A stretch of DNA of 64,000 nt from an uncultured Bacteriovorax sp. Lineage in GTDB: Bacteria; Bdellovibrionota; Bacteriovoracia; Bacteriovoracales; Bacteriovoracaceae. Below are positions 1-64,000 of the stretch, piece after piece. The notes beneath the pieces are model-generated. The model saw only the letters and a program-made list of their open reading frames with translations. It searched no databases and was not told the origin of the DNA. The stretch is from positions 17,505 to 81,504 of the forward strand of contig CAZQJK010000009.1 in the NCBI GenBank assembly GCA_964593545.1. The letters run 5' to 3'. Position numbers and translations under genes: made by a program. The first letter of the stretch is position 1; each line of letters opens with the position of its first letter.

Positions 1-15
1 CTTGAAACAAAGCAA

Positions 16-210
16 TTAGCGTCTTATTGCCGAAGATTCAATTGTTTTAGATTCACTCTTGTTACTATCAGCAAGCATTTGATCAATTTCGGCCATCTCT
101 TTATAGAATCCCTTGTGCAGACATTGTGTGTCGTTACCTTGATCAGTGTTTGACTCGCTTATTGCAAATACATTAACTGTAAGTAAAAGTGCTAGTAATA
201 ATTTTTTCAT
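16..210 (-). CDS. Small secreted peptide A (64 aa)
   Basis: Signal peptide MKKLLLALLLTVNVFA, polar mature part with one Cys, purine-rich SD, sigma54-type promoter 34 nt upstream. Confidence 0.75.
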   Translation of the reverse strand: MKKLLLALLLTVNVFAISESNTDQGNDTQCLHKGFYKEMAEIDQMLADSNKSESKTIESSAIRR

Positions 211-243
211 GCTAAACCCCCGTATTGTTATTATTATTTATAC

Positions 244-260
244 TGCATTGTTCGTGCCAA
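244..260 (-). promoter_or_regulatory. sigma54 (-24/-12) promoter for peptide A
   Basis: Minus strand TTGGCACGAACAATGCA: GG-N10-GC, close to consensus YTGGCACG-N4-TTGCW. Confidence 0.75.
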
Positions 261-317
261 CAGTTCATACAAGTATTCAACAACTTACAATCAACACAAT
301 GAACTTAAATTATACAG

Positions 318-334
318 TGTCTAAAGTTTAGACA
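318..334. promoter_or_regulatory. Perfect palindrome, candidate enhancer-binding-protein site
   Basis: TGTCTAAA-G-TTTAGACA (TGT-N11-ACA), about 60-75 nt upstream of the -24 element. Confidence 0.45.
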
Positions 335-411
335 GCTCTGTATTGTTTTCAATTTAATACGTTCGCTTCCTAGTTTAAGTTAAATTAGAAAAATATCTCA
401 TAGGAGTAGAA

Positions 412-1359
412 ATGAAAGTTGTTAAAATACTTATCGCCCTTATAGCTCTATCTTCATTCGCCCAAGCGAAAGGACAAACAATGTGGGCGTCGATTCCATT
501 TATAAGAGGTGCTGATCTCTGTGCTTACAAGCAAGCTTATTCACAAACCCGCTCAGAATATATGGACGAAATGGTCGGTTTAGCTTCTGATCTTATGCAA
601 GCTGGAGCAAAGGGTAAGGAGGCTTTACAGATGCTTCAAACCTTTGATGCCATGTATGACAAAAACTTACGTATTGCAACTCAGTATAAGTATCTCGATG
701 TAACTTTAGAGAATACATTGAAAGCTTATCTTGATGGTTATTATAGAAGTTTTCCAGTATCGGATAGAAAATTTAGTTTTCGTCACATGAACGATATTAG
801 AAGAATTATCAATAATGCTTCAAACGATAGAAGAACAGGATACTTACCACCGAACTCATCTTCACTCGTTGACTACATCGCCTACGGAACCTATTCTTTT
901 GCACCAAACTGTAAAGGAAATATTCAAGTAACTCTTACAATGGTAGACAAGAATGGAATGACGACATCTTACCAAGGTATTGGCGCCCCAAGTGTTGTGA
1001 TGTCACAAATTGCATCAAGAATTTTTGAAGACTTTCAAGGGACTAAGTTTCCTAATACTATCTACGTTAATGGCTACAATCTTAAACTTGTAGGAACACA
1101 TAATGGATCAGTAGGAAAAGCGACAAGTATGAGACAAGCTGAGAATGCCTGTAAGAATAAACAAGCACGACTACCTTCTGCGAACGAACTTGAGGCAATT
1201 GATGCTTATGGTGACTGGAATGGAGGTGTATCAATTGGTAAAAGCGTTTGGGCGATTAGTGGCGGTATGGTATATCACCCAGGACTTATGAATCCAAGTC
1301 CGGTAAGATCTCCACATTCAATAAATGAAAAAGTATATTCTTATTACTGCGTAAAATAA
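412..1359 (+). CDS. Secreted hypothetical protein, C-terminal DUF1566/C-type-lectin-like motif
   Basis: Signal peptide, SD AGGAG; C-terminal AENACKNKQARLPSANEL...W...YYC pattern. Confidence 0.75.
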   Translation: MKVVKILIALIALSSFAQAKGQTMWASIPFIRGADLCAYKQAYSQTRSEYMDEMVGLASDLMQAGAKGKEALQMLQTFDAMYDKNLRIATQYKYLDVTLENTLKAYLDGYYRSFPVSDRKFSFRHMNDIRRIINNASNDRRTGYLPPNSSSLVDYIAYGTYSFAPNCKGNIQVTLTMVDKNGMTTSYQGIGAPSVVMSQIASRIFEDFQGTKFPNTIYVNGYNLKLVGTHNGSVGKATSMRQAENACKNKQARLPSANELEAIDAYGDWNGGVSIGKSVWAISGGMVYHPGLMNPSPVRSPHSINEKVYSYYCVK

Positions 1360-1363
1360 TGAT

Positions 1364-1387
1364 GGCCCTTAGGGGCCTTTTATTTTT
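1364..1387 (+). terminator. Rho-independent terminator
   Basis: GGCCC-TTAG-GGGCC followed by TTTTATTTTT. Confidence 0.65.
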
Positions 1388-2208
1388 AACTCGATCATTT
1401 TTTTTAGCTCATCTGCTTCCTCAAATCTCCCATGTTTCTCGTAACCGGCCAAAAGAATATTTGATTTTTCTATTAAACTTTCTAATGCCCACTTCTTCTT
1501 TTCTCTAGGAATTTTGAAGTCATCAAGTAAGTCACATATGGATCGTATACGCCAGAAGTCCATTGCAAAAAATCTTGTTGATAGCTGATCATCATGTCCC
1601 CCATGTTTTTCAACTAATGGCTCATCAACGAGATAGACCTCATGATGAAGAGAAATTTTTAGCCAAAGATCGTAATCTTCACAAACGGGATAAGAAATAT
1701 TAAAACGCGAATATTTATCAAGTAATGAACGCCTCATCATCACTGTTGAAGGACCAATAAAGCAAGAGGCAAGACATTCTTTAAAAATGTCTCCACTATA
1801 CTTACCCTGATATTTTTTCTTATTAACAAACTTTCCGTTTCGTATCCATTTTTCATCGGTATAGATAATATCGATGAAATTATTATTTGTGACTTCTAGT
1901 ACCTGCTTCTCTAATTTCTTTGGTAACCATTGATCATCAGAATCAAGAAACGCTAGCCATTCACCACGACTTTGGTCAACTCCAAAATTTCGAGCAAAAC
2001 TAACGCCTTGATTTACAATTTTATAATAGCGAACTTTTTCATTTGATTTCACTAAATTGGCAACTTGCTGGTCAGTGTTATCAGTTGAACCATCATCAAC
2101 AACGATTATCTCATAATCAGTAAATGTTTGTGCTAATACTGATTCGATGGCCTTAAGTACGAAGACTGCTCGGTTATAGGTAGGAATAATAACACTAACT
2201 AATGCCAT
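1369..2208 (-). CDS. Glycosyltransferase family 2
   Basis: VSVIIPTYNR, VVDDGSTD, FLDSDD, EDYDLW motifs. Confidence 0.92.
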   Translation of the reverse strand: MALVSVIIPTYNRAVFVLKAIESVLAQTFTDYEIIVVDDGSTDNTDQQVANLVKSNEKVRYYKIVNQGVSFARNFGVDQSRGEWLAFLDSDDQWLPKKLEKQVLEVTNNNFIDIIYTDEKWIRNGKFVNKKKYQGKYSGDIFKECLASCFIGPSTVMMRRSLLDKYSRFNISYPVCEDYDLWLKISLHHEVYLVDEPLVEKHGGHDDQLSTRFFAMDFWRIRSICDLLDDFKIPREKKKWALESLIEKSNILLAGYEKHGRFEEADELKKMIELKIKGP

Positions 2209-3576
2209 TTATAGATACTTCATGATGTTGCGAATCAGACTGAGTTTTCCCTCATATGGAGGATATCTCAAAGAGTTTTCAAATAAAAAGCTTCTCTTCA
2301 TTACTGATTTCTTATGGCTAAACAAATCAAACGAGTATTCACCGTGATAAGCACCCATACCACTTTCACCAACTCCACCAAATGGTAGTTTCTCATTCGA
2401 GAGGTGTATTAAAGTATCATTGATAACCATTCCACCGGAAGAAATATCACTAACAAAATCATCCTTACATGAATCAGTATCAAAAAAACCATAACTCGCG
2501 AGTGGCTTATCATGGTTCAAAACATAATTTTTTGCAGCTTCATAGTTATCTACAACCAAAACAGGTAAAATAGGGCCAAATATTTCTTCTTTCATTACAA
2601 GGGATTCACGGTTCCCCTCGACAACTGTTGGTTCGATAAAAAGTGTACTTCTATCTGAATCTCCCCCGATCAAGATTGAACTTTCTTCAATGTATTTACT
2701 AAGACGATCAAAGTGTCTTTCATTAATTATTCTTCCATAATTTGGACTTTGAACAACATCTGTAGTGTAAAAATAGTTTATCCACTTCTTCATTTCAGCA
2801 ATAAAAAGATCACGTGATTTTTCTTCAATAAGAATATAATCTGGGGCTACACAAGTTTGACCAGCGTTAAAGAACTTTCCCCACACAATCCTTTTAGCGG
2901 CAAGATTTAATTTATCTGTAAAAACAAGACATGGGCTCTTTCCACCAAGTTCAAGTGTTAATGGAGTCAAAAACTTAGATGCCTTCTCCATAATGATTCG
3001 GCCAACAACACCATTTCCAGTGTAGAAAATATAGTCAAACTTTAAATTAAGCAGTTCTGTCGTTTCTGGAATCCCACCTTCGATACATTTAACTTCACCA
3101 CCAATCGCAAATGCCTTCTCTATTAAGCGGGAAATTACCTTAGATGTATTTGGAGCAAGCTCAGAAGGCTTAATAATAGCTGTATTTCCAGCTGCTAACG
3201 CTCCAATGAGAGGAGCAAGAACAAGTTGAAATGGATAGTTCCATGGACCTATAATCAGCACAGTCCCATAAGGCTCAGGCACGATATAGCTTTTAACAGG
3301 AAAGAACGTAAGAGAGGACTTGACCTTCTTTGGCTTTCTCCACTTATTTATATTTTTAAGGGCAACATCAATTTCATGAATTACAAAGTCAATTTCTGAT
3401 AAATAAGATTCAAATTCACACTTTCCGAGATCGAGCTTTAAAGCATTGGCAATATCTTCGCTTAATTCTTGTATTGTTTGTTTTAGTTTTAATAGAACTA
3501 TTTTTCTCTTACTAGTGTCTTTCAAATTATTTCTCGCCGAAATAACTTGTTGGTAATACTGAGTAATGTCTTGCAT
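2209..3576 (-). CDS. NAD(P)-dependent aldehyde dehydrogenase (ALDH3-like)
   Basis: PWNYP, LELGGKSP, GQTCVAPDY, EEIFGP, PFGGVGESGMG motifs. Confidence 0.95.
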   Translation of the reverse strand: MQDITQYYQQVISARNNLKDTSKRKIVLLKLKQTIQELSEDIANALKLDLGKCEFESYLSEIDFVIHEIDVALKNINKWRKPKKVKSSLTFFPVKSYIVPEPYGTVLIIGPWNYPFQLVLAPLIGALAAGNTAIIKPSELAPNTSKVISRLIEKAFAIGGEVKCIEGGIPETTELLNLKFDYIFYTGNGVVGRIIMEKASKFLTPLTLELGGKSPCLVFTDKLNLAAKRIVWGKFFNAGQTCVAPDYILIEEKSRDLFIAEMKKWINYFYTTDVVQSPNYGRIINERHFDRLSKYIEESSILIGGDSDRSTLFIEPTVVEGNRESLVMKEEIFGPILPVLVVDNYEAAKNYVLNHDKPLASYGFFDTDSCKDDFVSDISSGGMVINDTLIHLSNEKLPFGGVGESGMGAYHGEYSFDLFSHKKSVMKRSFLFENSLRYPPYEGKLSLIRNIMKYL

Positions 3577-3628
3577 GGGATCCCCTAATTCTTTTCTTAA
3601 AGTATAGGGTAATTACAAATTTGAGGAA

Positions 3629-3654
3629 ATAAAAAAGGGCCACAGAAGTGGCCC
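3629..3654 (-). terminator. Rho-independent terminator of peptide B
   Basis: GGGCCAC-N4-GTGGCCC stem followed by a T-run on the minus strand. Confidence 0.85.
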
Positions 3655-3663
3655 AGTATATTC

Positions 3664-3852
3664 TTACTTTGATCTTCCATTTTCGCTTTTGGCAGGCTCA
3701 GCTGTTCTTACATCTCCAGAAGACGGAAGCTGTTCCTGATATGCACTATCATGAACTGTTTTTTCGCAACTAACATCAGATTTCTCATCTAATGCAAATA
3801 CATTTGATACACTACATACTACTAAGATTGTTAAAATTAAAGCTTTCATCAT
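3664..3852 (-). CDS. Small secreted peptide B (62 aa)
   Basis: Signal peptide ending SNVFA, polar mature part with one Cys, SD AGGGGG, own terminator and sigma54-type promoter. Confidence 0.8.
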   Translation of the reverse strand: MMKALILTILVVCSVSNVFALDEKSDVSCEKTVHDSAYQEQLPSSGDVRTAEPAKSENGRSK

Positions 3853-3892
3853 ATCCCCCTGATATTAATGTTAGGTTGTTTGTTATTTATAT

Positions 3893-3909
3893 TGCACAGA
3901 CCATGCCAA
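3893..3909 (-). promoter_or_regulatory. sigma54 (-24/-12) promoter for peptide B
   Basis: Minus strand TTGGCATGGTCTGTGCA: GG-N10-GC. Confidence 0.65.
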
Positions 3910-4026
3910 ATGATTTCACTTCTAGAGAAAGTGATTTTAGATACTTACCATCAAGAAGAGAGAGTAATTCTGTATATTTTTTAGTCACTGAATATTATTT
4001 TTACAGATTTAGCTAGATTAATTGAC

Positions 4027-4055
4027 AAAAAAAAAAGCCCGATATTATCGGGCTT
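4027..4055 (-). terminator. Rho-independent terminator of peptide C / RHS transcript
   Basis: AAGCCCGAT-N3-ATCGGGCTT followed by a long T-run on the minus strand. Confidence 0.88.
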
Positions 4056-4083
4056 AATTATTTAAAATAAATTTTAACAAAAG

Positions 4084-4281
4084 TTATTTCTTTGTTGAGG
4101 TACTTGTTCCAGCACTTTCTGTGGTCGTATCTGTCGCTGTAGTTGACTTACAAGTACCATCCTTACAACCTGAGATATTTGTACAGCTATCTGCACCACT
4201 TTGCTCGCCTACGCTTACGTCAGAAGCAAGAGTAATATTTAATGAGCTTAATATCGTTAGTAGCAATAGTATTTTCTTCAT
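4084..4281 (-). CDS. Small secreted peptide C (65 aa), positional analogue of Bd0108 (hit)
   Basis: Signal peptide, three Cys, Thr/Ser-rich tail, SD AGGAG; directly downstream of the RHS gene. Confidence 0.8.
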   Translation of the reverse strand: MKKILLLLTILSSLNITLASDVSVGEQSGADSCTNISGCKDGTCKSTTATDTTTESAGTSTSTKK

Positions 4282-4384
4282 TTCGATCTCCTATAGAGGG
4301 TATTTTATCATATAATGGTTAATCACCAACAATCACTTAGTATTTCAGCTTTTCAGGGTCTTAACCTGCCACTGAAAGTTGTCA

Positions 4385-6013
4385 CTACATATTTAAGTTA
4401 ACACCTGCAGGCTTAACAATCGATAATAATGACTGAAATGCTTGCGTTACCTGTAATGCCATTTTATGCCCTGCTTTCGATTCTACCTTTAGAATTTCAC
4501 CGTAGTTATCGTATTTAACATTAATTTTTCCGATGTTCTTCATTGAAATCTCAACAGGCTTTCCTTGAGCATTATAAATAAAGCTCAATTCACGCTTTTT
4601 GTTTGTTGATTTATCAAAGTCGTACATATTTGAAATTCGACCTTTTGAATCATAAGTTAAAAGTACTGACATATTTTTTGAATTCTCAGCTCTTTTCAAA
4701 TTACCTTTCTTATCATATTCAAATTTAGTCCAACCATTATTATTCGACACATTTGTAATCTTGTTAAACTCTGGGTGATACTTAAGTTCAACATAGTCTC
4801 CTCTTGAAGAATTTTTCTTAACAAGAAGCCCTTTGCTATTATATTCAAAATTTGTAACGAAGTTACCTCTTTTGATTTGCTTAGGTAATGAACAACACTC
4901 AGTATAGATAGTCTCAGTAGAAACATTATTTACGACAGTTAAAATTCTGTAAGTATAATGTGATCCATCTGGCTTTCTCTTAATTTCATACTCATAACGG
5001 TTTGTTACATCTTTCCCACCAGGGTTTTTCTTAGTAACTAGTGTCCAGTAATGAAACTCTGGGTTCTTTGGATTAGATTCATATTGATAAGCAACTGACT
5101 CACCATTTTTCTTTGTAACTTCTTCAACGAATTGTGTTTTCTTTGTATACTTAATCTTCATTGCTGAACCATCTTTGTAATTGATAGCAAGCATATTATG
5201 ATTGTGATCATAGTCGTACTTAAAAACATTTCCAGCAATATCTTTTGCTTCGATTAAATCGTCTTCTTTGTAAACGTACTCTGTTTTCTTTCCAGCACCA
5301 GATTCTACAGATTTAATTTTTCCATCTGGGTACCACTGAAAGAATATTTGTTTTGCCATTGAATCTTTAATAGATTTAAGGTTATTTCCTGAATAGTTTA
5401 GGTCTACAACGTATCCATTTTTATCTGTAATTTTAGTAAGCTTACCATCGTCGTTGAACAAATGCTCCTTACCATCATTATATTTTCTAGAGTATCCATC
5501 TTTAGTCTTAACAACTTTCTGAAGACCTCTTTCATTTGAATACAATTCTGAACCAACAGCTAATTTTGCAGAAACATCAAATCTCTTTGCATAGGCTTGT
5601 CTTAATTCTGCATCATTTGTCAGTTTTGTAATCAATGAACTTGCAACAGTTTCAGAAATCGAATTCTTTTTTCTCATTGCATCGATAATTTTCTTTGCAG
5701 CAGCTTCAGCATCAACAGACTTATTCGGTACAAATCTTGTTTTAGCTCCAGATCCATTTTCGTGTATCACAACAGAACCATCCGCCGATACATTCAAATA
5801 TGTCTCATAGTCAGATCCCCATCCAAAACCAAACCAACCTTTATCGGGTGATCTTGAGTTATAGGTTCTCTCAATAATGAGATCATGCCCACCACCTGGT
5901 ACAACAATATCCGTATAAGTGATATGGAAGTTACCATTCTTTAGATTAACGCCTGCAAATGCGCTTGATGCAAAAATACATAATAGTACAAAAAATTTAA
6001 AATTCTTCATCAC
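4385..6013 (-). CDS. Secreted YD-repeat/RHS protein with DUF6531-like N-terminus (Bd0109-like)
   Basis: Signal peptide, GVNLKNGNF...RTYNS...FGFGW, repeated YxYD/FEYD strands; no toxin tip. Confidence 0.9.
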   Translation of the reverse strand: MMKNFKFFVLLCIFASSAFAGVNLKNGNFHITYTDIVVPGGGHDLIIERTYNSRSPDKGWFGFGWGSDYETYLNVSADGSVVIHENGSGAKTRFVPNKSVDAEAAAKKIIDAMRKKNSISETVASSLITKLTNDAELRQAYAKRFDVSAKLAVGSELYSNERGLQKVVKTKDGYSRKYNDGKEHLFNDDGKLTKITDKNGYVVDLNYSGNNLKSIKDSMAKQIFFQWYPDGKIKSVESGAGKKTEYVYKEDDLIEAKDIAGNVFKYDYDHNHNMLAINYKDGSAMKIKYTKKTQFVEEVTKKNGESVAYQYESNPKNPEFHYWTLVTKKNPGGKDVTNRYEYEIKRKPDGSHYTYRILTVVNNVSTETIYTECCSLPKQIKRGNFVTNFEYNSKGLLVKKNSSRGDYVELKYHPEFNKITNVSNNNGWTKFEYDKKGNLKRAENSKNMSVLLTYDSKGRISNMYDFDKSTNKKRELSFIYNAQGKPVEISMKNIGKINVKYDNYGEILKVESKAGHKMALQVTQAFQSLLSIVKPAGVNLNM

Positions 6014-6053
6014 TCTCTATCCTTTCGTATGACTTTTCGAGTTCTCTGTTCAC

Positions 6054-6080
6054 TTATCGGGAAAGTCTAAAAAAACCTTA
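6054..6080 (-). promoter_or_regulatory. sigma28 (FliA) promoter for the RHS gene
   Basis: TAAGGTTT-N11-CCCGATAA vs consensus TAAAGTTT-N11-GCCGATAA; overlaps the tadB stop. Confidence 0.75.
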
Positions 6081-6968
6081 ATCTTTAATTTGAACAATTT
6101 TAAAAATTACCATGGTTCCAACAATATCTAGTACTGTAGCCACGATAAAGAGTAGAATTCCCACAGGATGGCTAAACATTCTCTCTATTGCCTCAGGATC
6201 ACTGGAGCCATACATAATCAGTATTCCGTATGGCATTGCGGCCATAATCATACCCTGAAAACGTCCTTGTGCCGTTGCAGTGTCGATCTTCTGTTTTAAT
6301 CTTACACGTTCTCTAATAACATCAACAATTGTATCAAAAACCTCTGCAAGATTTCCCCCTGTTTCCCTTAATATATTAACGGAACTAACGAACATATCGT
6401 TATCCTGAGTAGGGACACGTTTCGCCAAATTCTCGAAACACTCTTCCAAAGGAACACCAATTCTATTTTGCTGTAACATGACATTAAACTCTTGTGATAA
6501 TGGTGCCGGCATTTCATCAACGACCATCCCAATTGACTGAGGGACACTCAATCCTGCACGTAACCCATTTGCTAAAAGAGTAAGGCCATCAACCATTTGT
6601 AATTCGTATTCCTTAACCCTCTTTGCAACGAAGTAATTAATAATTGGTCTCGGTAATTTAAACCCAATAAACGCAAAGATTATTCCGAGAACAAAGCCTA
6701 ATACCCATTTGCCAAGCAAACCGAAGATAATAATTATTATCGCTGCTGAACCAAATGATAATCCAAGTAGCCCATATGTTATTTTTTCTGGGGCAATCTC
6801 AATGAAGAGAAGATCTAATTTCTCTAGAATATATGTTCTTGTTCCCATCGTTTGTTTTTCGATGAAATCGAAAATACCGACCGAGTACTTATAGCAAAAT
6901 GCAAAAAGAACTACTCCAATAAGAATTACGAGACCGTTAAAACCAATAAGGCTAAGAAAAAATGACAT
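6078..6968 (-). CDS. tadB: TadB inner-membrane platform protein (T2SS F family)
   Basis: LANGLRAGLS, QNRIGVP, ETGGNLAEV motifs; follows the Tad ATPase. Confidence 0.88.
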   Translation of the reverse strand: MSFFLSLIGFNGLVILIGVVLFAFCYKYSVGIFDFIEKQTMGTRTYILEKLDLLFIEIAPEKITYGLLGLSFGSAAIIIIIFGLLGKWVLGFVLGIIFAFIGFKLPRPIINYFVAKRVKEYELQMVDGLTLLANGLRAGLSVPQSIGMVVDEMPAPLSQEFNVMLQQNRIGVPLEECFENLAKRVPTQDNDMFVSSVNILRETGGNLAEVFDTIVDVIRERVRLKQKIDTATAQGRFQGMIMAAMPYGILIMYGSSDPEAIERMFSHPVGILLFIVATVLDIVGTMVIFKIVQIKD

Positions 6969-6975
6969 AACTCAT

Positions 6976-9207
6976 TTACTCCTTTTTCACTGGTTTCCCA
7001 GTTGGTCTTTGAGGACGGTTCCCAGGTGGTTGTCCTGGTCTTGTACCGCTTGGTGCTGGCGGTCTCGCCGCTTGTGGTGGTTGAGAAGCCTGAGATGTAT
7101 TACTAAAAAGCCCTCGAGGAACATTGTATCCCTTCTTTTCTAAAGTCTCGATAAACTTAGGAATAAAACCAGTGGCCTGATATTCTCCAACAATTTTTCC
7201 AGATTTATCAATTCCTTTTTGGACATAGAGAAAGATATCTTGCAATGTAACAACCTCTCCTTGTATCCCACCTATTTCAGTGATGTGTGTAATACGTCTT
7301 GATCCATCATCTAATCTCTGTTGCTGTATAATTAAATGAACGGCTGAAGCAATCATTTCTCTAATCGCTTTTGGAGTAAGCCCTGCTCCCGCATATTGCA
7401 CAAGTGTTTCGATACGCCAGATACACTCTCGAGGATTATTTGAGTGAACCGTTGTTAAGGAGCCATCGTGTCCAGTTCCCATTGCTTGTAACATATCAAG
7501 TGTTTCACCACCACGACACTCACCCACAACAATTCTGTCCGGTCTCATTCTTAGACACTGCTTAACTAATAAGCGAATATCAATTTCACCATCTCCCTCA
7601 AGTGATGGTGGTCTTGTTTCAAGCCTAACCACGTGATCTTGAGGAAAATTAAGCTCAGCTGAATCTTCACAAGTAATGATACGTTCATTTGCCTGAATAA
7701 AACTTCCTAGAACATTAATCAAAGTTGTCTTACCTGAACCGGTACCACCAGAGACAATTATATTTCGGTGACCTTCAACAGCAATTCTTAAAAAATCTGC
7801 CATATTCTGTGTCATGGATCCAAACTTGACGAGGTCTTTATAAGTAAGGCGCTCCTCAGGAAATTTTCTAATTGTGATACAACATCCATCGATAGCAGAT
7901 GGAGGAATAATGGCATGAACTCTTGATCCATCATGGAGTCTAGCATCTACGTATGGTGTTTTTTCATCAATTCGTCTTCCAATCGGCGCAACGATTCTTT
8001 CAATAACATTGAGAACCTGACGATCATTTGTAAATATAACTTCAGACTTTCTAATTTTCCCACTTTTCTCAAAATATATTTTATCAGGTCCAACAACCAT
8101 AATTTCAGATACCGTTTTATCTGATAAAAGATCTTCCAAAGGACCAAGTCCTAATGCCTCATCGATAATTTCTTTAACGATCGCATTCATATCTTCTCGT
8201 GAATTTAATATGCCTTTCGTATCCTCTTTTCCGAGCAAATCAACAACAAGCTTCTTTGTTTTTTCTTTTAGAATAATTTTGGCTTTCGGATCATTTTTAT
8301 CATCATCACCGAGATCCATCTCCTCAACCAAACTCTTATGTATCCTAATTTTTAGATCTCGCCATGCATTTGCTGTTCCCTTAGAAGCTGTCGCTCCCGA
8401 GGCATCAGAACCTGTCTTATTAGTTGTTACACCACTTGGTCTATTTAGTGTTGAAAGTTGCTTTAAGATATTAGATTGAATAATCTTTCTTGCTACTTCA
8501 GTTATTCCTTTCGAGAAGTTACTATTTTTAAGTGCGACGAGAGCAGGCTTTCTTTGATTCAGGGCCATTGCACAAGTTTGATCATCTTTTACGATTGTTC
8601 CAAGTAATGGTCGTCCGAGAGTTTTAGAAACAACATCGGGTGTAACAGGATGACCTTTTTGAGCCTGATTCATTACAAAATGTATCATCTCTTTCGGGAA
8701 CATCATTGTTACTAAATCAGAAATCATTCTCTTCGTTTGATTAAGTACTAACAAGTCTGGCGTTACAACGATTAAAATCATTGTCGAGTACTCTAAAGCT
8801 TTTAGAGTTAAAGGACTTAATTCACTTCCCCCGTCAATCACTGTAATTGGAAAAAGTGATGAAAATGCTTTTAAATATTTTCCAGCTGCATCTGGATCTA
8901 ATCCATCAGTCACTGCTGGGTCATTGGGCAAGCCGATATAATTCACACCTGCTGGATGTGGATTTAAAAAAGGTGCTATAGTGCGAGGATCGATATTTCC
9001 GCTAAAAGCAAAAAGATCTTTCATATTTTTTTTCGACTTAATCCCTGTAATTAAATTTTGATCGCCACTTGCTCTTTGATCAAAATCTAAAAGAAGAGTT
9101 TTTCCTCGAGATTCAGCAACAAGTGAAAAAGCAAGGTTTGCAGCGACTTGAGATTTCCCAACCCCGCCTTTAGCACCGATAACTGTTATTATGTGACCTT
9201 CGGCCAT
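6976..9207 (-). CDS. tadA: TadZ/CpaE(MinD-like)-TadA/CpaF fusion ATPase
   Basis: N-terminal GAKGGVGKS deviant Walker A; C-terminal GGTGSGKTT, LRMRPDRIVVGECRG, TGHDGS. Confidence 0.9.
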   Translation of the reverse strand: MAEGHIITVIGAKGGVGKSQVAANLAFSLVAESRGKTLLLDFDQRASGDQNLITGIKSKKNMKDLFAFSGNIDPRTIAPFLNPHPAGVNYIGLPNDPAVTDGLDPDAAGKYLKAFSSLFPITVIDGGSELSPLTLKALEYSTMILIVVTPDLLVLNQTKRMISDLVTMMFPKEMIHFVMNQAQKGHPVTPDVVSKTLGRPLLGTIVKDDQTCAMALNQRKPALVALKNSNFSKGITEVARKIIQSNILKQLSTLNRPSGVTTNKTGSDASGATASKGTANAWRDLKIRIHKSLVEEMDLGDDDKNDPKAKIILKEKTKKLVVDLLGKEDTKGILNSREDMNAIVKEIIDEALGLGPLEDLLSDKTVSEIMVVGPDKIYFEKSGKIRKSEVIFTNDRQVLNVIERIVAPIGRRIDEKTPYVDARLHDGSRVHAIIPPSAIDGCCITIRKFPEERLTYKDLVKFGSMTQNMADFLRIAVEGHRNIIVSGGTGSGKTTLINVLGSFIQANERIITCEDSAELNFPQDHVVRLETRPPSLEGDGEIDIRLLVKQCLRMRPDRIVVGECRGGETLDMLQAMGTGHDGSLTTVHSNNPRECIWRIETLVQYAGAGLTPKAIREMIASAVHLIIQQQRLDDGSRRITHITEIGGIQGEVVTLQDIFLYVQKGIDKSGKIVGEYQATGFIPKFIETLEKKGYNVPRGLFSNTSQASQPPQAARPPAPSGTRPGQPPGNRPQRPTGKPVKKE

Positions 9208-10694
9208 TAAGGACCCCTCTTCCTAAACTTTCGTTTAATTTCTTCTGAACCAGCTGATGCACTATCAATAATCTCTGGTGTAATAAATACAACAAATTGC
9301 TCCTTACTACGGGACAATGACTTTGATTTTATGAAGGAGAACAACGGAAAACCAGAACCTGCTTCAACAGTATCTGCTCCACCAGGAGGATCTTTATCAT
9401 ATTGAGTAGAAGATTTAGTAGATGAAACTCCACCAACGACAGCAGACTCTCTTGTTTTTACAATTATAATCGTATTGATTGTATTCTCTAAAACATCTGT
9501 TCCGGAACCAAAACTAACTCCGAGAGAAATTTCGATATTTACTTTTTCTTCAGGCATGATTGTACCCTTAAGCTTTAAATCAAAACCTGCATCAATTGAT
9601 GTCGGTTGTTGAAACTCTCCAGTACCTAATGTTGTATTCTTCTTTGTCTTTCTTGTTATCGTCCCATTCTCGTTATCTTTAGCAATAATCATTCCGGACT
9701 GAACAATTCTTGCATACCCTGCAGCTTTTGCAGAATTTAACTTTGGAAATAGTTGTGAAATTGTCCCGGACAATGTTCCATCAGAGCTTGTTGATACGCC
9801 CCCCGAAGATGTTCGCCCAAATGAAATGCTTCCACCTTCTCCACCAAGAGTTGGATTCCATTTAAAACCAAATACTTTGTTATAGTCTTTTGTTAACTCA
9901 ACGAACTGTGCCGTAAACTTAATCATTTTAACAGGTTTTGGCGGTGGTTCAGTTTCATTGACGACAATAAAATTTTTAATAATTTCTTGCTCTAGCTTTT
10001 GGACCGAGTCAGTCCTTCTTGCTAAACTCTCAATTCTGTCTGGCAGATAAGTAATTCCAATTTTTGTCGCGAGTTCTTTTTCTTTTTCAGAACCAACGAT
10101 CCCTTCAAGGATATATGAATTATTAAAAAAGCGGACAGTTACATCTTTAAGATTATTTCTTCTCATCCCTTCTTGCATCTCTTTTGCAATTATTTGATAT
10201 GTCTGAGGAGAGACTTCGAGAAGATTTAAAACATCTTTATAGTCATCGAGAAAGAGAACAACTTTACCAATATCACTTGGGACAACAAGACGTCCTCCAA
10301 CAAAAACCTTGCCGCCTTTTATTCCGACCTCAACGCCCTCAATATCACTAAAGAAGTCTTTTAATTCATTAATAACCTTTGTCTTTTCCGTGGCAGTTAC
10401 TGTTACAAAGTATCGTATTGCGATATCTTTTGTTGCATCATTTCGCACTGATATTGATGAGACACCTGGCTTTAAGCCCTTTATTGTAATCTCTCTTTTT
10501 TGAGGAACAAAAGTCATGTCGACAACTGTATTATCTGCGATCTCTTTAATCGTTGTCGGTACAAAATCAAGTCGAATAACTTTATCTATCCCCATAAATA
10601 TTTCAATTCGCTCTTCCCTTGGGTTAACTTGCGCTATCCCATTCAGGCAAAAAAGAAACAAAAGAAATATTTTTACTGTATTTTTATTAATCAT
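9207..10694 (-). CDS. rcpA: Tad secretin RcpA/CpaC
   Basis: Signal peptide, BON-like segment, AQFVEL and VFITPEII secretin motifs, Tad context. Confidence 0.82.
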   Translation of the reverse strand: MINKNTVKIFLLFLFCLNGIAQVNPREERIEIFMGIDKVIRLDFVPTTIKEIADNTVVDMTFVPQKREITIKGLKPGVSSISVRNDATKDIAIRYFVTVTATEKTKVINELKDFFSDIEGVEVGIKGGKVFVGGRLVVPSDIGKVVLFLDDYKDVLNLLEVSPQTYQIIAKEMQEGMRRNNLKDVTVRFFNNSYILEGIVGSEKEKELATKIGITYLPDRIESLARRTDSVQKLEQEIIKNFIVVNETEPPPKPVKMIKFTAQFVELTKDYNKVFGFKWNPTLGGEGGSISFGRTSSGGVSTSSDGTLSGTISQLFPKLNSAKAAGYARIVQSGMIIAKDNENGTITRKTKKNTTLGTGEFQQPTSIDAGFDLKLKGTIMPEEKVNIEISLGVSFGSGTDVLENTINTIIIVKTRESAVVGGVSSTKSSTQYDKDPPGGADTVEAGSGFPLFSFIKSKSLSRSKEQFVVFITPEIIDSASAGSEEIKRKFRKRGP

Positions 10695-11497
10695 CTTTTC
10701 TCGTATTTATCTTGAAAGAATTTCTTAGCTTCAACCTGGTCTTTCTCACCTAGGATGTCATAAAGCCTTGTTCCTTCAATTCGAACTTTTTCTTTATCAT
10801 TAATATTTCTTAAAATTAGATAAGGAGTACTTTCACCATACTGATAAAGCCAAATTAATTTTTGTACTTCAAAAGGATCAAGCTCTAATGTTACAGAGTT
10901 GTAATTACTGTATGTATTTAACTTCATCTGTTTAATTACTTTGGGAGTTTGTACACCGATAACTGGTAAATTATTTGAGATATTTCTTCCTGTAGACAAT
11001 ACTCTTACGTCTTGTAAAATCGTCATAATCTTTTGTCGATCTCTTCGGCCGGAGTAATCGATAGCAGCAAGAACATCTACGCGATCACCTGGTTTGATGA
11101 GTTTTGATACTGATGTTTGGTCAGAAACAGTTATCGAAACCGCTCTCTTATTTACAGAAACTTCTCTTGATAAACCAGTGCTCTCTCCAGGATAAGTTAT
11201 CCTTGGCTTTGTAATTTGTTCATCTTTTAAAATAGGAACAGTTGCGATTGTGTTTTCTACTTCTTTCATCGTCTTAAAACTTCCTGGCGAGACGAAGCGT
11301 TGAGGTACTGAAATTATTGTTACTTTTGAATCATCAATTAATTCATATTCTCCAATATCTTTTTTCGCAACAATAACAGACGTCATTGAGCCGTATCTTT
11401 TTACTAATTCAGTTTTTTGATCTTCTACGTATGTGTGAACCATAAACATCGCAAAGATTGCTATCACAAGTGCTAAGGTAAATGCTCTAGTATTCAT
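10691..11497 (-). CDS. cpaB: Flp pilus assembly protein CpaB/RcpC
   Basis: SAF domain VIVAKKDI; RAVSI, IKPGDRVDVL motifs. Confidence 0.9.
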   Translation of the reverse strand: MNTRAFTLALVIAIFAMFMVHTYVEDQKTELVKRYGSMTSVIVAKKDIGEYELIDDSKVTIISVPQRFVSPGSFKTMKEVENTIATVPILKDEQITKPRITYPGESTGLSREVSVNKRAVSITVSDQTSVSKLIKPGDRVDVLAAIDYSGRRDRQKIMTILQDVRVLSTGRNISNNLPVIGVQTPKVIKQMKLNTYSNYNSVTLELDPFEVQKLIWLYQYGESTPYLILRNINDKEKVRIEGTRLYDILGEKDQVEAKKFFQDKYEKR

Positions 11498-11587
11498 CTT
11501 CTAACCTTATTTAAGATATTATTATCATTAGCATTTTATCAAATTTTAGTGAACCTTAGCTGACTAGGTAAAAAGGGCCACTCACAA

Positions 11588-12109
11588 CTATTTAAAGGCA
11601 CAAATAGACTTAGATGAATATCCGACAGAGTTTCTTGGGTAATCGACTCGAAAAAAAGTATTATCGGTAGACATGCGACTATAGGTTTCACCACATATTC
11701 CATAGAGAGTGAAAATTTTGATACAAGAAGTTTGATTATCTGAAAATTTTTCCAAACAATCCTCAGAAGCACTACCTGCAAATGGAACATTAGGAAGTCT
11801 ATAGTAAGCTCCAAAAGACACTGAACCACTTCCCTCTTCTTTAAATCTCCATCCGATAATGTTCGCACTCACTAAATTTAAATTAGCGAGTTGTCTTAAG
11901 TCTCTTTCAATTAACCCATTGGAATTTCCATTTAAAAGATAATAAGTATATCCTCGCGTAAATTTTTGTTGATTTATTGAAGCGTTGATCGAGTTACCAA
12001 AATTCATAATCAATCCACCAAGATAGATTAAGATTGGAACAAAGAGGACAAGTTCGAACATCGCCTGTCCATCCTCATTTTTATAAATGTCAAAATATTT
12101 CTTTAGCAT
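11588..12109 (-). CDS. TadE-like pseudopilin
   Basis: GQAMFEL plus hydrophobic helix; start moved to MLKKYF. Confidence 0.75.
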   Translation of the reverse strand: MLKKYFDIYKNEDGQAMFELVLFVPILIYLGGLIMNFGNSINASINQQKFTRGYTYYLLNGNSNGLIERDLRQLANLNLVSANIIGWRFKEEGSGSVSFGAYYRLPNVPFAGSASEDCLEKFSDNQTSCIKIFTLYGICGETYSRMSTDNTFFRVDYPRNSVGYSSKSICAFK

Positions 12110-12110
12110 C

Positions 12111-12626
12111 TTAACATCCATTATCAAAAAGTGTTGTGTGATCACTACAGCTACCTACAGATGCCGAAATTGCATCACAAGTTCTTTTCGCACATTCTGT
12201 TCTTGTTGGCTCTTTCCCTAGAAAAGACTCACTTCTAAATTCCATTGGTATTTTTCCACCAACAGTTTTAGTAAATGATAACCTATCTGTATATGTTGCA
12301 TAGGCTCCAACAAAAGCTTTGATGACATTATCAGCGGGGCTATTGAACCTGATCTCTCCATCAAAATTTGGCATAAATTTTGTTATGTAATAAGATTCAA
12401 AAACTTGCTTCCCTATTCCCTCGGCGTAACTAAAAACCTGCGGAGCATTTGCATTATTATTATCAGTAACAAGATACGCTCTCGATGCCATAAACGTTGC
12501 ATACTGGACGAGGTATCCATTGGTATAATTTAGCGCCTGTTTCATAAAAAAGAAAATAAATGCAAATGCAATTGTTATACAACTTAAGAACTCAACTGTA
12601 GATTGACCTTTTTTATTATTGATCAT
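12111..12626 (-). CDS. TadE-like pseudopilin
   Basis: GQSTVEF plus hydrophobic helix; start moved to MINNKK. Confidence 0.75.
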   Translation of the reverse strand: MINNKKGQSTVEFLSCITIAFAFIFFFMKQALNYTNGYLVQYATFMASRAYLVTDNNNANAPQVFSYAEGIGKQVFESYYITKFMPNFDGEIRFNSPADNVIKAFVGAYATYTDRLSFTKTVGGKIPMEFRSESFLGKEPTRTECAKRTCDAISASVGSCSDHTTLFDNGC

Positions 12627-12945
12627 ATGTGGATGTTGGTCCAAAGAACCGTGAGTTACCATTTTCATTCCTATAACTTTGAAGCTCAATATCGTTATAA
12701 TCATTAGAATAATTATCTATATTTTCATTATGCCCGTATCGATACGAGAACTCAATAATTCTTGCCATCTGTTCATACATACCATTACCATTTCCGAGAA
12801 AGTCTTTCATCACGGATGATTTAATTATAAAGTTTGTTAGGCTTGCAAGAACAATAAGTAATAGTATGTACTCTACTGTCCCCTGTCCTTTTTCATTATC
12901 TAGAATAATATTTTCTCCTTGATAATCCACCCAAACCAAATCCAT
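12616..12945 (-). CDS. Flp/TadE-like minor pilin (start uncertain)
   Basis: GQGTVEYILL motif; the only ATG overlaps the peptidase gene by 46 nt. Confidence 0.65.
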   Translation of the reverse strand: MDLVWVDYQGENIILDNEKGQGTVEYILLLIVLASLTNFIIKSSVMKDFLGNGNGMYEQMARIIEFSYRYGHNENIDNYSNDYNDIELQSYRNENGNSRFFGPTSTYDQ

Positions 12946-13406
12946 GAAATAAATATAACTGGCGCAAATGCAAATTTTTTACCAAATATACTACGAACTA
13001 AATTTATGTCTTTATTTCTAAAAGCAATAACAATCAGATCAGCATTTTTTAATATATTCTTTGTAAACACAGATCCTCCCACAAGTGTTGTGGCGATCGC
13101 TAGAGAAAAGAAGGCCTCCTCATGAAACTGAGAGGGTATTAGAAGATAAAAGGATGCGAGATACTTTGAATCCCCTCCACCCATAATTTTCATGAGAAAG
13201 AGGATAAATCCTGCGGCAAAAAAACCTAGCGGCCAGATGAAAGTTTCGATTTGAAATGAATAATAGTCTGGAAATAGCATTGTAAAGAATAAGTAGAATC
13301 CAATATTAATCATTGGCCACTTATTTGATATCTTCTTTGTTTGAAAGTCATGGTAAGCAACAATGAGGATTTGTACCGCGAGGTAGGCATAGACAACAAA
13401 TGGCAT
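12900..13406 (-). CDS. cpaA: A24 prepilin peptidase TadV/CpaA
   Basis: YHDFQTKKISN, MGGGDSKY, FAFAPVI motifs, multi-TM. Confidence 0.85.
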   Translation of the reverse strand: MPFVVYAYLAVQILIVAYHDFQTKKISNKWPMINIGFYLFFTMLFPDYYSFQIETFIWPLGFFAAGFILFLMKIMGGGDSKYLASFYLLIPSQFHEEAFFSLAIATTLVGGSVFTKNILKNADLIVIAFRNKDINLVRSIFGKKFAFAPVIFISWIWFGWIIKEKILF

Positions 13407-13408
13407 AC

Positions 13409-13621
13409 CTACTCCATATTCTCATAAGCGTTATGCCAGCATCCTTGAGCGCATGCTCCAGTAGAAAGCTCCTGAGTTAGGTGGTAAGCAAAATTTTTGA
13501 AGAACCCTTCAGAGAAAACAGCAATACCTTTGGCAGCACTGATAGCTATCAAAGAGAATATTGCAAATACAAATATATATTCAAGCAAAGCCTGACCTTG
13601 AGCATGTTTTGACATACTCAT
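13409..13621 (-). CDS. Flp-like minor pilin
   Basis: GQALLEY plus hydrophobic helix, C-terminal CxxxC. Confidence 0.7.
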   Translation of the reverse strand: MSMSKHAQGQALLEYIFVFAIFSLIAISAAKGIAVFSEGFFKNFAYHLTQELSTGACAQGCWHNAYENME

Positions 13622-13667
13622 AGGTTACTAGAAGCTGTAACTTATATCTAGACAGTGAAAATTATTC

Positions 13668-13850
13668 TTAATCTGCGCTAAAGTCCAGCTTCATTGCTTC
13701 ACCAAATACTTTCTCAGTAAGAGCTTCAATTTGTGGTTCTGCAACCTTTTTAAACTTAAAAACGAGCATCGCCGCAACAGCAACAAGTAGGATATACTCT
13801 GTCGATGTCTGACCCTCTTCGTCTCTAAGAAATTCCATAAACTTCTTCAT
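13668..13850 (-). CDS. flp: Flp major pilin
   Basis: FLRDEEGQTSTEYILL, 60 aa, SD AGGAG. Confidence 0.9.
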   Translation of the reverse strand: MKKFMEFLRDEEGQTSTEYILLVAVAAMLVFKFKKVAEPQIEALTEKVFGEAMKLDFSAD

Positions 13851-13890
13851 ATACTTCTCCTAAAATAAACAGTGCCTGGAAGTTTGTTAC

Positions 13891-13917
13891 TTATCGATGA
13901 ATCAACCAGAAACTTTA
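13891..13917 (-). promoter_or_regulatory. sigma28 promoter for flp/tad operon
   Basis: TAAAGTTT-N11-ATCGATAA, 41 nt upstream of the flp ATG. Confidence 0.8.
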
Positions 13918-14027
13918 GTCATTTAGTTAATATAATCATAACACACAACATCATTTTTTTAAATATTATATTCGTAACCTCTTAATATTTCGTGTCAAGA
14001 TTGAAAATTAGTTGCCATAAATCTTTG

Positions 14028-14057
14028 TTGTGCTGTCTATAAAGTAGGATGTATAAT
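14028..14057 (+). promoter_or_regulatory. sigma70 promoter of the 6S-like RNA
   Basis: TTGTGC-N18-TATAAT ending 6 nt before the RNA terminal stem. Confidence 0.6.
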
Positions 14058-14063
14058 GGTTAT

Positions 14064-14234
14064 GGGTCCTGTAGTTGGCAATAACAAGTTCTTTGCCCTA
14101 CAAATATATGAAAGGAAGCGGTCCCTGATTATGGTGAGCAAGCTCATGTAAATTGAGAAGCCTAAAATGATTAAATACTGCATCCACCTGTCGATTGACG
14201 GGCGGAGACTTTCGAAAAACCAACTATGGGACTC
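14064..14234 (+). ncRNA. ssrS: Probable 6S RNA
   Basis: 171-nt rod: 15-bp closing stem 14064-78/14220-34, stem 14086-98/14200-11, central 15/14-nt bubble, stem 14114-22/14177-85; several G-U pairs. Confidence 0.7.
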
Positions 14235-14238
14235 TTAT

Positions 14239-14778
14239 TTATCTAGCTGACAGCTTGATAAACTCAGCAAGATAATGTCTCGCTAAAGCTTCAATCTCAA
14301 CAGGCTCGTTTGAAAATTTCCACGTAATTTGATTAAAAGGACCGATATGTGCTCTTACCTCATGAACACTTGTCTCGCCATAACCCTGAGACTCACTAAG
14401 TCTAGCGGAGAAAATGTCCTTACCATTGGCCAAGAAGCCAATAGAAATTAAATCATCAGCTCTTCTCGCAAAAATTAATCTGAGAGAATTTCGATAAAGC
14501 ATGAAATCATTTACCGTATTAGCAATTTTGAAGATTTTAATAATACTTCCTGGCGTACCACCACGGAATTCATTGAATTGATGAGTAAAAATCTCGAATA
14601 GATCTCTAAGCTCATTCATAAAATTAATCGAAGATTCTTCAAGAAGATATGCGGGATTCAAATGATCATTAAAGCTAACAATACCTGACTCTTCCATATT
14701 TATTTCTTCTAGGGCTAGATTTTCTATCCACTTAGTTGAAACTTCTTTGCTGTCTTTATTAAATTTTACTATATCCAT
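14239..14778 (-). CDS. Hypothetical protein
   Basis: 179-aa soluble ORF, no recognised motif. Confidence 0.7.
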   Translation of the reverse strand: MDIVKFNKDSKEVSTKWIENLALEEINMEESGIVSFNDHLNPAYLLEESSINFMNELRDLFEIFTHQFNEFRGGTPGSIIKIFKIANTVNDFMLYRNSLRLIFARRADDLISIGFLANGKDIFSARLSESQGYGETSVHEVRAHIGPFNQITWKFSNEPVEIEALARHYLAEFIKLSAR

Positions 14779-14821
14779 AATCTATATGATGCGACATAGC
14801 GCTAAAGTTGTCAAAAGATTA

Positions 14822-15814
14822 TCAAATAAAAGTAATCCCCTGACCTTGATCAGACTTCTTGTTCTCTTTCTTAACACCTTTCAATCTCCTGAATGTAAAT
14901 TCCAGTGACTCTTCAATACTTGGCATTTTTAAATTTAAAAAACCCTCGGCATTTGTTAAGTCCAATTTAAAGTGCAGTTTATTATCAGAAGAAGCTGTCC
15001 CAGCATGAGCCGTTGCCATTACTGGATATGACCATTTTCCCTTTGTAAGATTATGATCTGTTTCTCCAAATACTTTCGCGTAGGTCTTAGCGAACTCATA
15101 ATAGGTCATATTATCAGCGGAGCTAATTTGAAAGAGTCTATTTTGAATACCTTTATCGAGGCACATTTTAATAATCATACCGAGATAGTTAACATCCAAA
15201 AAACCTATATTCACATAATCATCAACAGTCATTGGTTTTCTAAAGTGCGTGTAGTCCTGAAGTTTCTCGAACCAGCCATTTTTCTTGGGACTTATATTTC
15301 TTCCATAGAGCTTACAAGACCTAAAGACTAAGTAATTAAGTGAAGTCTTTTGAATATAGAATTCTGCAGAGGCCTGTGTTCTACCATACACAGTATTTGG
15401 ATCAGGAATGTCCATCTCAAGATAACTCTTATCCTCTCCCGAAAATACGAAGCAGGATGATATATAAATAATTTGAGATTTATATCGCTGGCAATACTCA
15501 ACTACATTAAATAAGCCACTTGTATTTAGGGCATCCGCTCTTCCCTCTTCTAGGGCACAATCAACAATTGAAGACATGCCAGCAGCATAAATTGTGATAT
15601 CTGGCCTTGTTGAGAACATTACAAGTTGTACTTCCTCTTTGGATAAGACACTACATGGAATGGCCATCACACCAGGGATAGAAACAGGCGTATCATTGTA
15701 TGTCCCAACAACTCGAAAATCTTTCTTAAAGAATTCAGCAAGAGAAGATCCCACAAATGAAGAGATTCCAAAAATTAATATAGTCTTACGTCGTAGTACA
15801 GTATTTTCGCTCAT
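14822..15814 (-). CDS. RmlD-like extended SDR, atypical motifs
   Basis: Rossmann start, DALNTSG, IYISS, PNTVYG, LYG motifs. Confidence 0.8.
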   Translation of the reverse strand: MSENTVLRRKTILIFGISSFVGSSLAEFFKKDFRVVGTYNDTPVSIPGVMAIPCSVLSKEEVQLVMFSTRPDITIYAAGMSSIVDCALEEGRADALNTSGLFNVVEYCQRYKSQIIYISSCFVFSGEDKSYLEMDIPDPNTVYGRTQASAEFYIQKTSLNYLVFRSCKLYGRNISPKKNGWFEKLQDYTHFRKPMTVDDYVNIGFLDVNYLGMIIKMCLDKGIQNRLFQISSADNMTYYEFAKTYAKVFGETDHNLTKGKWSYPVMATAHAGTASSDNKLHFKLDLTNAEGFLNLKMPSIEESLEFTFRRLKGVKKENKKSDQGQGITFI

Positions 15815-15839
15815 ATATTAATTTTAGATGATTATGTAG

Positions 15840-15874
15840 AAAAAAGAGAGGAAGGCAACTATGTCCTCCCCCTC
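15840..15874 (-). terminator. Terminator of the efflux operon
   Basis: Minus strand GAGGGGGAGGACA-TAGT-TGCCTTCCTCTC then TTTTTT. Confidence 0.75.
15847..15864 (+). repeat. 18-bp direct repeat copy 1
   Basis: AGAGGAAGGCAACTATGT; 17/18 identical to 21504-21521. Confidence 0.6.
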
Positions 15875-15884
15875 GTACGAGTAT

Positions 15885-18800
15885 TTATTTTGCAAATTTA
15901 AGACTAAACCATTTTTTCATTCGATATGTTAGATAATGAACAATTGGTACCATGAAATATGTAAAAAACATTGAACCTATCATCCCACCTATTACAACAG
16001 CTCCCATCGCTGACTTTAATTTATCGGTATCAAAAAGCTGAGGGAGTGTACCTGCAATAATGGCGATCGAAGTCATAAGAATCGGCTTTAGTTTCTCTTG
16101 AGCTCCAAGCCAAAGGGCTTCTACAATTTCTACACCTTCTTCTAGTTTTTGCTGTGTATACTCAATCCAAAGAATAGCATTATTAACGGCAAGACCAACA
16201 ACCATTACAAACGCCATCATCGAACCGATGTTAATCGTCTGATCAGTAAAGTACATCATCAGAAATGAACCAAGAAAAGATGTTATAATCGATGTCCCGA
16301 TCGAAGCGGGAAAAATGAAAGAGTTTAGAATCGCAACAAGTAACATATAAGTCAAAATAACAGCAAGAACAAATGCCTTACCTAACTCTTTACCTGATTC
16401 GGCCTGATTCTCAGCACTTCCAGTGAAGGCATAAGAAGTCCCCTCGGGAAATTGAACTTCAGTTTTAAAGTTTGCTGTAAGTTCGCCCATCACAACACCT
16501 GGATTTGATTTTGCTAAATAAGCTTGAATCTGAATAATTCGAGACTTATCTCTTCTTTTAAGTGGAGATGTAGCTTCAACCGTTTCAATTTTTCCAAGAC
16601 TTGAGATTGGAATCAAACCATCTTTTCCAAGGACAAGGAACTTATCAAAATCTTCAACGTTTTGCTTGAATTCATCAGCAAGTGTTATATTTATTTTATA
16701 TTCTTCGCCATTCTCTTTATAAACTGCATCATCATTACCATTCACTAGTGATCTGATCACAGATCCAACTTGAGCGTTACTTAGCCCCTGACTAATAACT
16801 TTCTGTGGATCTGGAGTAAACTTGATCTCCATTTTTGGAATTTTATATGAACTCTGAATTGAACTAAAGTAACCAGTTTTCGCCATGACAGCTTTCATTT
16901 TCTCAGCAGTTTTACTCATATCAGAAAAATTTGTTCCTCTTACATCGATAGTCACATCCCCGTCATTACTGGCAGTCCCACTCCCTCCAGAAAGAATAAC
17001 TTCAGCCTCTGGAATTCTAGAAACGGCAGGAAGCAACTCATCCATCAATTGCTTATAACCTCTATCTCTTTCTGCGAAAGGTGTTAAATTAACTGTTAGA
17101 CGTGCTTTCTCTTCACCATCATAACCAATATCAGCAAGTGTACTTTCAACTTCAGGATATTCTTTAACAATACGATCGACAGTTTCAACAACACTTGCTG
17201 TTTTCTTAATTGGAGTTCCATCTGGAAGCTGGATACTGATGTCGATTCTATCTCTGTCTGACTTAGGAACAAACTCTCCACCAAGACGTTTTGCCGGATA
17301 CATAATCGTTAAGAAAAACATTGTTACAATCAGTAAAGATACAAATGGTCTTTTCATCATATGATCAAAGAACCAACGATACTGAATAAGCAACCATCCA
17401 ATTATTTTATCGGTAAATTTAGCAATAACTGGAAATGGTCCCTTCAATGTTCTTGGATCTTTTAATACAAGAGAACAAAGCATTGGAGTCAAAGTAACAG
17501 ACGCGATAATTGAAAATATTGTTGCGTACACAACTGTCATACCAAACTGAAGCATGAACTTTCCAACAATCCCCCCCATGAACGCAAGAGGAGTAAACAC
17601 AACAAGATTTGTTCCAGAAGAGGCCATAACCGCGAGAAGAACTTCTTTCGTTCCATCAATTGATGCAGTTACTGAGTCTTTACCTTCAACTAAATGCTTG
17701 TTTACGTTTTCAATAATAATCAAAGCATTGGCAATTAGAGTACCAAGACAGGTACCAAAAGCCAGAAGAGTCATCATATTGATTGAAAAGTTTGATATAT
17801 CCATCAAAAATAACGTTGAAATTACAGAAGTCGGAATAACGACGGCAGCAATGAGGGCCCCTCTCCAGTCACCAAGGAAAACAATAAGAATAACAACAGT
17901 TAAAACAATACCAAGAAGAATACTATTCACTGTCCCCTTCGTATTACTTAAAGTAATTTCAGTAGCATCAACCGCTAGCTTAAGCTCCATCCCTTGGGGA
18001 AGTTGTGTTTTGATTTTTTCAAGTTGGGTACGAAGTGTCGCAACAATCTTAACAGCATCACCATCAGATAGTTTTTTTACCCCCATCCCAACAATTTCTT
18101 CACCGTTGAAACTAGCCATTGAAGTAACATCTTTTGCTCCATCTGTTACCTTTGCTATATCTTTAAGCTTAAGCTTCTTCCCTTCACGAGATACAATTTC
18201 AAGCTCTCCAATTGATTCAACGTTTGGAAATTCACCAACAAAGCGAATGCTTACTTTAGAGTCACCACGATCGATAGACCCTCCAGGAACGTTGATATTT
18301 TTCCTTGTGATTGTATCGATTACATCTTGGATAGAAAGATAGTTTTGAATAAGTAAGTTATTATCAAGATCAACATTTATTTGTCTCTCTTCTCCACCAA
18401 AAATATCAACAGATGCAACACCATTAATTGCAGTAATCTTAGTCTTTAGCTTTTTATCCGCATACTCATAAAGTTCTTTGGCATCATGCGACTTACTACT
18501 GAGGGCAAGTGTTACGATTGGCTTAACAAGCGGATCGAACTTAGCAATAATAGGTCGATCAGCCCCGTCTGGGAAATCATTTAAGATTGCCTCAACCTTA
18601 TCCTTAACTTCAATTGATTTAATATTAACATCAGCTTCAATTAGAAACTCAATTACAACAACACCGTAACTATCACGTGCTTCAGCAGTAACTTTTTTAA
18701 TTTGAGATATCTCAGAAACAGCATCTTCAATCTTTTTTAGAATCTGTGTTTCAATCTCTTCTGGTGAAGCTCCTCCGTAAACAGTTTGAATAGTTACGAT

Positions 18801-18923
18801 GGGAAATTCAATCTTTGGCGTATCTTCAATAATAAGATTTCCGATCGAAACAAGACCCATAACCATAAATATTGCAATAAATATAATCGTCGTCGCAGGA
18901 CGTTTTACAAATAGTTCTATCAT
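15885..18923 (-). CDS. AcrB/AcrD/AcrF-family RND permease
   Basis: 1012 aa, FVKRP start, PKIEFP, GASPEEIE, PILMT; two large periplasmic loops. Confidence 0.95.
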   Translation of the reverse strand: MIELFVKRPATTIIFIAIFMVMGLVSIGNLIIEDTPKIEFPIVTIQTVYGGASPEEIETQILKKIEDAVSEISQIKKVTAEARDSYGVVVIEFLIEADVNIKSIEVKDKVEAILNDFPDGADRPIIAKFDPLVKPIVTLALSSKSHDAKELYEYADKKLKTKITAINGVASVDIFGGEERQINVDLDNNLLIQNYLSIQDVIDTITRKNINVPGGSIDRGDSKVSIRFVGEFPNVESIGELEIVSREGKKLKLKDIAKVTDGAKDVTSMASFNGEEIVGMGVKKLSDGDAVKIVATLRTQLEKIKTQLPQGMELKLAVDATEITLSNTKGTVNSILLGIVLTVVILIVFLGDWRGALIAAVVIPTSVISTLFLMDISNFSINMMTLLAFGTCLGTLIANALIIIENVNKHLVEGKDSVTASIDGTKEVLLAVMASSGTNLVVFTPLAFMGGIVGKFMLQFGMTVVYATIFSIIASVTLTPMLCSLVLKDPRTLKGPFPVIAKFTDKIIGWLLIQYRWFFDHMMKRPFVSLLIVTMFFLTIMYPAKRLGGEFVPKSDRDRIDISIQLPDGTPIKKTASVVETVDRIVKEYPEVESTLADIGYDGEEKARLTVNLTPFAERDRGYKQLMDELLPAVSRIPEAEVILSGGSGTASNDGDVTIDVRGTNFSDMSKTAEKMKAVMAKTGYFSSIQSSYKIPKMEIKFTPDPQKVISQGLSNAQVGSVIRSLVNGNDDAVYKENGEEYKINITLADEFKQNVEDFDKFLVLGKDGLIPISSLGKIETVEATSPLKRRDKSRIIQIQAYLAKSNPGVVMGELTANFKTEVQFPEGTSYAFTGSAENQAESGKELGKAFVLAVILTYMLLVAILNSFIFPASIGTSIITSFLGSFLMMYFTDQTINIGSMMAFVMVVGLAVNNAILWIEYTQQKLEEGVEIVEALWLGAQEKLKPILMTSIAIIAGTLPQLFDTDKLKSAMGAVVIGGMIGSMFFTYFMVPIVHYLTYRMKKWFSLKFAK

Positions 18924-18935
18924 CTCTTGCTCCCC

Positions 18936-19583
18936 TTACTCGATAACCAAGGCACTGTTGCCATTGACGAGGTACCTTTGGTCACTTACCACAATTTTAT
19001 CCCCAAGACTGACTTGCTTTCCAAGAGCATAAAAATTGTTATTGCGCCCAATAATTTCAACTTCTTTCTTTTTTAAAACACCATTTTCCACTACAAATAA
19101 ATGGGGAGTTCCACCTCTAACGGAGACTGCATCTCGTGTCACGATATTCGCATTTAGCAAACGACCGACTTCGACATGCACAAGAGCTGACTTAGAACTT
19201 GGCTTTGTTCCTTTGAATTTAATTTTAATTTCATGAAGACCAGATAACAGTTGTGGTGTTCGTGTTACAGACTCCACGAAACCTGTGTATGAGTTATCAT
19301 CTTGCACTACTTCTGCTTCTGAATTAACCTTAATTTTTTGAGCAACATCTGGTGAAACATAACAAGTAATGATCCCTTTTTTAGAATTACCCGTAACGAT
19401 TACAGTATCAACCAAGCTACCTTTTATAACACTTGCAACTCTAACAGGTGTTCCATTTTTTTCCCAAAGAGAATAAAGAGTTGGGATATCTTTTTTCTTA
19501 GCTTCTTGGTTTGCTTGATCCTTAACGACCAAACTTGCTCCGTACCCGATAAAAACAACTAATAGGAATATTATTTTTTTCAT
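18936..19583 (-). CDS. Short RND periplasmic adaptor
   Basis: Between tolC and RND; C-terminal VTRDAV...LFVVENG...V.IIG...GDKIVV membrane-proximal motif. Confidence 0.75.
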   Translation of the reverse strand: MKKIIFLLVVFIGYGASLVVKDQANQEAKKKDIPTLYSLWEKNGTPVRVASVIKGSLVDTVIVTGNSKKGIITCYVSPDVAQKIKVNSEAEVVQDDNSYTGFVESVTRTPQLLSGLHEIKIKFKGTKPSSKSALVHVEVGRLLNANIVTRDAVSVRGGTPHLFVVENGVLKKKEVEIIGRNNNFYALGKQVSLGDKIVVSDQRYLVNGNSALVIE

Positions 19584-20881
19584 TTTTCACCTCTTTCGCT
19601 ACCTTCAAAAAGTAAACGGTCAAGATCGGCAATAGTATTAAGTAAGCTTAATCCTGTCCCAGCAAGACTTCTTTTATTATTTGTTAGTAGTAATTCGCTA
19701 TCATTTAACTGTAGTTGCGATATTGCTCCTGTTGAGAAGGCACTAAGAGCAACTTTATATGATGCTTCTGCTAATTTTACAGCTTCGTTTTCAGCTTCTA
19801 ACTTACTAACTAAACTTTCATATCTTCTCGTAAGAATTCTAAAGTTTGACTTTGTATTTCGAAGACCAGATTTTAACTGAAGCTCAGCAATTTTATTTTC
19901 TATCTTCTTTACAGCAACTTCATGATTCTTACTTCCACCAAGGTCCCAATCAAAAGAAAGCATTATTCCAAACTTAGCAGTTTCCTGTTCCTTAATAGCG
20001 TCGTCCATAAAATCGGAACGATATGTTGTAGGAGAATATGAAGCAAAGGCCGACAGTGTTGGAAAACGACCAGCTCTTGCAAACTCAACTGAAGACTCAG
20101 TTAACTTTACTTGCTCTTTCATTATTCTAACATTCGCTAGCTTATCAACTTTTGTGTCATTAAGCGTCTCTTTGTTCCATCTAGGTATTGTCTGAAGATC
20201 ACTAACGGCCTTGATATTTTCTTTACTATCAATTGCTAAGAAGTCGGCTAATTGAATTTTGCTCGCAGCTAAAGAATTTTGAGACTCAATCAACTGAGGT
20301 CTTCTACTTGCTAAATCTGCCTGCATTTTTAAATTGTCATTACGACTAATTCGACCAAAGGCAACTCTCTTTTCTAGTGTCCTCTTATTGAGTTTTGCAT
20401 TTTCAAATGACCCTGAATTAATTTTTACTAGTTCTTCATTATAAAGAACTGCGTAAAACAATTTCTTTGCTGTTTGCTTAACTTCAGCTTCAGTCGCTAG
20501 TTTACTATTTGCCTGGATTTCTCGTGCACTTTTTGCAATGTCAATTCCAGAACTTACTTTACCAAAAGTATAAATTGGCTGATTAAGCTGCAAAACCGCT
20601 CCCTCACTCCAATCATCACCATTTGGCTGTACACTTCCTGTCGCACTTGATTTAGCCAATGTCGCCTGAGCACTAAATGTTGGAAATGCACTTGAGTATG
20701 CTTTAGAAATTGTTTTTTCTGCTATTTCTAATTCTGCCTGACTAATTCCAATCCTTTCATTTCTCTCTAACGCCATTTCAATTACTTTTGCCTCGGTCAA
20801 ATCGAGTGCAAACACAGGAGCTGAAGCAAGAATCGACAGAACGACGATAACTTTAGTTTTTTTCATATTGCCTCTCATCAT
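19580..20881 (-). CDS. tolC: TolC-family outer membrane protein
   Basis: Signal peptide (probable start 20866), LNQPIYTFG, RFPTLS, heptad helices. Confidence 0.88.
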   Translation of the reverse strand: MMRGNMKKTKVIVVLSILASAPVFALDLTEAKVIEMALERNERIGISQAELEIAEKTISKAYSSAFPTFSAQATLAKSSATGSVQPNGDDWSEGAVLQLNQPIYTFGKVSSGIDIAKSAREIQANSKLATEAEVKQTAKKLFYAVLYNEELVKINSGSFENAKLNKRTLEKRVAFGRISRNDNLKMQADLASRRPQLIESQNSLAASKIQLADFLAIDSKENIKAVSDLQTIPRWNKETLNDTKVDKLANVRIMKEQVKLTESSVEFARAGRFPTLSAFASYSPTTYRSDFMDDAIKEQETAKFGIMLSFDWDLGGSKNHEVAVKKIENKIAELQLKSGLRNTKSNFRILTRRYESLVSKLEAENEAVKLAEASYKVALSAFSTGAISQLQLNDSELLLTNNKRSLAGTGLSLLNTIADLDRLLFEGSERGEK

Positions 20882-20882
20882 C

Positions 20883-21353
20883 TTAAAGTTTTTCTCTTAT
20901 ACAACTTTCAATATGCTTAAGTTGCTTCAACAGCATCTCTTTTTCTTCCAAAGAGAAAGGAGAGAGTGTTTTGCGAATTAATTCTGAATAAACAGGGAGT
21001 GAATTTTCCATTAACTCAGAACCTTTCTCAGTAAGCGTAACATTTTTCACTCTGGCATCTTTTGCATCAACAACTGACTTAATTAGCCCCTGAGCGATCA
21101 TGCGATTCATAATTCCTGTCACATTGGCCTTTGATACTGAATTGTTAATTGCGATTTCTGTAACAGTTGTTTTTTTACTTTCTGTGAAATGAATAAAAAC
21201 CATAATATCAAATTGCGGCTTTGATATGCCGTACTGAGCGATTCCCTTCGTTATCAAGTCATCAAATAATTTTGTAGCCCTGATATTGGCCCCTAGAATA
21301 TCGAGATCCAGATCATGTAGTTTGAGTTCTCTTCTTTGCATATATCCTTCCAT
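20883..21353 (-). CDS. MarR-family regulator
   Basis: GISKPQFDIM, VSKANVTGIMNRM, DARVKNVTLTEKG. Confidence 0.92.
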   Translation of the reverse strand: MEGYMQRRELKLHDLDLDILGANIRATKLFDDLITKGIAQYGISKPQFDIMVFIHFTESKKTTVTEIAINNSVSKANVTGIMNRMIAQGLIKSVVDAKDARVKNVTLTEKGSELMENSLPVYSELIRKTLSPFSLEEKEMLLKQLKHIESCIREKL

Positions 21354-21371
21354 TAGTTAACATCCTAACTA
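21354..21371. promoter_or_regulatory. Candidate MarR operator
   Basis: TAGTTA-N6-TAACTA immediately upstream of marR. Confidence 0.55.
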
Positions 21372-21503
21372 CATAATTAACACGCTACCAAAATTCAAAC
21401 AAGCGTTTAATTGAAAGAATTGTGTTAATTTTGCTAAATATTAAGAATATTCACAGCTTAGATGTTTTAAAGATGGAGGTATCTGATTTTACTCAATAGA
21501 AAT

Positions 21504-21521
21504 AGAGGAAGGCAGCTATGT
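21504..21521 (+). repeat. 18-bp direct repeat copy 2
   Basis: AGAGGAAGGCAGCTATGT. Confidence 0.6.
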
Positions 21522-21544
21522 TTCATTCGAAACTATAGCCGCCC
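21511..21544 (-). terminator. Hairpin downstream of flagellin 1
   Basis: GGCGGCTATAGTTTC-GAAT-GAAACATAGCTGCC, weak U-tract. Confidence 0.6.
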
Positions 21545-21555
21545 AAGAGATTGAT

Positions 21556-22392
21556 TTATCCTTTAATTAGCGATAACGCTACATTTGGTGCCTGATTCGC
21601 TTGAGATAATACAGATGCACCCGCTTGCATTAGGATGTTGTTCTTAGTTAACTTTGCAGTCTCATCTGCAACGTCGACATCCCTAATTCGTGAATTTGCT
21701 GCCGATAGGTTCTCATCACTAACGCCAAGATTGTTGACGGTAGATTGTAGCCTATTTTGAAGAGCACCCATACCTGCCCTAACACCGTTGACTTGCACAA
21801 GTGCATCATCCAGTTTTTTAAGAGCGGCCTGAGAGCCTTCTTTAGTGGCAACAGAGTCAGCCGAGAGACCAAGAGATGCAAGCGTAGCATCTGATCCAGT
21901 TCCGTCATAGACAAGTCTATCCAGAATTGGATCATTCTTGATCCCGACTTGGAACTCAAGTCTTCCGCCTGTTCCATCGAGAAGCTTGATTCCGTTAAAT
22001 TCAGCAGATCGAGAGATTCGATCAATTTCTTCTTTAAGATTTTGAAACTCGATGTCTGTAAACTTTCTCTCTTGTGGTCCAAGAGTGTCGTTTGCAGTTT
22101 GTACTGCGAGTTCCCTAAGCCTAATGATGATATTTGATACTTCACTTAATCCACCTTCAGCAGTCTGGATGAGAGAGATAGCATCATTTGCGTTTCTCTT
22201 AGCTTGTCTCATCCCTCTAATCTGAGCTTTCAAATTTTCACTGATCGCCAGACCGGCAGCGTCGTCCCCTGCCCTTGTTATTCTTTCCCCAGAAGCTAAT
22301 TTCCTAAGGTTATCTCCAACATTTTTATTTGTTTGTGCTAATGTTCTTTGCGCCGACAAAGACATAACATTTGTATTTACTCTTAAGCCCAT
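21556..22392 (-). CDS. fliC: Flagellin 1 (short, D0/D1 only)
   Basis: MGLRVNTN, LASGERITRAGDDAAGLAISE, RIRDVDVA; start moved to 22392 with SD AAGGAG. Confidence 0.96.
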   Translation of the reverse strand: MGLRVNTNVMSLSAQRTLAQTNKNVGDNLRKLASGERITRAGDDAAGLAISENLKAQIRGMRQAKRNANDAISLIQTAEGGLSEVSNIIIRLRELAVQTANDTLGPQERKFTDIEFQNLKEEIDRISRSAEFNGIKLLDGTGGRLEFQVGIKNDPILDRLVYDGTGSDATLASLGLSADSVATKEGSQAALKKLDDALVQVNGVRAGMGALQNRLQSTVNNLGVSDENLSAANSRIRDVDVADETAKLTKNNILMQAGASVLSQANQAPNVALSLIKG

Positions 22393-22665
22393 TTTTAATC
22401 TCCTTCGTACATATCCAAACCTCCTGTTTAAGTCCTTGTGCATCCATGCGCAAGTTTGCCTTTTTTGTTAATAATAATTTGTGCTAACTAACAATGGACA
22501 AATCAATCTCTTTTTTTCCTCTTAATCGATTGATAAGCAATTAAAGATTGCAGCCAATAATTGCGTTTTAATATTTATCCGGTTGTCATCAACATACACT
22601 GCTCCATTATAAAAATGCTTTTACTAAAAAGTTCTTTAAGCTTACAAACAAACGTCTTAAGGGGA

Positions 22666-23514
22666 TTACCCTTGAGACGCTGCTTGAATAAGGCTTAAGG
22701 CATTTTTTGTACTTGAGTTCGCTTGAGCTAAAACCGAAGTACCGGCAGTCATTAAAATGTTTTGTTTCGTTAAGTTTGCTGTCTCTGCGGCAATATCAGT
22801 GTCTCTTACACGAGAATTTGCGGCAGAAAGGTTTTCAATACTTGTCGAGATATTGTTAATCGTCGACTGTAATCTGTTTTGAAGGGCACCAAAGTCAGCT
22901 CTAATACCAGAAACAGATACAATTGCCTGGTCAATTGAAGATAACGAGTTCTGTGCAGAAATTTTATCTGCAACTGAAGCAAGGTTAAGTCCAAGTGCTG
23001 CAACGTTAACATCTGCCGAAGAGGCATCGAATGTTAATCTGTCTGATATAGGATCGTTTCGTGTTCCAATTTGGATATCAAAAACCGCACCAGTACCATT
23101 TAAAAGTGGCACTCTGTTAAACTCTGTCGAGTTAGCAATACGATCGACTTCTGATGTTAATTGTTCAAATTCAACGTTAAGAAACTTTCTCTCTGTCGCC
23201 CCGATAGTATCAGAAGCTGCTTGTACAGATAGTTCTCTAAGTCGAATCATAATATTTGATACTTCACCTAGCGCACCTTCAGCAATTTGAACTAAAGAGA
23301 TACCATCTTCGGCATTTCTCTCAGCTTGTCCAAGACCTCTGATTTGTGCTTTTAAATTTTCTGAAATTGCTAAACCTGCGGCATCATCTCCGGCTCTGTT
23401 AATTCTTTGCCCTGATGATAGTTTTTCCAATGATTGTTGCATACCGATTCTTGTCGTACTCAAATTTCTCTGAGCATTTAAAGATGCAACGTTGGTGTTA
23501 ATTCGTAATCCCAT
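22666..23514 (-). CDS. fliC: Flagellin 2 (short, D0/D1 only)
   Basis: MGLRINTN, LSSGQRINRAGDDAAGLAISE, RVRDTDIA. Confidence 0.96.
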   Translation of the reverse strand: MGLRINTNVASLNAQRNLSTTRIGMQQSLEKLSSGQRINRAGDDAAGLAISENLKAQIRGLGQAERNAEDGISLVQIAEGALGEVSNIMIRLRELSVQAASDTIGATERKFLNVEFEQLTSEVDRIANSTEFNRVPLLNGTGAVFDIQIGTRNDPISDRLTFDASSADVNVAALGLNLASVADKISAQNSLSSIDQAIVSVSGIRADFGALQNRLQSTINNISTSIENLSAANSRVRDTDIAAETANLTKQNILMTAGTSVLAQANSSTKNALSLIQAASQG

Positions 23515-23602
23515 GTCATCCTCCTTGATCTTGGGTTCTAGTAAGATTCCTTCTTGACTAGATTTCAGCTATTGACACCGACCAATAGCAGTCACAAGAG
23601 AC

Positions 23603-23629
23603 TTATCGCCCCGATTTTTTCTTTCTTTA
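23603..23629 (-). promoter_or_regulatory. sigma28 promoter for flagellin 2
   Basis: TAAAGAAA-N11-GGCGATAA. Confidence 0.8.
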
Positions 23630-23779
23630 TTTTTTACTGTAAATATTTTAAACGGAATATTTTGCCGACAAGTAACATAACCAACTGAAATAACTAGATA
23701 AATTTACTCATAACACGGCCTCTCTTAATTGGATTAGCAAAAAATGTAAAAATATTATGCATATCTATTAAGGAAAATA

Positions 23780-24802
23780 ATGAAATTAACTCGCTCCACC
23801 CTCGCTAAATCTCCAGAGCTCTATAAAGAAGTTATTAAACTAATTGAGTACTCCTTTAATTATCCAGAAAATCACAACTTCGATAATGATTTCTATACGC
23901 TAATGAATCCGAGTAATCATGATCATTGCCATATTCTCATCAATGAAGAGAAACAAGTTGTAGCGCATATTGGAGTATCTCTTAAACAAATGGGAAAGAA
24001 GTCGATTTACACTCCTGTTGCCTTTATTGGAGGAATTTCTGTTGCACAAGAGTTAAGAGGTCGAGGAATATTTTCTGAATTTTTTAAAGATATAATTAAT
24101 CATTATGAATCAAGATGTGCTTTCTTTATCCTCTGGAGTGAGAAAGATAATCTATATAAGAAGTTTAACTTCATTGAGTTCGGCTCTGTTATACAAACAG
24201 GTATTGAGCAATTACCTGAAAAAATTCTCAACTTTAAAAGAGTTAATTTATCTCGTCTTTCAAAAGAAGATTTTAAAAGAATAAAAGATCTTTATCAAAA
24301 AAGACTTGAACACTATATTCATCCGAAACGTTCGAGTAGCGATTGGGACAATATTGCATCTATTAAAAGCACACAACTCTATGTAGCGAAAGTCGATGAC
24401 ATTATTCAAAACTATTTCTTTATTAATAAGGGTTTTGATTTACCTGGAATAATTCATGAGTGTAGTTTTCTAAATGATGAGGATCTCGTTAACTCATTTA
24501 AGCCATATCGCCTATGGCTCCCAGAAAAACATATTCAATATATCGACAATCATCACGAAATTTATGTTGGACTTATAAAAATCAATAATAATTCACTCTT
24601 TAATAATTTCATTCAAGATGTGTTCAATAATGATCTTATTATAAAGAAGACAACTTCAGACTATATTGAATTTACTTTTTTAAATAAGGCCTACAAAACA
24701 GATCACGCAGAATTTATTCATATGCTTTTTGGGCCTAGGCCTGCGAAAGAACTACTGCCATATTCTAACTTCTTCTATATTCCTGGCCTTGATAGTATTT
24801 AA
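23780..24802 (+). CDS. GNAT acetyltransferase (Eis-like)
   Basis: AFIGGISVAQELRGRGIF, LYKKFNF acetyl-CoA motifs. Confidence 0.82.
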   Translation: MKLTRSTLAKSPELYKEVIKLIEYSFNYPENHNFDNDFYTLMNPSNHDHCHILINEEKQVVAHIGVSLKQMGKKSIYTPVAFIGGISVAQELRGRGIFSEFFKDIINHYESRCAFFILWSEKDNLYKKFNFIEFGSVIQTGIEQLPEKILNFKRVNLSRLSKEDFKRIKDLYQKRLEHYIHPKRSSSDWDNIASIKSTQLYVAKVDDIIQNYFFINKGFDLPGIIHECSFLNDEDLVNSFKPYRLWLPEKHIQYIDNHHEIYVGLIKINNNSLFNNFIQDVFNNDLIIKKTTSDYIEFTFLNKAYKTDHAEFIHMLFGPRPAKELLPYSNFFYIPGLDSI

Positions 24803-24803
24803 C

Positions 24804-26525
24804 TCATCTTGCTTTTGAATATCCGTAGAAGAACATCCCCAAAGAAGCGAACCAAAGAATATAACTTACACTTGGTATACTTCTAATATCAAGAGATTGT
24901 AATGTATCGATATTGACAAGCTGCAAGCCAGACATAAAGAGAATGCAGCTAAAAAGACAAAAGCCGAGAAAGATCAGCGCAGATGATACCTTATCAAACG
25001 ATTTCTCCATTCCCTGATGCTTAACTTCAAATGCATAACCGTTCTTAGACCATTCCTTTAGAAACCATCTTAAATGTCTAGGAACAACTCGAGAGGAATT
25101 AAGGATGTCTTTTCCTAACCAGAAAGCATCTTCCATAAAGTATTCTTTTTGAAAATTCTTTTTAATTATACTATCAATATCATCCTGTAAAAAAGAGAAG
25201 AGATCAAAATCCATCCCTAGAGACTTACCAACACCATCTAAGGTTATTAGCGCACGAAACACAATAAACCACTCTCTTGGTAGAAAGATTTCATGCTCGC
25301 GAAGTGTTTTTGTAATAATTTTAAATACCGCGCTAAAATTTGTCTGCTTTATCGTTAAGCCTATAAAAGGCGCTAAAGCGTAGCGCATGTCGATGACAAG
25401 CTTATCCACATCAGGGATTTTTTCATACTGTGCGACATCTAGAAATTCATTAACTAATGTTTCATAATTGTTGTTTAAGATGGAGTATATAATTGCGACA
25501 AAGTTTTGTCTCCCTTGTCGTGAGAGATTACCAACCAATCCAAAATCAATGAGAGCTATTTTCCCATCATTTGTATAGAAAAAGTTTCCACCATGAAGAT
25601 CGGCGTGAAAGAAACCTTCCCCAAGAAAAGTTTGAATAAATACCTTGATCGACTCATTTAATTTATCTTCTAGCTCTGCAAGCTTTGAGTGTATTCGAAA
25701 ACTATCACTAAAAGGTATTCCATTAATGAGCTCCATCACTAATAAATTCTCTGTTGTAAATTCTCCAAATATTTTTGGAACATAGAAAATACCATTCTCG
25801 TCATATTCAGAAATTATTTTTTGAAGTTTTTCACAATTCATTGCCTCAATATTGAAATTAAATTCATTTTGAAGTGATAATGCAAAATCCTCGATAACTC
25901 GAGAAAGACCTAGGAACTTAACTTCACTTCCAACTTTTTCCGCAGTCGTCGCCATAAAAAGCAAAATAGATAAGTCAGTATCGATTATATCTTCAATTCC
26001 GGGCCTTCTAACTTTCAGTACAACATCTTTTCCAGATAGAAGTTTAGCTTTATAAACAAGACCTATCGAAGCTGTACCAAGAGGACTATCGTCAACACTT
26101 TCAAAAACAGCTTCAATTTTTCTTCCTAAAGAATGCTCAACCTGAGCTCTTACAGCACTAAAAGGAAGTGGACTAACTTGATCCCTAAGAAGCTTCATTT
26201 GATTAATGAAACCTTCATCAAATAAATCTTCTCTTGAAGCAAATAGTTGCCCAAACTTAACAAATGCCGGGCCGAGCTCTTCAAAGCAGAGACGAAGCCT
26301 TAGTCCTATTATTTCAGACCAACCACTCTCTTCAATCTTATCAAGCTCTTCTTTAATTTTTAATTTTGTTGCGCGAGGTAGAACAAATCCAGGGATTTTA
26401 GATATAACACCATGCGGGATAAACTCATCAAATCCATGTCTAGCAAAAATAGATACTATTTCTCTTAGTCGACCAATATTCTTGATCGTTCGAGATACCT
26501 TAAATCCTGTACTTATAATACCCAT
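24804..26525 (-). CDS. ABC1/UbiB family atypical kinase
   Basis: ELGPAFVKFGQ, ASIGLVY, VLKVRRP, FHADLHGGN, IDFG. Confidence 0.93.
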   Translation of the reverse strand: MGIISTGFKVSRTIKNIGRLREIVSIFARHGFDEFIPHGVISKIPGFVLPRATKLKIKEELDKIEESGWSEIIGLRLRLCFEELGPAFVKFGQLFASREDLFDEGFINQMKLLRDQVSPLPFSAVRAQVEHSLGRKIEAVFESVDDSPLGTASIGLVYKAKLLSGKDVVLKVRRPGIEDIIDTDLSILLFMATTAEKVGSEVKFLGLSRVIEDFALSLQNEFNFNIEAMNCEKLQKIISEYDENGIFYVPKIFGEFTTENLLVMELINGIPFSDSFRIHSKLAELEDKLNESIKVFIQTFLGEGFFHADLHGGNFFYTNDGKIALIDFGLVGNLSRQGRQNFVAIIYSILNNNYETLVNEFLDVAQYEKIPDVDKLVIDMRYALAPFIGLTIKQTNFSAVFKIITKTLREHEIFLPREWFIVFRALITLDGVGKSLGMDFDLFSFLQDDIDSIIKKNFQKEYFMEDAFWLGKDILNSSRVVPRHLRWFLKEWSKNGYAFEVKHQGMEKSFDKVSSALIFLGFCLFSCILFMSGLQLVNIDTLQSLDIRSIPSVSYILWFASLGMFFYGYSKAR

Positions 26526-26644
26526 AGTTATTCCATCCGTTGATTTATCAAAAGTGTATCATAAACACGATGCCTCTAAACACATTTTTAAGAAGACCAT
26601 TTCATATTTGGAAATTATCGATATTAATGATAAAAATATGTCTT

Positions 26645-27133
26645 ATGAAATTTTTAATAATCTTTTCAATTCTCTTTTCACACGCAAGTTTCGCAAATGA
26701 AGCATGTAGTCGAATTGCTATTATCAATCAGCAAGAAGTCTTGGTTGACCCAAGTAGCAATAGAAAAGGAGAAGGGCTAAGGTATCACCTTGAAAAAGAT
26801 GAAGTCGCTAAGTTTTATCTTAACGAGTACCAAAACACGATTGAAAGTAACTTAAGACCTGCAATTATTGGAACAGCTGGAACAGGACTTATCTTGAGCG
26901 CATTTATTGCAAATGCCAGTGATAAGAATAGAAAAGTCTTGTTGCTCTCTGGCGTTGCAACGATTCTGATTAATTTTTTAATTGATAAAACAATTGATAG
27001 CTCAAATGAAAAAAACTTCACCAGAGCAATTGAAGAATATAATAAAAGACAGTTTCCAAAAATCTATCTTCAAGACAATGAAAAAACTAATCCTGCTCAA
27101 AGCATTATGCTAGAGAAGAACTGGAGCTTTTAA
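26645..27133 (+). CDS. Exported/membrane hypothetical protein
   Basis: Signal peptide MKFLIIF...FA, two hydrophobic segments; start moved from 26540. Confidence 0.7.
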   Translation: MKFLIIFSILFSHASFANEACSRIAIINQQEVLVDPSSNRKGEGLRYHLEKDEVAKFYLNEYQNTIESNLRPAIIGTAGTGLILSAFIANASDKNRKVLLLSGVATILINFLIDKTIDSSNEKNFTRAIEEYNKRQFPKIYLQDNEKTNPAQSIMLEKNWSF

Positions 27134-27432
27134 TGAATTTGAATGATAAAATTACTTGCTTCAAATGCCAAAAAGCGCTTGATTTAGCCCCCGGAACAAT
27201 TATTCACCGAAGTGAAGAATGCCCTCATTGCTTATCAAGCCTACATTGCTGTAAGATGTGTAACTTCTATGACCCTAAATCATATAATGAGTGCCGAGAA
27301 ACTTCTGCAGACAGAATTGTTGATAAAGAAGTAAATAACTTCTGTGACTATTTTATACTAAAAGGTGCAGGCGATGATGGATCATCAAAAGATGACCTCC
27401 TGGCACAAGCTAATTCACTATTTAAATTTTAA
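27133..27432 (+). CDS. Small Cys-rich probable metal-binding protein
   Basis: CFKC, CPHC, CCKMC and two more Cys; TAATG coupling with upstream gene. Confidence 0.75.
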   Translation: MNLNDKITCFKCQKALDLAPGTIIHRSEECPHCLSSLHCCKMCNFYDPKSYNECRETSADRIVDKEVNNFCDYFILKGAGDDGSSKDDLLAQANSLFKF

Positions 27433-27444
27433 AAGGAAAAAAAA

Positions 27445-27918
27445 ATGAATGAAAGTCCAATAACAAAAGAAGGCTATGACAAAGTTCAGGATGAGTTAAA
27501 TCATCTCATCAAAGTTGTCAGAGAAGAGTTGCGTATTACGATTTCAGAAGCAAGAGAACTTGGTGACCTTAAGGAAAATGCTGAGTATCACGCAGCAAAA
27601 GAAAAGCAATCCCAAGTGGAAGGAAGAATTAGCCAACTCCAAGGAATCATTGCAACCTCTAAGGTTATTGATATTTCCCAAGTAAGTTCTGACAAAATTG
27701 TTTTCGGGGCATCCGTAACAATTTCGAACGTGGACACTGAAGAAGAAGTGACTTACACAATTGTTGGGGAATCTGAATCTAATATGAAAGAAGGCAAGGT
27801 TTCATACTCAAGCCCACTTGGAAAAGCCTTAATAGGAAAAGAAGAGGGCGATACAGTTATAGTCCGTGCCCCAAAAGGTAATATTGAATATGAGGTATTA
27901 AGTATTGAGTATAAGTAA
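27445..27918 (+). CDS. greA: Transcription elongation factor GreA
   Basis: ARELGDLKENAEYHAAKEKQ, SPLGKALIGK. Confidence 0.97.
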   Translation: MNESPITKEGYDKVQDELNHLIKVVREELRITISEARELGDLKENAEYHAAKEKQSQVEGRISQLQGIIATSKVIDISQVSSDKIVFGASVTISNVDTEEEVTYTIVGESESNMKEGKVSYSSPLGKALIGKEEGDTVIVRAPKGNIEYEVLSIEYK

Positions 27919-29989
27919 CCTCAATCTCAAGTCTCCAATATCTTCTTTATATAAGAAGCCCTCTACTACTGTAGAAAAACTACTAAATGCAAATATTATT
28001 TCCTTGGAAGACTTAATGTGGGTATTTCCAAGGAAAATTTTAAAACTCCCTCAGATTACAAAATTTCAAAATGCAAAAATTGACGAATACTTCCGAGGTG
28101 CTGGAAAAGTCTTAAGTGTCCAAGCGAGACCTAACTTTAAGGCCAAAGGCAAGGGCAAAGCAATGCTCTATAATATCTCAGCAACTGTCCAAGACATTAA
28201 TTCATCTCAAATTATTTCTTTAAAATGGTTTAACTGTTACTCTTCAATGCAAAAAAAGATTGGTTCTTGTGAAAGCATTGAGTTCTTAGGCGTTGTCAGT
28301 ATCTTTAATGAACAATTACAAATAGCAAACCCTGAGTTTAGTATCCTCGGTGAAAGTACAATAGCAGAAGGCTTGCGAATCCAGTACCCAACAATTTCTT
28401 CTGTAACTTCAACTAATTTCAAAAAGGTTATTGATAAAATCCCACTCGAGCTATGGGATACTTTGAATGAAATACTTCCAAGCTCAGTCTTAGAAAAAAA
28501 TAATCTGATTCCTCGTTCAGATGCTTTCAAATATATTCATGGGAAAGTTGAGCTTTGCGACTGGGATGAAGATAAATTAAATCAATCTATCTATCGCTTG
28601 AAATATGAGGAATTTTTCCTCGATCAAATTAAAATAAGTATCAGAAAAAAAGCACGAATCGACCAAGAAGGAATTATTATTTCCCCTTCAAGTGAAAATA
28701 TCTCTTCGTTTTTAAAAATGTATCCCTATCCCCTCACACATGATCAAGAGATGGCCGTTAACGATATTATTGTCGACCTCAAATCTGGGCAGCCAATGAT
28801 GAGATTGGTCCAGGGAGATGTCGGGTGCGGTAAAACAACCGTCGCAGTCATTGCATCGGCCCTAGTTATTTCTGCAGGCCTTCAGGTTGCCCTCATGTGT
28901 CCTACTGAAGCACTCGCAACACAGCACTACGCAAGCTTAGTTGAAGTACTGCCAAGTCATATGAGCATTGGAATTCTTCTTGGAAGTACTCCAGTGAAGA
29001 GCAAGAATCAGATTCTCTCTGATCTTAAGTCAGGTAAAATAAATCTTATCATTGGAACTCATTCTCTTTTTCAAGACAGTGTCGAGTTTAGCTCACTTGG
29101 ACTTTCTATAATTGACGAGCAACATAAATTTGGTGTTGAACAACGTTTAAAACTAGTTTCAAAAGGAGTTGGTTCACACTGCCTTATCATGAGTGCCACA
29201 CCAATACCTCGTTCGCTAAGTCTTACTCAGTATGGAGATCTTGATATTTCAGTCATTAAGAATATGCCATCAGGAAGAAAGGGCTCTAAGACAAGAATTG
29301 TTACACCAGAGACCTTTCCCAAATTCCTAAGTTTTTTAAAAACTAGAATTGAAATGGGAGAACAAGCCTATATACTCGTCCCTGCCATTAGTGAGTCACC
29401 GGATCAAAATATAAGAGACCTTGAAAAAACATTCAAAAAATTTAAAGACTTTTTCCCTGAGTGTCGTATTTCTGAACTTCATGGACAAATGAAGTCAGAA
29501 GAAAAGGCTAATGTATTTAGAGCTTTTAAAGATCACGAGATAGATATTCTCGTTGCAACTTCAGTTATTGAGGTTGGTATCAATGTTCTAAATTCAACAA
29601 TTATGGCCATACTTAATCCTGAAAGATTTGGACTTAGTTCACTACATCAGATGAGGGGAAGAGTTGGCCGTGGAGAAAAGCCTGGATTTTGTTTTTTAGT
29701 TACAGAGAGGAAACTTAACCCCGATAGCCTTCACCGCCTACAAGTAATTGAAAACAACACAGATGGATTTCAAATAGCAGAGGAAGATCTTAAAATCCGA
29801 GGAGAGGGCGATCTTTTTGGTCAAGAACAATCGGGTGTAATCACACAAAGAAGGATTGCTAATATTATTACAGACCAACCAATTCTACTTAAGGTCATTA
29901 GTGATTTTGGCGAAATTTCCGATGGCGATGAAGTAAACCTACTTCACGACCAACTTCAGACGGATGAAAAGATTCTCACTACTATTTAA
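27905..29989 (+). CDS. recG: ATP-dependent DNA helicase RecG
   Basis: QGDVGCGKT, IDEQHKFG, MSATPIPR, LHQMRGRVGRG, RGEGD. Confidence 0.95.
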   Translation: MSISNLNLKSPISSLYKKPSTTVEKLLNANIISLEDLMWVFPRKILKLPQITKFQNAKIDEYFRGAGKVLSVQARPNFKAKGKGKAMLYNISATVQDINSSQIISLKWFNCYSSMQKKIGSCESIEFLGVVSIFNEQLQIANPEFSILGESTIAEGLRIQYPTISSVTSTNFKKVIDKIPLELWDTLNEILPSSVLEKNNLIPRSDAFKYIHGKVELCDWDEDKLNQSIYRLKYEEFFLDQIKISIRKKARIDQEGIIISPSSENISSFLKMYPYPLTHDQEMAVNDIIVDLKSGQPMMRLVQGDVGCGKTTVAVIASALVISAGLQVALMCPTEALATQHYASLVEVLPSHMSIGILLGSTPVKSKNQILSDLKSGKINLIIGTHSLFQDSVEFSSLGLSIIDEQHKFGVEQRLKLVSKGVGSHCLIMSATPIPRSLSLTQYGDLDISVIKNMPSGRKGSKTRIVTPETFPKFLSFLKTRIEMGEQAYILVPAISESPDQNIRDLEKTFKKFKDFFPECRISELHGQMKSEEKANVFRAFKDHEIDILVATSVIEVGINVLNSTIMAILNPERFGLSSLHQMRGRVGRGEKPGFCFLVTERKLNPDSLHRLQVIENNTDGFQIAEEDLKIRGEGDLFGQEQSGVITQRRIANIITDQPILLKVISDFGEISDGDEVNLLHDQLQTDEKILTTI

Positions 29990-30014
29990 TTCATTTTCCA
30001 TATAAAATGAATCC

Positions 30015-30452
30015 ATGATTAATTTTAATATAATTGATTCACCTGATTTATTATCGATTGGAAAATATGAATTCAAACTTCATCATATTCGAATTGGTCG
30101 AAATCTTGGCAATACAATCGCAATAAATGATCCATCGATTTCAACTCGAGATAAAATTGTCCTAAGAACAAATAAATCCGGCTTAATTGTCGAAAGTAAC
30201 TGCAATTTTCTAATTAATGGTAAAAAAGTTAATGGCGTCTTGAATATCAAAATTGAAGACCAAATAACATTTGGTAATACTCATATAAAAATAGCTTCAT
30301 TTGACCTGTCTAATATCATTATTGCAGATGCATACTACGATAAGCTTGAGAAAATCAGCAATGATGATCCCAAACTTTCAATCCTTCTCGAAAATATTGA
30401 AGAATTCTATATAAACCTTACTAATGAGAGCCTCGATGATCTGGAAAAGTAA
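30015..30452 (+). CDS. FHA-like domain protein
   Basis: IRIGRN...INDPSIS...FLINGKKV...DQITFG; pThr-binding residues only partly conserved. Confidence 0.65.
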   Translation: MINFNIIDSPDLLSIGKYEFKLHHIRIGRNLGNTIAINDPSISTRDKIVLRTNKSGLIVESNCNFLINGKKVNGVLNIKIEDQITFGNTHIKIASFDLSNIIIADAYYDKLEKISNDDPKLSILLENIEEFYINLTNESLDDLEK

Positions 30453-31329
30453 ATCTAACTTTCTTCAAGTTGACGGGGAAACGACTATTCATTTTCATAC
30501 GAACTTTAAAAAAGATGAGCCTGTAAATGATAGACCAGTAATTATTTTTAACTACGGACTTGTTTGCAATATTGAACATTTCAAATACCAAATTGAATTC
30601 TATGACAAACATGGTTTTAATGTTGTTTTGCATGATTATCGCTGTCATTTTGACTCTATCTGCGACACTGGAATTCAAACCTGCACATTTGAAAATATAT
30701 CTCATGACCTGTGTAAGTTAATGGATCACTTAGGTATTAAGAAGTCCCACATGATTGGTCACAGTATGGGAGTTAATGTCACTCTAGAGTTTGCCCGCCT
30801 CTATCCAAAGAGACTCGCAAGTATGGTCTTGATTTCGGGAACAGTTTTTCCTCCTCAAGATGTAATGTTTGATTCGAATATTGTAGACCTCGCTGAACCA
30901 GCCATTATTGAACTTAGAAAACAACTAGGGCCAATTTATGACAACCTCTGGGTAAATACATATAAGAACCCACTGGCACGATTTATTGTGTGGCAAGGCG
31001 GATTCAATATGAAGAAAACTAAGATTGATTTTGTTGAACATTATATGAAAAAGATCGGAGAACTTTCCCCTGATTTATTTTTTCATCTGCTCTCAGAGAT
31101 GAGAAAACATGACATTATTAATGAACTCGAAGTTATTGAAAACCCAACGTTGTTGATTGGGGGAGATAAAGATAAAATAATTCCAAATTACTTGCAAAGA
31201 GTTTTAAAGAAATACCTACAAAATTCCAGTCTCTATATTGTCAAAGATGGAAGCCATGTTCCCCAGATAGACTTCCCTGAGTTTATCAATCAGAGGAGCT
31301 TAAACTTTATCAACAAAAATTTAAATTAA
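30436..31329 (+). CDS. Alpha/beta hydrolase
   Basis: GHSMG nucleophile elbow, GDKD, GSH triad residues. Confidence 0.9.
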   Translation: MIWKSKSNFLQVDGETTIHFHTNFKKDEPVNDRPVIIFNYGLVCNIEHFKYQIEFYDKHGFNVVLHDYRCHFDSICDTGIQTCTFENISHDLCKLMDHLGIKKSHMIGHSMGVNVTLEFARLYPKRLASMVLISGTVFPPQDVMFDSNIVDLAEPAIIELRKQLGPIYDNLWVNTYKNPLARFIVWQGGFNMKKTKIDFVEHYMKKIGELSPDLFFHLLSEMRKHDIINELEVIENPTLLIGGDKDKIIPNYLQRVLKKYLQNSSLYIVKDGSHVPQIDFPEFINQRSLNFINKNLN

Positions 31330-32550
31330 ATTCTTATAGGCTAAGAGTTCTTTAAAAACTCTCTTCATCGCAGACCTTCTCTGAGCCTTCTTATATTCGA
31401 TGTGTGAAGCTTCTCCCTGAGTATTTTGATTATGAGACAAATCATCCACAACTTGAACTTCGTACGGATAGAAAAATCTAACATCTCTTGCAATTAAAGA
31501 AGTATCAAGATTCATAATTCTCTGAGATATTGGACTATCGGCATCTTTTTTTGCTTCTTTTCTAATACTTAAAAACTCAGTTAAAAATGGGTTCTTATAT
31601 TTGATTAACTGTCTGCAAGTAAACTGTATCGACTGATAATTTTTTGAGGTATGAGCATTTCTCTCACTCTCTGTTCCTTCAAAGAAAGAACATTCATTAA
31701 TTTCACGATTAACTGCCGCTAAGAAACGCTCCTCCGACAGGTTATTCCTAATTGCCATTTTTACTATACCAGAGTATTTCTTTTTAAATTTCTCGAGATC
31801 AATAATCGTATTCACCGAACGACTTGGCTTAATATTATGAGGGATTACAACATTCTTTTCGATGAGAAATTTGACGACATTAATACAATCAAACTTACTT
31901 TTAGTTACAAAGCGAATTCCAACTCTATCAAACAGTTCCTCTGCAACATTTTCAGCCTTATGAAGAAGTTTGATAATGACACTGTCTCTAGTTTTCTTAG
32001 ATTTGGTTTCAAAATCTATAAGTGGAATATTGTACTCACCATGTTTCAAAAAAAGATTATTATCACTATCTCGATGTAAGTATTTATAGAAGCGATCGAA
32101 GATTTGAGTTTGAATAATATTAAAATAATTAGATCTTAGGTCTTTATCAGCGTGTAAAATTGTGTGCATAACCTTCAATACAATTTCGGCCCACAATCTT
32201 TCCTCATGCTCCGACTCAGAATTTCCAGTCGCCATTAAAAAAAGATCTCTTACATCTGTAATCATATATAAAGAATTTGGAATTTTCATGTCCAATCCCT
32301 CAGGATCACCTTCTTTCAAAAAATATCTTCTTATAAATTGCATTGCTTCTTGAAAGTTTCCAAAAAGTTCGGCACGACTAACGGGATCATTAGGGTCAAG
32401 GCCGTAACCTTTCAAGAAACTATTAACCTGCTCAACATTGTATATTTGAGAAATTAAGAACCTTGAATCCAAAGCTGATTTTCCACCTACTACGACGTTG
32501 AATAGATCCCAATCAAAAATATATTTATTTAAATAGTCTGGTCTCGACAT
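31321..32550 (-). CDS. TIGR04552-type protein with RelA/SpoT-like nucleotidyltransferase motifs
   Basis: KTRDSVIIKL, FDRVGIRFVT, YQSIQ, YEVQV, HIEYK. Confidence 0.75.
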   Translation of the reverse strand: MSRPDYLNKYIFDWDLFNVVVGGKSALDSRFLISQIYNVEQVNSFLKGYGLDPNDPVSRAELFGNFQEAMQFIRRYFLKEGDPEGLDMKIPNSLYMITDVRDLFLMATGNSESEHEERLWAEIVLKVMHTILHADKDLRSNYFNIIQTQIFDRFYKYLHRDSDNNLFLKHGEYNIPLIDFETKSKKTRDSVIIKLLHKAENVAEELFDRVGIRFVTKSKFDCINVVKFLIEKNVVIPHNIKPSRSVNTIIDLEKFKKKYSGIVKMAIRNNLSEERFLAAVNREINECSFFEGTESERNAHTSKNYQSIQFTCRQLIKYKNPFLTEFLSIRKEAKKDADSPISQRIMNLDTSLIARDVRFFYPYEVQVVDDLSHNQNTQGEASHIEYKKAQRRSAMKRVFKELLAYKNLI

Positions 32551-32594
32551 TTGTTTTTCCAAATTAAAAAGATTACGTTACAATTTTCTACAAG

Positions 32595-33086
32595 ATGTTA
32601 AAAGAAAATAAACCACCACTCAATGATCCTGCAATATTATTCTTAACTTGTCTTGGAGCTGGTTATTCACCATATTTCCCAGGAACAGTAGGAAGCTTAG
32701 TTATTCTACTTCCCCTTTATTTTCTTGGTCAAATGAGCCCACCTTTTTTCCTCTTTATACCATTTATATCAATTTTATCTCTAATGAGTATTTACATTAT
32801 TGATATAGTTGAGAAAAAACATAAAATTCATGATCCAGGCTGGATCGTCATTGATGAAGTTGTCGGAATGTGGATCACATGCCTATTTCTACAATCGCAC
32901 GACGCTATTCACTACTTCGTCGCCTTCATCTGGTTTCGTGTCTTTGACATACTTAAGCCTTGGCCAGTCAGCTATTTCGACAATCTCCAAAGCGCCTTCG
33001 GTACACTATTTGATGATGTCGTTGCTGGACTCATGGGCGGCGCAGCATATCTTCTTACATTTAAATTGTTAGAAGTTTTATCTTGA
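32595..33086 (+). CDS. pgpA: Phosphatidylglycerophosphatase A
   Basis: PGTVGS, HDPGWIVIDEVVG, FRVFDILKPWP, DDVVAG. Confidence 0.95.
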   Translation: MLKENKPPLNDPAILFLTCLGAGYSPYFPGTVGSLVILLPLYFLGQMSPPFFLFIPFISILSLMSIYIIDIVEKKHKIHDPGWIVIDEVVGMWITCLFLQSHDAIHYFVAFIWFRVFDILKPWPVSYFDNLQSAFGTLFDDVVAGLMGGAAYLLTFKLLEVLS

Positions 33087-33268
33087 CTTACGCAAAACTT
33101 ACGCTAAAAATATACCTACTGAAGTTCAATTATTGAATTTTGCAAAAATGCAAACCTGATAAATCATAATGTTAGACAAATGAGAACGGGACGCTACTTT
33201 GCAATGGAAGAACAGTAATAGATTTGCTAACTTTCTAAAAGAAATATAATTTCAAAGGGGACACCACA

Positions 33269-34399
33269 ATGACTAGCACTAATCAAACAGATGTAAAAAA
33301 CAAGGCGAAGGCATTAGACCTAGCACTTTCTACAATTGAAAAACAATTTGGTAAAGGCGCAATAATGAGACTTGATGGTTCTAAACCACAAGTAAAAACT
33401 CCGGTTATCCCAACAGGATGTCTAGGACTAGACTTAGCACTTGGAGTAGGTGGAATTCCAAAAGGTCGAATCGTAGAAATCTACGGACCAGAATCATCAG
33501 GTAAAACAACTCTTACACTTCATATCGCTGCTCAGTGCCAACAACAAGGTGGAACGGTAGCTTTCGTTGATGCTGAACATGCACTTGATACAGGATATGC
33601 ATCAAAACTAGGTGTTGATATCCCTAATACTCTTATTTCTCAACCAGATAGTGGTGAGCAGGCCCTAGAAATTACAGACATGCTTGTACGTTCTGGTGCT
33701 GTTGATCTACTTATTGTTGACTCAGTTGCTGCACTCACACCAAGGGCAGAACTCGAAGGAGATATGGGAGACTCACACATGGGTCTACAAGCAAGACTTA
33801 TGTCTCAAGCATTAAGAAAACTTACAGGGTCAATCTCTCGCTCAAACTGTACTGTAATTTTCATTAACCAACTTAGAATGAAAATTGGTGTTATGTTTGG
33901 AAATCCTGAAACAACAACAGGTGGAAACGCACTTAAGTTCTACTCTTCAGTAAGACTAGATATCAGAAGAATTGGAGCGATCAAATCAACTGATGCGGTT
34001 ATTGGAAATAGAACAAGAGTTAAGGTTGTAAAAAACAAAGTAGCTCCTCCATTTAGAGAAGTTGAATTTGATATTATGTATGGTGAAGGTATATCTAAAG
34101 AAGGTGACCTATTAGATCTTGCTGTTCACAATAAAATAGTTGATAAAGCAGGTGCTTGGTTCTCATATAAAGATGCTAAAATTGGACAAGGTAGAGAGAA
34201 TTCAAAAGTTTTCTTAACTGAAAATCCAGAGATAGCGGAAGAGATCAAGACAAAAGTACTAAGCCTATATGGATTAGCTGAAGGTGTTGATGAAGTTATC
34301 GTAGATCAAAGCACTGGTGAAATTATTGAAGAAGAGATTTCTGAAGATGATACTGCAACAAAGTCTAAAGCAAAGAAAGCAAAGAAAACAGTTCAATAA
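33269..34399 (+). CDS. recA: Recombinase A
   Basis: [40 protein letters not shown]. Confidence 0.99.
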
Positions 34400-34407
34400 A
34401 ACATAAT

Positions 34408-34464
34408 GATGCTTTTGGCTTGAGCTCACTGATGAATATCAGGAACAAAATAGCCAAGAGCATC
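34408..34464 (+). other. recA-recX intergenic hairpin
   Basis: GATGCTTTTGGCT / AGCCAAGAGCATC 13-bp stem with nested CTGAT/ATCAG hairpin. Confidence 0.6.
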
Positions 34465-34479
34465 TTCCAATAAACCGAT

Positions 34480-34995
34480 ATGACTAATAATCAGACCACA
34501 TCTGAAGAATTTCAAAGAGCATATTCATATACAATCCGAATCCTTTCAAAAAGAGACTATTCCATACATAAGCTTTCTCAAAAGCTCAAAGAGCGAGGTT
34601 TTGATCAAGTAACGATTGATACTGTTATTGACGAACTTGTAGTAAAGAAGTTTGTGAATGAAGAAAATTATGCGGAGTCTAAAATTAAGGGATGGATGCA
34701 AAAAGGTCACTCTCAAGATCTTATTTCTCAAAAACTCGAGTTAGAAAATATTTATGTTGATGATATATTCATTCAATCCGTATTTGATGAATACAAAATC
34801 AGTGAGGACTCGCAACTAAAACAACTCGTTGAAAAAAAATGTCGCTCAATCAAATCAAAAGAGATGTTAGATTTTAATTTCAAGAAAAAACTGATACGCT
34901 ATTTAATGTCAAAAGGACATTCATTTGATCTGGCACAACAGGCCATTGATAGTTACATCAGGAGACTTGATGAAGAAGAAATTGAGCATTATTAA
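34480..34995 (+). CDS. recX: Regulatory protein RecX
   Basis: Follows recA; LSKRDYS, VNEENYA, KLIRYLMSKGHS. Confidence 0.88.
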   Translation: MTNNQTTSEEFQRAYSYTIRILSKRDYSIHKLSQKLKERGFDQVTIDTVIDELVVKKFVNEENYAESKIKGWMQKGHSQDLISQKLELENIYVDDIFIQSVFDEYKISEDSQLKQLVEKKCRSIKSKEMLDFNFKKKLIRYLMSKGHSFDLAQQAIDSYIRRLDEEEIEHY

Positions 34996-36715
34996 AATCG
35001 TTTCATTTATATTCATAATCATGACTTTAAGCTCATGCTTAAAATCAAAAACAACAAATCATAAATCTCTTAATTTTCCACTATCAGGGGAAATATCTAC
35101 TCTTGATCCTGCCAACTCCTTTGATACAGTTTCATTATCAATTGTATATCAAGGCTATGAGCAATTATTTGAATACCATTACCTACTTAGACCATACAAA
35201 ATAACACCCCTACTAGCAGCAGATATGCCCAAAATTGAAAACCAAGGAAAGAGATATATAATTTCTCTTAAAAAGAACATTCCTTATCATGACGATCCTG
35301 CTTTTCAAGGGCAAAAACGCTTTGTGAAAGCTGAAGATTTTATAAACCAAATTAAAAGATTAGCATTTATTCCTCTTAGAAGTAATGGTTGGTGGCTGTT
35401 TGAAGGACGTATCAAAGGGCTTAATAAATTTAGAGATGAAGTTCAAGATGATTATAAGAAGTTACTTGAATATAAAGTTGAAGGATTAACGGCTCTAGAT
35501 GATCACACACTAGTCATCGAACTCGAACAACCATATCCACAAATGATGAATGCTCTATCAATGAGTTTTACTTCACCTATTCCTAGGGAAGCTATTTTAC
35601 ACTACAAGAATATGCTTGATCATGTCATTATCGGTACAGGTGCCTATAAGCTTGACAACTGGGAACGTGGCTCTAAATTAACAATGAGTAAATTTGATGA
35701 GTATCATACGTCCTTCTATCCGGCGCAAGGTGACAGATTAGCACACAGCCGAAAACTACTTGTCGATGCAGGAAAGAGATTACCATTCATTGAAAAAATA
35801 AATTTCCATATCATTAAAGAATCACAAACAAGATGGCTACAGTTTATGTCTGGAAATCTAGATTTTCTTCGAGTACCTAAAGATAATTATCAAAGTCTAG
35901 TAACTCCAAGCGGAGAACTTACTGATGAATTTAAAGAAAAGAATGTAACACTTGAAATTTTTTCGACTCTAACTTTTTGGTGGATATCTTTCAATATGAA
36001 TGACTCTATTCTAGGGAAAAACTTAGATCTTAGAAAAGCAATTGCACACGCTATTAATGTTGATAAGTATATTGAAACATTTACAAATAATATTGGACTA
36101 AAAGCAAACTCAATATTTCCACCAGGAATACCTGGATACGACCCAACAAAAATTCTTCCTTATTCTTTTAATCTTGATAAAGCTAAGGAATACTTAGTGA
36201 AGGCGGGTTTTCCAGGCGGAAAAGGCTTACCAGAGCTGATCTATGACACGAGAGGTACATCAACAACCCAAAGACAGAGGGCAGAGTTTATTAAAGTCGA
36301 ACTCCAAAAAATTGGGATTAAACTAAAAGTACAAACAAATACTTTTCCTGGATTCTTAAAGAAAGCAAAGGAAGGGCAACTACAGTTATGGCTTGATGGA
36401 TGGTCACTTGATTACCCTGATGCTGAAAATGTTCTCCAACTTTTAATTTCTAAAAATCATCCCCCTGGGCCTAATGCTACAACATATGACAACAAAAAAT
36501 TTGATGCACTTTTTGAAAAATTAAAATTACTTCAAAATGGTCCTGAGAAGTTTGCTATTATGAAAGAAATGGAAAAGATGGCAATTGACGATCTTCCATG
36601 GGCCCTTCTCTTTTATGCTCGAGACTATATTGTTTATCATAACAGACTAAAAAACTTCAGATATAGTGATCTCATTACAAATAAAGTTAAATACTTAAGT
36701 ACATCTGAAGACTAA
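34970..36715 (+). CDS. Family 5 (OppA/DppA-like) solute-binding lipoprotein
   Basis: Lipobox LSSC, TLDPA, IGTGAY, WSLDYPDAEN; start moved to 34970 (SD AGGAG). Confidence 0.9.
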   Translation: MKKKLSIIKIVSFIFIIMTLSSCLKSKTTNHKSLNFPLSGEISTLDPANSFDTVSLSIVYQGYEQLFEYHYLLRPYKITPLLAADMPKIENQGKRYIISLKKNIPYHDDPAFQGQKRFVKAEDFINQIKRLAFIPLRSNGWWLFEGRIKGLNKFRDEVQDDYKKLLEYKVEGLTALDDHTLVIELEQPYPQMMNALSMSFTSPIPREAILHYKNMLDHVIIGTGAYKLDNWERGSKLTMSKFDEYHTSFYPAQGDRLAHSRKLLVDAGKRLPFIEKINFHIIKESQTRWLQFMSGNLDFLRVPKDNYQSLVTPSGELTDEFKEKNVTLEIFSTLTFWWISFNMNDSILGKNLDLRKAIAHAINVDKYIETFTNNIGLKANSIFPPGIPGYDPTKILPYSFNLDKAKEYLVKAGFPGGKGLPELIYDTRGTSTTQRQRAEFIKVELQKIGIKLKVQTNTFPGFLKKAKEGQLQLWLDGWSLDYPDAENVLQLLISKNHPPGPNATTYDNKKFDALFEKLKLLQNGPEKFAIMKEMEKMAIDDLPWALLFYARDYIVYHNRLKNFRYSDLITNKVKYLSTSED

Positions 36716-36729
36716 AGTCATCAAAAACT

Positions 36730-36756
36730 AAGGGCATATTTTACCTACGTGCCCTT
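36730..36756 (+). terminator. Hairpin after the solute-binding protein gene
   Basis: AAGGGCAT...GTGCCCTT stem, no U-tract. Confidence 0.4.
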
Positions 36757-36771
36757 CAGTCCTTAGTCTAG

Positions 36772-36798
36772 GCAAGTTTTTCTCTACTTTGTCGATAT
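36772..36798 (+). promoter_or_regulatory. sigma28-like promoter
   Basis: GCAAGTTT-N11-GTCGATAT. Confidence 0.55.
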
Positions 36799-36841
36799 GT
36801 TCAGTAGAGACAATTGCTCTTACTGCAACAAAGGACAAACA

Positions 36842-37237
36842 ATGACTCTTGCACGAAAATTTCTATTTGTTTATTTATTCCTCTCAAATATTATATTTGC
36901 TCGAGAATACTTCATCTTTAGCGTGGAGCACGACCTGCCAATGGGCATGGAAGAAGAGGTTCTAAGAAAGAATTACTTTATCAATATTGGAGAAAAACAA
37001 GGTGTAACAGTCGGAACAACATTAGATGTTTTTAGAACTGTTGATCAAAATGATCCCTATGAAACGAAGAAAAGATATTCCTATGATATCAAAGTTGGTG
37101 AATTAGAAGTCATTCACCAAGACAGAGATGCCTCGATTGCTGTATCAAAAAACATCAGAGAAGGTGAGAAGATACCGATTCTAGAAGTACCAAATTTTAT
37201 GGTCGGTGATGCAGTTAAATTAAAGTTAGCTCAATAA
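36842..37237 (+). CDS. Exported protein, FlgT C-terminal-like domain
   Basis: Signal peptide; YFINIGEKQGVTVGTTLDVFR...VGELEV; SD AAGGA. Confidence 0.65.
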   Translation: MTLARKFLFVYLFLSNIIFAREYFIFSVEHDLPMGMEEEVLRKNYFINIGEKQGVTVGTTLDVFRTVDQNDPYETKKRYSYDIKVGELEVIHQDRDASIAVSKNIREGEKIPILEVPNFMVGDAVKLKLAQ

Positions 37238-37241
37238 TAAG

Positions 37242-37478
37242 TTAAGATCTCTGATGCAAAACTGTTCTGCGCTCTTTAATCATTTGAACTTGATTATTGA
37301 GTGCATTCAAAGCCTTTTCTTGCCTCTCAATAATTTTTGGCTCAAGTCCTTCAACTTCACGAAGATTTTTAAGGACGATATTAACCATACCTTGAGCGAC
37401 AACGATATGGTTGCTTATATCATGCAGGAATTTTCTCTCTTCAAGAGCAAGGTCCTGTACTGTTAATTCATCACTCAT
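37242..37478 (-). CDS. Stand-alone HisKA/DHp-like small protein
   Basis: ERKFLHDISNHIVVAQG H-box-like helix; 78 aa, no CA domain. Confidence 0.65.
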   Translation of the reverse strand: MSDELTVQDLALEERKFLHDISNHIVVAQGMVNIVLKNLREVEGLEPKIIERQEKALNALNNQVQMIKERRTVLHQRS

Positions 37479-37491
37479 TTTTGATAGCCTT

Positions 37492-37737
37492 TTAAAGAAA
37501 TTTGATAGACTCTAATGTACCAATAATTTCTGTTTTTTCAACCTGGTAAATTATTATTTTACACAAACAAGGCGTTGGCCGACTTACCTTCTTTAGTAAT
37601 AATTTCGTTCTAAGCCTGACTGTTTTAACAACACTTCCCTTATATACGCCATTAAAACCCATCACCAATTCACAGAAATTTTTATTAAAATTAATTTTCT
37701 TTGGTTCAAGATAAGAAATTAGATAAACTGACTTCAT
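37492..37737 (-). CDS. Small hypothetical protein
   Basis: SD GGAGGA before MKSVYL; fills the gap between genes. Confidence 0.5.
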   Translation of the reverse strand: MKSVYLISYLEPKKINFNKNFCELVMGFNGVYKGSVVKTVRLRTKLLLKKVSRPTPCLCKIIIYQVEKTEIIGTLESIKFL

Positions 37738-37847
37738 TTTTCCTCCAGTAATGACCATTATTGCAAGGTGATTATTGGAGCAAGTTCATAAATAGCTATA
37801 ATTAGAAGATAAAATAGATGAAGAATAAACTTTCTGAACTGGCTACT

Positions 37848-37876
37848 TTGACATATAATGATTTTTCAAATATAAA
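37848..37876 (+). promoter_or_regulatory. sigma70 promoter of rpoZ
   Basis: TTGACA-N17-TATAAA. Confidence 0.8.
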
Positions 37877-37917
37877 ATAATTTTGAATTATCATAGTCTA
37901 AATGACGGAGCGCAACA

Positions 37918-38130
37918 ATGGCAAGAATTACGATCGAAGATTGTCTTGAAAAAGTAGAAAACAGATACGAATTAGTACACCTTTGTGTAAAAAGAGTGAA
38001 ACAATTAAGAGAAGGCGCTGACCCACTAGTAAAAAGCAAAAACAAAGAAGTGGTAACAGCACTAAGAGAAATTGCAGCTGGAAAAGTTAAGCATGCTCCA
38101 ATGAGTGAATACGATTCTGACGAATTTTAA
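37918..38130 (+). CDS. rpoZ: RNA polymerase omega subunit
   Basis: [10 protein letters not shown]...NRYELV...ALREIAAGK. Confidence 0.95.
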
Positions 38131-38151
38131 TTTTTTATTTAAATTTAATAT

Positions 38152-38182
38152 AAAAAAAAGGACCCTTTCGGGTCCTTTTTTT
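38152..38182. terminator. Bidirectional terminator rpoZ/lon
   Basis: A-run GGACCC-TTTC-GGGTCC T-run. Confidence 0.9.
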
Positions 38183-40685
38183 ATCTCTTCTTTCTTGGCA
38201 TTGCCAACTTTAAAACTTCATCAAAATGTGCAACTGGAAAAAACTTCATTCCCTTTCTATGTCTTTCAGGAACTTCTTTTAAGTCTTTCTCATTTTCTTT
38301 TGGAAGAATGATATTTGAAATACCAGCTCTTTTTGCAGCAAGAACTTTTTCCTTGATACCACCAACAGGTAATACTTTACCTGTCAAAGAGAGTTCTCCC
38401 GTCATTGCAAGGTTGCTTTTAATTTTTATACCATTAGCTAAAGAATAAAGCGCAAGTGCCATTGTTATACCAGCACTTGGTCCATCTTTTGGTGTCGCTC
38501 CAGCTGGTAAGTGAAGATGTATTTCATGATCAGAAAGAAAGTCTTCTTCAAGTTCCTCTTCGGCTTCTACTTCATCTGACTTCTTTTTAGTTTTTGTTTT
38601 TTTCTTCTTTTGATTTGCTAGGTACTCTTCTTCTATTTCTTCTTGAAGAAGTTTTTTAACATAACTGTAGGCTATGTTTGCAGACTCACTCATAACTTCA
38701 CCAATTTGCCCAGTGAGTTTAAATCCGCCTTTCCCAACAAGTGGAATTGTTTCAATATAGAGAATTTCTCCACCATATGAAGTCCATGCTAGACCAGTAG
38801 ACATACCTGGCATTAAATCTTTTAGTGCTTTCTCACTTGTAAATCTTGGTGGCCCTAAATAGTCTTCAAGCTGAGCAATTGTTGGTGTAAATTTTTTCTT
38901 TCTCTTTGCTGTTACTTTCTCTAATGCTGCTCTTCTACAAAGTTTCGCAATTGTTTGTTCCATCACACGAACACCAGGCTCTCTTGCATAATCCTCGATA
39001 AGTTTATGGAGCAGTTTATTATTTAACGCCATATCATCTTTCTTAAGTCCGTGCTTCTCTAATTGCTTAGGAATTACCCACTTACTTGCAATCGACACTT
39101 TCTCTTCCATCGAGTAACCACTCAACTCAATTACTTCCATTCTGTCCAAGAGTGCCTCTGGAATATCAGCTAAGTAGTTTGCTGTTGCAATGAAAAGAAC
39201 TTTTGATAAATCAAAAGGAACATCCAAATAATGATCAATGAAATTATGATTTTGTTCTGGATCTAAGACTTCAAGTAGGGCCGATGCTGGATCACCTTGG
39301 TATGATTGTCCTAATTTATCAATTTCATCGAGCATAATAACAGGATTATTTACTTCAACTCTCTTTAGTGCCTGAACAATACGTCCTGGCATTGCTCCAA
39401 CATAGGTTCTTCTATGTCCCTTAATTTCAGCTTCATCTCTCATACCACCAAGAGAGAATCGATAAAACTTTCTTCCAAGAGCTTCAGCGATACTTCTTCC
39501 CATCGATGTCTTACCAACACCAGGAGGTCCTGATAAACATAGAATTGTTCCATCATATTTTGGCTTGAGTTTACGAACAGCTAGGAACTCAAGAATTCTC
39601 TCTTTCGCTTTCTCTAAACCATAGTGATCTTTCTCTAGAATTTTTTTCGCCTTAATCATATCAACTGATTCAGTTGTAGCTTTTGACCATGGTAGATCAA
39701 GAATCCAATTCAAATATGTTCTTGTAACGTTATACTCAGGTGATGAGTCTGGAATAACTTCTAAGCGTTCGATTTCATCTTCAACAGATTTCATCACTTC
39801 TTCTGGTAAATTTGCTTCAAGTATTTTTTCTCTGATCTTATTCATATCACGAGACTTATCATCATCTTCCATTCCAAGTTCGCTTCTAATTACTTTTAGT
39901 TGCTCTCTTAGAAAATATTCTCTTTGATACTTATTTACTTTATCATTAACCTCATCAGAAATTTTCTTCTGAATATCAGCGACGTCTTTTTCTCTTCTTA
40001 AATAAACGAGAAGCTTTCCAAATCTCTTTTTTACAACTAGTGTCTCAAGAAAATCTTGAGCCTCAGGAATATCAAGAGAAAGTGCAAAAGCAACTAAGTC
40101 AGCGAGGGCCCCAGGCGATGGCGAGTTAATCATCGCAAGTTTCATCTCTTCGTTAAAGTATGCGTTTATTTCACTAAGTTTCTTTACTTGGTTAATAACA
40201 GATCTTGTATATGCATCTAATTCTTCATCCTCTTCAAGAATATCATCAAACACTTCATACTTTGCTTTTAAAAGAGGTGCGCTTTCAATGATCTGAGAAG
40301 CTCTAAATCTCTTGATCCCATGAACCAAAATATTTACTGACCCATCAGGAAGTTTAAGTCTTTTTACTACCTTACAAAGAACTCCAACTTTATAAATATC
40401 CCCTGGTTTAATCTCTCTGTTTTCAAGATCATTTTGAATATCCGGGTCTATTTCGCCTTCTTCATTTTTTAAATCATACTTAACAAGGTTAAGTGCTAAA
40501 TATCCATTCTTGATAAGATATTGATCAAGATCTGATGTATACTTATCTTCAGTTAAAACAATTGGCGCAATCATTCCAGGAAAGATCGGGCTATTCATAA
40601 TTGGAATAATTACAACTTCATCAGGAAAATTTTCTTCTCCATTTGATTCTTGAATCTGTACTTTATATTCTTCGATTTCGCTCAT
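38181..40685 (-). CDS. lon: Lon protease
   Basis: GPPGVGKTS, RRTYVGAMPG, PKDGPSAG, GGIKEK. Confidence 0.98.
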   Translation of the reverse strand: MSEIEEYKVQIQESNGEENFPDEVVIIPIMNSPIFPGMIAPIVLTEDKYTSDLDQYLIKNGYLALNLVKYDLKNEEGEIDPDIQNDLENREIKPGDIYKVGVLCKVVKRLKLPDGSVNILVHGIKRFRASQIIESAPLLKAKYEVFDDILEEDEELDAYTRSVINQVKKLSEINAYFNEEMKLAMINSPSPGALADLVAFALSLDIPEAQDFLETLVVKKRFGKLLVYLRREKDVADIQKKISDEVNDKVNKYQREYFLREQLKVIRSELGMEDDDKSRDMNKIREKILEANLPEEVMKSVEDEIERLEVIPDSSPEYNVTRTYLNWILDLPWSKATTESVDMIKAKKILEKDHYGLEKAKERILEFLAVRKLKPKYDGTILCLSGPPGVGKTSMGRSIAEALGRKFYRFSLGGMRDEAEIKGHRRTYVGAMPGRIVQALKRVEVNNPVIMLDEIDKLGQSYQGDPASALLEVLDPEQNHNFIDHYLDVPFDLSKVLFIATANYLADIPEALLDRMEVIELSGYSMEEKVSIASKWVIPKQLEKHGLKKDDMALNNKLLHKLIEDYAREPGVRVMEQTIAKLCRRAALEKVTAKRKKKFTPTIAQLEDYLGPPRFTSEKALKDLMPGMSTGLAWTSYGGEILYIETIPLVGKGGFKLTGQIGEVMSESANIAYSYVKKLLQEEIEEEYLANQKKKKTKTKKKSDEVEAEEELEEDFLSDHEIHLHLPAGATPKDGPSAGITMALALYSLANGIKIKSNLAMTGELSLTGKVLPVGGIKEKVLAAKRAGISNIILPKENEKDLKEVPERHRKGMKFFPVAHFDEVLKLAMPRKKR

Positions 40686-40704
40686 ATGTCCTCTTTATTA
40701 GTTA

Positions 40705-41187
40705 TTAATTTTTTATATCGATCACTAGTCTTCCAGGATTTGTTAAATAGAAAATATCAATTGAATAATCTGCTTTTAATATAACTTCAGTTGATAAAGA
40801 CTCATCACCAACAGGATAGAACTCTATTTTATCTACATACTTAGAATTACCGAATGACCCTATACCACTACCTATTGTCGTATTAAAAAAATCGATGAAT
40901 ATTTTTTTATTTTTTTCTGACTTGTACCCGTAAACTCTTGGAGTACTTGCGGTATCAAAATCAAAGACCAATCTTTCATAACCATTCGCAGGTTGATATC
41001 CGTGGCGTATCGATTTCAAAACTGATCCACTGATGTTATTTGTACTGTGAAAAATTCCACCTTTAAAATAGATTGATCTTTTCTTATCACTGATTTTTCG
41101 AATTCTTTCACTCATTAAATCTTGAGCGCTCGAAACTTGAACGAATAGAACAGAGAGAAATAAAACTAGTATTTTTAAATTAAACAT
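40705..41187 (-). CDS. Exported AMIN-like domain protein
   Basis: Signal peptide, YERLVFDF, PGRLVIDI. Confidence 0.7.
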   Translation of the reverse strand: MFNLKILVLFLSVLFVQVSSAQDLMSERIRKISDKKRSIYFKGGIFHSTNNISGSVLKSIRHGYQPANGYERLVFDFDTASTPRVYGYKSEKNKKIFIDFFNTTIGSGIGSFGNSKYVDKIEFYPVGDESLSTEVILKADYSIDIFYLTNPGRLVIDIKN

Positions 41188-41256
41188 TAAAACCCTTCCA
41201 TGGTCATTAATTATATCTCTATTATTTTACGTGATTGTGAACAAAAAAAGAAGATT

Positions 41257-41940
41257 TTACTTCCAAGTTTTAACTCGACGCATACGCATGGCGCCAATAA
41301 CTCCAAATAAAACCGAAAACCAGAGAATATTTACACTTGTTCCATCTGCTGACTTTTCTTCATCATAAGATGCAATCGCTCTTCCAACCTCTTTTCTCTT
41401 AACTTCATAGACGAATTTATCAGTGTGGTAGTTTGTCAGGTAGTCACCAAATGTAGTTCTCACCCAAATATCGAAAGAACGATATGGAATTTTTCCTAAA
41501 TTTGGATGATCTGGAAACGCCATTGAGATCAATCTAAACTGATCTCCTCTCCCTTCATAATCATACACTCCGAGCTTGTCGTAGTAAGGTCTAAAGCCGA
41601 AGCTATCTCTTTGAACGAGAATTATATACTGTGAACTTAAGGCAAACTCTGGAGCATTTGGATTCTCATAGATGAGCTCCTGCCACTCTCCGCCTTCATA
41701 GTGAATGGTAAAAACATTTTTATTAACGAGGTATCGATTTCCAATACCAGCACTTTTTAAAATTTTAAATGAGGCCTCGGTAAGAATTTTACCCTCGTGA
41801 TCCTTCTTGTATACCTGCCCTAAGTATTCACCTAAGATTACACCATCAGCTTCATTCAGCTGCTTCTTCATTGGTATAGGGAAGATCTGAGCAGCCAAGC
41901 TCGTCATTGTAATTATGGATAGTAGTAAGAGTTTCTTCAT
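41257..41940 (-). CDS. Exported protein with C-terminal membrane anchor
   Basis: Signal peptide MKKLLLL, C-terminal TM plus basic tail RMRRVK. Confidence 0.75.
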   Translation of the reverse strand: MKKLLLLSIITMTSLAAQIFPIPMKKQLNEADGVILGEYLGQVYKKDHEGKILTEASFKILKSAGIGNRYLVNKNVFTIHYEGGEWQELIYENPNAPEFALSSQYIILVQRDSFGFRPYYDKLGVYDYEGRGDQFRLISMAFPDHPNLGKIPYRSFDIWVRTTFGDYLTNYHTDKFVYEVKRKEVGRAIASYDEEKSADGTSVNILWFSVLFGVIGAMRMRRVKTWK

Positions 41941-41967
41941 TAAGAGCCCAGTCATAGATTCAATGAC

Positions 41968-41994
41968 TCATCGGCGACTTTTCTGAATACTTTA
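41968..41994 (-). promoter_or_regulatory. sigma28 promoter
   Basis: TAAAGTAT-N11-GCCGATGA. Confidence 0.75.
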
Positions 41995-41999
41995 GCTTT

Positions 42000-44564
42000 T
42001 TAGTCGGAGACTTCAATATTTATGACATCAAAGTCACTAAATATCGGGTGGTTATCTATTACGATGAGGGTATTTCCTTTACTTGATAACCCAATCATAA
42101 GATCCCGTATTCGTACTAATTCCTTTATTGAGAGACCATAAGAAATATCGGTAAATATGAGTAGAGAATTCTCTAAATCTTTTTGCAAAGTATTTAAAAA
42201 CTTAACTCTCAATCTCTCTCCTCCCGATAGTGAAGGAAGTGTACGGTCCAAAGTAAGATAGCCTAAGTTAAGAAGCTTTAGATACTCCACAATTCTTTTT
42301 AATTTGGGTGTTGATCTAATGTGTTCAAAAAGTTCAACGACTGGAGTGTTATAAGCCTCAACAATTGTATACTTACCATCTGAAATATTTGAATAGAACT
42401 TATTAAGCTTCTTTCCCTCGCAATCCTCACATGGAAAGCTAACATCTTCTAAAAATTGCATATCGATTTCGATAATACCTTTTCCTTCACATGTAGGGCA
42501 TTTTCCTAAATCTGAGTTTGATGAGAAGTGACCATCTTTGAGACCTAAGCTTTTTGAAACAGGAAGAGTTGCATAATATTTTCTGACAAATGGAGAGATT
42601 CCAAGCATCGTACCAACTGTTGATCGTCCTGAGGCTCTTTCAATATTTGTTTCGTAAACAATTATATTTTCAAAATTAGTATACTTAGAATACTTTCTAA
42701 TTTTATATTTAACATCGTAATTCTTTTTTTCGTCGAAGTGTCTTGAATTAAGATCATTGGCAACTACATCGATAATAAATCTTTTCGAAAAAGACTCTCT
42801 AAATGATTTTACAGTCGAGACAACACCGACAGGAATTGAAAGTTTCTTAATTTTTTTGTGCTCAAACTCGATATCCGACAATTCAATAAATGACTTCGCC
42901 TTCTCCGGTACATATTTTGGAGATTTCTCAATTGCTTTTTTCTTATACGGCCCCTGATAGATGATATCACCACCGAGATGTCCTGCTCCTGGCCCAACTT
43001 CAATTATCCAATCAGAAGCTTTTTGAACTTCTCGAGCATGATCGACAAGAACAAGTGTATTATTTGTAGCTAACCTTTTTAAATACTTCACAAGAGTTAA
43101 TTGTTCATTTTTATTTAAACCTAGACTTGGCTCATCTAAAATAAAAAGAGAACCCGATCCTTGATAACTTAAGTAGCGGACAAGTAAAGACTTTTGATAT
43201 TCGTTAGACTCCAGCTCTTTAATTTTTTTAGTAATTTGAAATGATCCTAAACCAAACTCTAGAGCAAGATTAAGTTTTGAAACAATTCTATCAATAATAA
43301 CTTCTTTCCCTGATATTTTAAGATCACTTAGCAGCTGACTTAATTCAGAGATATTCATTTTAAGTAGTTCACCATATTTGGGAAGGCCAGAATTACTCTT
43401 ATACAAAGCTGATTTCTCGCTTATACGGGTTCCATCACATAATGAGCAGATTGAATCAGTTTGAATTGATCTTAGAAATATTCTAACACTTCTCTTATAG
43501 CGTTTCTCCTCCATCCAAGATAGCATTTCCAGAATGCCAGGGAAGCTGCCTTCACCACCCAGAAGAATTGGGAATACTTTCTTCTCAACTTCAAAAAATG
43601 GAACAGTTAATGAGATATTCTTCTTTTTCAATATCGCTTTAAATGATTTCTCATATTGATTAAATTTACTATATGAAAGAATTGAAATGGCCCCGTCATT
43701 AATTGATTTTGCGGGATACTTAACTAACTTATCTCGACTATAGTTAAGTACGGAACCGTAACCCTTACACTCGATACAAGCTCCAACGCCATTAAAGGGT
43801 AGAAGTTCACCAATTTCTCTAACAGGGCTTATGCCTTCTTGTTTACACTCAAAGCATATTCTTTCCGACTCAATTTTTATATAATCATATTCTCTTCGAG
43901 TTTCATTAAAAACCAAGAGCATCGCACCTATCTTACCAAGGAATGGAAATTCTAGAAGCTTTTTACCAACAGAAGAAATTGATTTCCCCTTAATCCTAAA
44001 AAGTTCCCAATATTGATGGTCACTATCAAATTCAGAAATACCATGGTCATCTGTTTTATAACTTCTAAGTGGCAGACCACTAATATTCTCAGTGTAAATA
44101 TTCTTGTCTATTAAAATATGAATAATATCACTATCGCTTGTAACTAAGTGTGAGCATTGCTCGACGAAGTAATCCACTCCTTCCTGATATTTTTCTCCAT
44201 GAATTGGACATTTCAAGGGATAGTCATCAAAATATAATTTAGCGATATCCATCGTTAGTTCAAACTGATCTGATAAATTTAACCTTGAGCCAACAATTGG
44301 ATTATGTTGAGGAAGTATCCAAACTGGCAACACTGGAGATATCGAATCGACATCAGCACTCTGTGGTACACGGTCAAAGAAAGTAACACTTGATGGAAGA
44401 GAGTTCAAGAATCGCCTCTTTGATTCATTTGCAAGAGTATGAAATACCAATGATGACTTTCCAGAGCCCGAAGGACCAACCACACATGTGATTTTATCCA
44501 TAGGAAAATCTACTGAAATATTTTTAAGATTATTTGTTTTACATCCGCGTATACTTATCTTCAC
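42000..44564 (-). CDS. UvrA-like ABC ATPase, one site degenerate
   Basis: [17 protein letters not shown], Zn fingers, [15 protein letters not shown]. Confidence 0.85.
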
Positions 44565-44616
44565 AGATAGAACATACCAGATATTTTTAGAATGTAACTA
44601 GACGAATTCCATACAT

Positions 44617-44645
44617 AAAAAAAAAGGTCCAACAACGTTGGACCT
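44617..44645 (-). terminator. Terminator of rplM-rpsI
   Basis: AGGTCCAAC-N3-GTTGGACCT followed by a T-run on the minus strand. Confidence 0.9.
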
Positions 44646-44674
44646 CTTTAATATTTTCAAAAATAAAAAATAAA

Positions 44675-45079
44675 TTATCTTTTTGAGAATTGGTACTTTG
44701 CTCTTGCACCACGTAGACCAGCTTTTTGTCTTTCAACTTTTCTTGGGTCACGAGTGATAAATCCAGCAGCTTTTAATTCTGGTCTTAAAGAAGCATCTAA
44801 TTTTAGAATTGCTCTTGTAATACCAAGTCTTGAAGCACCAGCTTGACCAGTAGTTCCACCACCACAAACATTAATTTTAATGTCATACTTATCACCTAAC
44901 TTAGTTAGATTAAGTGGTTGGTTAACAACATATCTATCAGTTCCCTTTGGGAAGTAATCTTTGATATCTCTATTATTGATTGTAATTTTACCTGAACCTT
45001 CAGCAACATATACTCTAGCAACAGAAGATTTTCTTCTACCTACAGCTTGAGAGTTCCAAGTTTTTCCTTTTGCAGCCAT
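44675..45079 (-). CDS. rpsI: 30S ribosomal protein S9
   Basis: [33 protein letters not shown]. Confidence 0.98.
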
Positions 45080-45092
45080 TATCTACCTCTTC

Positions 45093-45530
45093 CTAGAATT
45101 TATATACTTCTGGTTGTTGAGCACTGTGTGCGTGTTCTGTACCAGCGAATACTTTAAGTTTTGTTAATTGCTTTCTTCCTAAAGAATTCTTTGGAAGCAT
45201 ACCCTTAACAGCATTTAAAAGAATAAGATCTGGTCTTTTAGCAAGTTGCTCTTTTGCAGTTCTTTCTTTTAAACCACCAACATAACCAGAGTGCTTATAA
45301 TAAATTTTCTGATCCCACTTGTTTCCAGTGAATTTTACTTTATCAGCGTTTACAACAACTACAAAGTCACCAGAATCAGTGTGTGGAGTATATTTCGGAT
45401 TGTTTTTTCCTCTTAATACGTTAGCAATCTCTGTCGCTAATCTACCAACAACCATATCTTCAGCATCGATCAAGTACCACTTTTTCGCAGCTTCAGCAGG
45501 TTTTAAAACAAAAGATTTTTCAGTGTACAT
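45093..45530 (-). CDS. rplM: 50S ribosomal protein L13
   Basis: WYLIDA, GRLAT, YTPHTDSGD, VKGMLPK. Confidence 0.98.
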   Translation of the reverse strand: MYTEKSFVLKPAEAAKKWYLIDAEDMVVGRLATEIANVLRGKNNPKYTPHTDSGDFVVVVNADKVKFTGNKWDQKIYYKHSGYVGGLKERTAKEQLAKRPDLILLNAVKGMLPKNSLGRKQLTKLKVFAGTEHAHSAQQPEVYKF

Positions 45531-45593
45531 AACCAACCTTCTTCAACTAAATAAAAATTAAACATATGTCTCAAGTAAAGACAGATGAGGAAA

Positions 45594-45623
45594 CTTATAT
45601 AGGATTATTGGGCCTCTCGTCAA
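45594..45623 (-). promoter_or_regulatory. sigma70 promoter of rplM
   Basis: TTGACG-N18-TATAAG. Confidence 0.6.
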
Positions 45624-45745
45624 GGGCCATCTTTATTAAAAGGTAATAATATTTGATTTCTTTTAAAATTAATAGATTAATATGAAAAATTTGCACTATA
45701 TAAGAGTTTATCGGCACTTTGCGCACTACAGCACGGCAATATTTA

Positions 45746-48595
45746 CTAGAATTGGCCAATAGTTACGTGAAATCTTCCAAAGTTTTCTCTATTGCCGTCA
45801 CTTCTTTCCCTTTTAAGTTTAACACCGTAGTCAAAGTCGAGTGATCCAACTGGTGTTAAAAGTTTAAAGCTGACACCTGTTGACGTTCTAAGTTCATTAA
45901 GGTCGACGTTATCAATATAGACACGGCCCGCATCCACAAAAAGAGCAACGACTGAAGAATCATCTATATAGTAACGACCTTCAACCTTAAAGTTTACAAG
46001 ATAAGCACTGTCTCTAATAATGACATCAGAGAGGTCTGTTCCGTCTACGAGCTTGTTACTTTCATTATCTGAGAAACCTCTTAGTAGATCTATTCCAGAC
46101 AGTCTAAAGGCCTTTAAGCTTGGGATATATCCCCTTGTGTTCTGCTTACCTGATTCTGCATCTAAAGATGGTGTCCCATCATCATTATAAACAAGCTCAT
46201 TTGCAAAGTTTTTTTCTGCACCAACAGTGACTGAACTAGCTAAGGTCATTTTACCAATTGGAATATAGAAATAACTCCTTAGCACGGCTCTATTATAATT
46301 TATTGTAAGATCTTTATCGTTTTGCGATCCAAAATAGGGATTAGCAAATTCCCATGAAAAATTAAACCATGCACCAGATCTCGTTACTGTCGGATTATCT
46401 CTAAAATCAAGCGTAAAGGATGGAGTTATCGCACCAATTCTGTAACGGTCATTATCGATGTCGAGTGTTGCATCAAACTGTCTAATTACATCGAGTTCAT
46501 ATCTAACATTATATTGAAAATATTTATTGACCGTCTTACTAAGACTTGGTGAAACAGAGAAAATGTCTGCATCAAAAGAATTATATCTCTTCCGTTGAAA
46601 TTTTGCTGTCGTTCTCCACTCTAATGGACTATCAAAAAATCCATATAGGAGGTACGGCTCGATATATTGAATCTGAGCAATACCTTCGAGTAGATGCTTA
46701 TCTGCCAATCTTCTTTCTTCATCGAGATCCGATAAGGAGGTTCTATAGTTAGCTTGTAGTTTTGTAATCCAACTTCGATTCATCCCTTTATAGTTATTAT
46801 ATGATGTCGTGAATGAAACTTTATAGCCGAGATCTGTACGATACCCTGGAGCGACTTCCCCTCGACCAAAATCTTTTTCTCTAACCTTAATAATAAAATT
46901 CAGATCAACTGAGTTATCATCGCGTTTTTTTCCAACAAAAGGAGTTATATTCACAGAAGAGAACAGGCCTAAACCTCTTAAACGATTTACAAAATCATTC
47001 ATCGCAGATGGAGTGACGATCTCACCTTTTTTAATCCTTAGCTCTCTTTCGACGACGATATCTTGTGTCTCTTGATTACCAGTTATGAGAACATCTCCAA
47101 AATAAGATTTTTTTCCCGACTCGAATACTAAGTTCATTACTACAGTTTTATCTGCATTATTAATGACAATTATATCCTTTGGATTTTTAACCTTATATGA
47201 AGCAAAGTAGTAACCTTCTTGCTTAACAATATCGAGGGCTTTTTTTAGATCGTTATCAACCTCTGTAACATTGAAAGATAGTTTCTCCTTATTTACTAAT
47301 TCATTAATAATCTTTGCTTTCGCATCACTGTTAGAGATACCTTGAATATTAATATTTGAGACTTTATAAAGGTTGTTTTCATTTATTTTATAAGTCACAA
47401 AAGCGGATTTCTCATCTTCAGAGAAAGCAATTAAAGGTGATTCAATTGATGAGAATACATATCCATGGGAAACATAATACTCCCTAATATTGTTTGTTAT
47501 TTTTTCTAGTGCCTGTACATCAAGATAGCTTTTCTTGAGAAGATCAGATGACTTATCATTGTAGATGTCTTCCAATATATTATTATCAACATCTTGATTT
47601 CCAGAAAAGATAACTTCATCAAGTTTAATTTTTCGCCCCTCCTTCACATCAACAAAGAAGAAGTAATAGTCACCTTTCGAGTCTAAGCCTGTTTCTTTTC
47701 TAATTTGAAAGTCGGAATAGAAAACACCACGATTCTTATATAATTGAGACAAAGTATGAATAATTACCGAATCAGTTAGAATATCTCTATTTCCACGAAC
47801 AATTTTCTTCACTTCTCTCGATAAGTACTGGTGGTCAAAATAGGTTGAGCCATAAAAATTCAAACCGTACCTTGGCCCAAGTGAAACTGACATTTTTACA
47901 TTAACATGTGTCTTTTGATTATCTATTTCATCTTTTATCGAGACTTGCCAGTAACCTAATTTTTCAAGACGTGCTCTATATTCGTCCAAATGCTTACTAT
48001 AAGTTACTTTATCCCATGCACGATTTTGAATCTGCTGCCAAAAGGATTTACTATTCTGCTCGATCTCACCTCTTATACCTGTGATATAGACATTTTTAAA
48101 TTTTCTGATCCCCACTTCACTTACTGCAATATTTATGTCAATCCCATCTTCAGAATCATCAATTTCATAAGAAATAGCGTTTGTAATATCTGAAAAGTAT
48201 AATTGCTGGATTCTGAGTAAGCCCTCTTGCAGTTTCGTGTCATCAAAATAATCACCTTTTCTCAATGAAAAGATTTCACTTAAGCGACTCTGAAGACTTG
48301 AGTCTTTAACTTCAAAATTTATGCCAATAATTTTCTTTTTTATTTTAACATCAAGAGTAAGTGTAGATTTCTCAATGGAAAAAAAGAATGTCTTATAATA
48401 CTGCTTATCAACTTCAAAGTTAAAGAAAGAATATATTTGCTCTTCGGTGAGGTTTTTATTTTTTAACTCATTAAACTTCTGCGTAATTTGATCACATTCA
48501 ATACTGCTATCACATTTCACGACAACTTCTTTCACTTCGAAAGAGAATGCACTTAATGCAACTATTAATATTATTAAAATTCTTAGTATGACCAT
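45746..48595 (-). CDS. Omp85/TamA-like outer membrane protein with POTRA domains
   Basis: ITGNQETQDIVVEREL POTRA, LRGF, FVDAG, DFDYG, terminal F. Confidence 0.88.
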   Translation of the reverse strand: MVILRILIILIVALSAFSFEVKEVVVKCDSSIECDQITQKFNELKNKNLTEEQIYSFFNFEVDKQYYKTFFFSIEKSTLTLDVKIKKKIIGINFEVKDSSLQSRLSEIFSLRKGDYFDDTKLQEGLLRIQQLYFSDITNAISYEIDDSEDGIDINIAVSEVGIRKFKNVYITGIRGEIEQNSKSFWQQIQNRAWDKVTYSKHLDEYRARLEKLGYWQVSIKDEIDNQKTHVNVKMSVSLGPRYGLNFYGSTYFDHQYLSREVKKIVRGNRDILTDSVIIHTLSQLYKNRGVFYSDFQIRKETGLDSKGDYYFFFVDVKEGRKIKLDEVIFSGNQDVDNNILEDIYNDKSSDLLKKSYLDVQALEKITNNIREYYVSHGYVFSSIESPLIAFSEDEKSAFVTYKINENNLYKVSNINIQGISNSDAKAKIINELVNKEKLSFNVTEVDNDLKKALDIVKQEGYYFASYKVKNPKDIIVINNADKTVVMNLVFESGKKSYFGDVLITGNQETQDIVVERELRIKKGEIVTPSAMNDFVNRLRGLGLFSSVNITPFVGKKRDDNSVDLNFIIKVREKDFGRGEVAPGYRTDLGYKVSFTTSYNNYKGMNRSWITKLQANYRTSLSDLDEERRLADKHLLEGIAQIQYIEPYLLYGFFDSPLEWRTTAKFQRKRYNSFDADIFSVSPSLSKTVNKYFQYNVRYELDVIRQFDATLDIDNDRYRIGAITPSFTLDFRDNPTVTRSGAWFNFSWEFANPYFGSQNDKDLTINYNRAVLRSYFYIPIGKMTLASSVTVGAEKNFANELVYNDDGTPSLDAESGKQNTRGYIPSLKAFRLSGIDLLRGFSDNESNKLVDGTDLSDVIIRDSAYLVNFKVEGRYYIDDSSVVALFVDAGRVYIDNVDLNELRTSTGVSFKLLTPVGSLDFDYGVKLKRERSDGNRENFGRFHVTIGQF

Positions 48596-51500
48596 CGATA
48601 TTTGACATCAGCTCCTACCGAGCCACTATCTCCTTCCTTATTTTCATTACTTGTTCCTGTGCCCGTTTCAAATACTCCTTGAATAGACCAGTTATCATTT
48701 AGGTTTAAATCAATATTCATTTCTTGCTTTTGCCCCTCTTCATTTCCAAATGTGTTCGAAAAAGTAACGCCAACATTATCTGTAACTTTTTTCTGAATTT
48801 TCAACTTTGTAGCCGTCTTTCCTCGAGTTGCAGATTCATTTTTAGAAGCTTGTATAGGAGTATCATCGCTTTCACTGATCTCTGGTAAAACAGATAATTT
48901 TAACCCAAGAGTTGAATCCAGACCATCATTAATTTTTAGTTGATCTACTATTAAAGTTCCCAAACCGATTGTAGTCAATGAAGCACGATCCTTTTCTTCC
49001 AAATTTTTTGTAAAGTCTGATGTCACTCCAAGAGCGAGTAGTGAAAAGATGTCTTCCTTTGATAGCGAAGGATTTGACTCCATATTGATTTTTAAATCAT
49101 CTTCACTACCAACAACATCCATCTTGATATCATATTGATTGATTTTCGCTTCAGAAGTAAAATTAACATTTAAAACGTTTGTATTGCTATTTACATCATA
49201 AGTTACGACGCCTTCATTTATGATGAATTCATTTCCTTTAAATTTGAATTTACTAAATGCAGGAATAACATTTAAGACAGCTTTGACATCTGGAGCCATG
49301 GGATTACCCTTGATATTAGCACTTGCTTTGACAAGAATATCCGACAATCTATTTTTGATATGGATATTGTCTTTTGTTAACGCACTAATATTAAGTTTTA
49401 TGATATCTGGGAGCCCACGCTTTTGTACATCGATATATTTGTCAATACTCTTTAAATAACCACTACTACCTGTAAAAGCTGTAAATTCATCTTCAACAAT
49501 CCCACTATTTATAATTGCACTTCCTCTCAATGAATATGGAAACTGTGAACCAACAAGGTCAAACACACCACCTATATTTATACGTGAATTTTCAGCAATC
49601 GGATAAGTAACTTCATCTAGCTTAAGAGTAAGATTCACAACAGGATAAGGAATTTTAAATCCAATTCGACCTTTTCCGAATATTTTCCCACCACCTAAGT
49701 AGCCACTTAATTCTTTCAGCTCCCAATAGTCCGTCGTTAAGACTGATTGCATTTCAACATTATTAAGAGACACAGGAACATCTTTAACAAAAACAGTTAA
49801 ATCATTCGCATCTATTTCGTGAGAATTATCGAAACTCTCTGCATTTCCAGTAAAAACACCTTTTCCACTAATTGTCCCATTTGCTCTCTCAATTTTATCA
49901 CTCAATAAGTGCAAGTAAGTTAGGTCAAAACTAAAACTTTCCTCTAGCTTTGCAAGCTTATTAAAATCGCCCACCCCTGTAAGTTGATAATTCCCCCCAG
50001 AGCCTTCTAATCCTATATCCATTGTACTGATTTTGGATTTTTCAACTTCAATTCGATTAAGAGATTCCTCACTGAGCCTTACTTCTTTGTTAAATTTTTT
50101 CAAGTAGAATTTATCTAACTTGAGTTTTGCATCAATATGTTTTAAGTCATCCATCCTTGCACCTAATGTAAGTTGCCCTTTTACCTCTCCGGCCAATTCA
50201 GAATCATAGATATTGTGTAATGATAGAATTCCTAAAAGTAATCTTAGGTCTGATATATCGACATTTGTATTAAATCGAGAGTACTCTTTCTTTCTTTCAC
50301 CAAGAAATACTTTAGAGTCAAATTTAACACGCGATCCTAGTAGAGCTCCTGAAGTGATTAGCTCATTATTATCAATACTAAACATGATACTTGAAGGTTT
50401 AATCTTCTTTCGTCCAACACTTGAACCTAGAAGCAATAATTGACCTCCACCTTTAAAACCATTTCTAACTTTTTCTAATTTCACTTCTCCATTAAGACTA
50501 CCATCATACCCGAGCCCTAATTTACGATAAAAAATAAAATCATTTAAGTTCATTCCCTCAAAGTCAAAGTCGACAAGTTTAACACCCTCTTTAAAACCAA
50601 GCTGAAATTTTCCATTTATATTACCGTTATCTCTTAAAATTTTAACTCTATTCAATTTAAGATCGTCTTGGTCAATAATTAAAGAAAAGGAGATACTTTT
50701 CAATGTTTCATTCATGATGCTAAATTTTTCAGATTTTAAATTATTTTCAATTCTTATATTTTTAAAATTTCCACTTAAGGTACTTCTTCCAGACAACCAT
50801 CCATCGAAGTATTCAGTAATATCTTTTATCTCATCCCAGATAGGTGTAATGATACTGCGAAGCCCCTGTATTTGAATTTTATCAGAATCAATTACAAGAT
50901 TTAAGTTTTCCTTTTTTAAATCTACCGACCCTGTAATTCCAAGAAGGTTACTATTTGCTGTTTTTATTTTCTTCACTTGTATTTCTTCTTGCTCAAATGA
51001 ATAAGCAAGAGAGACAATTGAATCATCAGGAATTTCATATCCTAGCACGGCGAGATTAATAATCTTTCCCGAGCTTAAATGAACATTTACGTCAGGACTT
51101 ATGCCTTCAAAATTAGCCTCCACATCCCCATGTCCCTCAACAATATTTCCAATTTCTCCCCCAAGGGATTTAAAATCTAAATCTTTGGCATCAAGCTTAA
51201 TTGCCAACTTTTCGCCAATCGTACCTTGAACGTTTATCGCACTTTCGTTAAGTAGACCCTTGGCCTTTAAATATACCGTGTCGCCGGCCTCGAGGTAGAA
51301 TTCGGGGAGATTAATCATACTTATATTTAATACATTATCTTGGTTTCCAACTCTAACGTCTTTTAGGTTAAGCGGAGAAAGACCAGTAATTTTAAAAACA
51401 CCTTTATCGAAGTTAACTGCTGCGTCGACACTTATATTTGTTTTTAAAACTTTGAAATCTTCCCCTAGAAAATATAGAAGATCATGCGAGAACATATTTT

Positions 51501-52524
51501 TGACACTCGCTCTGACTTCACCAACTGAAGATTTATTCAAATCAATGTTAACGTCCTGAGTTAGCTTAACGGAACCAGATCCTTTAGAGATATTTAACTT
51601 ATTTATATTAATCTGCTTTTTTGAAAAACTTCCTCTAAATTCAAGCTCGTCTGCATCAACATACATATTTTTGAATTTTTCCAATTTTCCACGAAATTGA
51701 ATATTAGGACTCTGAACGGCTCCTTCAATACTTAAAAGGCATGAAGCAATTCCAGACTCAGCATACTTTTGCAAATCTGTGTTATACAAAATTTCCCCGA
51801 TATCTCCGCTATAATCTACTTCGAGATTAACAGGATAATCTTTCTGTATAAAAATTTCGCCAATAAGTTTTCCCTCAGCCGTGTTCTTACTTATATAAGC
51901 TTCAGTTATTCTTATTTTCTCGTTAAGAATTTCACCTCGGACTTTAATTTGATCAATTTCATATTTTTCAACTTCCAAGTTAGAAATTTCAAACTCAAAG
52001 TCTAGTGAGCTTTGATATATTTTCAGGTTAAACTCTTTAACAGGGATTAAATTTTGATCTTTAAAAATATCTACATTTATGAGTTCGAACTCACCAAGAC
52101 CAAAAGGCAACCTAGGAAGAACCTGTTGAGATATGATTTTAAATGGATTAACCAGTTCATCTCCATCATCTTTTTCTGTCGGGAATATTTTAACGTATCC
52201 ATTTTCAAAGAGGATTTTTGAAATACGCAAGTCACTTCTAAACATGTCCCAAAATGATAGTTCAACTCCTAATGTACCAAATGAAGCATCGACAACCCCA
52301 GGAATAGTTCCCTTTATATTTTCTAAACTTGTTCTTAGCGGAAACAGAGAAAATGAAATTTTTTCTATTTCTATTTGTGCATCTGTAATTTGAGAAATCC
52401 TGTAATTTACTTGATTAGATACTATTGTTCCGAAATAGGAGCTTTGTATAAAATTTACGATCGCTGCAAAAAAAATAACAATAACAAAAATAAAAAGTAC
52501 AAGAAACTTATTAATTCTTCTCAT
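48583..52524 (-). CDS. tamB: TamB (translocation and assembly module)
   Basis: N-terminal TM, long beta-taenia region, C-terminal S.PSLSKEDIFSLL...KYRWSY. Confidence 0.85.
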   Translation of the reverse strand: MRRINKFLVLFIFVIVIFFAAIVNFIQSSYFGTIVSNQVNYRISQITDAQIEIEKISFSLFPLRTSLENIKGTIPGVVDASFGTLGVELSFWDMFRSDLRISKILFENGYVKIFPTEKDDGDELVNPFKIISQQVLPRLPFGLGEFELINVDIFKDQNLIPVKEFNLKIYQSSLDFEFEISNLEVEKYEIDQIKVRGEILNEKIRITEAYISKNTAEGKLIGEIFIQKDYPVNLEVDYSGDIGEILYNTDLQKYAESGIASCLLSIEGAVQSPNIQFRGKLEKFKNMYVDADELEFRGSFSKKQININKLNISKGSGSVKLTQDVNIDLNKSSVGEVRASVKNMFSHDLLYFLGEDFKVLKTNISVDAAVNFDKGVFKITGLSPLNLKDVRVGNQDNVLNISMINLPEFYLEAGDTVYLKAKGLLNESAINVQGTIGEKLAIKLDAKDLDFKSLGGEIGNIVEGHGDVEANFEGISPDVNVHLSSGKIINLAVLGYEIPDDSIVSLAYSFEQEEIQVKKIKTANSNLLGITGSVDLKKENLNLVIDSDKIQIQGLRSIITPIWDEIKDITEYFDGWLSGRSTLSGNFKNIRIENNLKSEKFSIMNETLKSISFSLIIDQDDLKLNRVKILRDNGNINGKFQLGFKEGVKLVDFDFEGMNLNDFIFYRKLGLGYDGSLNGEVKLEKVRNGFKGGGQLLLLGSSVGRKKIKPSSIMFSIDNNELITSGALLGSRVKFDSKVFLGERKKEYSRFNTNVDISDLRLLLGILSLHNIYDSELAGEVKGQLTLGARMDDLKHIDAKLKLDKFYLKKFNKEVRLSEESLNRIEVEKSKISTMDIGLEGSGGNYQLTGVGDFNKLAKLEESFSFDLTYLHLLSDKIERANGTISGKGVFTGNAESFDNSHEIDANDLTVFVKDVPVSLNNVEMQSVLTTDYWELKELSGYLGGGKIFGKGRIGFKIPYPVVNLTLKLDEVTYPIAENSRINIGGVFDLVGSQFPYSLRGSAIINSGIVEDEFTAFTGSSGYLKSIDKYIDVQKRGLPDIIKLNISALTKDNIHIKNRLSDILVKASANIKGNPMAPDVKAVLNVIPAFSKFKFKGNEFIINEGVVTYDVNSNTNVLNVNFTSEAKINQYDIKMDVVGSEDDLKINMESNPSLSKEDIFSLLALGVTSDFTKNLEEKDRASLTTIGLGTLIVDQLKINDGLDSTLGLKLSVLPEISESDDTPIQASKNESATRGKTATKLKIQKKVTDNVGVTFSNTFGNEEGQKQEMNIDLNLNDNWSIQGVFETGTGTSNENKEGDSGSVGADVKYRWSY

Positions 52525-53465
52525 TTTATGTCACTCCACTGTGACTTTATTTTTCTGTCTCTTATTCTATTTTGAAGTGATTCATATTTCTTAGTTTCAC
52601 CAAGCTGTAAGTATTTATTTGCGATTTTATCAACTAACATGAAGTAGATTTCTGAAGTAATTCCATCCTCATAAAGTGACTCTCTAGCACTTGCCAGCTC
52701 GACTAGGATGTCGTTACAACTGCCGCGAGGTCCATAGTTAATTTGTTCAGACGATCTTCTCTCATCAATTGCTTCTAACTTTGTCTCATACTCTACTTCT
52801 GATTTTATACTTTTTAATTCTCTTTCTAGCTTTGGGTACACTTCAAGCAATAGCTCTTTTAACTTAAAGCTATTACTTTCTTGCGCAAGAATCACTACCT
52901 CATCCAAGAGATCATCGGCTTGTGAGATTTCACTTAAGCCAACGAGGAAAGCTCCAAGAATTTTGTGCAAAGGATAGACTTCGGCACACTTAAAAAACTC
53001 TCTTCTCAAATCTTTATTTTGAAAATATATATTTGCATTATCTATTATTGAATTAAAGTCGTAATCTAAACTTTCTGTTCTAATGTCACCTGTTCTTAAT
53101 TTTACAGTTTCAAGATATTTTAAATTTTCAAACTTAGGAATATTCAAGAGTTCAATTACTTTTGTCAGTTGAATAATTCTTGTGTACCTTTTTGATTTTA
53201 ATAAACTTTCAAAGATAACTTTAATTTCTTTTTTATAAAGATTTACTTTACCGACTCTAAAATATGATAAAACGAGAATAATATTTTCAAAAAATCCATT
53301 ATCTTCTCTCGTATATTGTTTTATAAAATTACGACACTCATCATCTGAAAGTTCTTTATAATCATAGAAAAATTGGAAAAAGGAATCATCACTCTTATAT
53401 AAAGAGAGCTGTTGATTTCCATCTTCAAACCAATTTTTCACAAATGTTTCTATAGTGGATGACAA
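52521..53465 (-). CDS. Hypothetical helical protein
   Basis: 314-aa ORF, 4-nt overlap with tamB start. Confidence 0.7.
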   Translation of the reverse strand: MSSTIETFVKNWFEDGNQQLSLYKSDDSFFQFFYDYKELSDDECRNFIKQYTREDNGFFENIILVLSYFRVGKVNLYKKEIKVIFESLLKSKRYTRIIQLTKVIELLNIPKFENLKYLETVKLRTGDIRTESLDYDFNSIIDNANIYFQNKDLRREFFKCAEVYPLHKILGAFLVGLSEISQADDLLDEVVILAQESNSFKLKELLLEVYPKLERELKSIKSEVEYETKLEAIDERRSSEQINYGPRGSCNDILVELASARESLYEDGITSEIYFMLVDKIANKYLQLGETKKYESLQNRIRDRKIKSQWSDIK

Positions 53466-53566
53466 TGCATCACCATCATAAATTTCATACTTACATTATA
53501 CCCTAAGTGCCTATTAATACAGACAAAGAGCAGTTCTTTCCTAAGTAAGATATATCTTTTTTTGAG

Positions 53567-53592
53567 AAAAAAAAGGCCTCAAGAATGAGGCC
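53567..53592 (-). terminator. Terminator after efp
   Basis: GGCCTC-N6-GAGGCC followed by a T-run on the minus strand. Confidence 0.85.
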
Positions 53593-53599
53593 ATTAAGA

Positions 53600-54172
53600 T
53601 TATTTATTTACTCTTTCTACGTAATCACCAGTTCTCGTATCTATTTTAAGAATCTCACCTTCTTTAATAAATAATGGAACGTTTACTTGAAGACCTGTAT
53701 CCATAATTGCCTTCTTTAGTCCACCTTGAGCAGTATCACCTTTTAGGCCTGGATCTGTTTCCTTAACTTCAAGCTCAACAAAATTTGGTAATTCAATTGA
53801 GATTGGCTTGTTGTTATAATAAAGAACAAATAATTTTATCCCTTCCTGAAGGTAATTGGCCGCATCACCAACATAATCTGTAGCAACATGAATAGTTTCA
53901 AAGTTTGACTGATCCATGAAGTTAAATCCATCAAGATCACCATACATATATTCAACTTCTCTTTCAAGAAGATCTGGCTTTAAGATGCCTGTACCTACAC
54001 CTGATTTATATGTTCTCTCTAAGAGAGTTCCAGTCTCCAAGTTTTTCATTTTAAGTTTATAGAAGGCTGAGCCTTTTCCTGGATTAGTGAAATCACACTT
54101 AATTACTAGGTATGGTTTACCATCCACTTCAACTTTTAAACCTTTTCTAAAATCTGTAGTTTGAATTTCCAT
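53600..54172 (-). CDS. efp: Elongation factor P
   Basis: PGKGSAF, PGLKGDTA, VPLFI, IDTRTG. Confidence 0.97.
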   Translation of the reverse strand: MEIQTTDFRKGLKVEVDGKPYLVIKCDFTNPGKGSAFYKLKMKNLETGTLLERTYKSGVGTGILKPDLLEREVEYMYGDLDGFNFMDQSNFETIHVATDYVGDAANYLQEGIKLFVLYYNNKPISIELPNFVELEVKETDPGLKGDTAQGGLKKAIMDTGLQVNVPLFIKEGEILKIDTRTGDYVERVNK

Positions 54173-54184
54173 GAGATCTTCCTT

Positions 54185-54619
54185 TTAATCAATTAACGAT
54201 ATTACTGCGAGATAATAAACTTTTTTTCCTAAACCTTCTATCATACCAGTTGAGGATTGGGCAGTAATTTTTGTCTTTCTGAAGTCTTCTCTTCTATTTG
54301 TATTGGATAAATGTACTTCAATGATAGGAATTTTCAGCATACTTAAAGCATCTAAGATAGCTATACTTGTATGCGAGAAAGCTCCAGGATTAATAATTAA
54401 ACCACTGAAATCACTGCTAAACGTATCATGAATCTTTTCAATTATCTCTTCTTCACTATTTGACTGGTACCAACTTGTTTCAACAGTTTTTCCAAGTTTT
54501 TTTAACTCATCATTTGTATATTTCTCAATATCGGACAAGCTATCTTTACCATATATTTCAGGCTCACGCTTTCCTAACATATTGAGATTTGGTCCATTGA
54601 TAATCAAAAACTTTTTCAC
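54185..54619 (-). CDS. aroQ: Type II 3-dehydroquinate dehydratase
   Basis: NGPNLNMLGKREPEIYG, INPGAFSHTS, EVHLSN. Confidence 0.96.
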   Translation of the reverse strand: MKKFLIINGPNLNMLGKREPEIYGKDSLSDIEKYTNDELKKLGKTVETSWYQSNSEEEIIEKIHDTFSSDFSGLIINPGAFSHTSIAILDALSMLKIPIIEVHLSNTNRREDFRKTKITAQSSTGMIEGLGKKVYYLAVISLID

Positions 54620-55485
54620 TTTAAAACAACCTCTTGGGCACGACTTTGAATTTTTGCAAGAAATAACTCATATGCCATTTTTAATTTGCCCGAATTATCT
54701 TCCTCGGCTTCGACAATTTTAGATGCTTTTTGGTCGAAGATCTTCATTAAGTCATCATGTCCAGAGCTAGCTGACAACTGTTCACGAATTTCGACTATCC
54801 GACTAGCGACTTTCGTATCATCTGGGTTTAACTCAAGGGCCTTTTCAAGAATCTCAAGCGCCTTATCCTTTGCACCTTGTTTTAAATAGAGATCGACAAG
54901 TGTGTGACTAAAGAATGGTGACTCATTATCACTATCTTTTTCATCATACACCTCTTCACTTTCTTCTTCGGCCGGAACACTTTCTTCAACTAAGCTGAGT
55001 TGTGTCCATTCATCTAAAACTTCATTTTCAAGTGAGTCAACTTCAAACTGGACAACATCTTTACGAATTACTGATGTATTTAAATCTTCATATTTAGCAA
55101 CAAACTCTGAAGCATACTGATCTTTAGGATTAAAAAATAGAATTGTCTTATTATATTTAAGAGCGTTTTCAATATCAGAGGTCTGTTCAGCACAAGTCGC
55201 AATATTTTTTAAGAATTTTATATTATCGCCACTAATACGAATTAAAGGCTTAAGTACCGAATATGCTTTTTTATAATCTCCGGTATCGATCAAGCAAGAT
55301 GAGTATCCAATTATACCTAGGCTGTATCCTGGATTGTACTTAAGACCAGTTTCATAAGCCCCCAGTGCCTTATCAATCAATCCTAGTTTTCTGTATATTT
55401 CACCTAAAGGAGCAAAGACCCTTGATTGAGGGTCTTGCTTTAATGTTTGAATATATTTTTCTATTAAGTTTGAGTAGTCTGACAT
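54616..55485 (-). CDS. TPR protein with FimV-like C-terminal motif
   Basis: TPR pattern; HTLVDLYLKQGAKDKALEIL. Confidence 0.8.
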   Translation of the reverse strand: MSDYSNLIEKYIQTLKQDPQSRVFAPLGEIYRKLGLIDKALGAYETGLKYNPGYSLGIIGYSSCLIDTGDYKKAYSVLKPLIRISGDNIKFLKNIATCAEQTSDIENALKYNKTILFFNPKDQYASEFVAKYEDLNTSVIRKDVVQFEVDSLENEVLDEWTQLSLVEESVPAEEESEEVYDEKDSDNESPFFSHTLVDLYLKQGAKDKALEILEKALELNPDDTKVASRIVEIREQLSASSGHDDLMKIFDQKASKIVEAEEDNSGKLKMAYELFLAKIQSRAQEVVLK

Positions 55486-55488
55486 AAT

Positions 55489-57294
55489 TTACATTGTATT
55501 TACTAATCCAGCTTTTTCTTGATTTATAATTCGAGGTGTAATAAAAATTACAAGCTCTTGTTTACTAGTCGAAGGATTATATGGCGATCTAAATAACCAA
55601 CCAACCAATGGAATATCTTTTAAAAAAGGTATCCCTGAATGATTTTCTCTCTGAGTATAATTATAAAGACCCCCGAGAACAATTGTCGATCCATTATCGA
55701 CTAAAACACTAGTATTAATTTTTCGAGTAGTTATATCTGGAGGTGCTCCAACTTGTGGTGTTGTTCCAAATTGCTCTTTAGATAATTCAATTTGTAGATC
55801 AATTGAGCCATCATTTGTTACTAGTGGTGTTACTGTTAAATCTAATGTTGCACTAATTGGTTCAAATGATGATGTTGCACTATCTCCAGTACCTTCAGTC
55901 TTAACATATGAAGTCTGCTCTTTCGAGATCAATTGAGCTTTCACGTTGTGCTTAGTTACAACTCTTGGAGAGGCAACAACCTTACCTTTAGATTCAGATT
56001 CTAATAGCTGCAATTTAAAGTCTAGGTTAAAGAGTCTTCCAAATCTTCCAATTGTTAACTCCATCGCATTAGTTACTCCAGTAGGAGCTGTGGAGAAACT
56101 AAAACCTGGTCCACCATTATTTGAAGCTCCCGATGCGGTTCCAACAATAGAGCGGCTCGATGAGCTTCTGCCTACTGGATCATAACCAAAGCCAACCCCT
56201 TGCTTAAGACCAATCTCTCTTGCGTAACTCTCAAAAACTTCTACAATTTTTGATTCAATTAAGACCTGAGGTGTTTGTGTATCTAAGAATTCTAAGACTT
56301 TTGACATTTTTTCGATATTAGATTGAGTATCTTTGACGATAACAGAGTTTGTCCTTTCATCTATCGAAAGGGCCCCTCGATCCTTAGTTAAGTAATCTTT
56401 AAAAATAGTAGAAACATCTTTAGCTTTAGAGTAACTAATTGGAAATATTTTTGTTACAAGTACTTCAGCTTTAACTTTAACATTTTGAGCAGCTTCTTTT
56501 GCGAGTCTCTCTTCTGTTGCTTTTGCTAAAGTTTTTATCGTTAGAATTGATCCATTTTTTTCGGCCACAAGATCATTTAGTTTAAGAACGGTATCAAGTA
56601 CTTGATCCCATGGGATCTTAACGAGATTTAGAGAAGCTTTTGGCAATGTCGTTACATCCTCAGATTGAATAATGTTAAATCCTGAGGCATCAGCGATCAT
56701 ATCAAGAATACTTGATACGGGAAGGTTTTTAACATTTAGAGTAATTTTCTTTCCGATATATTTCTTACGACCAGATAAGGTTAAATTTTCAAGGATATCC
56801 TCTAGACTCTCTGATTTAGGCACATTTACTCTTACCGCTTTTTCTTCTTGAATAGTTTTAGCGCTTAGATTTTCGCCTTGCTTGAGATCTCGCTGAGCAA
56901 ATACCCCAAAACGATTCTCAATTTGAAGAACAGCTCTTTTTCCATTAATTGCAATTTTAGATCTGACGTTATCACGAAGTTGTATCACAACACGTATTGC
57001 TTCATTATCGTCAGGCTTCCTGTATGCAGAAACAAAAACAACACTACCAGAAAACTCTGATGTATCAAAGGCTCGAAGGACCCTTTGTGAAGCTTCAACG
57101 CCTGTAATGTCGACGATAATCTGCTTATCATCAGTGACATGAAATTTTCTTACGTTCACATTTTCTTTGTCAAAAACAAAGTCAAGAAAACTAATTTCAT
57201 CTTTCTGTTGAAAATTGATGGCCACTATATTCGTTGCGAATGTTGAAAATGAAATAACACCCAAGAATATAAATAGAATAATTCCTTTAATCAT
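55489..57294 (-). CDS. pilQ: Type IVa pilus secretin PilQ
   Basis: AMIN, PWDQVLD, DERTNSVIV, QVLIESKIVE, PFLKDIPLVGWLF, LVIFITPRII. Confidence 0.95.
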   Translation of the reverse strand: MIKGIILFIFLGVISFSTFATNIVAINFQQKDEISFLDFVFDKENVNVRKFHVTDDKQIIVDITGVEASQRVLRAFDTSEFSGSVVFVSAYRKPDDNEAIRVVIQLRDNVRSKIAINGKRAVLQIENRFGVFAQRDLKQGENLSAKTIQEEKAVRVNVPKSESLEDILENLTLSGRKKYIGKKITLNVKNLPVSSILDMIADASGFNIIQSEDVTTLPKASLNLVKIPWDQVLDTVLKLNDLVAEKNGSILTIKTLAKATEERLAKEAAQNVKVKAEVLVTKIFPISYSKAKDVSTIFKDYLTKDRGALSIDERTNSVIVKDTQSNIEKMSKVLEFLDTQTPQVLIESKIVEVFESYAREIGLKQGVGFGYDPVGRSSSSRSIVGTASGASNNGGPGFSFSTAPTGVTNAMELTIGRFGRLFNLDFKLQLLESESKGKVVASPRVVTKHNVKAQLISKEQTSYVKTEGTGDSATSSFEPISATLDLTVTPLVTNDGSIDLQIELSKEQFGTTPQVGAPPDITTRKINTSVLVDNGSTIVLGGLYNYTQRENHSGIPFLKDIPLVGWLFRSPYNPSTSKQELVIFITPRIINQEKAGLVNTM

Positions 57295-57379
57295 AATTTA
57301 CTCTTCCATAAGTAAAATTGTTACTAATAATATAATAACACACTTTTTAATTTCACAAAGTTATATATAACTGAGATTT

Positions 57380-57805
57380 TTACTCTGATACAGGAATAAC
57401 TGTTTCCAGATACTCTTCTTCATCATAAACATTTAAGATTTTTTCGACGAGAACAATTCCACCAGGAAGGATCGCCTTTACTTCAATGGCGTCTGGACCA
57501 AGCTTCATTCCTTCTTTAATAATGAAAGGCTCAGGGTCTTGAGTATTAGTTGAGTCGACAGCTAATGCACGCCTTTCTTTCCCAAGGTACACTCCTGTGA
57601 CCTTCAAATTTTCAATAGGAATATTTTGCGGATTTATTCTATTTGAGAAATAAGTTTTTAACTCTTTTCTTTTTTGATCCTTATTACTCGAACGATAAAC
57701 ATTACGCTTAAATGGATCTCTGTAATTTTGAAGCCTTGATTTTATTACTGGGCTAATAGCAAGGGCATTAGTCGTCAAAAGCAACAATAGAATATTCTTT
57801 ATCAC
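57380..57805 (-). CDS. pilP: PilP
   Basis: YRDPF, LKVTGV, position in pilMNOPQ. Confidence 0.85.
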   Translation of the reverse strand: MIKNILLLLLTTNALAISPVIKSRLQNYRDPFKRNVYRSSNKDQKRKELKTYFSNRINPQNIPIENLKVTGVYLGKERRALAVDSTNTQDPEPFIIKEGMKLGPDAIEVKAILPGGIVLVEKILNVYDEEEYLETVIPVSE

Positions 57806-58455
57806 GATTTCCCCCTCTTTTTCTTATTTTGAGGTTTTGCCTTAGCTTTTTCTTCGAACTTTTTTTCAATCTCTTCAATACCACGACTTTCTCTATAAGC
57901 TGGATTATAGCGGTAACTTTCAATAATAGCTGATATCTTAATGATTTCGTAACGTCCTTTACTTTGAGAGCTATTTCTTTCGATTTTAATATTCTTAACA
58001 TTAAGAATTCTCTCTGAATCTGAAAGATTTTCTAATAAAAGAAGAAACTGTAAGTATGTACCTGTCGCTTCAATTTCGTAGCTCTTCGCATAGTAGAAAC
58101 CTTTATCAGTTTCCTCTGAAGGATTAACTCTAATATCTCTTATTTTTAACTTATCAGCTATACTTCTCAACTTACCGACTGTCTCTGAATCTGATAACTC
58201 TTGCGGTAACTTAGCCTGAAGCTTTTCAACTTGAAGGGCTACCTCTTCGACTTCTGCCTTCTTAATTTCGATATTCTTTAAAAAGTCATCAATTCTTTTT
58301 TTCTCGCGTTTGCTCTTTGCTAACTGTGCAGTTACAGAGCTTATCTGATTATTGATATTATCTTTTTCAACTTCAACTTCTTCATATCTCTCATAGAGCC
58401 CCCAGAGACTTAGAAAAACAATGATTAAATAGGATTTATTAATTATATTTATCAT
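57802..58455 (-). CDS. pilO: PilO
   Basis: TM plus coiled coil, KLP, GTYLQFLLLLENLS..ERIL. Confidence 0.88.
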   Translation of the reverse strand: MINIINKSYLIIVFLSLWGLYERYEEVEVEKDNINNQISSVTAQLAKSKREKKRIDDFLKNIEIKKAEVEEVALQVEKLQAKLPQELSDSETVGKLRSIADKLKIRDIRVNPSEETDKGFYYAKSYEIEATGTYLQFLLLLENLSDSERILNVKNIKIERNSSQSKGRYEIIKISAIIESYRYNPAYRESRGIEEIEKKFEEKAKAKPQNKKKRGKS

Positions 58456-59066
58456 TACTCTAGTACACCATATGATGTTACTTTACCCTCAAGGGTGTAA
58501 CTTTGAACTCGATACTGAGAAGAATTTATTGTTATTTCTTTTGTAACTGAGTTTCTAATGAGAATAGAACCGCCAAAGAACTCTAGTTCATTTGCTTTCG
58601 TTATAAACTCGCCAACACTACGGTAAGAGATTGCTCCCCCCTCAATTTTAACATCATTTTTTTGATTAATTTCAAAAGAGTCAAACCACATATCTTCTGG
58701 AATAATTTTAGTTATTGCAGAAACAATATTTTTGGGATTAGTTCTAAGATCAATAATCGTCTTTACCTGTTTCTCTCTATCTTTAAGCTTTTCAATCTGC
58801 TTACCAAATTCAAGTAACATATCGGCGAGACTTTTATTCTTATTTAAAAAAGATTTTATTCCTCGATTTTGACTATTTAACGTCTCAAGCTGATTTTTTA
58901 AAACTTCGAGATCGCCACCAATAGCAGGACGAACATAAGCATCAATTATTATCGTCAAAAGATATGCAATAACAATTGGCTTGATATTAACTTCGTTAAG
59001 ATCGACACCAAGAACAACTGGAAGCTTAAATGGTTTTCTCTTTTCGAGAAGGTTAATCTCAATCAT
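58455..59066 (-). CDS. pilN: PilN
   Basis: MIEINLL, IPEDMWF, position after pilM. Confidence 0.88.
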   Translation of the reverse strand: MIEINLLEKRKPFKLPVVLGVDLNEVNIKPIVIAYLLTIIIDAYVRPAIGGDLEVLKNQLETLNSQNRGIKSFLNKNKSLADMLLEFGKQIEKLKDREKQVKTIIDLRTNPKNIVSAITKIIPEDMWFDSFEINQKNDVKIEGGAISYRSVGEFITKANELEFFGGSILIRNSVTKEITINSSQYRVQSYTLEGKVTSYGVLE

Positions 59067-60172
59067 TACTTAACCTGCCTCATCCCCAAGCCTATTGCGA
59101 TACAGCCCGTGTATGCAATTTCACTCAACTCTTCTTCACTGAAGCTCTTGTCGACTTCCAAAACTCGAAAAGGATTTAAAATACTTACATCGATTCCAAG
59201 ACTTTCGGTAATCCCCTCAAGAATCCCAGGCAACTGCACCGAACCACCTGTCACATAGCAACCAATTAACGAATCATCTGATGTTGAAGTTACATAGAAT
59301 TCTATTACTTTTTTTATTTCACTAATAAATTTTGTTGAAAGGTCACGAATGATCGTACTTATCTCCTCAGGGAGATTTCCATTTTCATCAACGATAGTTT
59401 TTAAATCCTCAGCTTCTTGATAGTTTACTCCAAGCTGTCTTTGGATCTCCTCAGTGATCATCACTCCACCAATTTGTATCTCCTTAATAAACATAGGCAT
59501 CCCATCTTTATAAATAATACAAATTGTTTTCTGTGCACCTAAATCGAGAATTAACCATGAAGAATTCTCATTAGCCTGAATTTCATCTGCCATTGTAAAT
59601 TCGAAAATATTGCTTAGAGCGATAGCCGAGAGATCAACAATCTTAACCTTAGCACCAGCATCTTCAACAAGGCCCTTATATGTGAGCAACATATCTTGCC
59701 TGGCAGCTCCGACGACAACATCAACACCACCACCAGCATTTTCCCCGATAATGTACTGATCAATATTACTTTCATCAACCGGAAATGGAAGGTACTGTTC
59801 AGCTTCCCAAAGTACTTGATCTTCGATTTCTTCTTCTGATCCACCAGGAAGTTGAATTTTTCTAACAACTGAATTTGGACCAAATAGACCTAAGCATATC
59901 TGTTTATTCTTACCATCGATCTCTTCAAGACAATTAACAATAGTTTGCTTTAGTTCTTCTTCTTTCTGAATTTCATCTTCAATTAATGTAGCCTCAGGAA
60001 GAGGTAGTGCAACGTATCGAGTTAACTTGTAGCCATTGCCTGTAGGTATTACATTTGCCATTTTCACTTGGCTAAGTCCTATATCAAGTCCTAGAACTTG
60101 GGTATTCTTCACCCCGACTAATCCCTTGATTAGTTCGATAATTTCATCACCCTTTATTGAATTAAGACTCAA
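59066..60172 (-). CDS. pilM: PilM
   Basis: LGLDIG, EAEQYLPF, LDLGA, VTGGS, NPF, GLGMR. Confidence 0.93.
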   Translation of the reverse strand: MSLNSIKGDEIIELIKGLVGVKNTQVLGLDIGLSQVKMANVIPTGNGYKLTRYVALPLPEATLIEDEIQKEEELKQTIVNCLEEIDGKNKQICLGLFGPNSVVRKIQLPGGSEEEIEDQVLWEAEQYLPFPVDESNIDQYIIGENAGGGVDVVVGAARQDMLLTYKGLVEDAGAKVKIVDLSAIALSNIFEFTMADEIQANENSSWLILDLGAQKTICIIYKDGMPMFIKEIQIGGVMITEEIQRQLGVNYQEAEDLKTIVDENGNLPEEISTIIRDLSTKFISEIKKVIEFYVTSTSDDSLIGCYVTGGSVQLPGILEGITESLGIDVSILNPFRVLEVDKSFSEEELSEIAYTGCIAIGLGMRQVK

Positions 60173-60251
60173 TACCTTCTTCCTTGAACTTGATGCTTCT
60201 CATTATAGTATAACTTGCAACTTCTCCTTCTTTCAAGAAGTTATTACAATT

Positions 60252-61025
60252 TTAGAAAATTAATGAAACAAAACGATGAAAGAGCTCGGGAAAATAGATT
60301 TGAAAAATTGATATCACGATAATAAACGGTCCAAATGGGACGGCCGTCTTACGATCAATTATTTTAAACAAAATTAAAGGCAATCCTACTAATGAACCCA
60401 AAATACAACTAAAGAGAATGTTATGAATGATACCAATAGGCCCAAGATAAAGTCCTAGAACACCAAATAACTTTATATCTCCTCCACCTAGACCAACCTG
60501 ATTTCTCAAAAGGTAGAAAAGATACGTGACTCCAAGTGGAAATAAGAATCCTATAGCGCCGCCAATGAGCCAATGCGTGTAGTGATAACGAGTAACTGCT
60601 AGAACAAAGAAACATACTCCTAGATATATATTAATACCATCAGGAAGAATCTTGTGCTTTAAGTCGATAAAAAAGTGTACAAGCAGAGCGGAAAATATCG
60701 AAAAGTATAATAATGATGCTGCTATATAAGAATAGGAAAGAACCTTGGGAAATAAAAAATATGCTGCTGCTCCTGTTATTAATTCAACAATAGGATACCT
60801 AGGACTTATCGCAACCTTACAGTTACGACACTTTCCGAGCAAGAAGACGTAACTAATCACAGGGAGATTCTCATACCACTTAATTAATGTCTGGCACTTT
60901 GGGCATCGAGAACGATCAATAACAAAATTTTCACCAATGGGGATACGATGAATCAATACATTCAAAAAGGAACCTATTAATAAACCAAATATTGTCGCGA
61001 AGACTTTAAAAAATACGACTTCCAT
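60252..61025 (-). CDS. pilD: Prepilin peptidase PilD
   Basis: GSFLNV, RSRCPKC, GKCRNC, GGGDIKL, PFGPF. Confidence 0.95.
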   Translation of the reverse strand: MEVVFFKVFATIFGLLIGSFLNVLIHRIPIGENFVIDRSRCPKCQTLIKWYENLPVISYVFLLGKCRNCKVAISPRYPIVELITGAAAYFLFPKVLSYSYIAASLLYFSIFSALLVHFFIDLKHKILPDGINIYLGVCFFVLAVTRYHYTHWLIGGAIGFLFPLGVTYLFYLLRNQVGLGGGDIKLFGVLGLYLGPIGIIHNILFSCILGSLVGLPLILFKIIDRKTAVPFGPFIIVISIFQIYFPELFHRFVSLIF

Positions 61026-61792
61026 TAGTTTAATTCCTTTTTATTAAAGATCAAAATGCTTAAAAATATAAGAAATAGAATATAAAAGGTCGAATACAAA
61101 GTGGCATTAACGATAAGGTCACTGTTTGAAAAATTAGTAAGTATAATTTGATTTTTAACATTTATTTTATCAAGATTGGGAATAAAATATGTCGATAGCT
61201 TAAGCATACTTTCAAGCTCAGGACGATTTTTTATAAAATTTAGATTTAGTGAAGTTGGTATAGCATGTCCTAAGACAAATATTGCTAAAGTGTTTATGAT
61301 ACTAATAACTTTATTCGATATTAATGAAAAGTTAAGAACAACCATCAAAAGAATAATCGCCTCTAAAAGAGAAAATAAGATGCTCCATAGTATTGAGAAA
61401 TGAAATATTCCTCCAACTCCGACGTAACAAAGTAGTGCGACACTAGATATTAAAAATGTATTTAAAAAAAGAAAGATACTTGTTCCCAATATTTTCCCTA
61501 AAATAAATGCCATTCTTGATACGGGTCTTGAAAGTGTGATATAAGCTGTTCTATTTTCAATTTCATTTGAAAGTAAAGATGCACCAATAAATATTGCAAT
61601 GAAACTTGTTGCCAGAGAAGAAAGGGATAAACCAAAATCAAGAGCAACCTTACTAACGTTCCCATAAGAGAATTCAGACGTTACATATGTCAAAAGAAGA
61701 ACACCAAGAGATACCCATATAACATTTATCATTAGTTTACTACGTAGGGTATCTCTAAAAGAATACTTTGCAATTAGTAATATTTTATTCAT
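61025..61792 (-). CDS. pilI: ABC permease (PilI-like)
   Basis: Multi-TM, EIENRT...LSRPVSR..FILGK. Confidence 0.8.
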   Translation of the reverse strand: MNKILLIAKYSFRDTLRSKLMINVIWVSLGVLLLTYVTSEFSYGNVSKVALDFGLSLSSLATSFIAIFIGASLLSNEIENRTAYITLSRPVSRMAFILGKILGTSIFLFLNTFLISSVALLCYVGVGGIFHFSILWSILFSLLEAIILLMVVLNFSLISNKVISIINTLAIFVLGHAIPTSLNLNFIKNRPELESMLKLSTYFIPNLDKINVKNQIILTNFSNSDLIVNATLYSTFYILFLIFLSILIFNKKELN

Positions 61793-62706
61793 TTCTTATC
61801 TCTTAATTTATAAATAACTTCTTCAAGTGTTTTTCTTTCTCTTGTTAAAGATATCACTTCTCCACCAAACTCAACACAGTCCCTAAGGAAATTATTTTTT
61901 TGATCAATTGCGATCGAGAACCTCACTCCTTCAGCATTTCTCTGCTGAGCAAAAGATGAGTACTTTTCCTCAACACTTGTATTTGAGGCGACAGTAATTA
62001 AAAAGGAATCCTCGCTATTATCTGAAATAATTTTCTTTATTTCACCGGAAAATATTAGTTCACCTTGCTGTAGTACCACGACGTGACGACAAACTTCCTC
62101 AACGTCGGATACAATATGCGAACTAAAGAAAACTGTCACACCTCTTTTATTGAGTTCGACAAGAATATCCTTAAAGTCTTTTCGCCCAATTGGATCGAGT
62201 CCAGAGAGTGGCTCATCAAGAATTATTAATTCCGGATCATGTAATAATGCCGAAGAAAAACCAAGTCTTTGTAACATACCTTTTGAATACGATGATATTT
62301 TTCGATCTAAAGCATGGTCAATCTTTAGGATCTTAGTCCATTTCTTAATTTGCTCATCTAGTTTTTTAGCACTTAAGTTATTTAACTGACCACAATACTC
62401 AAGAAATTCAAGACCGCTGAGATTTCCATAATAATAAGGTCTCTCTGGCATATATCCGATTTTTTCAAATGGACTCTTAAGCTTCGAAAGACTTGAATCA
62501 AAAATTATTTCGCCTTGGGTGGGTGTAATAAAACCTAATATTATTTTTAAAAGAGTTGTCTTTCCCGCACCATTCGCCCCAAGAAAGCCAACAATGTCAC
62601 CTTTTTCAACTCTAAACGACACTCGATCTAATGCCGTAAAATCACTTTTCCAAAAATCTGGTTTAAATTTCTTTGAAATATTTCTAACTTCAAACACTCT
62701 TTCCAC
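61789..62706 (-). CDS. pilH: ABC ATP-binding protein (PilH-like)
   Basis: GANGAGKTT, YSKGMLQR, ILDEPLSGLDP. Confidence 0.88.
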   Translation of the reverse strand: MERVFEVRNISKKFKPDFWKSDFTALDRVSFRVEKGDIVGFLGANGAGKTTLLKIILGFITPTQGEIIFDSSLSKLKSPFEKIGYMPERPYYYGNLSGLEFLEYCGQLNNLSAKKLDEQIKKWTKILKIDHALDRKISSYSKGMLQRLGFSSALLHDPELIILDEPLSGLDPIGRKDFKDILVELNKRGVTVFFSSHIVSDVEEVCRHVVVLQQGELIFSGEIKKIISDNSEDSFLITVASNTSVEEKYSSFAQQRNAEGVRFSIAIDQKNNFLRDCVEFGGEVISLTRERKTLEEVIYKLRDKK

Positions 62707-62735
62707 CTTTATATTTTATATATATAATTATTAAC

Positions 62736-63551
62736 ATGATAAAACTAAAACACAATACAATCCAAATTATTTTGATCACAGCAATTGTTTTGTCTTTTAC
62801 CATATTCAACATTCTTAATAATTCTTTTTCAAGTGAAAGAAAAATTAGCGATGAGAAACCAATTACGATTGATGCTAATATTGTTCGTGCTCTCTCTCTC
62901 GGAAACCCTAAGCTTATTTCATCCTATTTATGGACATTAACAATGCTTCAGTCCGATATTGACCACACTAAAAAAGAAAGAAGCTGGATGTTTTATCGAT
63001 TCCAATCAATCTCTACTCTTGATCCTCTTTTCTTTGAAAATTATCTCTATGGTGGTCTCTATCTCTCAATTATTAAGGATGACTTAAGAGGAGCTGAAGA
63101 ACACTACCAGAGAGGTCTTGATTTTTTTCCAGACTCTATTGATCTTCTCTGGAATGCAGGATTTAACTTATGTTTTGAGCTAAAAGAATGTAATAAAGCT
63201 ATTCCTTATTTCCAAAAGCTCCTTTCTATCGACAAGGGCAAGCGATTTAAATACCTCTCTCAAATTCTCTCAAAAATTTTAGCCAATGAAAATAGTGATG
63301 AACTGGCCTACAACATATTACTTACTTCATATACTCAAATGCCTTCAGGTTCTGTAAAAGAGCGTATTCATAAAACTCTTTATTCCTTGAAGGCAAAAAT
63401 AGACCTTAAATGCTTAAATAGTCAAAATAGTAATATGTGTAATAAGTATGATTTCGAAGGAAATCTCTACTATAAACAAGACGGAATATTTAGAAGTAAA
63501 TTTGAAAATATTGATAAGTATTTAAAATTAAAAAATGGAAGAGAGAACTAG
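62736..63551 (+). CDS. PilG-like membrane-anchored TPR protein
   Basis: N-terminal TM; LDPLFFENY, GLDFFP...WNAGF TPR-like repeats; sits between pilin and pilH. Confidence 0.65.
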   Translation: MIKLKHNTIQIILITAIVLSFTIFNILNNSFSSERKISDEKPITIDANIVRALSLGNPKLISSYLWTLTMLQSDIDHTKKERSWMFYRFQSISTLDPLFFENYLYGGLYLSIIKDDLRGAEEHYQRGLDFFPDSIDLLWNAGFNLCFELKECNKAIPYFQKLLSIDKGKRFKYLSQILSKILANENSDELAYNILLTSYTQMPSGSVKERIHKTLYSLKAKIDLKCLNSQNSNMCNKYDFEGNLYYKQDGIFRSKFENIDKYLKLKNGREN

Positions 63552-63562
63552 TCTCTCTTCCA
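63529..63562 (-). terminator. Terminator after pilin, overlapping the pilG-like stop
   Basis: TGGAAGAGAGA-N5-TCTCTCTTCCA perfect 11-bp stem, T-run on the minus strand. Confidence 0.8.
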
Positions 63563-63573
63563 CTGATTATATC

Positions 63574-64000
63574 TTAGTAACCTACTTGTTCTGGAACGAG
63601 AGATTTGTCTTGATTAATTGACCATACATCATCTCCTGCAATCGTTGCTGCAGTATCTGCAGATATTGATCCCCTTGCGGCAGCTTGAAAGATATTTCCA
63701 ATTGCCGGAGGAAGAACGTTATCCCCTGCTTCGATAGCTGCAACTTTACGAGCCTTTGCTCCACGAGATGCATCATACTTGAAAGTACTTGCACATGTAC
63801 CACCATTACCCGTGATATTTCCATTCGCTGCACCAGCAGCTGAAAAACCAATCGCGTAATAATTTGTTCCTGTACCACCATTACCTGGATCAGAATATCC
63901 AATATCATTTAGACATGTTCCGAAACTATCAAAATCAGACATTGCTGCTGTTTCAGCAGTATAGAGAGAAGACAATTGAAGCTTCGCTTCAGACGTCTTT
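63574..64000 (-). CDS. Type IVa pilin, 5' end outside window
   Basis: Frame open to the edge: KTSEAKLQLSSLYTAE; two Cys; DVWSINQDK. Confidence 0.85.
   Translation of the reverse strand, partial: KTSEAKLQLSSLYTAETAAMSDFDSFGTCLNDIGYSDPGNGGTGTNYYAIGFSAAGAANGNITGNGGTCASTFKYDASRGAKARKVAAIEAGDNVLPPAIGNIFQAAARGSISADTAATIAGDDVWSINQDKSLVPEQVGY

Follow-up and report, generated by a model that had tools for sequence, protein, structure and literature searches.

A second UvrA of Bacteriovoracaceae with an invariant proximal ATPase site and a degenerate distal one

UvrA has two composite ATP sites, a proximal one built from ATP-binding I and signature II and a distal one built from ATP-binding II and signature I (PMC12796330). 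How the work of damage search, recognition and handover to UvrB is divided between them is debated, and it has been studied only through crippling engineered point mutants (PMC6486640, PMC12796330). A gene on the minus strand of the window (the whole stretch of 64,000 nucleotides from an uncultured Bacteriovorax sp. that was analysed) raises this question in a natural setting: is a UvrA-like protein with one of its two ATP sites erased a duplicate on its way out or a selected one-site protein, and what would such a protein do? The sequence-only reading of this gene had used the same assignment of motifs to the two sites as PMC12796330 and had called the proximal site whole and the distal site erased. 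When all motifs of each site were checked, with their identities set by alignment to the canonical UvrA of the same genome, this description held, and every motif string quoted in it was found in the translated open reading frame. The Q- and H-loops, kept in module I and lost in module II, are features absent from its list. The gene and its motifs lie as follows.

42000..44564, minus strand: UvrA paralogue, whole gene, 854 aa, GTG start at 44564, stop 42000-42002
44451..44477, minus strand: Walker A-I, GPSGSGKS at aa 30-37 (feature aa 30-38), proximal, intact; Lys in 170/170 of the family
44307..44309, minus strand: Q-loop I Gln, Q86, proximal, intact; invariant in the family
43200..43214, minus strand: signature I remnant, LESNE at aa 451-455 (canonical LSGGE), distal; Ser in 124/170 and second Gly in 41/170 of the family
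43125..43148, minus strand: Walker B-I, ILDEP within LFILDEPS at aa 473-480, proximal, intact; D and E each in 170/170
43038..43040, minus strand: H-loop I His, H509, proximal, intact; 170/170
42780..42809, minus strand: Walker A-II remnant, KSFRESFSK at aa 586-594 (canonical GVSGSGKST), distal; glycine-rich loop gone
42216..42230, minus strand: signature II, LSGGE at aa 779-783, proximal, intact; S and G each in 170/170
42141..42164, minus strand: Walker B-II remnant, LLIFTDIS (canonical LYVLDEPT, predicted family ancestor hhhhEN), distal; catalytic Glu in 0/170
42045..42062, minus strand: H-loop II remnant, VIDNHP (canonical TIEHNL), distal; 14 more residues to the C-terminus

The reading frame is intact; a homologue from the same genus shares the GTG start, and family members align at their N-termini from residue 3 onward. 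That the product is a UvrA paralogue, as had been proposed, is borne out by its match to TIGR00630 at 336.1 bits, less than half of the equivalog cut-off of 729.8. The AlphaFold2 (AF2) model (pLDDT 87.8) has the tandem ABC modules of UvrA, each split by a signature domain, and the UvrA fold; its top Foldseek match is the UvrA of Geobacillus stearothermophilus (2r6f_A, E 1e-57, TMq 0.76), with 3uwx_A also at TMq 0.76 and the class II proteins lower (0.57-0.65; 2vf7 0.64, Ecm16 0.57). A search of PDB sequences gave the same order, class I UvrA scoring best at 270-284 bits (3pih 284) versus 241-248 for class II, so that by closeness in both sequence and fold the paralogue lies nearer class I. Literature searches on UvrA in Bacteriovorax, Halobacteriovorax and Bdellovibrio, on degenerate UvrA paralogues and on UvrA classes turned up no account of this paralogue family.

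Class I UvrA has two complete composite ATPase sites; the protein encoded in the window has the proximal one only. The alignment counterpart of Walker B-II is FTDISYG (aa 804-810), and Q-loop II reads VYETNIER where canonical UvrA has ELDQSPIG. At the position of Walker A-II the model places a strand (582-586), a three-residue loop and a helix starting at residue 590; lacking the glycine-rich loop, the distal site is unlikely to bind nucleotide. The idea that a protein latch, a salt bridge from the P-loop remnant to the signature remnant, stands in for ATP was dropped: the Walker A-II remnant is conserved below average within the clade to which the window's protein belongs (0.42, protein mean 0.54) and therefore gives it no support.

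Residue counts over 170 paralogue sequences showed that the asymmetry extends to the whole family. Seven proximal-site residues are each present in 170/170; at the distal site the catalytic Glu and the Q-loop Gln are each found in 0/170 and the H-loop His in 5/170, and the column of the catalytic Glu holds N in 150 sequences, D in 13, S in 6 and G in 1. Because the proximal residues are complete and the distal Glu and Gln entirely absent, chance is ruled out as the source of this asymmetry. The distal site was not lost in a concerted manner, as the sequence-only reading had it, but stepwise: Glu, Gln and, in all but the 5 members, His are gone familywide, and Walker A-II and LSxGE are often kept. 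About half of the family has a perfect Walker A-II (GxSGxGK[ST]), the Bacteriovorax stolpii protein (GESGTGKTS, MSSSE, IFEN) being one with Walker A-II intact, and signature I is still LSxGE in many members; GxxGxGK[ST] is retained in 43 of the 91 rows of the tree, and the P-loop of Walker A-II is lost in all 14 rows of the window's clade. Well-supported branches force at least 6 changes of Walker A-II state, and parsimony on the best tree gives 12; the loss thus appears, from the sequences, to have happened independently at least 6 to 12 times and to be most complete in the window's clade. Since so many members keep Walker A-II and LSxGE, the distal site of the family ancestor, already dead for hydrolysis (Walker B changed from DE to EN), was probably still able to bind ATP, full erasure coming later and repeatedly; in present-day members with GxSGxGK[ST], ATP binding at the degenerate site is plausible. 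Of 6 independent pairs, 3.7 had loss of Walker A-II and loss of signature I running in the same direction and 0.1 in opposite ones (p about 0.125 by sign test), so that their coupling is a trend only.

The paralogue is under strong purifying selection. Comparison with its nearest relative gave a pN of 0.138 and a pS of 0.747; we give pN and pS instead of a dN/dS ratio, as synonymous sites are saturated even in this closest pair. For the same pair of genomes, canonical uvrA gave a pN of 0.056 and a pS of 0.69, which places the nonsynonymous rate of the paralogue at about 2-2.6 times that of canonical uvrA. Signature II (the slowest-evolving part) and ATP-binding I are the two best-conserved parts, each with a pN of 0.04; even in ATP-binding II, pN is 0.20 and pS 0.69 over the N-terminal half. 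A selected asymmetry, which had been proposed in place of decay, is supported by the fixed locus, by a pN far below pS and by the invariant proximal site; no homologue with a catalytically competent distal site was found, and evolution of the gene is non-neutral.

Retention of the zinc-finger pairs, another of the earlier claims, was confirmed and extended to three zinc modules, with all 12 ligand positions filled in the window's protein and the ligands invariant or nearly so among 90 homologues.

43845..44210, minus strand: Zn module 1, C119/H122...C237/C240, identified by ligand conservation; encloses a remodelled 117-aa domain at the UvrB-binding position
43437..43778, minus strand: Zn module 2, C263/C266...C373/C376, cysteines invariant; encloses the insertion (DNA-binding) domain
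42420..42500, minus strand: Zn module 3, C689/C692...C712/C715, cysteines invariant; with the beta-hairpin of signature domain II

The insertion domain is present, as judged from a match to Pfam PF17755 (UvrA_DNA-bind) at aa 278-340 with 33.7 bits, above the cut-off of 23.2. The domain at the UvrB-binding position appears to be remodelled past sequence recognition: its profile matched no UvrA among PDB sequences, and its model (pLDDT 94) has UvrA 2r6f_A and 3pih_A as best, though weak, Foldseek matches (E 0.04, TMq 0.43). It carries a conserved motif of its own, PxRSF...FxExDxYWELFRxK, and this remodelled domain as a whole suggests that coupling to UvrB has been altered or replaced. The C-terminus is shortened as well; from the H-loop II column to the end, the family median is 19 residues versus 56 in canonical UvrA, the GPEGG...G.IV segment is missing and the protein ends about 37 residues earlier. 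The wedge tyrosine, which in Clostridium thermocellum UvrA (Ct Y62) is required for ATP-dependent damage probing (PMC12796330), is replaced by Ser in the window's protein, and its column holds no Tyr across the family; the aromatics FF(W) come next.

The family is restricted to Bacteriovoracaceae, has a single origin and is probably vertically inherited. Matches above 500 bits were found in 22 of the 24 sampled Bacteriovoracaceae genomes and in 0/127 genomes that belong to the phylum's other families, two Bacteriovoracaceae genomes being without the paralogue. The frames are intact in all 22 and encode about 850-880 aa at 37-80% identity; in the tree the paralogue forms a single clade (SH-aLRT 100%). 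The gene always lies directly downstream of rplM-rpsI, and the order tamB, omp85-family gene, rplM, rpsI, paralogue, hypothetical gene, ..., lon is common to the window, Bacteriovorax stolpii and Halobacteriovorax marinus. In the phylum-wide tree the stem between the paralogue and canonical UvrA measures about 2 substitutions per site, and the two are only about 23-30% identical. The attachment point of this stem is not fixed by that tree, and we make no claim as to duplication or transfer. A second UvrA, about 860 aa long, also occurs in other Bdellovibrionota families, but we rejected it as an orthologue: it scores about 1100-1290 bits against TIGR00630 (two matched pieces summed), clusters with canonical-type sequences and lies in different contexts, preceded either by pdxA and a phosphomutase gene or by a Fur-like gene. 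The canonical uvrA itself, which had been proposed as something to look for elsewhere, is encoded in the same genome as the window (TIGR00630, 1285 bits); it was found alongside the paralogue in 12/12 paralogue-bearing genomes checked and, in one check, in 7/7 Bacteriovoracaceae genomes. The window's genome, in which the presence of uvrB and uvrC was checked, has a single uvrB (1050 bits), a uvrC and a Mfd-like ORF.

Taken together, we consider it probable, at roughly two chances in three, that the paralogue is a functional second UvrA specific to Bacteriovoracaceae, a DNA-binding protein with a single, proximal ATPase site that acts beside canonical UvrABC. Its most likely function is that of a predicted DNA-binding ABC ATPase powered by the proximal site alone; we infer dimerization and DNA binding from conservation, and likewise infer the proximal-only ATPase activity and a partner. 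The paralogue would have kept the DNA-binding parts of UvrA, with one working composite site per chain, formed by the Walker A and B motifs, Q-loop and H-loop of module I and by signature II. In the ancestor, distal hydrolysis would have been lost with the change of Walker B from DE to EN and the disappearance of the H-loop His and Q-loop Gln; the remaining P-loop and LSxGE signature would have held ATP, probably as a permanent ligand, until both eroded in several lineages and furthest in the window's clade, in which ATP-binding domain II may be a structural scaffold only. A paralogue dimer might use signature II, the zinc hairpin and the insertion domain to grip duplex DNA, with binding and release timed by the single ATP cycle of the proximal site.

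The closest points of reference are the class I UvrA proteins of Escherichia coli, G. stearothermophilus (2R6F/3UWX), Thermotoga maritima (3PIH) and C. thermocellum (9GX*). The paralogue shares their chain order and fold, the three zinc modules, the PF17755 domain, signature II with its zinc hairpin and a complete proximal site. It differs from them in the familywide loss of the three distal catalytic residues (the His surviving in those few members), in the additional loss of distal Walker A and signature I in the window's clade, and in the remodelled domain, the missing C-terminal residues and the missing wedge Tyr. Two engineered mutants resemble stages of this history. G. stearothermophilus UvrA E854A retains nucleotide binding at the distal site and turnover at the proximal sites (Case et al. 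2019, PMC6486640) and is a Walker B counterpart of the predicted family ancestor, with its intact P-loop and EN. In the Walker A mutant K643A, native DNA speeds up the proximal ATPase from 0.1 to 1.4 per second, against 0.3 per second on lesion DNA (PMC6486640); this mutant is a counterpart of the window's protein, in which the distal site would be empty and the proximal site alone turning over. The same study called both sites of UvrA essential (PMC6486640); the mutants are single substitutions in a protein tuned to two sites, whereas the paralogue has been selected in the one-site state across its whole family and so must be adapted to it. In C. thermocellum UvrA, the distal Walker A mutant K647A with AMPPNP has both sites empty, and the dimer stays basal (PMC12796330). 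As this mutant can load neither site, a protein without a distal site needs compensating changes; none was identified in the window's protein.

Asymmetric ABC proteins such as CFTR, TAP1/2, TM287/288 and Pdr5 combine one site that has all catalytic motifs with a degenerate one, in which Walker B Glu and H-loop His are missing; the latter faces an altered signature, yet often keeps its P-loop and binds ATP stably. The paralogue family shows the same one-site pattern, a consensus site together with a site without Glu or His facing an altered signature, but those transporters are membrane proteins and the paralogue is a soluble tandem ABC protein, predicted to bind DNA; the window's clade has also degenerated further, the P-loop itself being lost.

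Other explanations have to be weighed against this reading. A duplicate in decay, already functionless and turning into a pseudogene, might be suspected from the loss of half of the ATPase machinery, the truncated C-terminus and the raised nonsynonymous rate; it is hardly credible, being already contradicted by frames that stay intact across 22 diverged genomes, by a pN far below pS, by the invariant proximal residues and nearly invariant zinc ligands, and by the fixed synteny of the locus. We think it unlikely that the paralogue is a heterodimer partner or regulator of canonical UvrA, or its competitor for DNA, UvrB or Mfd, and thus an asymmetric sensor that tunes excision repair. The two proteins occur together in every paralogue-bearing genome checked for canonical uvrA, the conservation of ATP-binding I is suggestive in view of its role in forming the UvrA dimer interface (PMC12796330), and the Zn1 pattern is complementary, the cysteines being lost in the canonical UvrA of Bacteriovoracaceae and kept in the paralogue. 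The long stem and low identity between the two proteins speak against such a partnership, however, and two Bacteriovoracaceae genomes manage without the paralogue.

Protection from DNA-binding drugs or adducts in the style of class II UvrA (DrrC, Ecm16), with small molecules or proteins on the DNA being recognized and cleared independently of UvrB and without excision, is a distinctly improbable alternative. Class II proteins (Deinococcus radiodurans UvrA2 2VF7, Ecm16 7SH1, DrrC) are likewise second UvrAs beside a canonical one, are of similar length (about 840-870 aa) and share with the paralogue a coupling to UvrB that in the latter is probably absent or altered, its UvrB-binding domain not being recognizable by sequence. 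Ecm16 needs no UvrB, UvrC or UvrD (PMC9328131), and conservation is strong in the DNA-binding parts of the paralogue. Class IIa proteins, in contrast, are without Zn1 and the entire UvrB-binding domain (PMC9328131), and the paralogue has Zn1 ligands enclosing a folded domain of 117 aa at this position; a further point of difference is that the anti-echinomycin activity of Ecm16 depends on ATP hydrolysis (PMC9328131). The neighborhood of the paralogue consists of genes for ribosomal proteins, outer-membrane proteins and Lon protease, with no biosynthetic or resistance genes nearby. A defense system was also considered and rejected: in this housekeeping neighborhood, PADLOC gave generic ABC matches only (mad3, 79 bits, the best stretch being the Walker A region).

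If the preferred reading of a functional one-site UvrA is correct, the family provides natural, selected counterparts of both types of mutant in a single clade with a perfectly conserved proximal site, some members having a distal site predicted to bind and not hydrolyze ATP and others having none. A biochemical comparison of its members could reveal what the proximal site can do on its own and how the missing distal nucleotide is compensated for. The family adds a lineage-specific protein of DNA metabolism to Bacteriovorax and Halobacteriovorax, which are considered as living antibacterials; the Bacteriovoracaceae are marine and freshwater predators. More speculatively, and rather doubtfully, the paralogue might represent a new class of UvrA-type sensor that uses the proximal site only, engages a partner other than UvrB through its PxRSF...YWELFRxK domain and carries out a surveillance separate from excision repair, candidate roles being the handling of a protein-coated (histone-bearing) chromosome or the discrimination of own from prey DNA inside the prey. 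In that case, the repeated independent losses of the distal P-loop would imply that UvrA can do without the distal nucleotide in its core mechanism.

Nothing points to a functional link with the genes downstream. The next two have hydrophobic N-termini suggesting export, one being without a Pfam match and the other carrying an AMIN domain, and a gene for an M10 peptidase that lies between them in relatives is absent in the window. On the upstream side, the paralogue is separated from rpsI by the following element.

44621..44649, minus strand: terminator-like hairpin (13-bp stem and T-run) between rpsI and the paralogue

Seven loci of relatives, including two near-identical pairs, have a GC-rich inverted repeat with a T-run, terminator-like by eye, in the same place, about 15-60 nt upstream of the start codon of the paralogue.

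Alignment of the UvrA-like protein encoded at 42000-44564 with the canonical UvrA of the same genome, with motifs assigned to the two composite ATPase sites as in PMC12796330, showed that all five motifs of the proximal site (ATP-binding I with signature II) are intact and all five of the distal site (ATP-binding II with signature I) are lost; every string that the sequence-only reading had quoted for an intact proximal and an erased distal site falls on the motif it named. The zinc ligands, said there to be kept, are present at 12 of 12 positions and are invariant or nearly so across 90 homologues.

42000-44564, minus strand: paralogue ORF, 854 codons, GTG start
44649-44621, minus strand: strong terminator-like hairpin (13 bp and a T-run) between rpsI and the paralogue
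40705-41955, minus strand: two small genes 3' of the paralogue
1480-4302 on contig 32 of the same genome (L001): canonical uvrA

Table. ATPase motifs (canonical UvrA; paralogue, with residue numbers) and residue counts over 170 sequences of the paralogue family.
Walker A-I, proximal: GPSGSGKSS; GPSGSGKSS, 30-38; Lys 170/170
Walker B-I, proximal: LYVLDEPS; LFILDEPS, 473-480; Asp 170/170, Glu 170/170
H-loop I, proximal: His; H509; His 170/170
Q-loop I, proximal: Gln; Q86; Gln 170/170
Signature II, proximal: LSGGE; LSGGE, 779-783; Ser 170/170, second Gly 170/170
Walker A-II, distal: GVSGSGKST; SFRESFSKR, 587-595
Signature I, distal: LSGGE; LESNE, 451-455
Walker B-II, distal: LYVLDEPT; LLIFTDIS, 801-808; Asp 15/170 (Glu in 130), catalytic Glu 0/170 (Asn 150, Asp 13, Ser 6, Gly 1)
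H-loop II, distal: TIEHNL; VIDNHP, 835-840; His 5/170
Q-loop II, distal: ELDQSPIG; VYETNIER, 636-643; Gln 0/170

The GTG start also occurs in the same-genus homologue G123, and family N-termini align from residue 3. Against TIGR00630 (NCBIfam) the paralogue scored 336 bits, far under the equivalog cut-off of 729.8, which marks it as UvrA-related; Pfam matched an ABC Walker A region and, at 33.7 bits (cut-off 23.2), the insertion domain through which UvrA binds DNA (PF17755). A canonical uvrA, sought elsewhere in the genome, was found on contig 32 (940 aa, 1285 bits), and the genome also holds a single-copy uvrB (1050 bits), uvrC, and an Mfd-like ORF. The paralogue is therefore an additional UvrA and not the sole one of the cell.

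The asymmetry between the sites is absolute across the family and older than the window's clade. Textbook Walker A-II sequences (GESGTGKTS, GPSGSGKTS) and a near-canonical signature I (LSAGE, LSSGE; LSGGE in one) are nevertheless kept in many members, deep branches among them. In a tree of 100 rows rooted with canonical UvrAs, 43 of the 91 family rows keep GxxGxGK[ST]; no fewer than 12 changes of the Walker A-II state are needed on the best tree, and no fewer than 6 when only well-supported branches are counted; in the window's fully supported clade of 14 rows it is lost in all 14. Loss of Walker A-II tends to accompany loss of signature I (of 6 independent pairs, 3.7 agree in direction and 0.1 disagree), a trend resting on few pairs (sign test, p ~0.125). 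Because the catalytic Glu and the Q-loop Gln are gone family-wide while Walker A-II and signature I persist in many members, the history is stepwise: the ancestral distal site was catalytically dead and probably still ATP-binding, and its binding motifs eroded repeatedly afterwards. The earlier interpretation, a concerted loss leaving a selected single-site enzyme, was largely right, except for "concerted." The C-terminus is also shortened family-wide (median of 19 residues after the H-loop II column versus 56 in canonical UvrA) and lacks the GPEGG...G.IV segment, the equivalent of which in module I is invariant.

That the asymmetry is selected and not neutral, as had been proposed, is borne out by substitution rates as well as by the seven invariant proximal residues. 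Between the paralogue and its counterpart in the closest genome (80% amino acid identity), nonsynonymous divergence was 0.138 per site and synonymous divergence 0.747 (saturated), compared with 0.056 and 0.69 for canonical uvrA in the same genome pair; the paralogue evolves about 2.5 times faster than uvrA, yet far from neutrally. The lowest pN values were those of the N-terminal part of ATP-binding I and of signature II (0.04 each), which jointly make up the proximal site and the face that binds DNA. The highest were 0.215, for the domain at the UvrB-binding position, and 0.204, for the N-terminal half of ATP-binding II, both still well under pS.

An AlphaFold2 model built with 90 homologues (mean pLDDT, 87.8; pTM, 0.79) has no disordered segments, and its ATP-binding II, at pLDDT ~85 to 92, is retained as a folded domain. 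In the model the former Walker A-II P-loop is a glycine-free, three-residue turn joining strand and helix, from which we infer that the remnant would be unable to bind phosphate. The best Foldseek matches were full-length UvrAs of class I (2r6f_A and 3uwx_A; TMq, 0.76), followed by class II UvrA2 (0.64) and Ecm16 (0.57), and a PDB sequence search likewise ranked class I before class II. Zinc module 1 encloses a 117-residue domain in the position of the UvrB-binding domain, with a conserved motif of its own (PxRSF...FxExDxYWELFRxK). When PDB sequences were searched with a profile of this region, no UvrA was matched, even with the E-value limit at 10; folding the domain alone gave a very confident model (pLDDT, 94.4), whose sole likely matches, both weak, were UvrA structures 2r6f_A (E, 0.04; TMq, 0.43) and 3pih_A (E, 0.18; TMq, 0.41). 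We read it as a remodeled descendant of the UvrB-binding domain. In Ct-UvrA, a wedge in ATP-binding I probes the duplex via Y62, Q65, and F66, and UvrB loading that depends on ATP is impaired in Y62A (PMC12796330); at the Tyr position the paralogue instead has a Ser, which the family does not conserve, and next to it a conserved FF(W).

Laboratory mutants are close analogues and offer a guide to how such a protein might work. E854A, a distal Walker B mutant of Geobacillus stearothermophilus UvrA, binds distal nucleotide tightly while its proximal sites still turn over, whereas the distal Walker A mutant K643A does not bind distal nucleotide; native DNA stimulates the proximal-site ATPase of K643A from 0.1 to 1.4 per second, and with lesion DNA the rate is 0.3 per second (PMC6486640). 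The family ancestor resembles E854A and the window's protein K643A; by this analogy we consider it moderately likely that the paralogue is a DNA-binding dimer whose residence on DNA would be timed by the proximal site alone. The behavior of Ct-UvrA K647A, which loaded AMPPNP at neither site and kept its basal conformation (PMC12796330), argues for caution, since the natural protein must then carry compensating changes; a conserved replacement of the ATP bridge was sought, and none was found.

A search of 5.8 billion proteins returned full-length homologues of 845 to 886 aa, with identity from 80% down to ~39%, and all those named were from Bacteriovorax or Halobacteriovorax; with clustering at 50% identity, an all-against-library HMMER search gave ~60 clusters of single-chain proteins. 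Doubled UvrAs of ~1570 to 2340 aa, with two UvrA units per chain (library entry P0145 and about 90 others), were frequent among the best-scoring library matches. Among 151 genomes sampled across the phylum Bdellovibrionota, the paralogue scored >500 bits in 22 of the 24 Bacteriovoracaceae and was present in 0 of the 127 from other families, where the best matches (≤234 bits) were ordinary UvrAs. Canonical uvrA was present in all seven family genomes checked, including the two without the paralogue. One of the family genomes without the paralogue (G150; locus L016) has two full-length canonical-type UvrAs (1335 and 1002 bits).

The paralogue family is monophyletic (SH-aLRT support, 100%). When the family was placed in a tree together with 36 canonical UvrAs and 7 second UvrAs from the phylum, its stem measured ~2 substitutions per site, and the tree did not resolve where that stem attaches. 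The second UvrA (~860 aa) of other families was rejected as the same gene, having other neighbors and TIGR00630 scores of ~1100 to 1290 bits (two matched pieces summed). That different protein (~855 to 875 aa; L051 to L058) occurs in most other families of the phylum and not in the Bacteriovoracaceae; it covers TIGR00630 positions 2 to 290 and ~395 to 924, with ~100 model positions missing, and its gene adjoins pdxA and a phosphomutase gene, or a Fur-like gene, on their downstream side. The published UvrA classes (I, IIa, and IIb; PMC9328131) do not fit the paralogue: class IIa proteins have neither Zn1 nor a UvrB-binding domain (PMC9328131), whereas the paralogue has Zn1 and a domain at that position. 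Full-text literature searches turned up no account of this family nor, in these bacteria, of any UvrA whose distal site is naturally degenerate. As a natural series that separates the functions of the two ATP sites of UvrA, the family has real value.

Gene order (tamB, an omp85-family gene, rplM, rpsI, the paralogue, a hypothetical gene [~240 aa], an M10 peptidase gene, an AMIN-domain gene, and lon) is common to B. stolpii, H. marinus, and the window, the sole difference being the absence of the M10 peptidase from the window. In all seven relatives' loci examined (by eye; two pairs are near-identical), the interval between rpsI and the paralogue likewise holds a GC-rich inverted repeat and, after it, a T-run. 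The position of this hairpin, only ~15 to 60 nt 5' of the start codon, suggests putative expression by read-through or from a terminator-overlapping promoter; transcripts that partly read through from the ribosomal-protein operon may serve. Both small genes 3' of the paralogue encode hydrophobic N-termini, suggesting export: the first product (232 aa) has no Pfam match and a hydrophobic C-terminal tail, and the second (160 aa) has an AMIN domain. The M10 metallopeptidase gene (~598 aa) of B. stolpii and H. marinus lies between them.

The canonical UvrA of the Bacteriovoracaceae has lost the zinc module 1 cysteines (L001, L011 to L015, L027, L029, and L034): in place of CxxC, the second pair reads SPVTG, SHVTG, or SPTSG, and Asp often replaces the first Cys. 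In two other families of the phylum the canonical UvrAs retain GCAECG or GCSKCQ, and the paralogue, unlike its own family's canonical UvrA, keeps all four Zn1 ligands.
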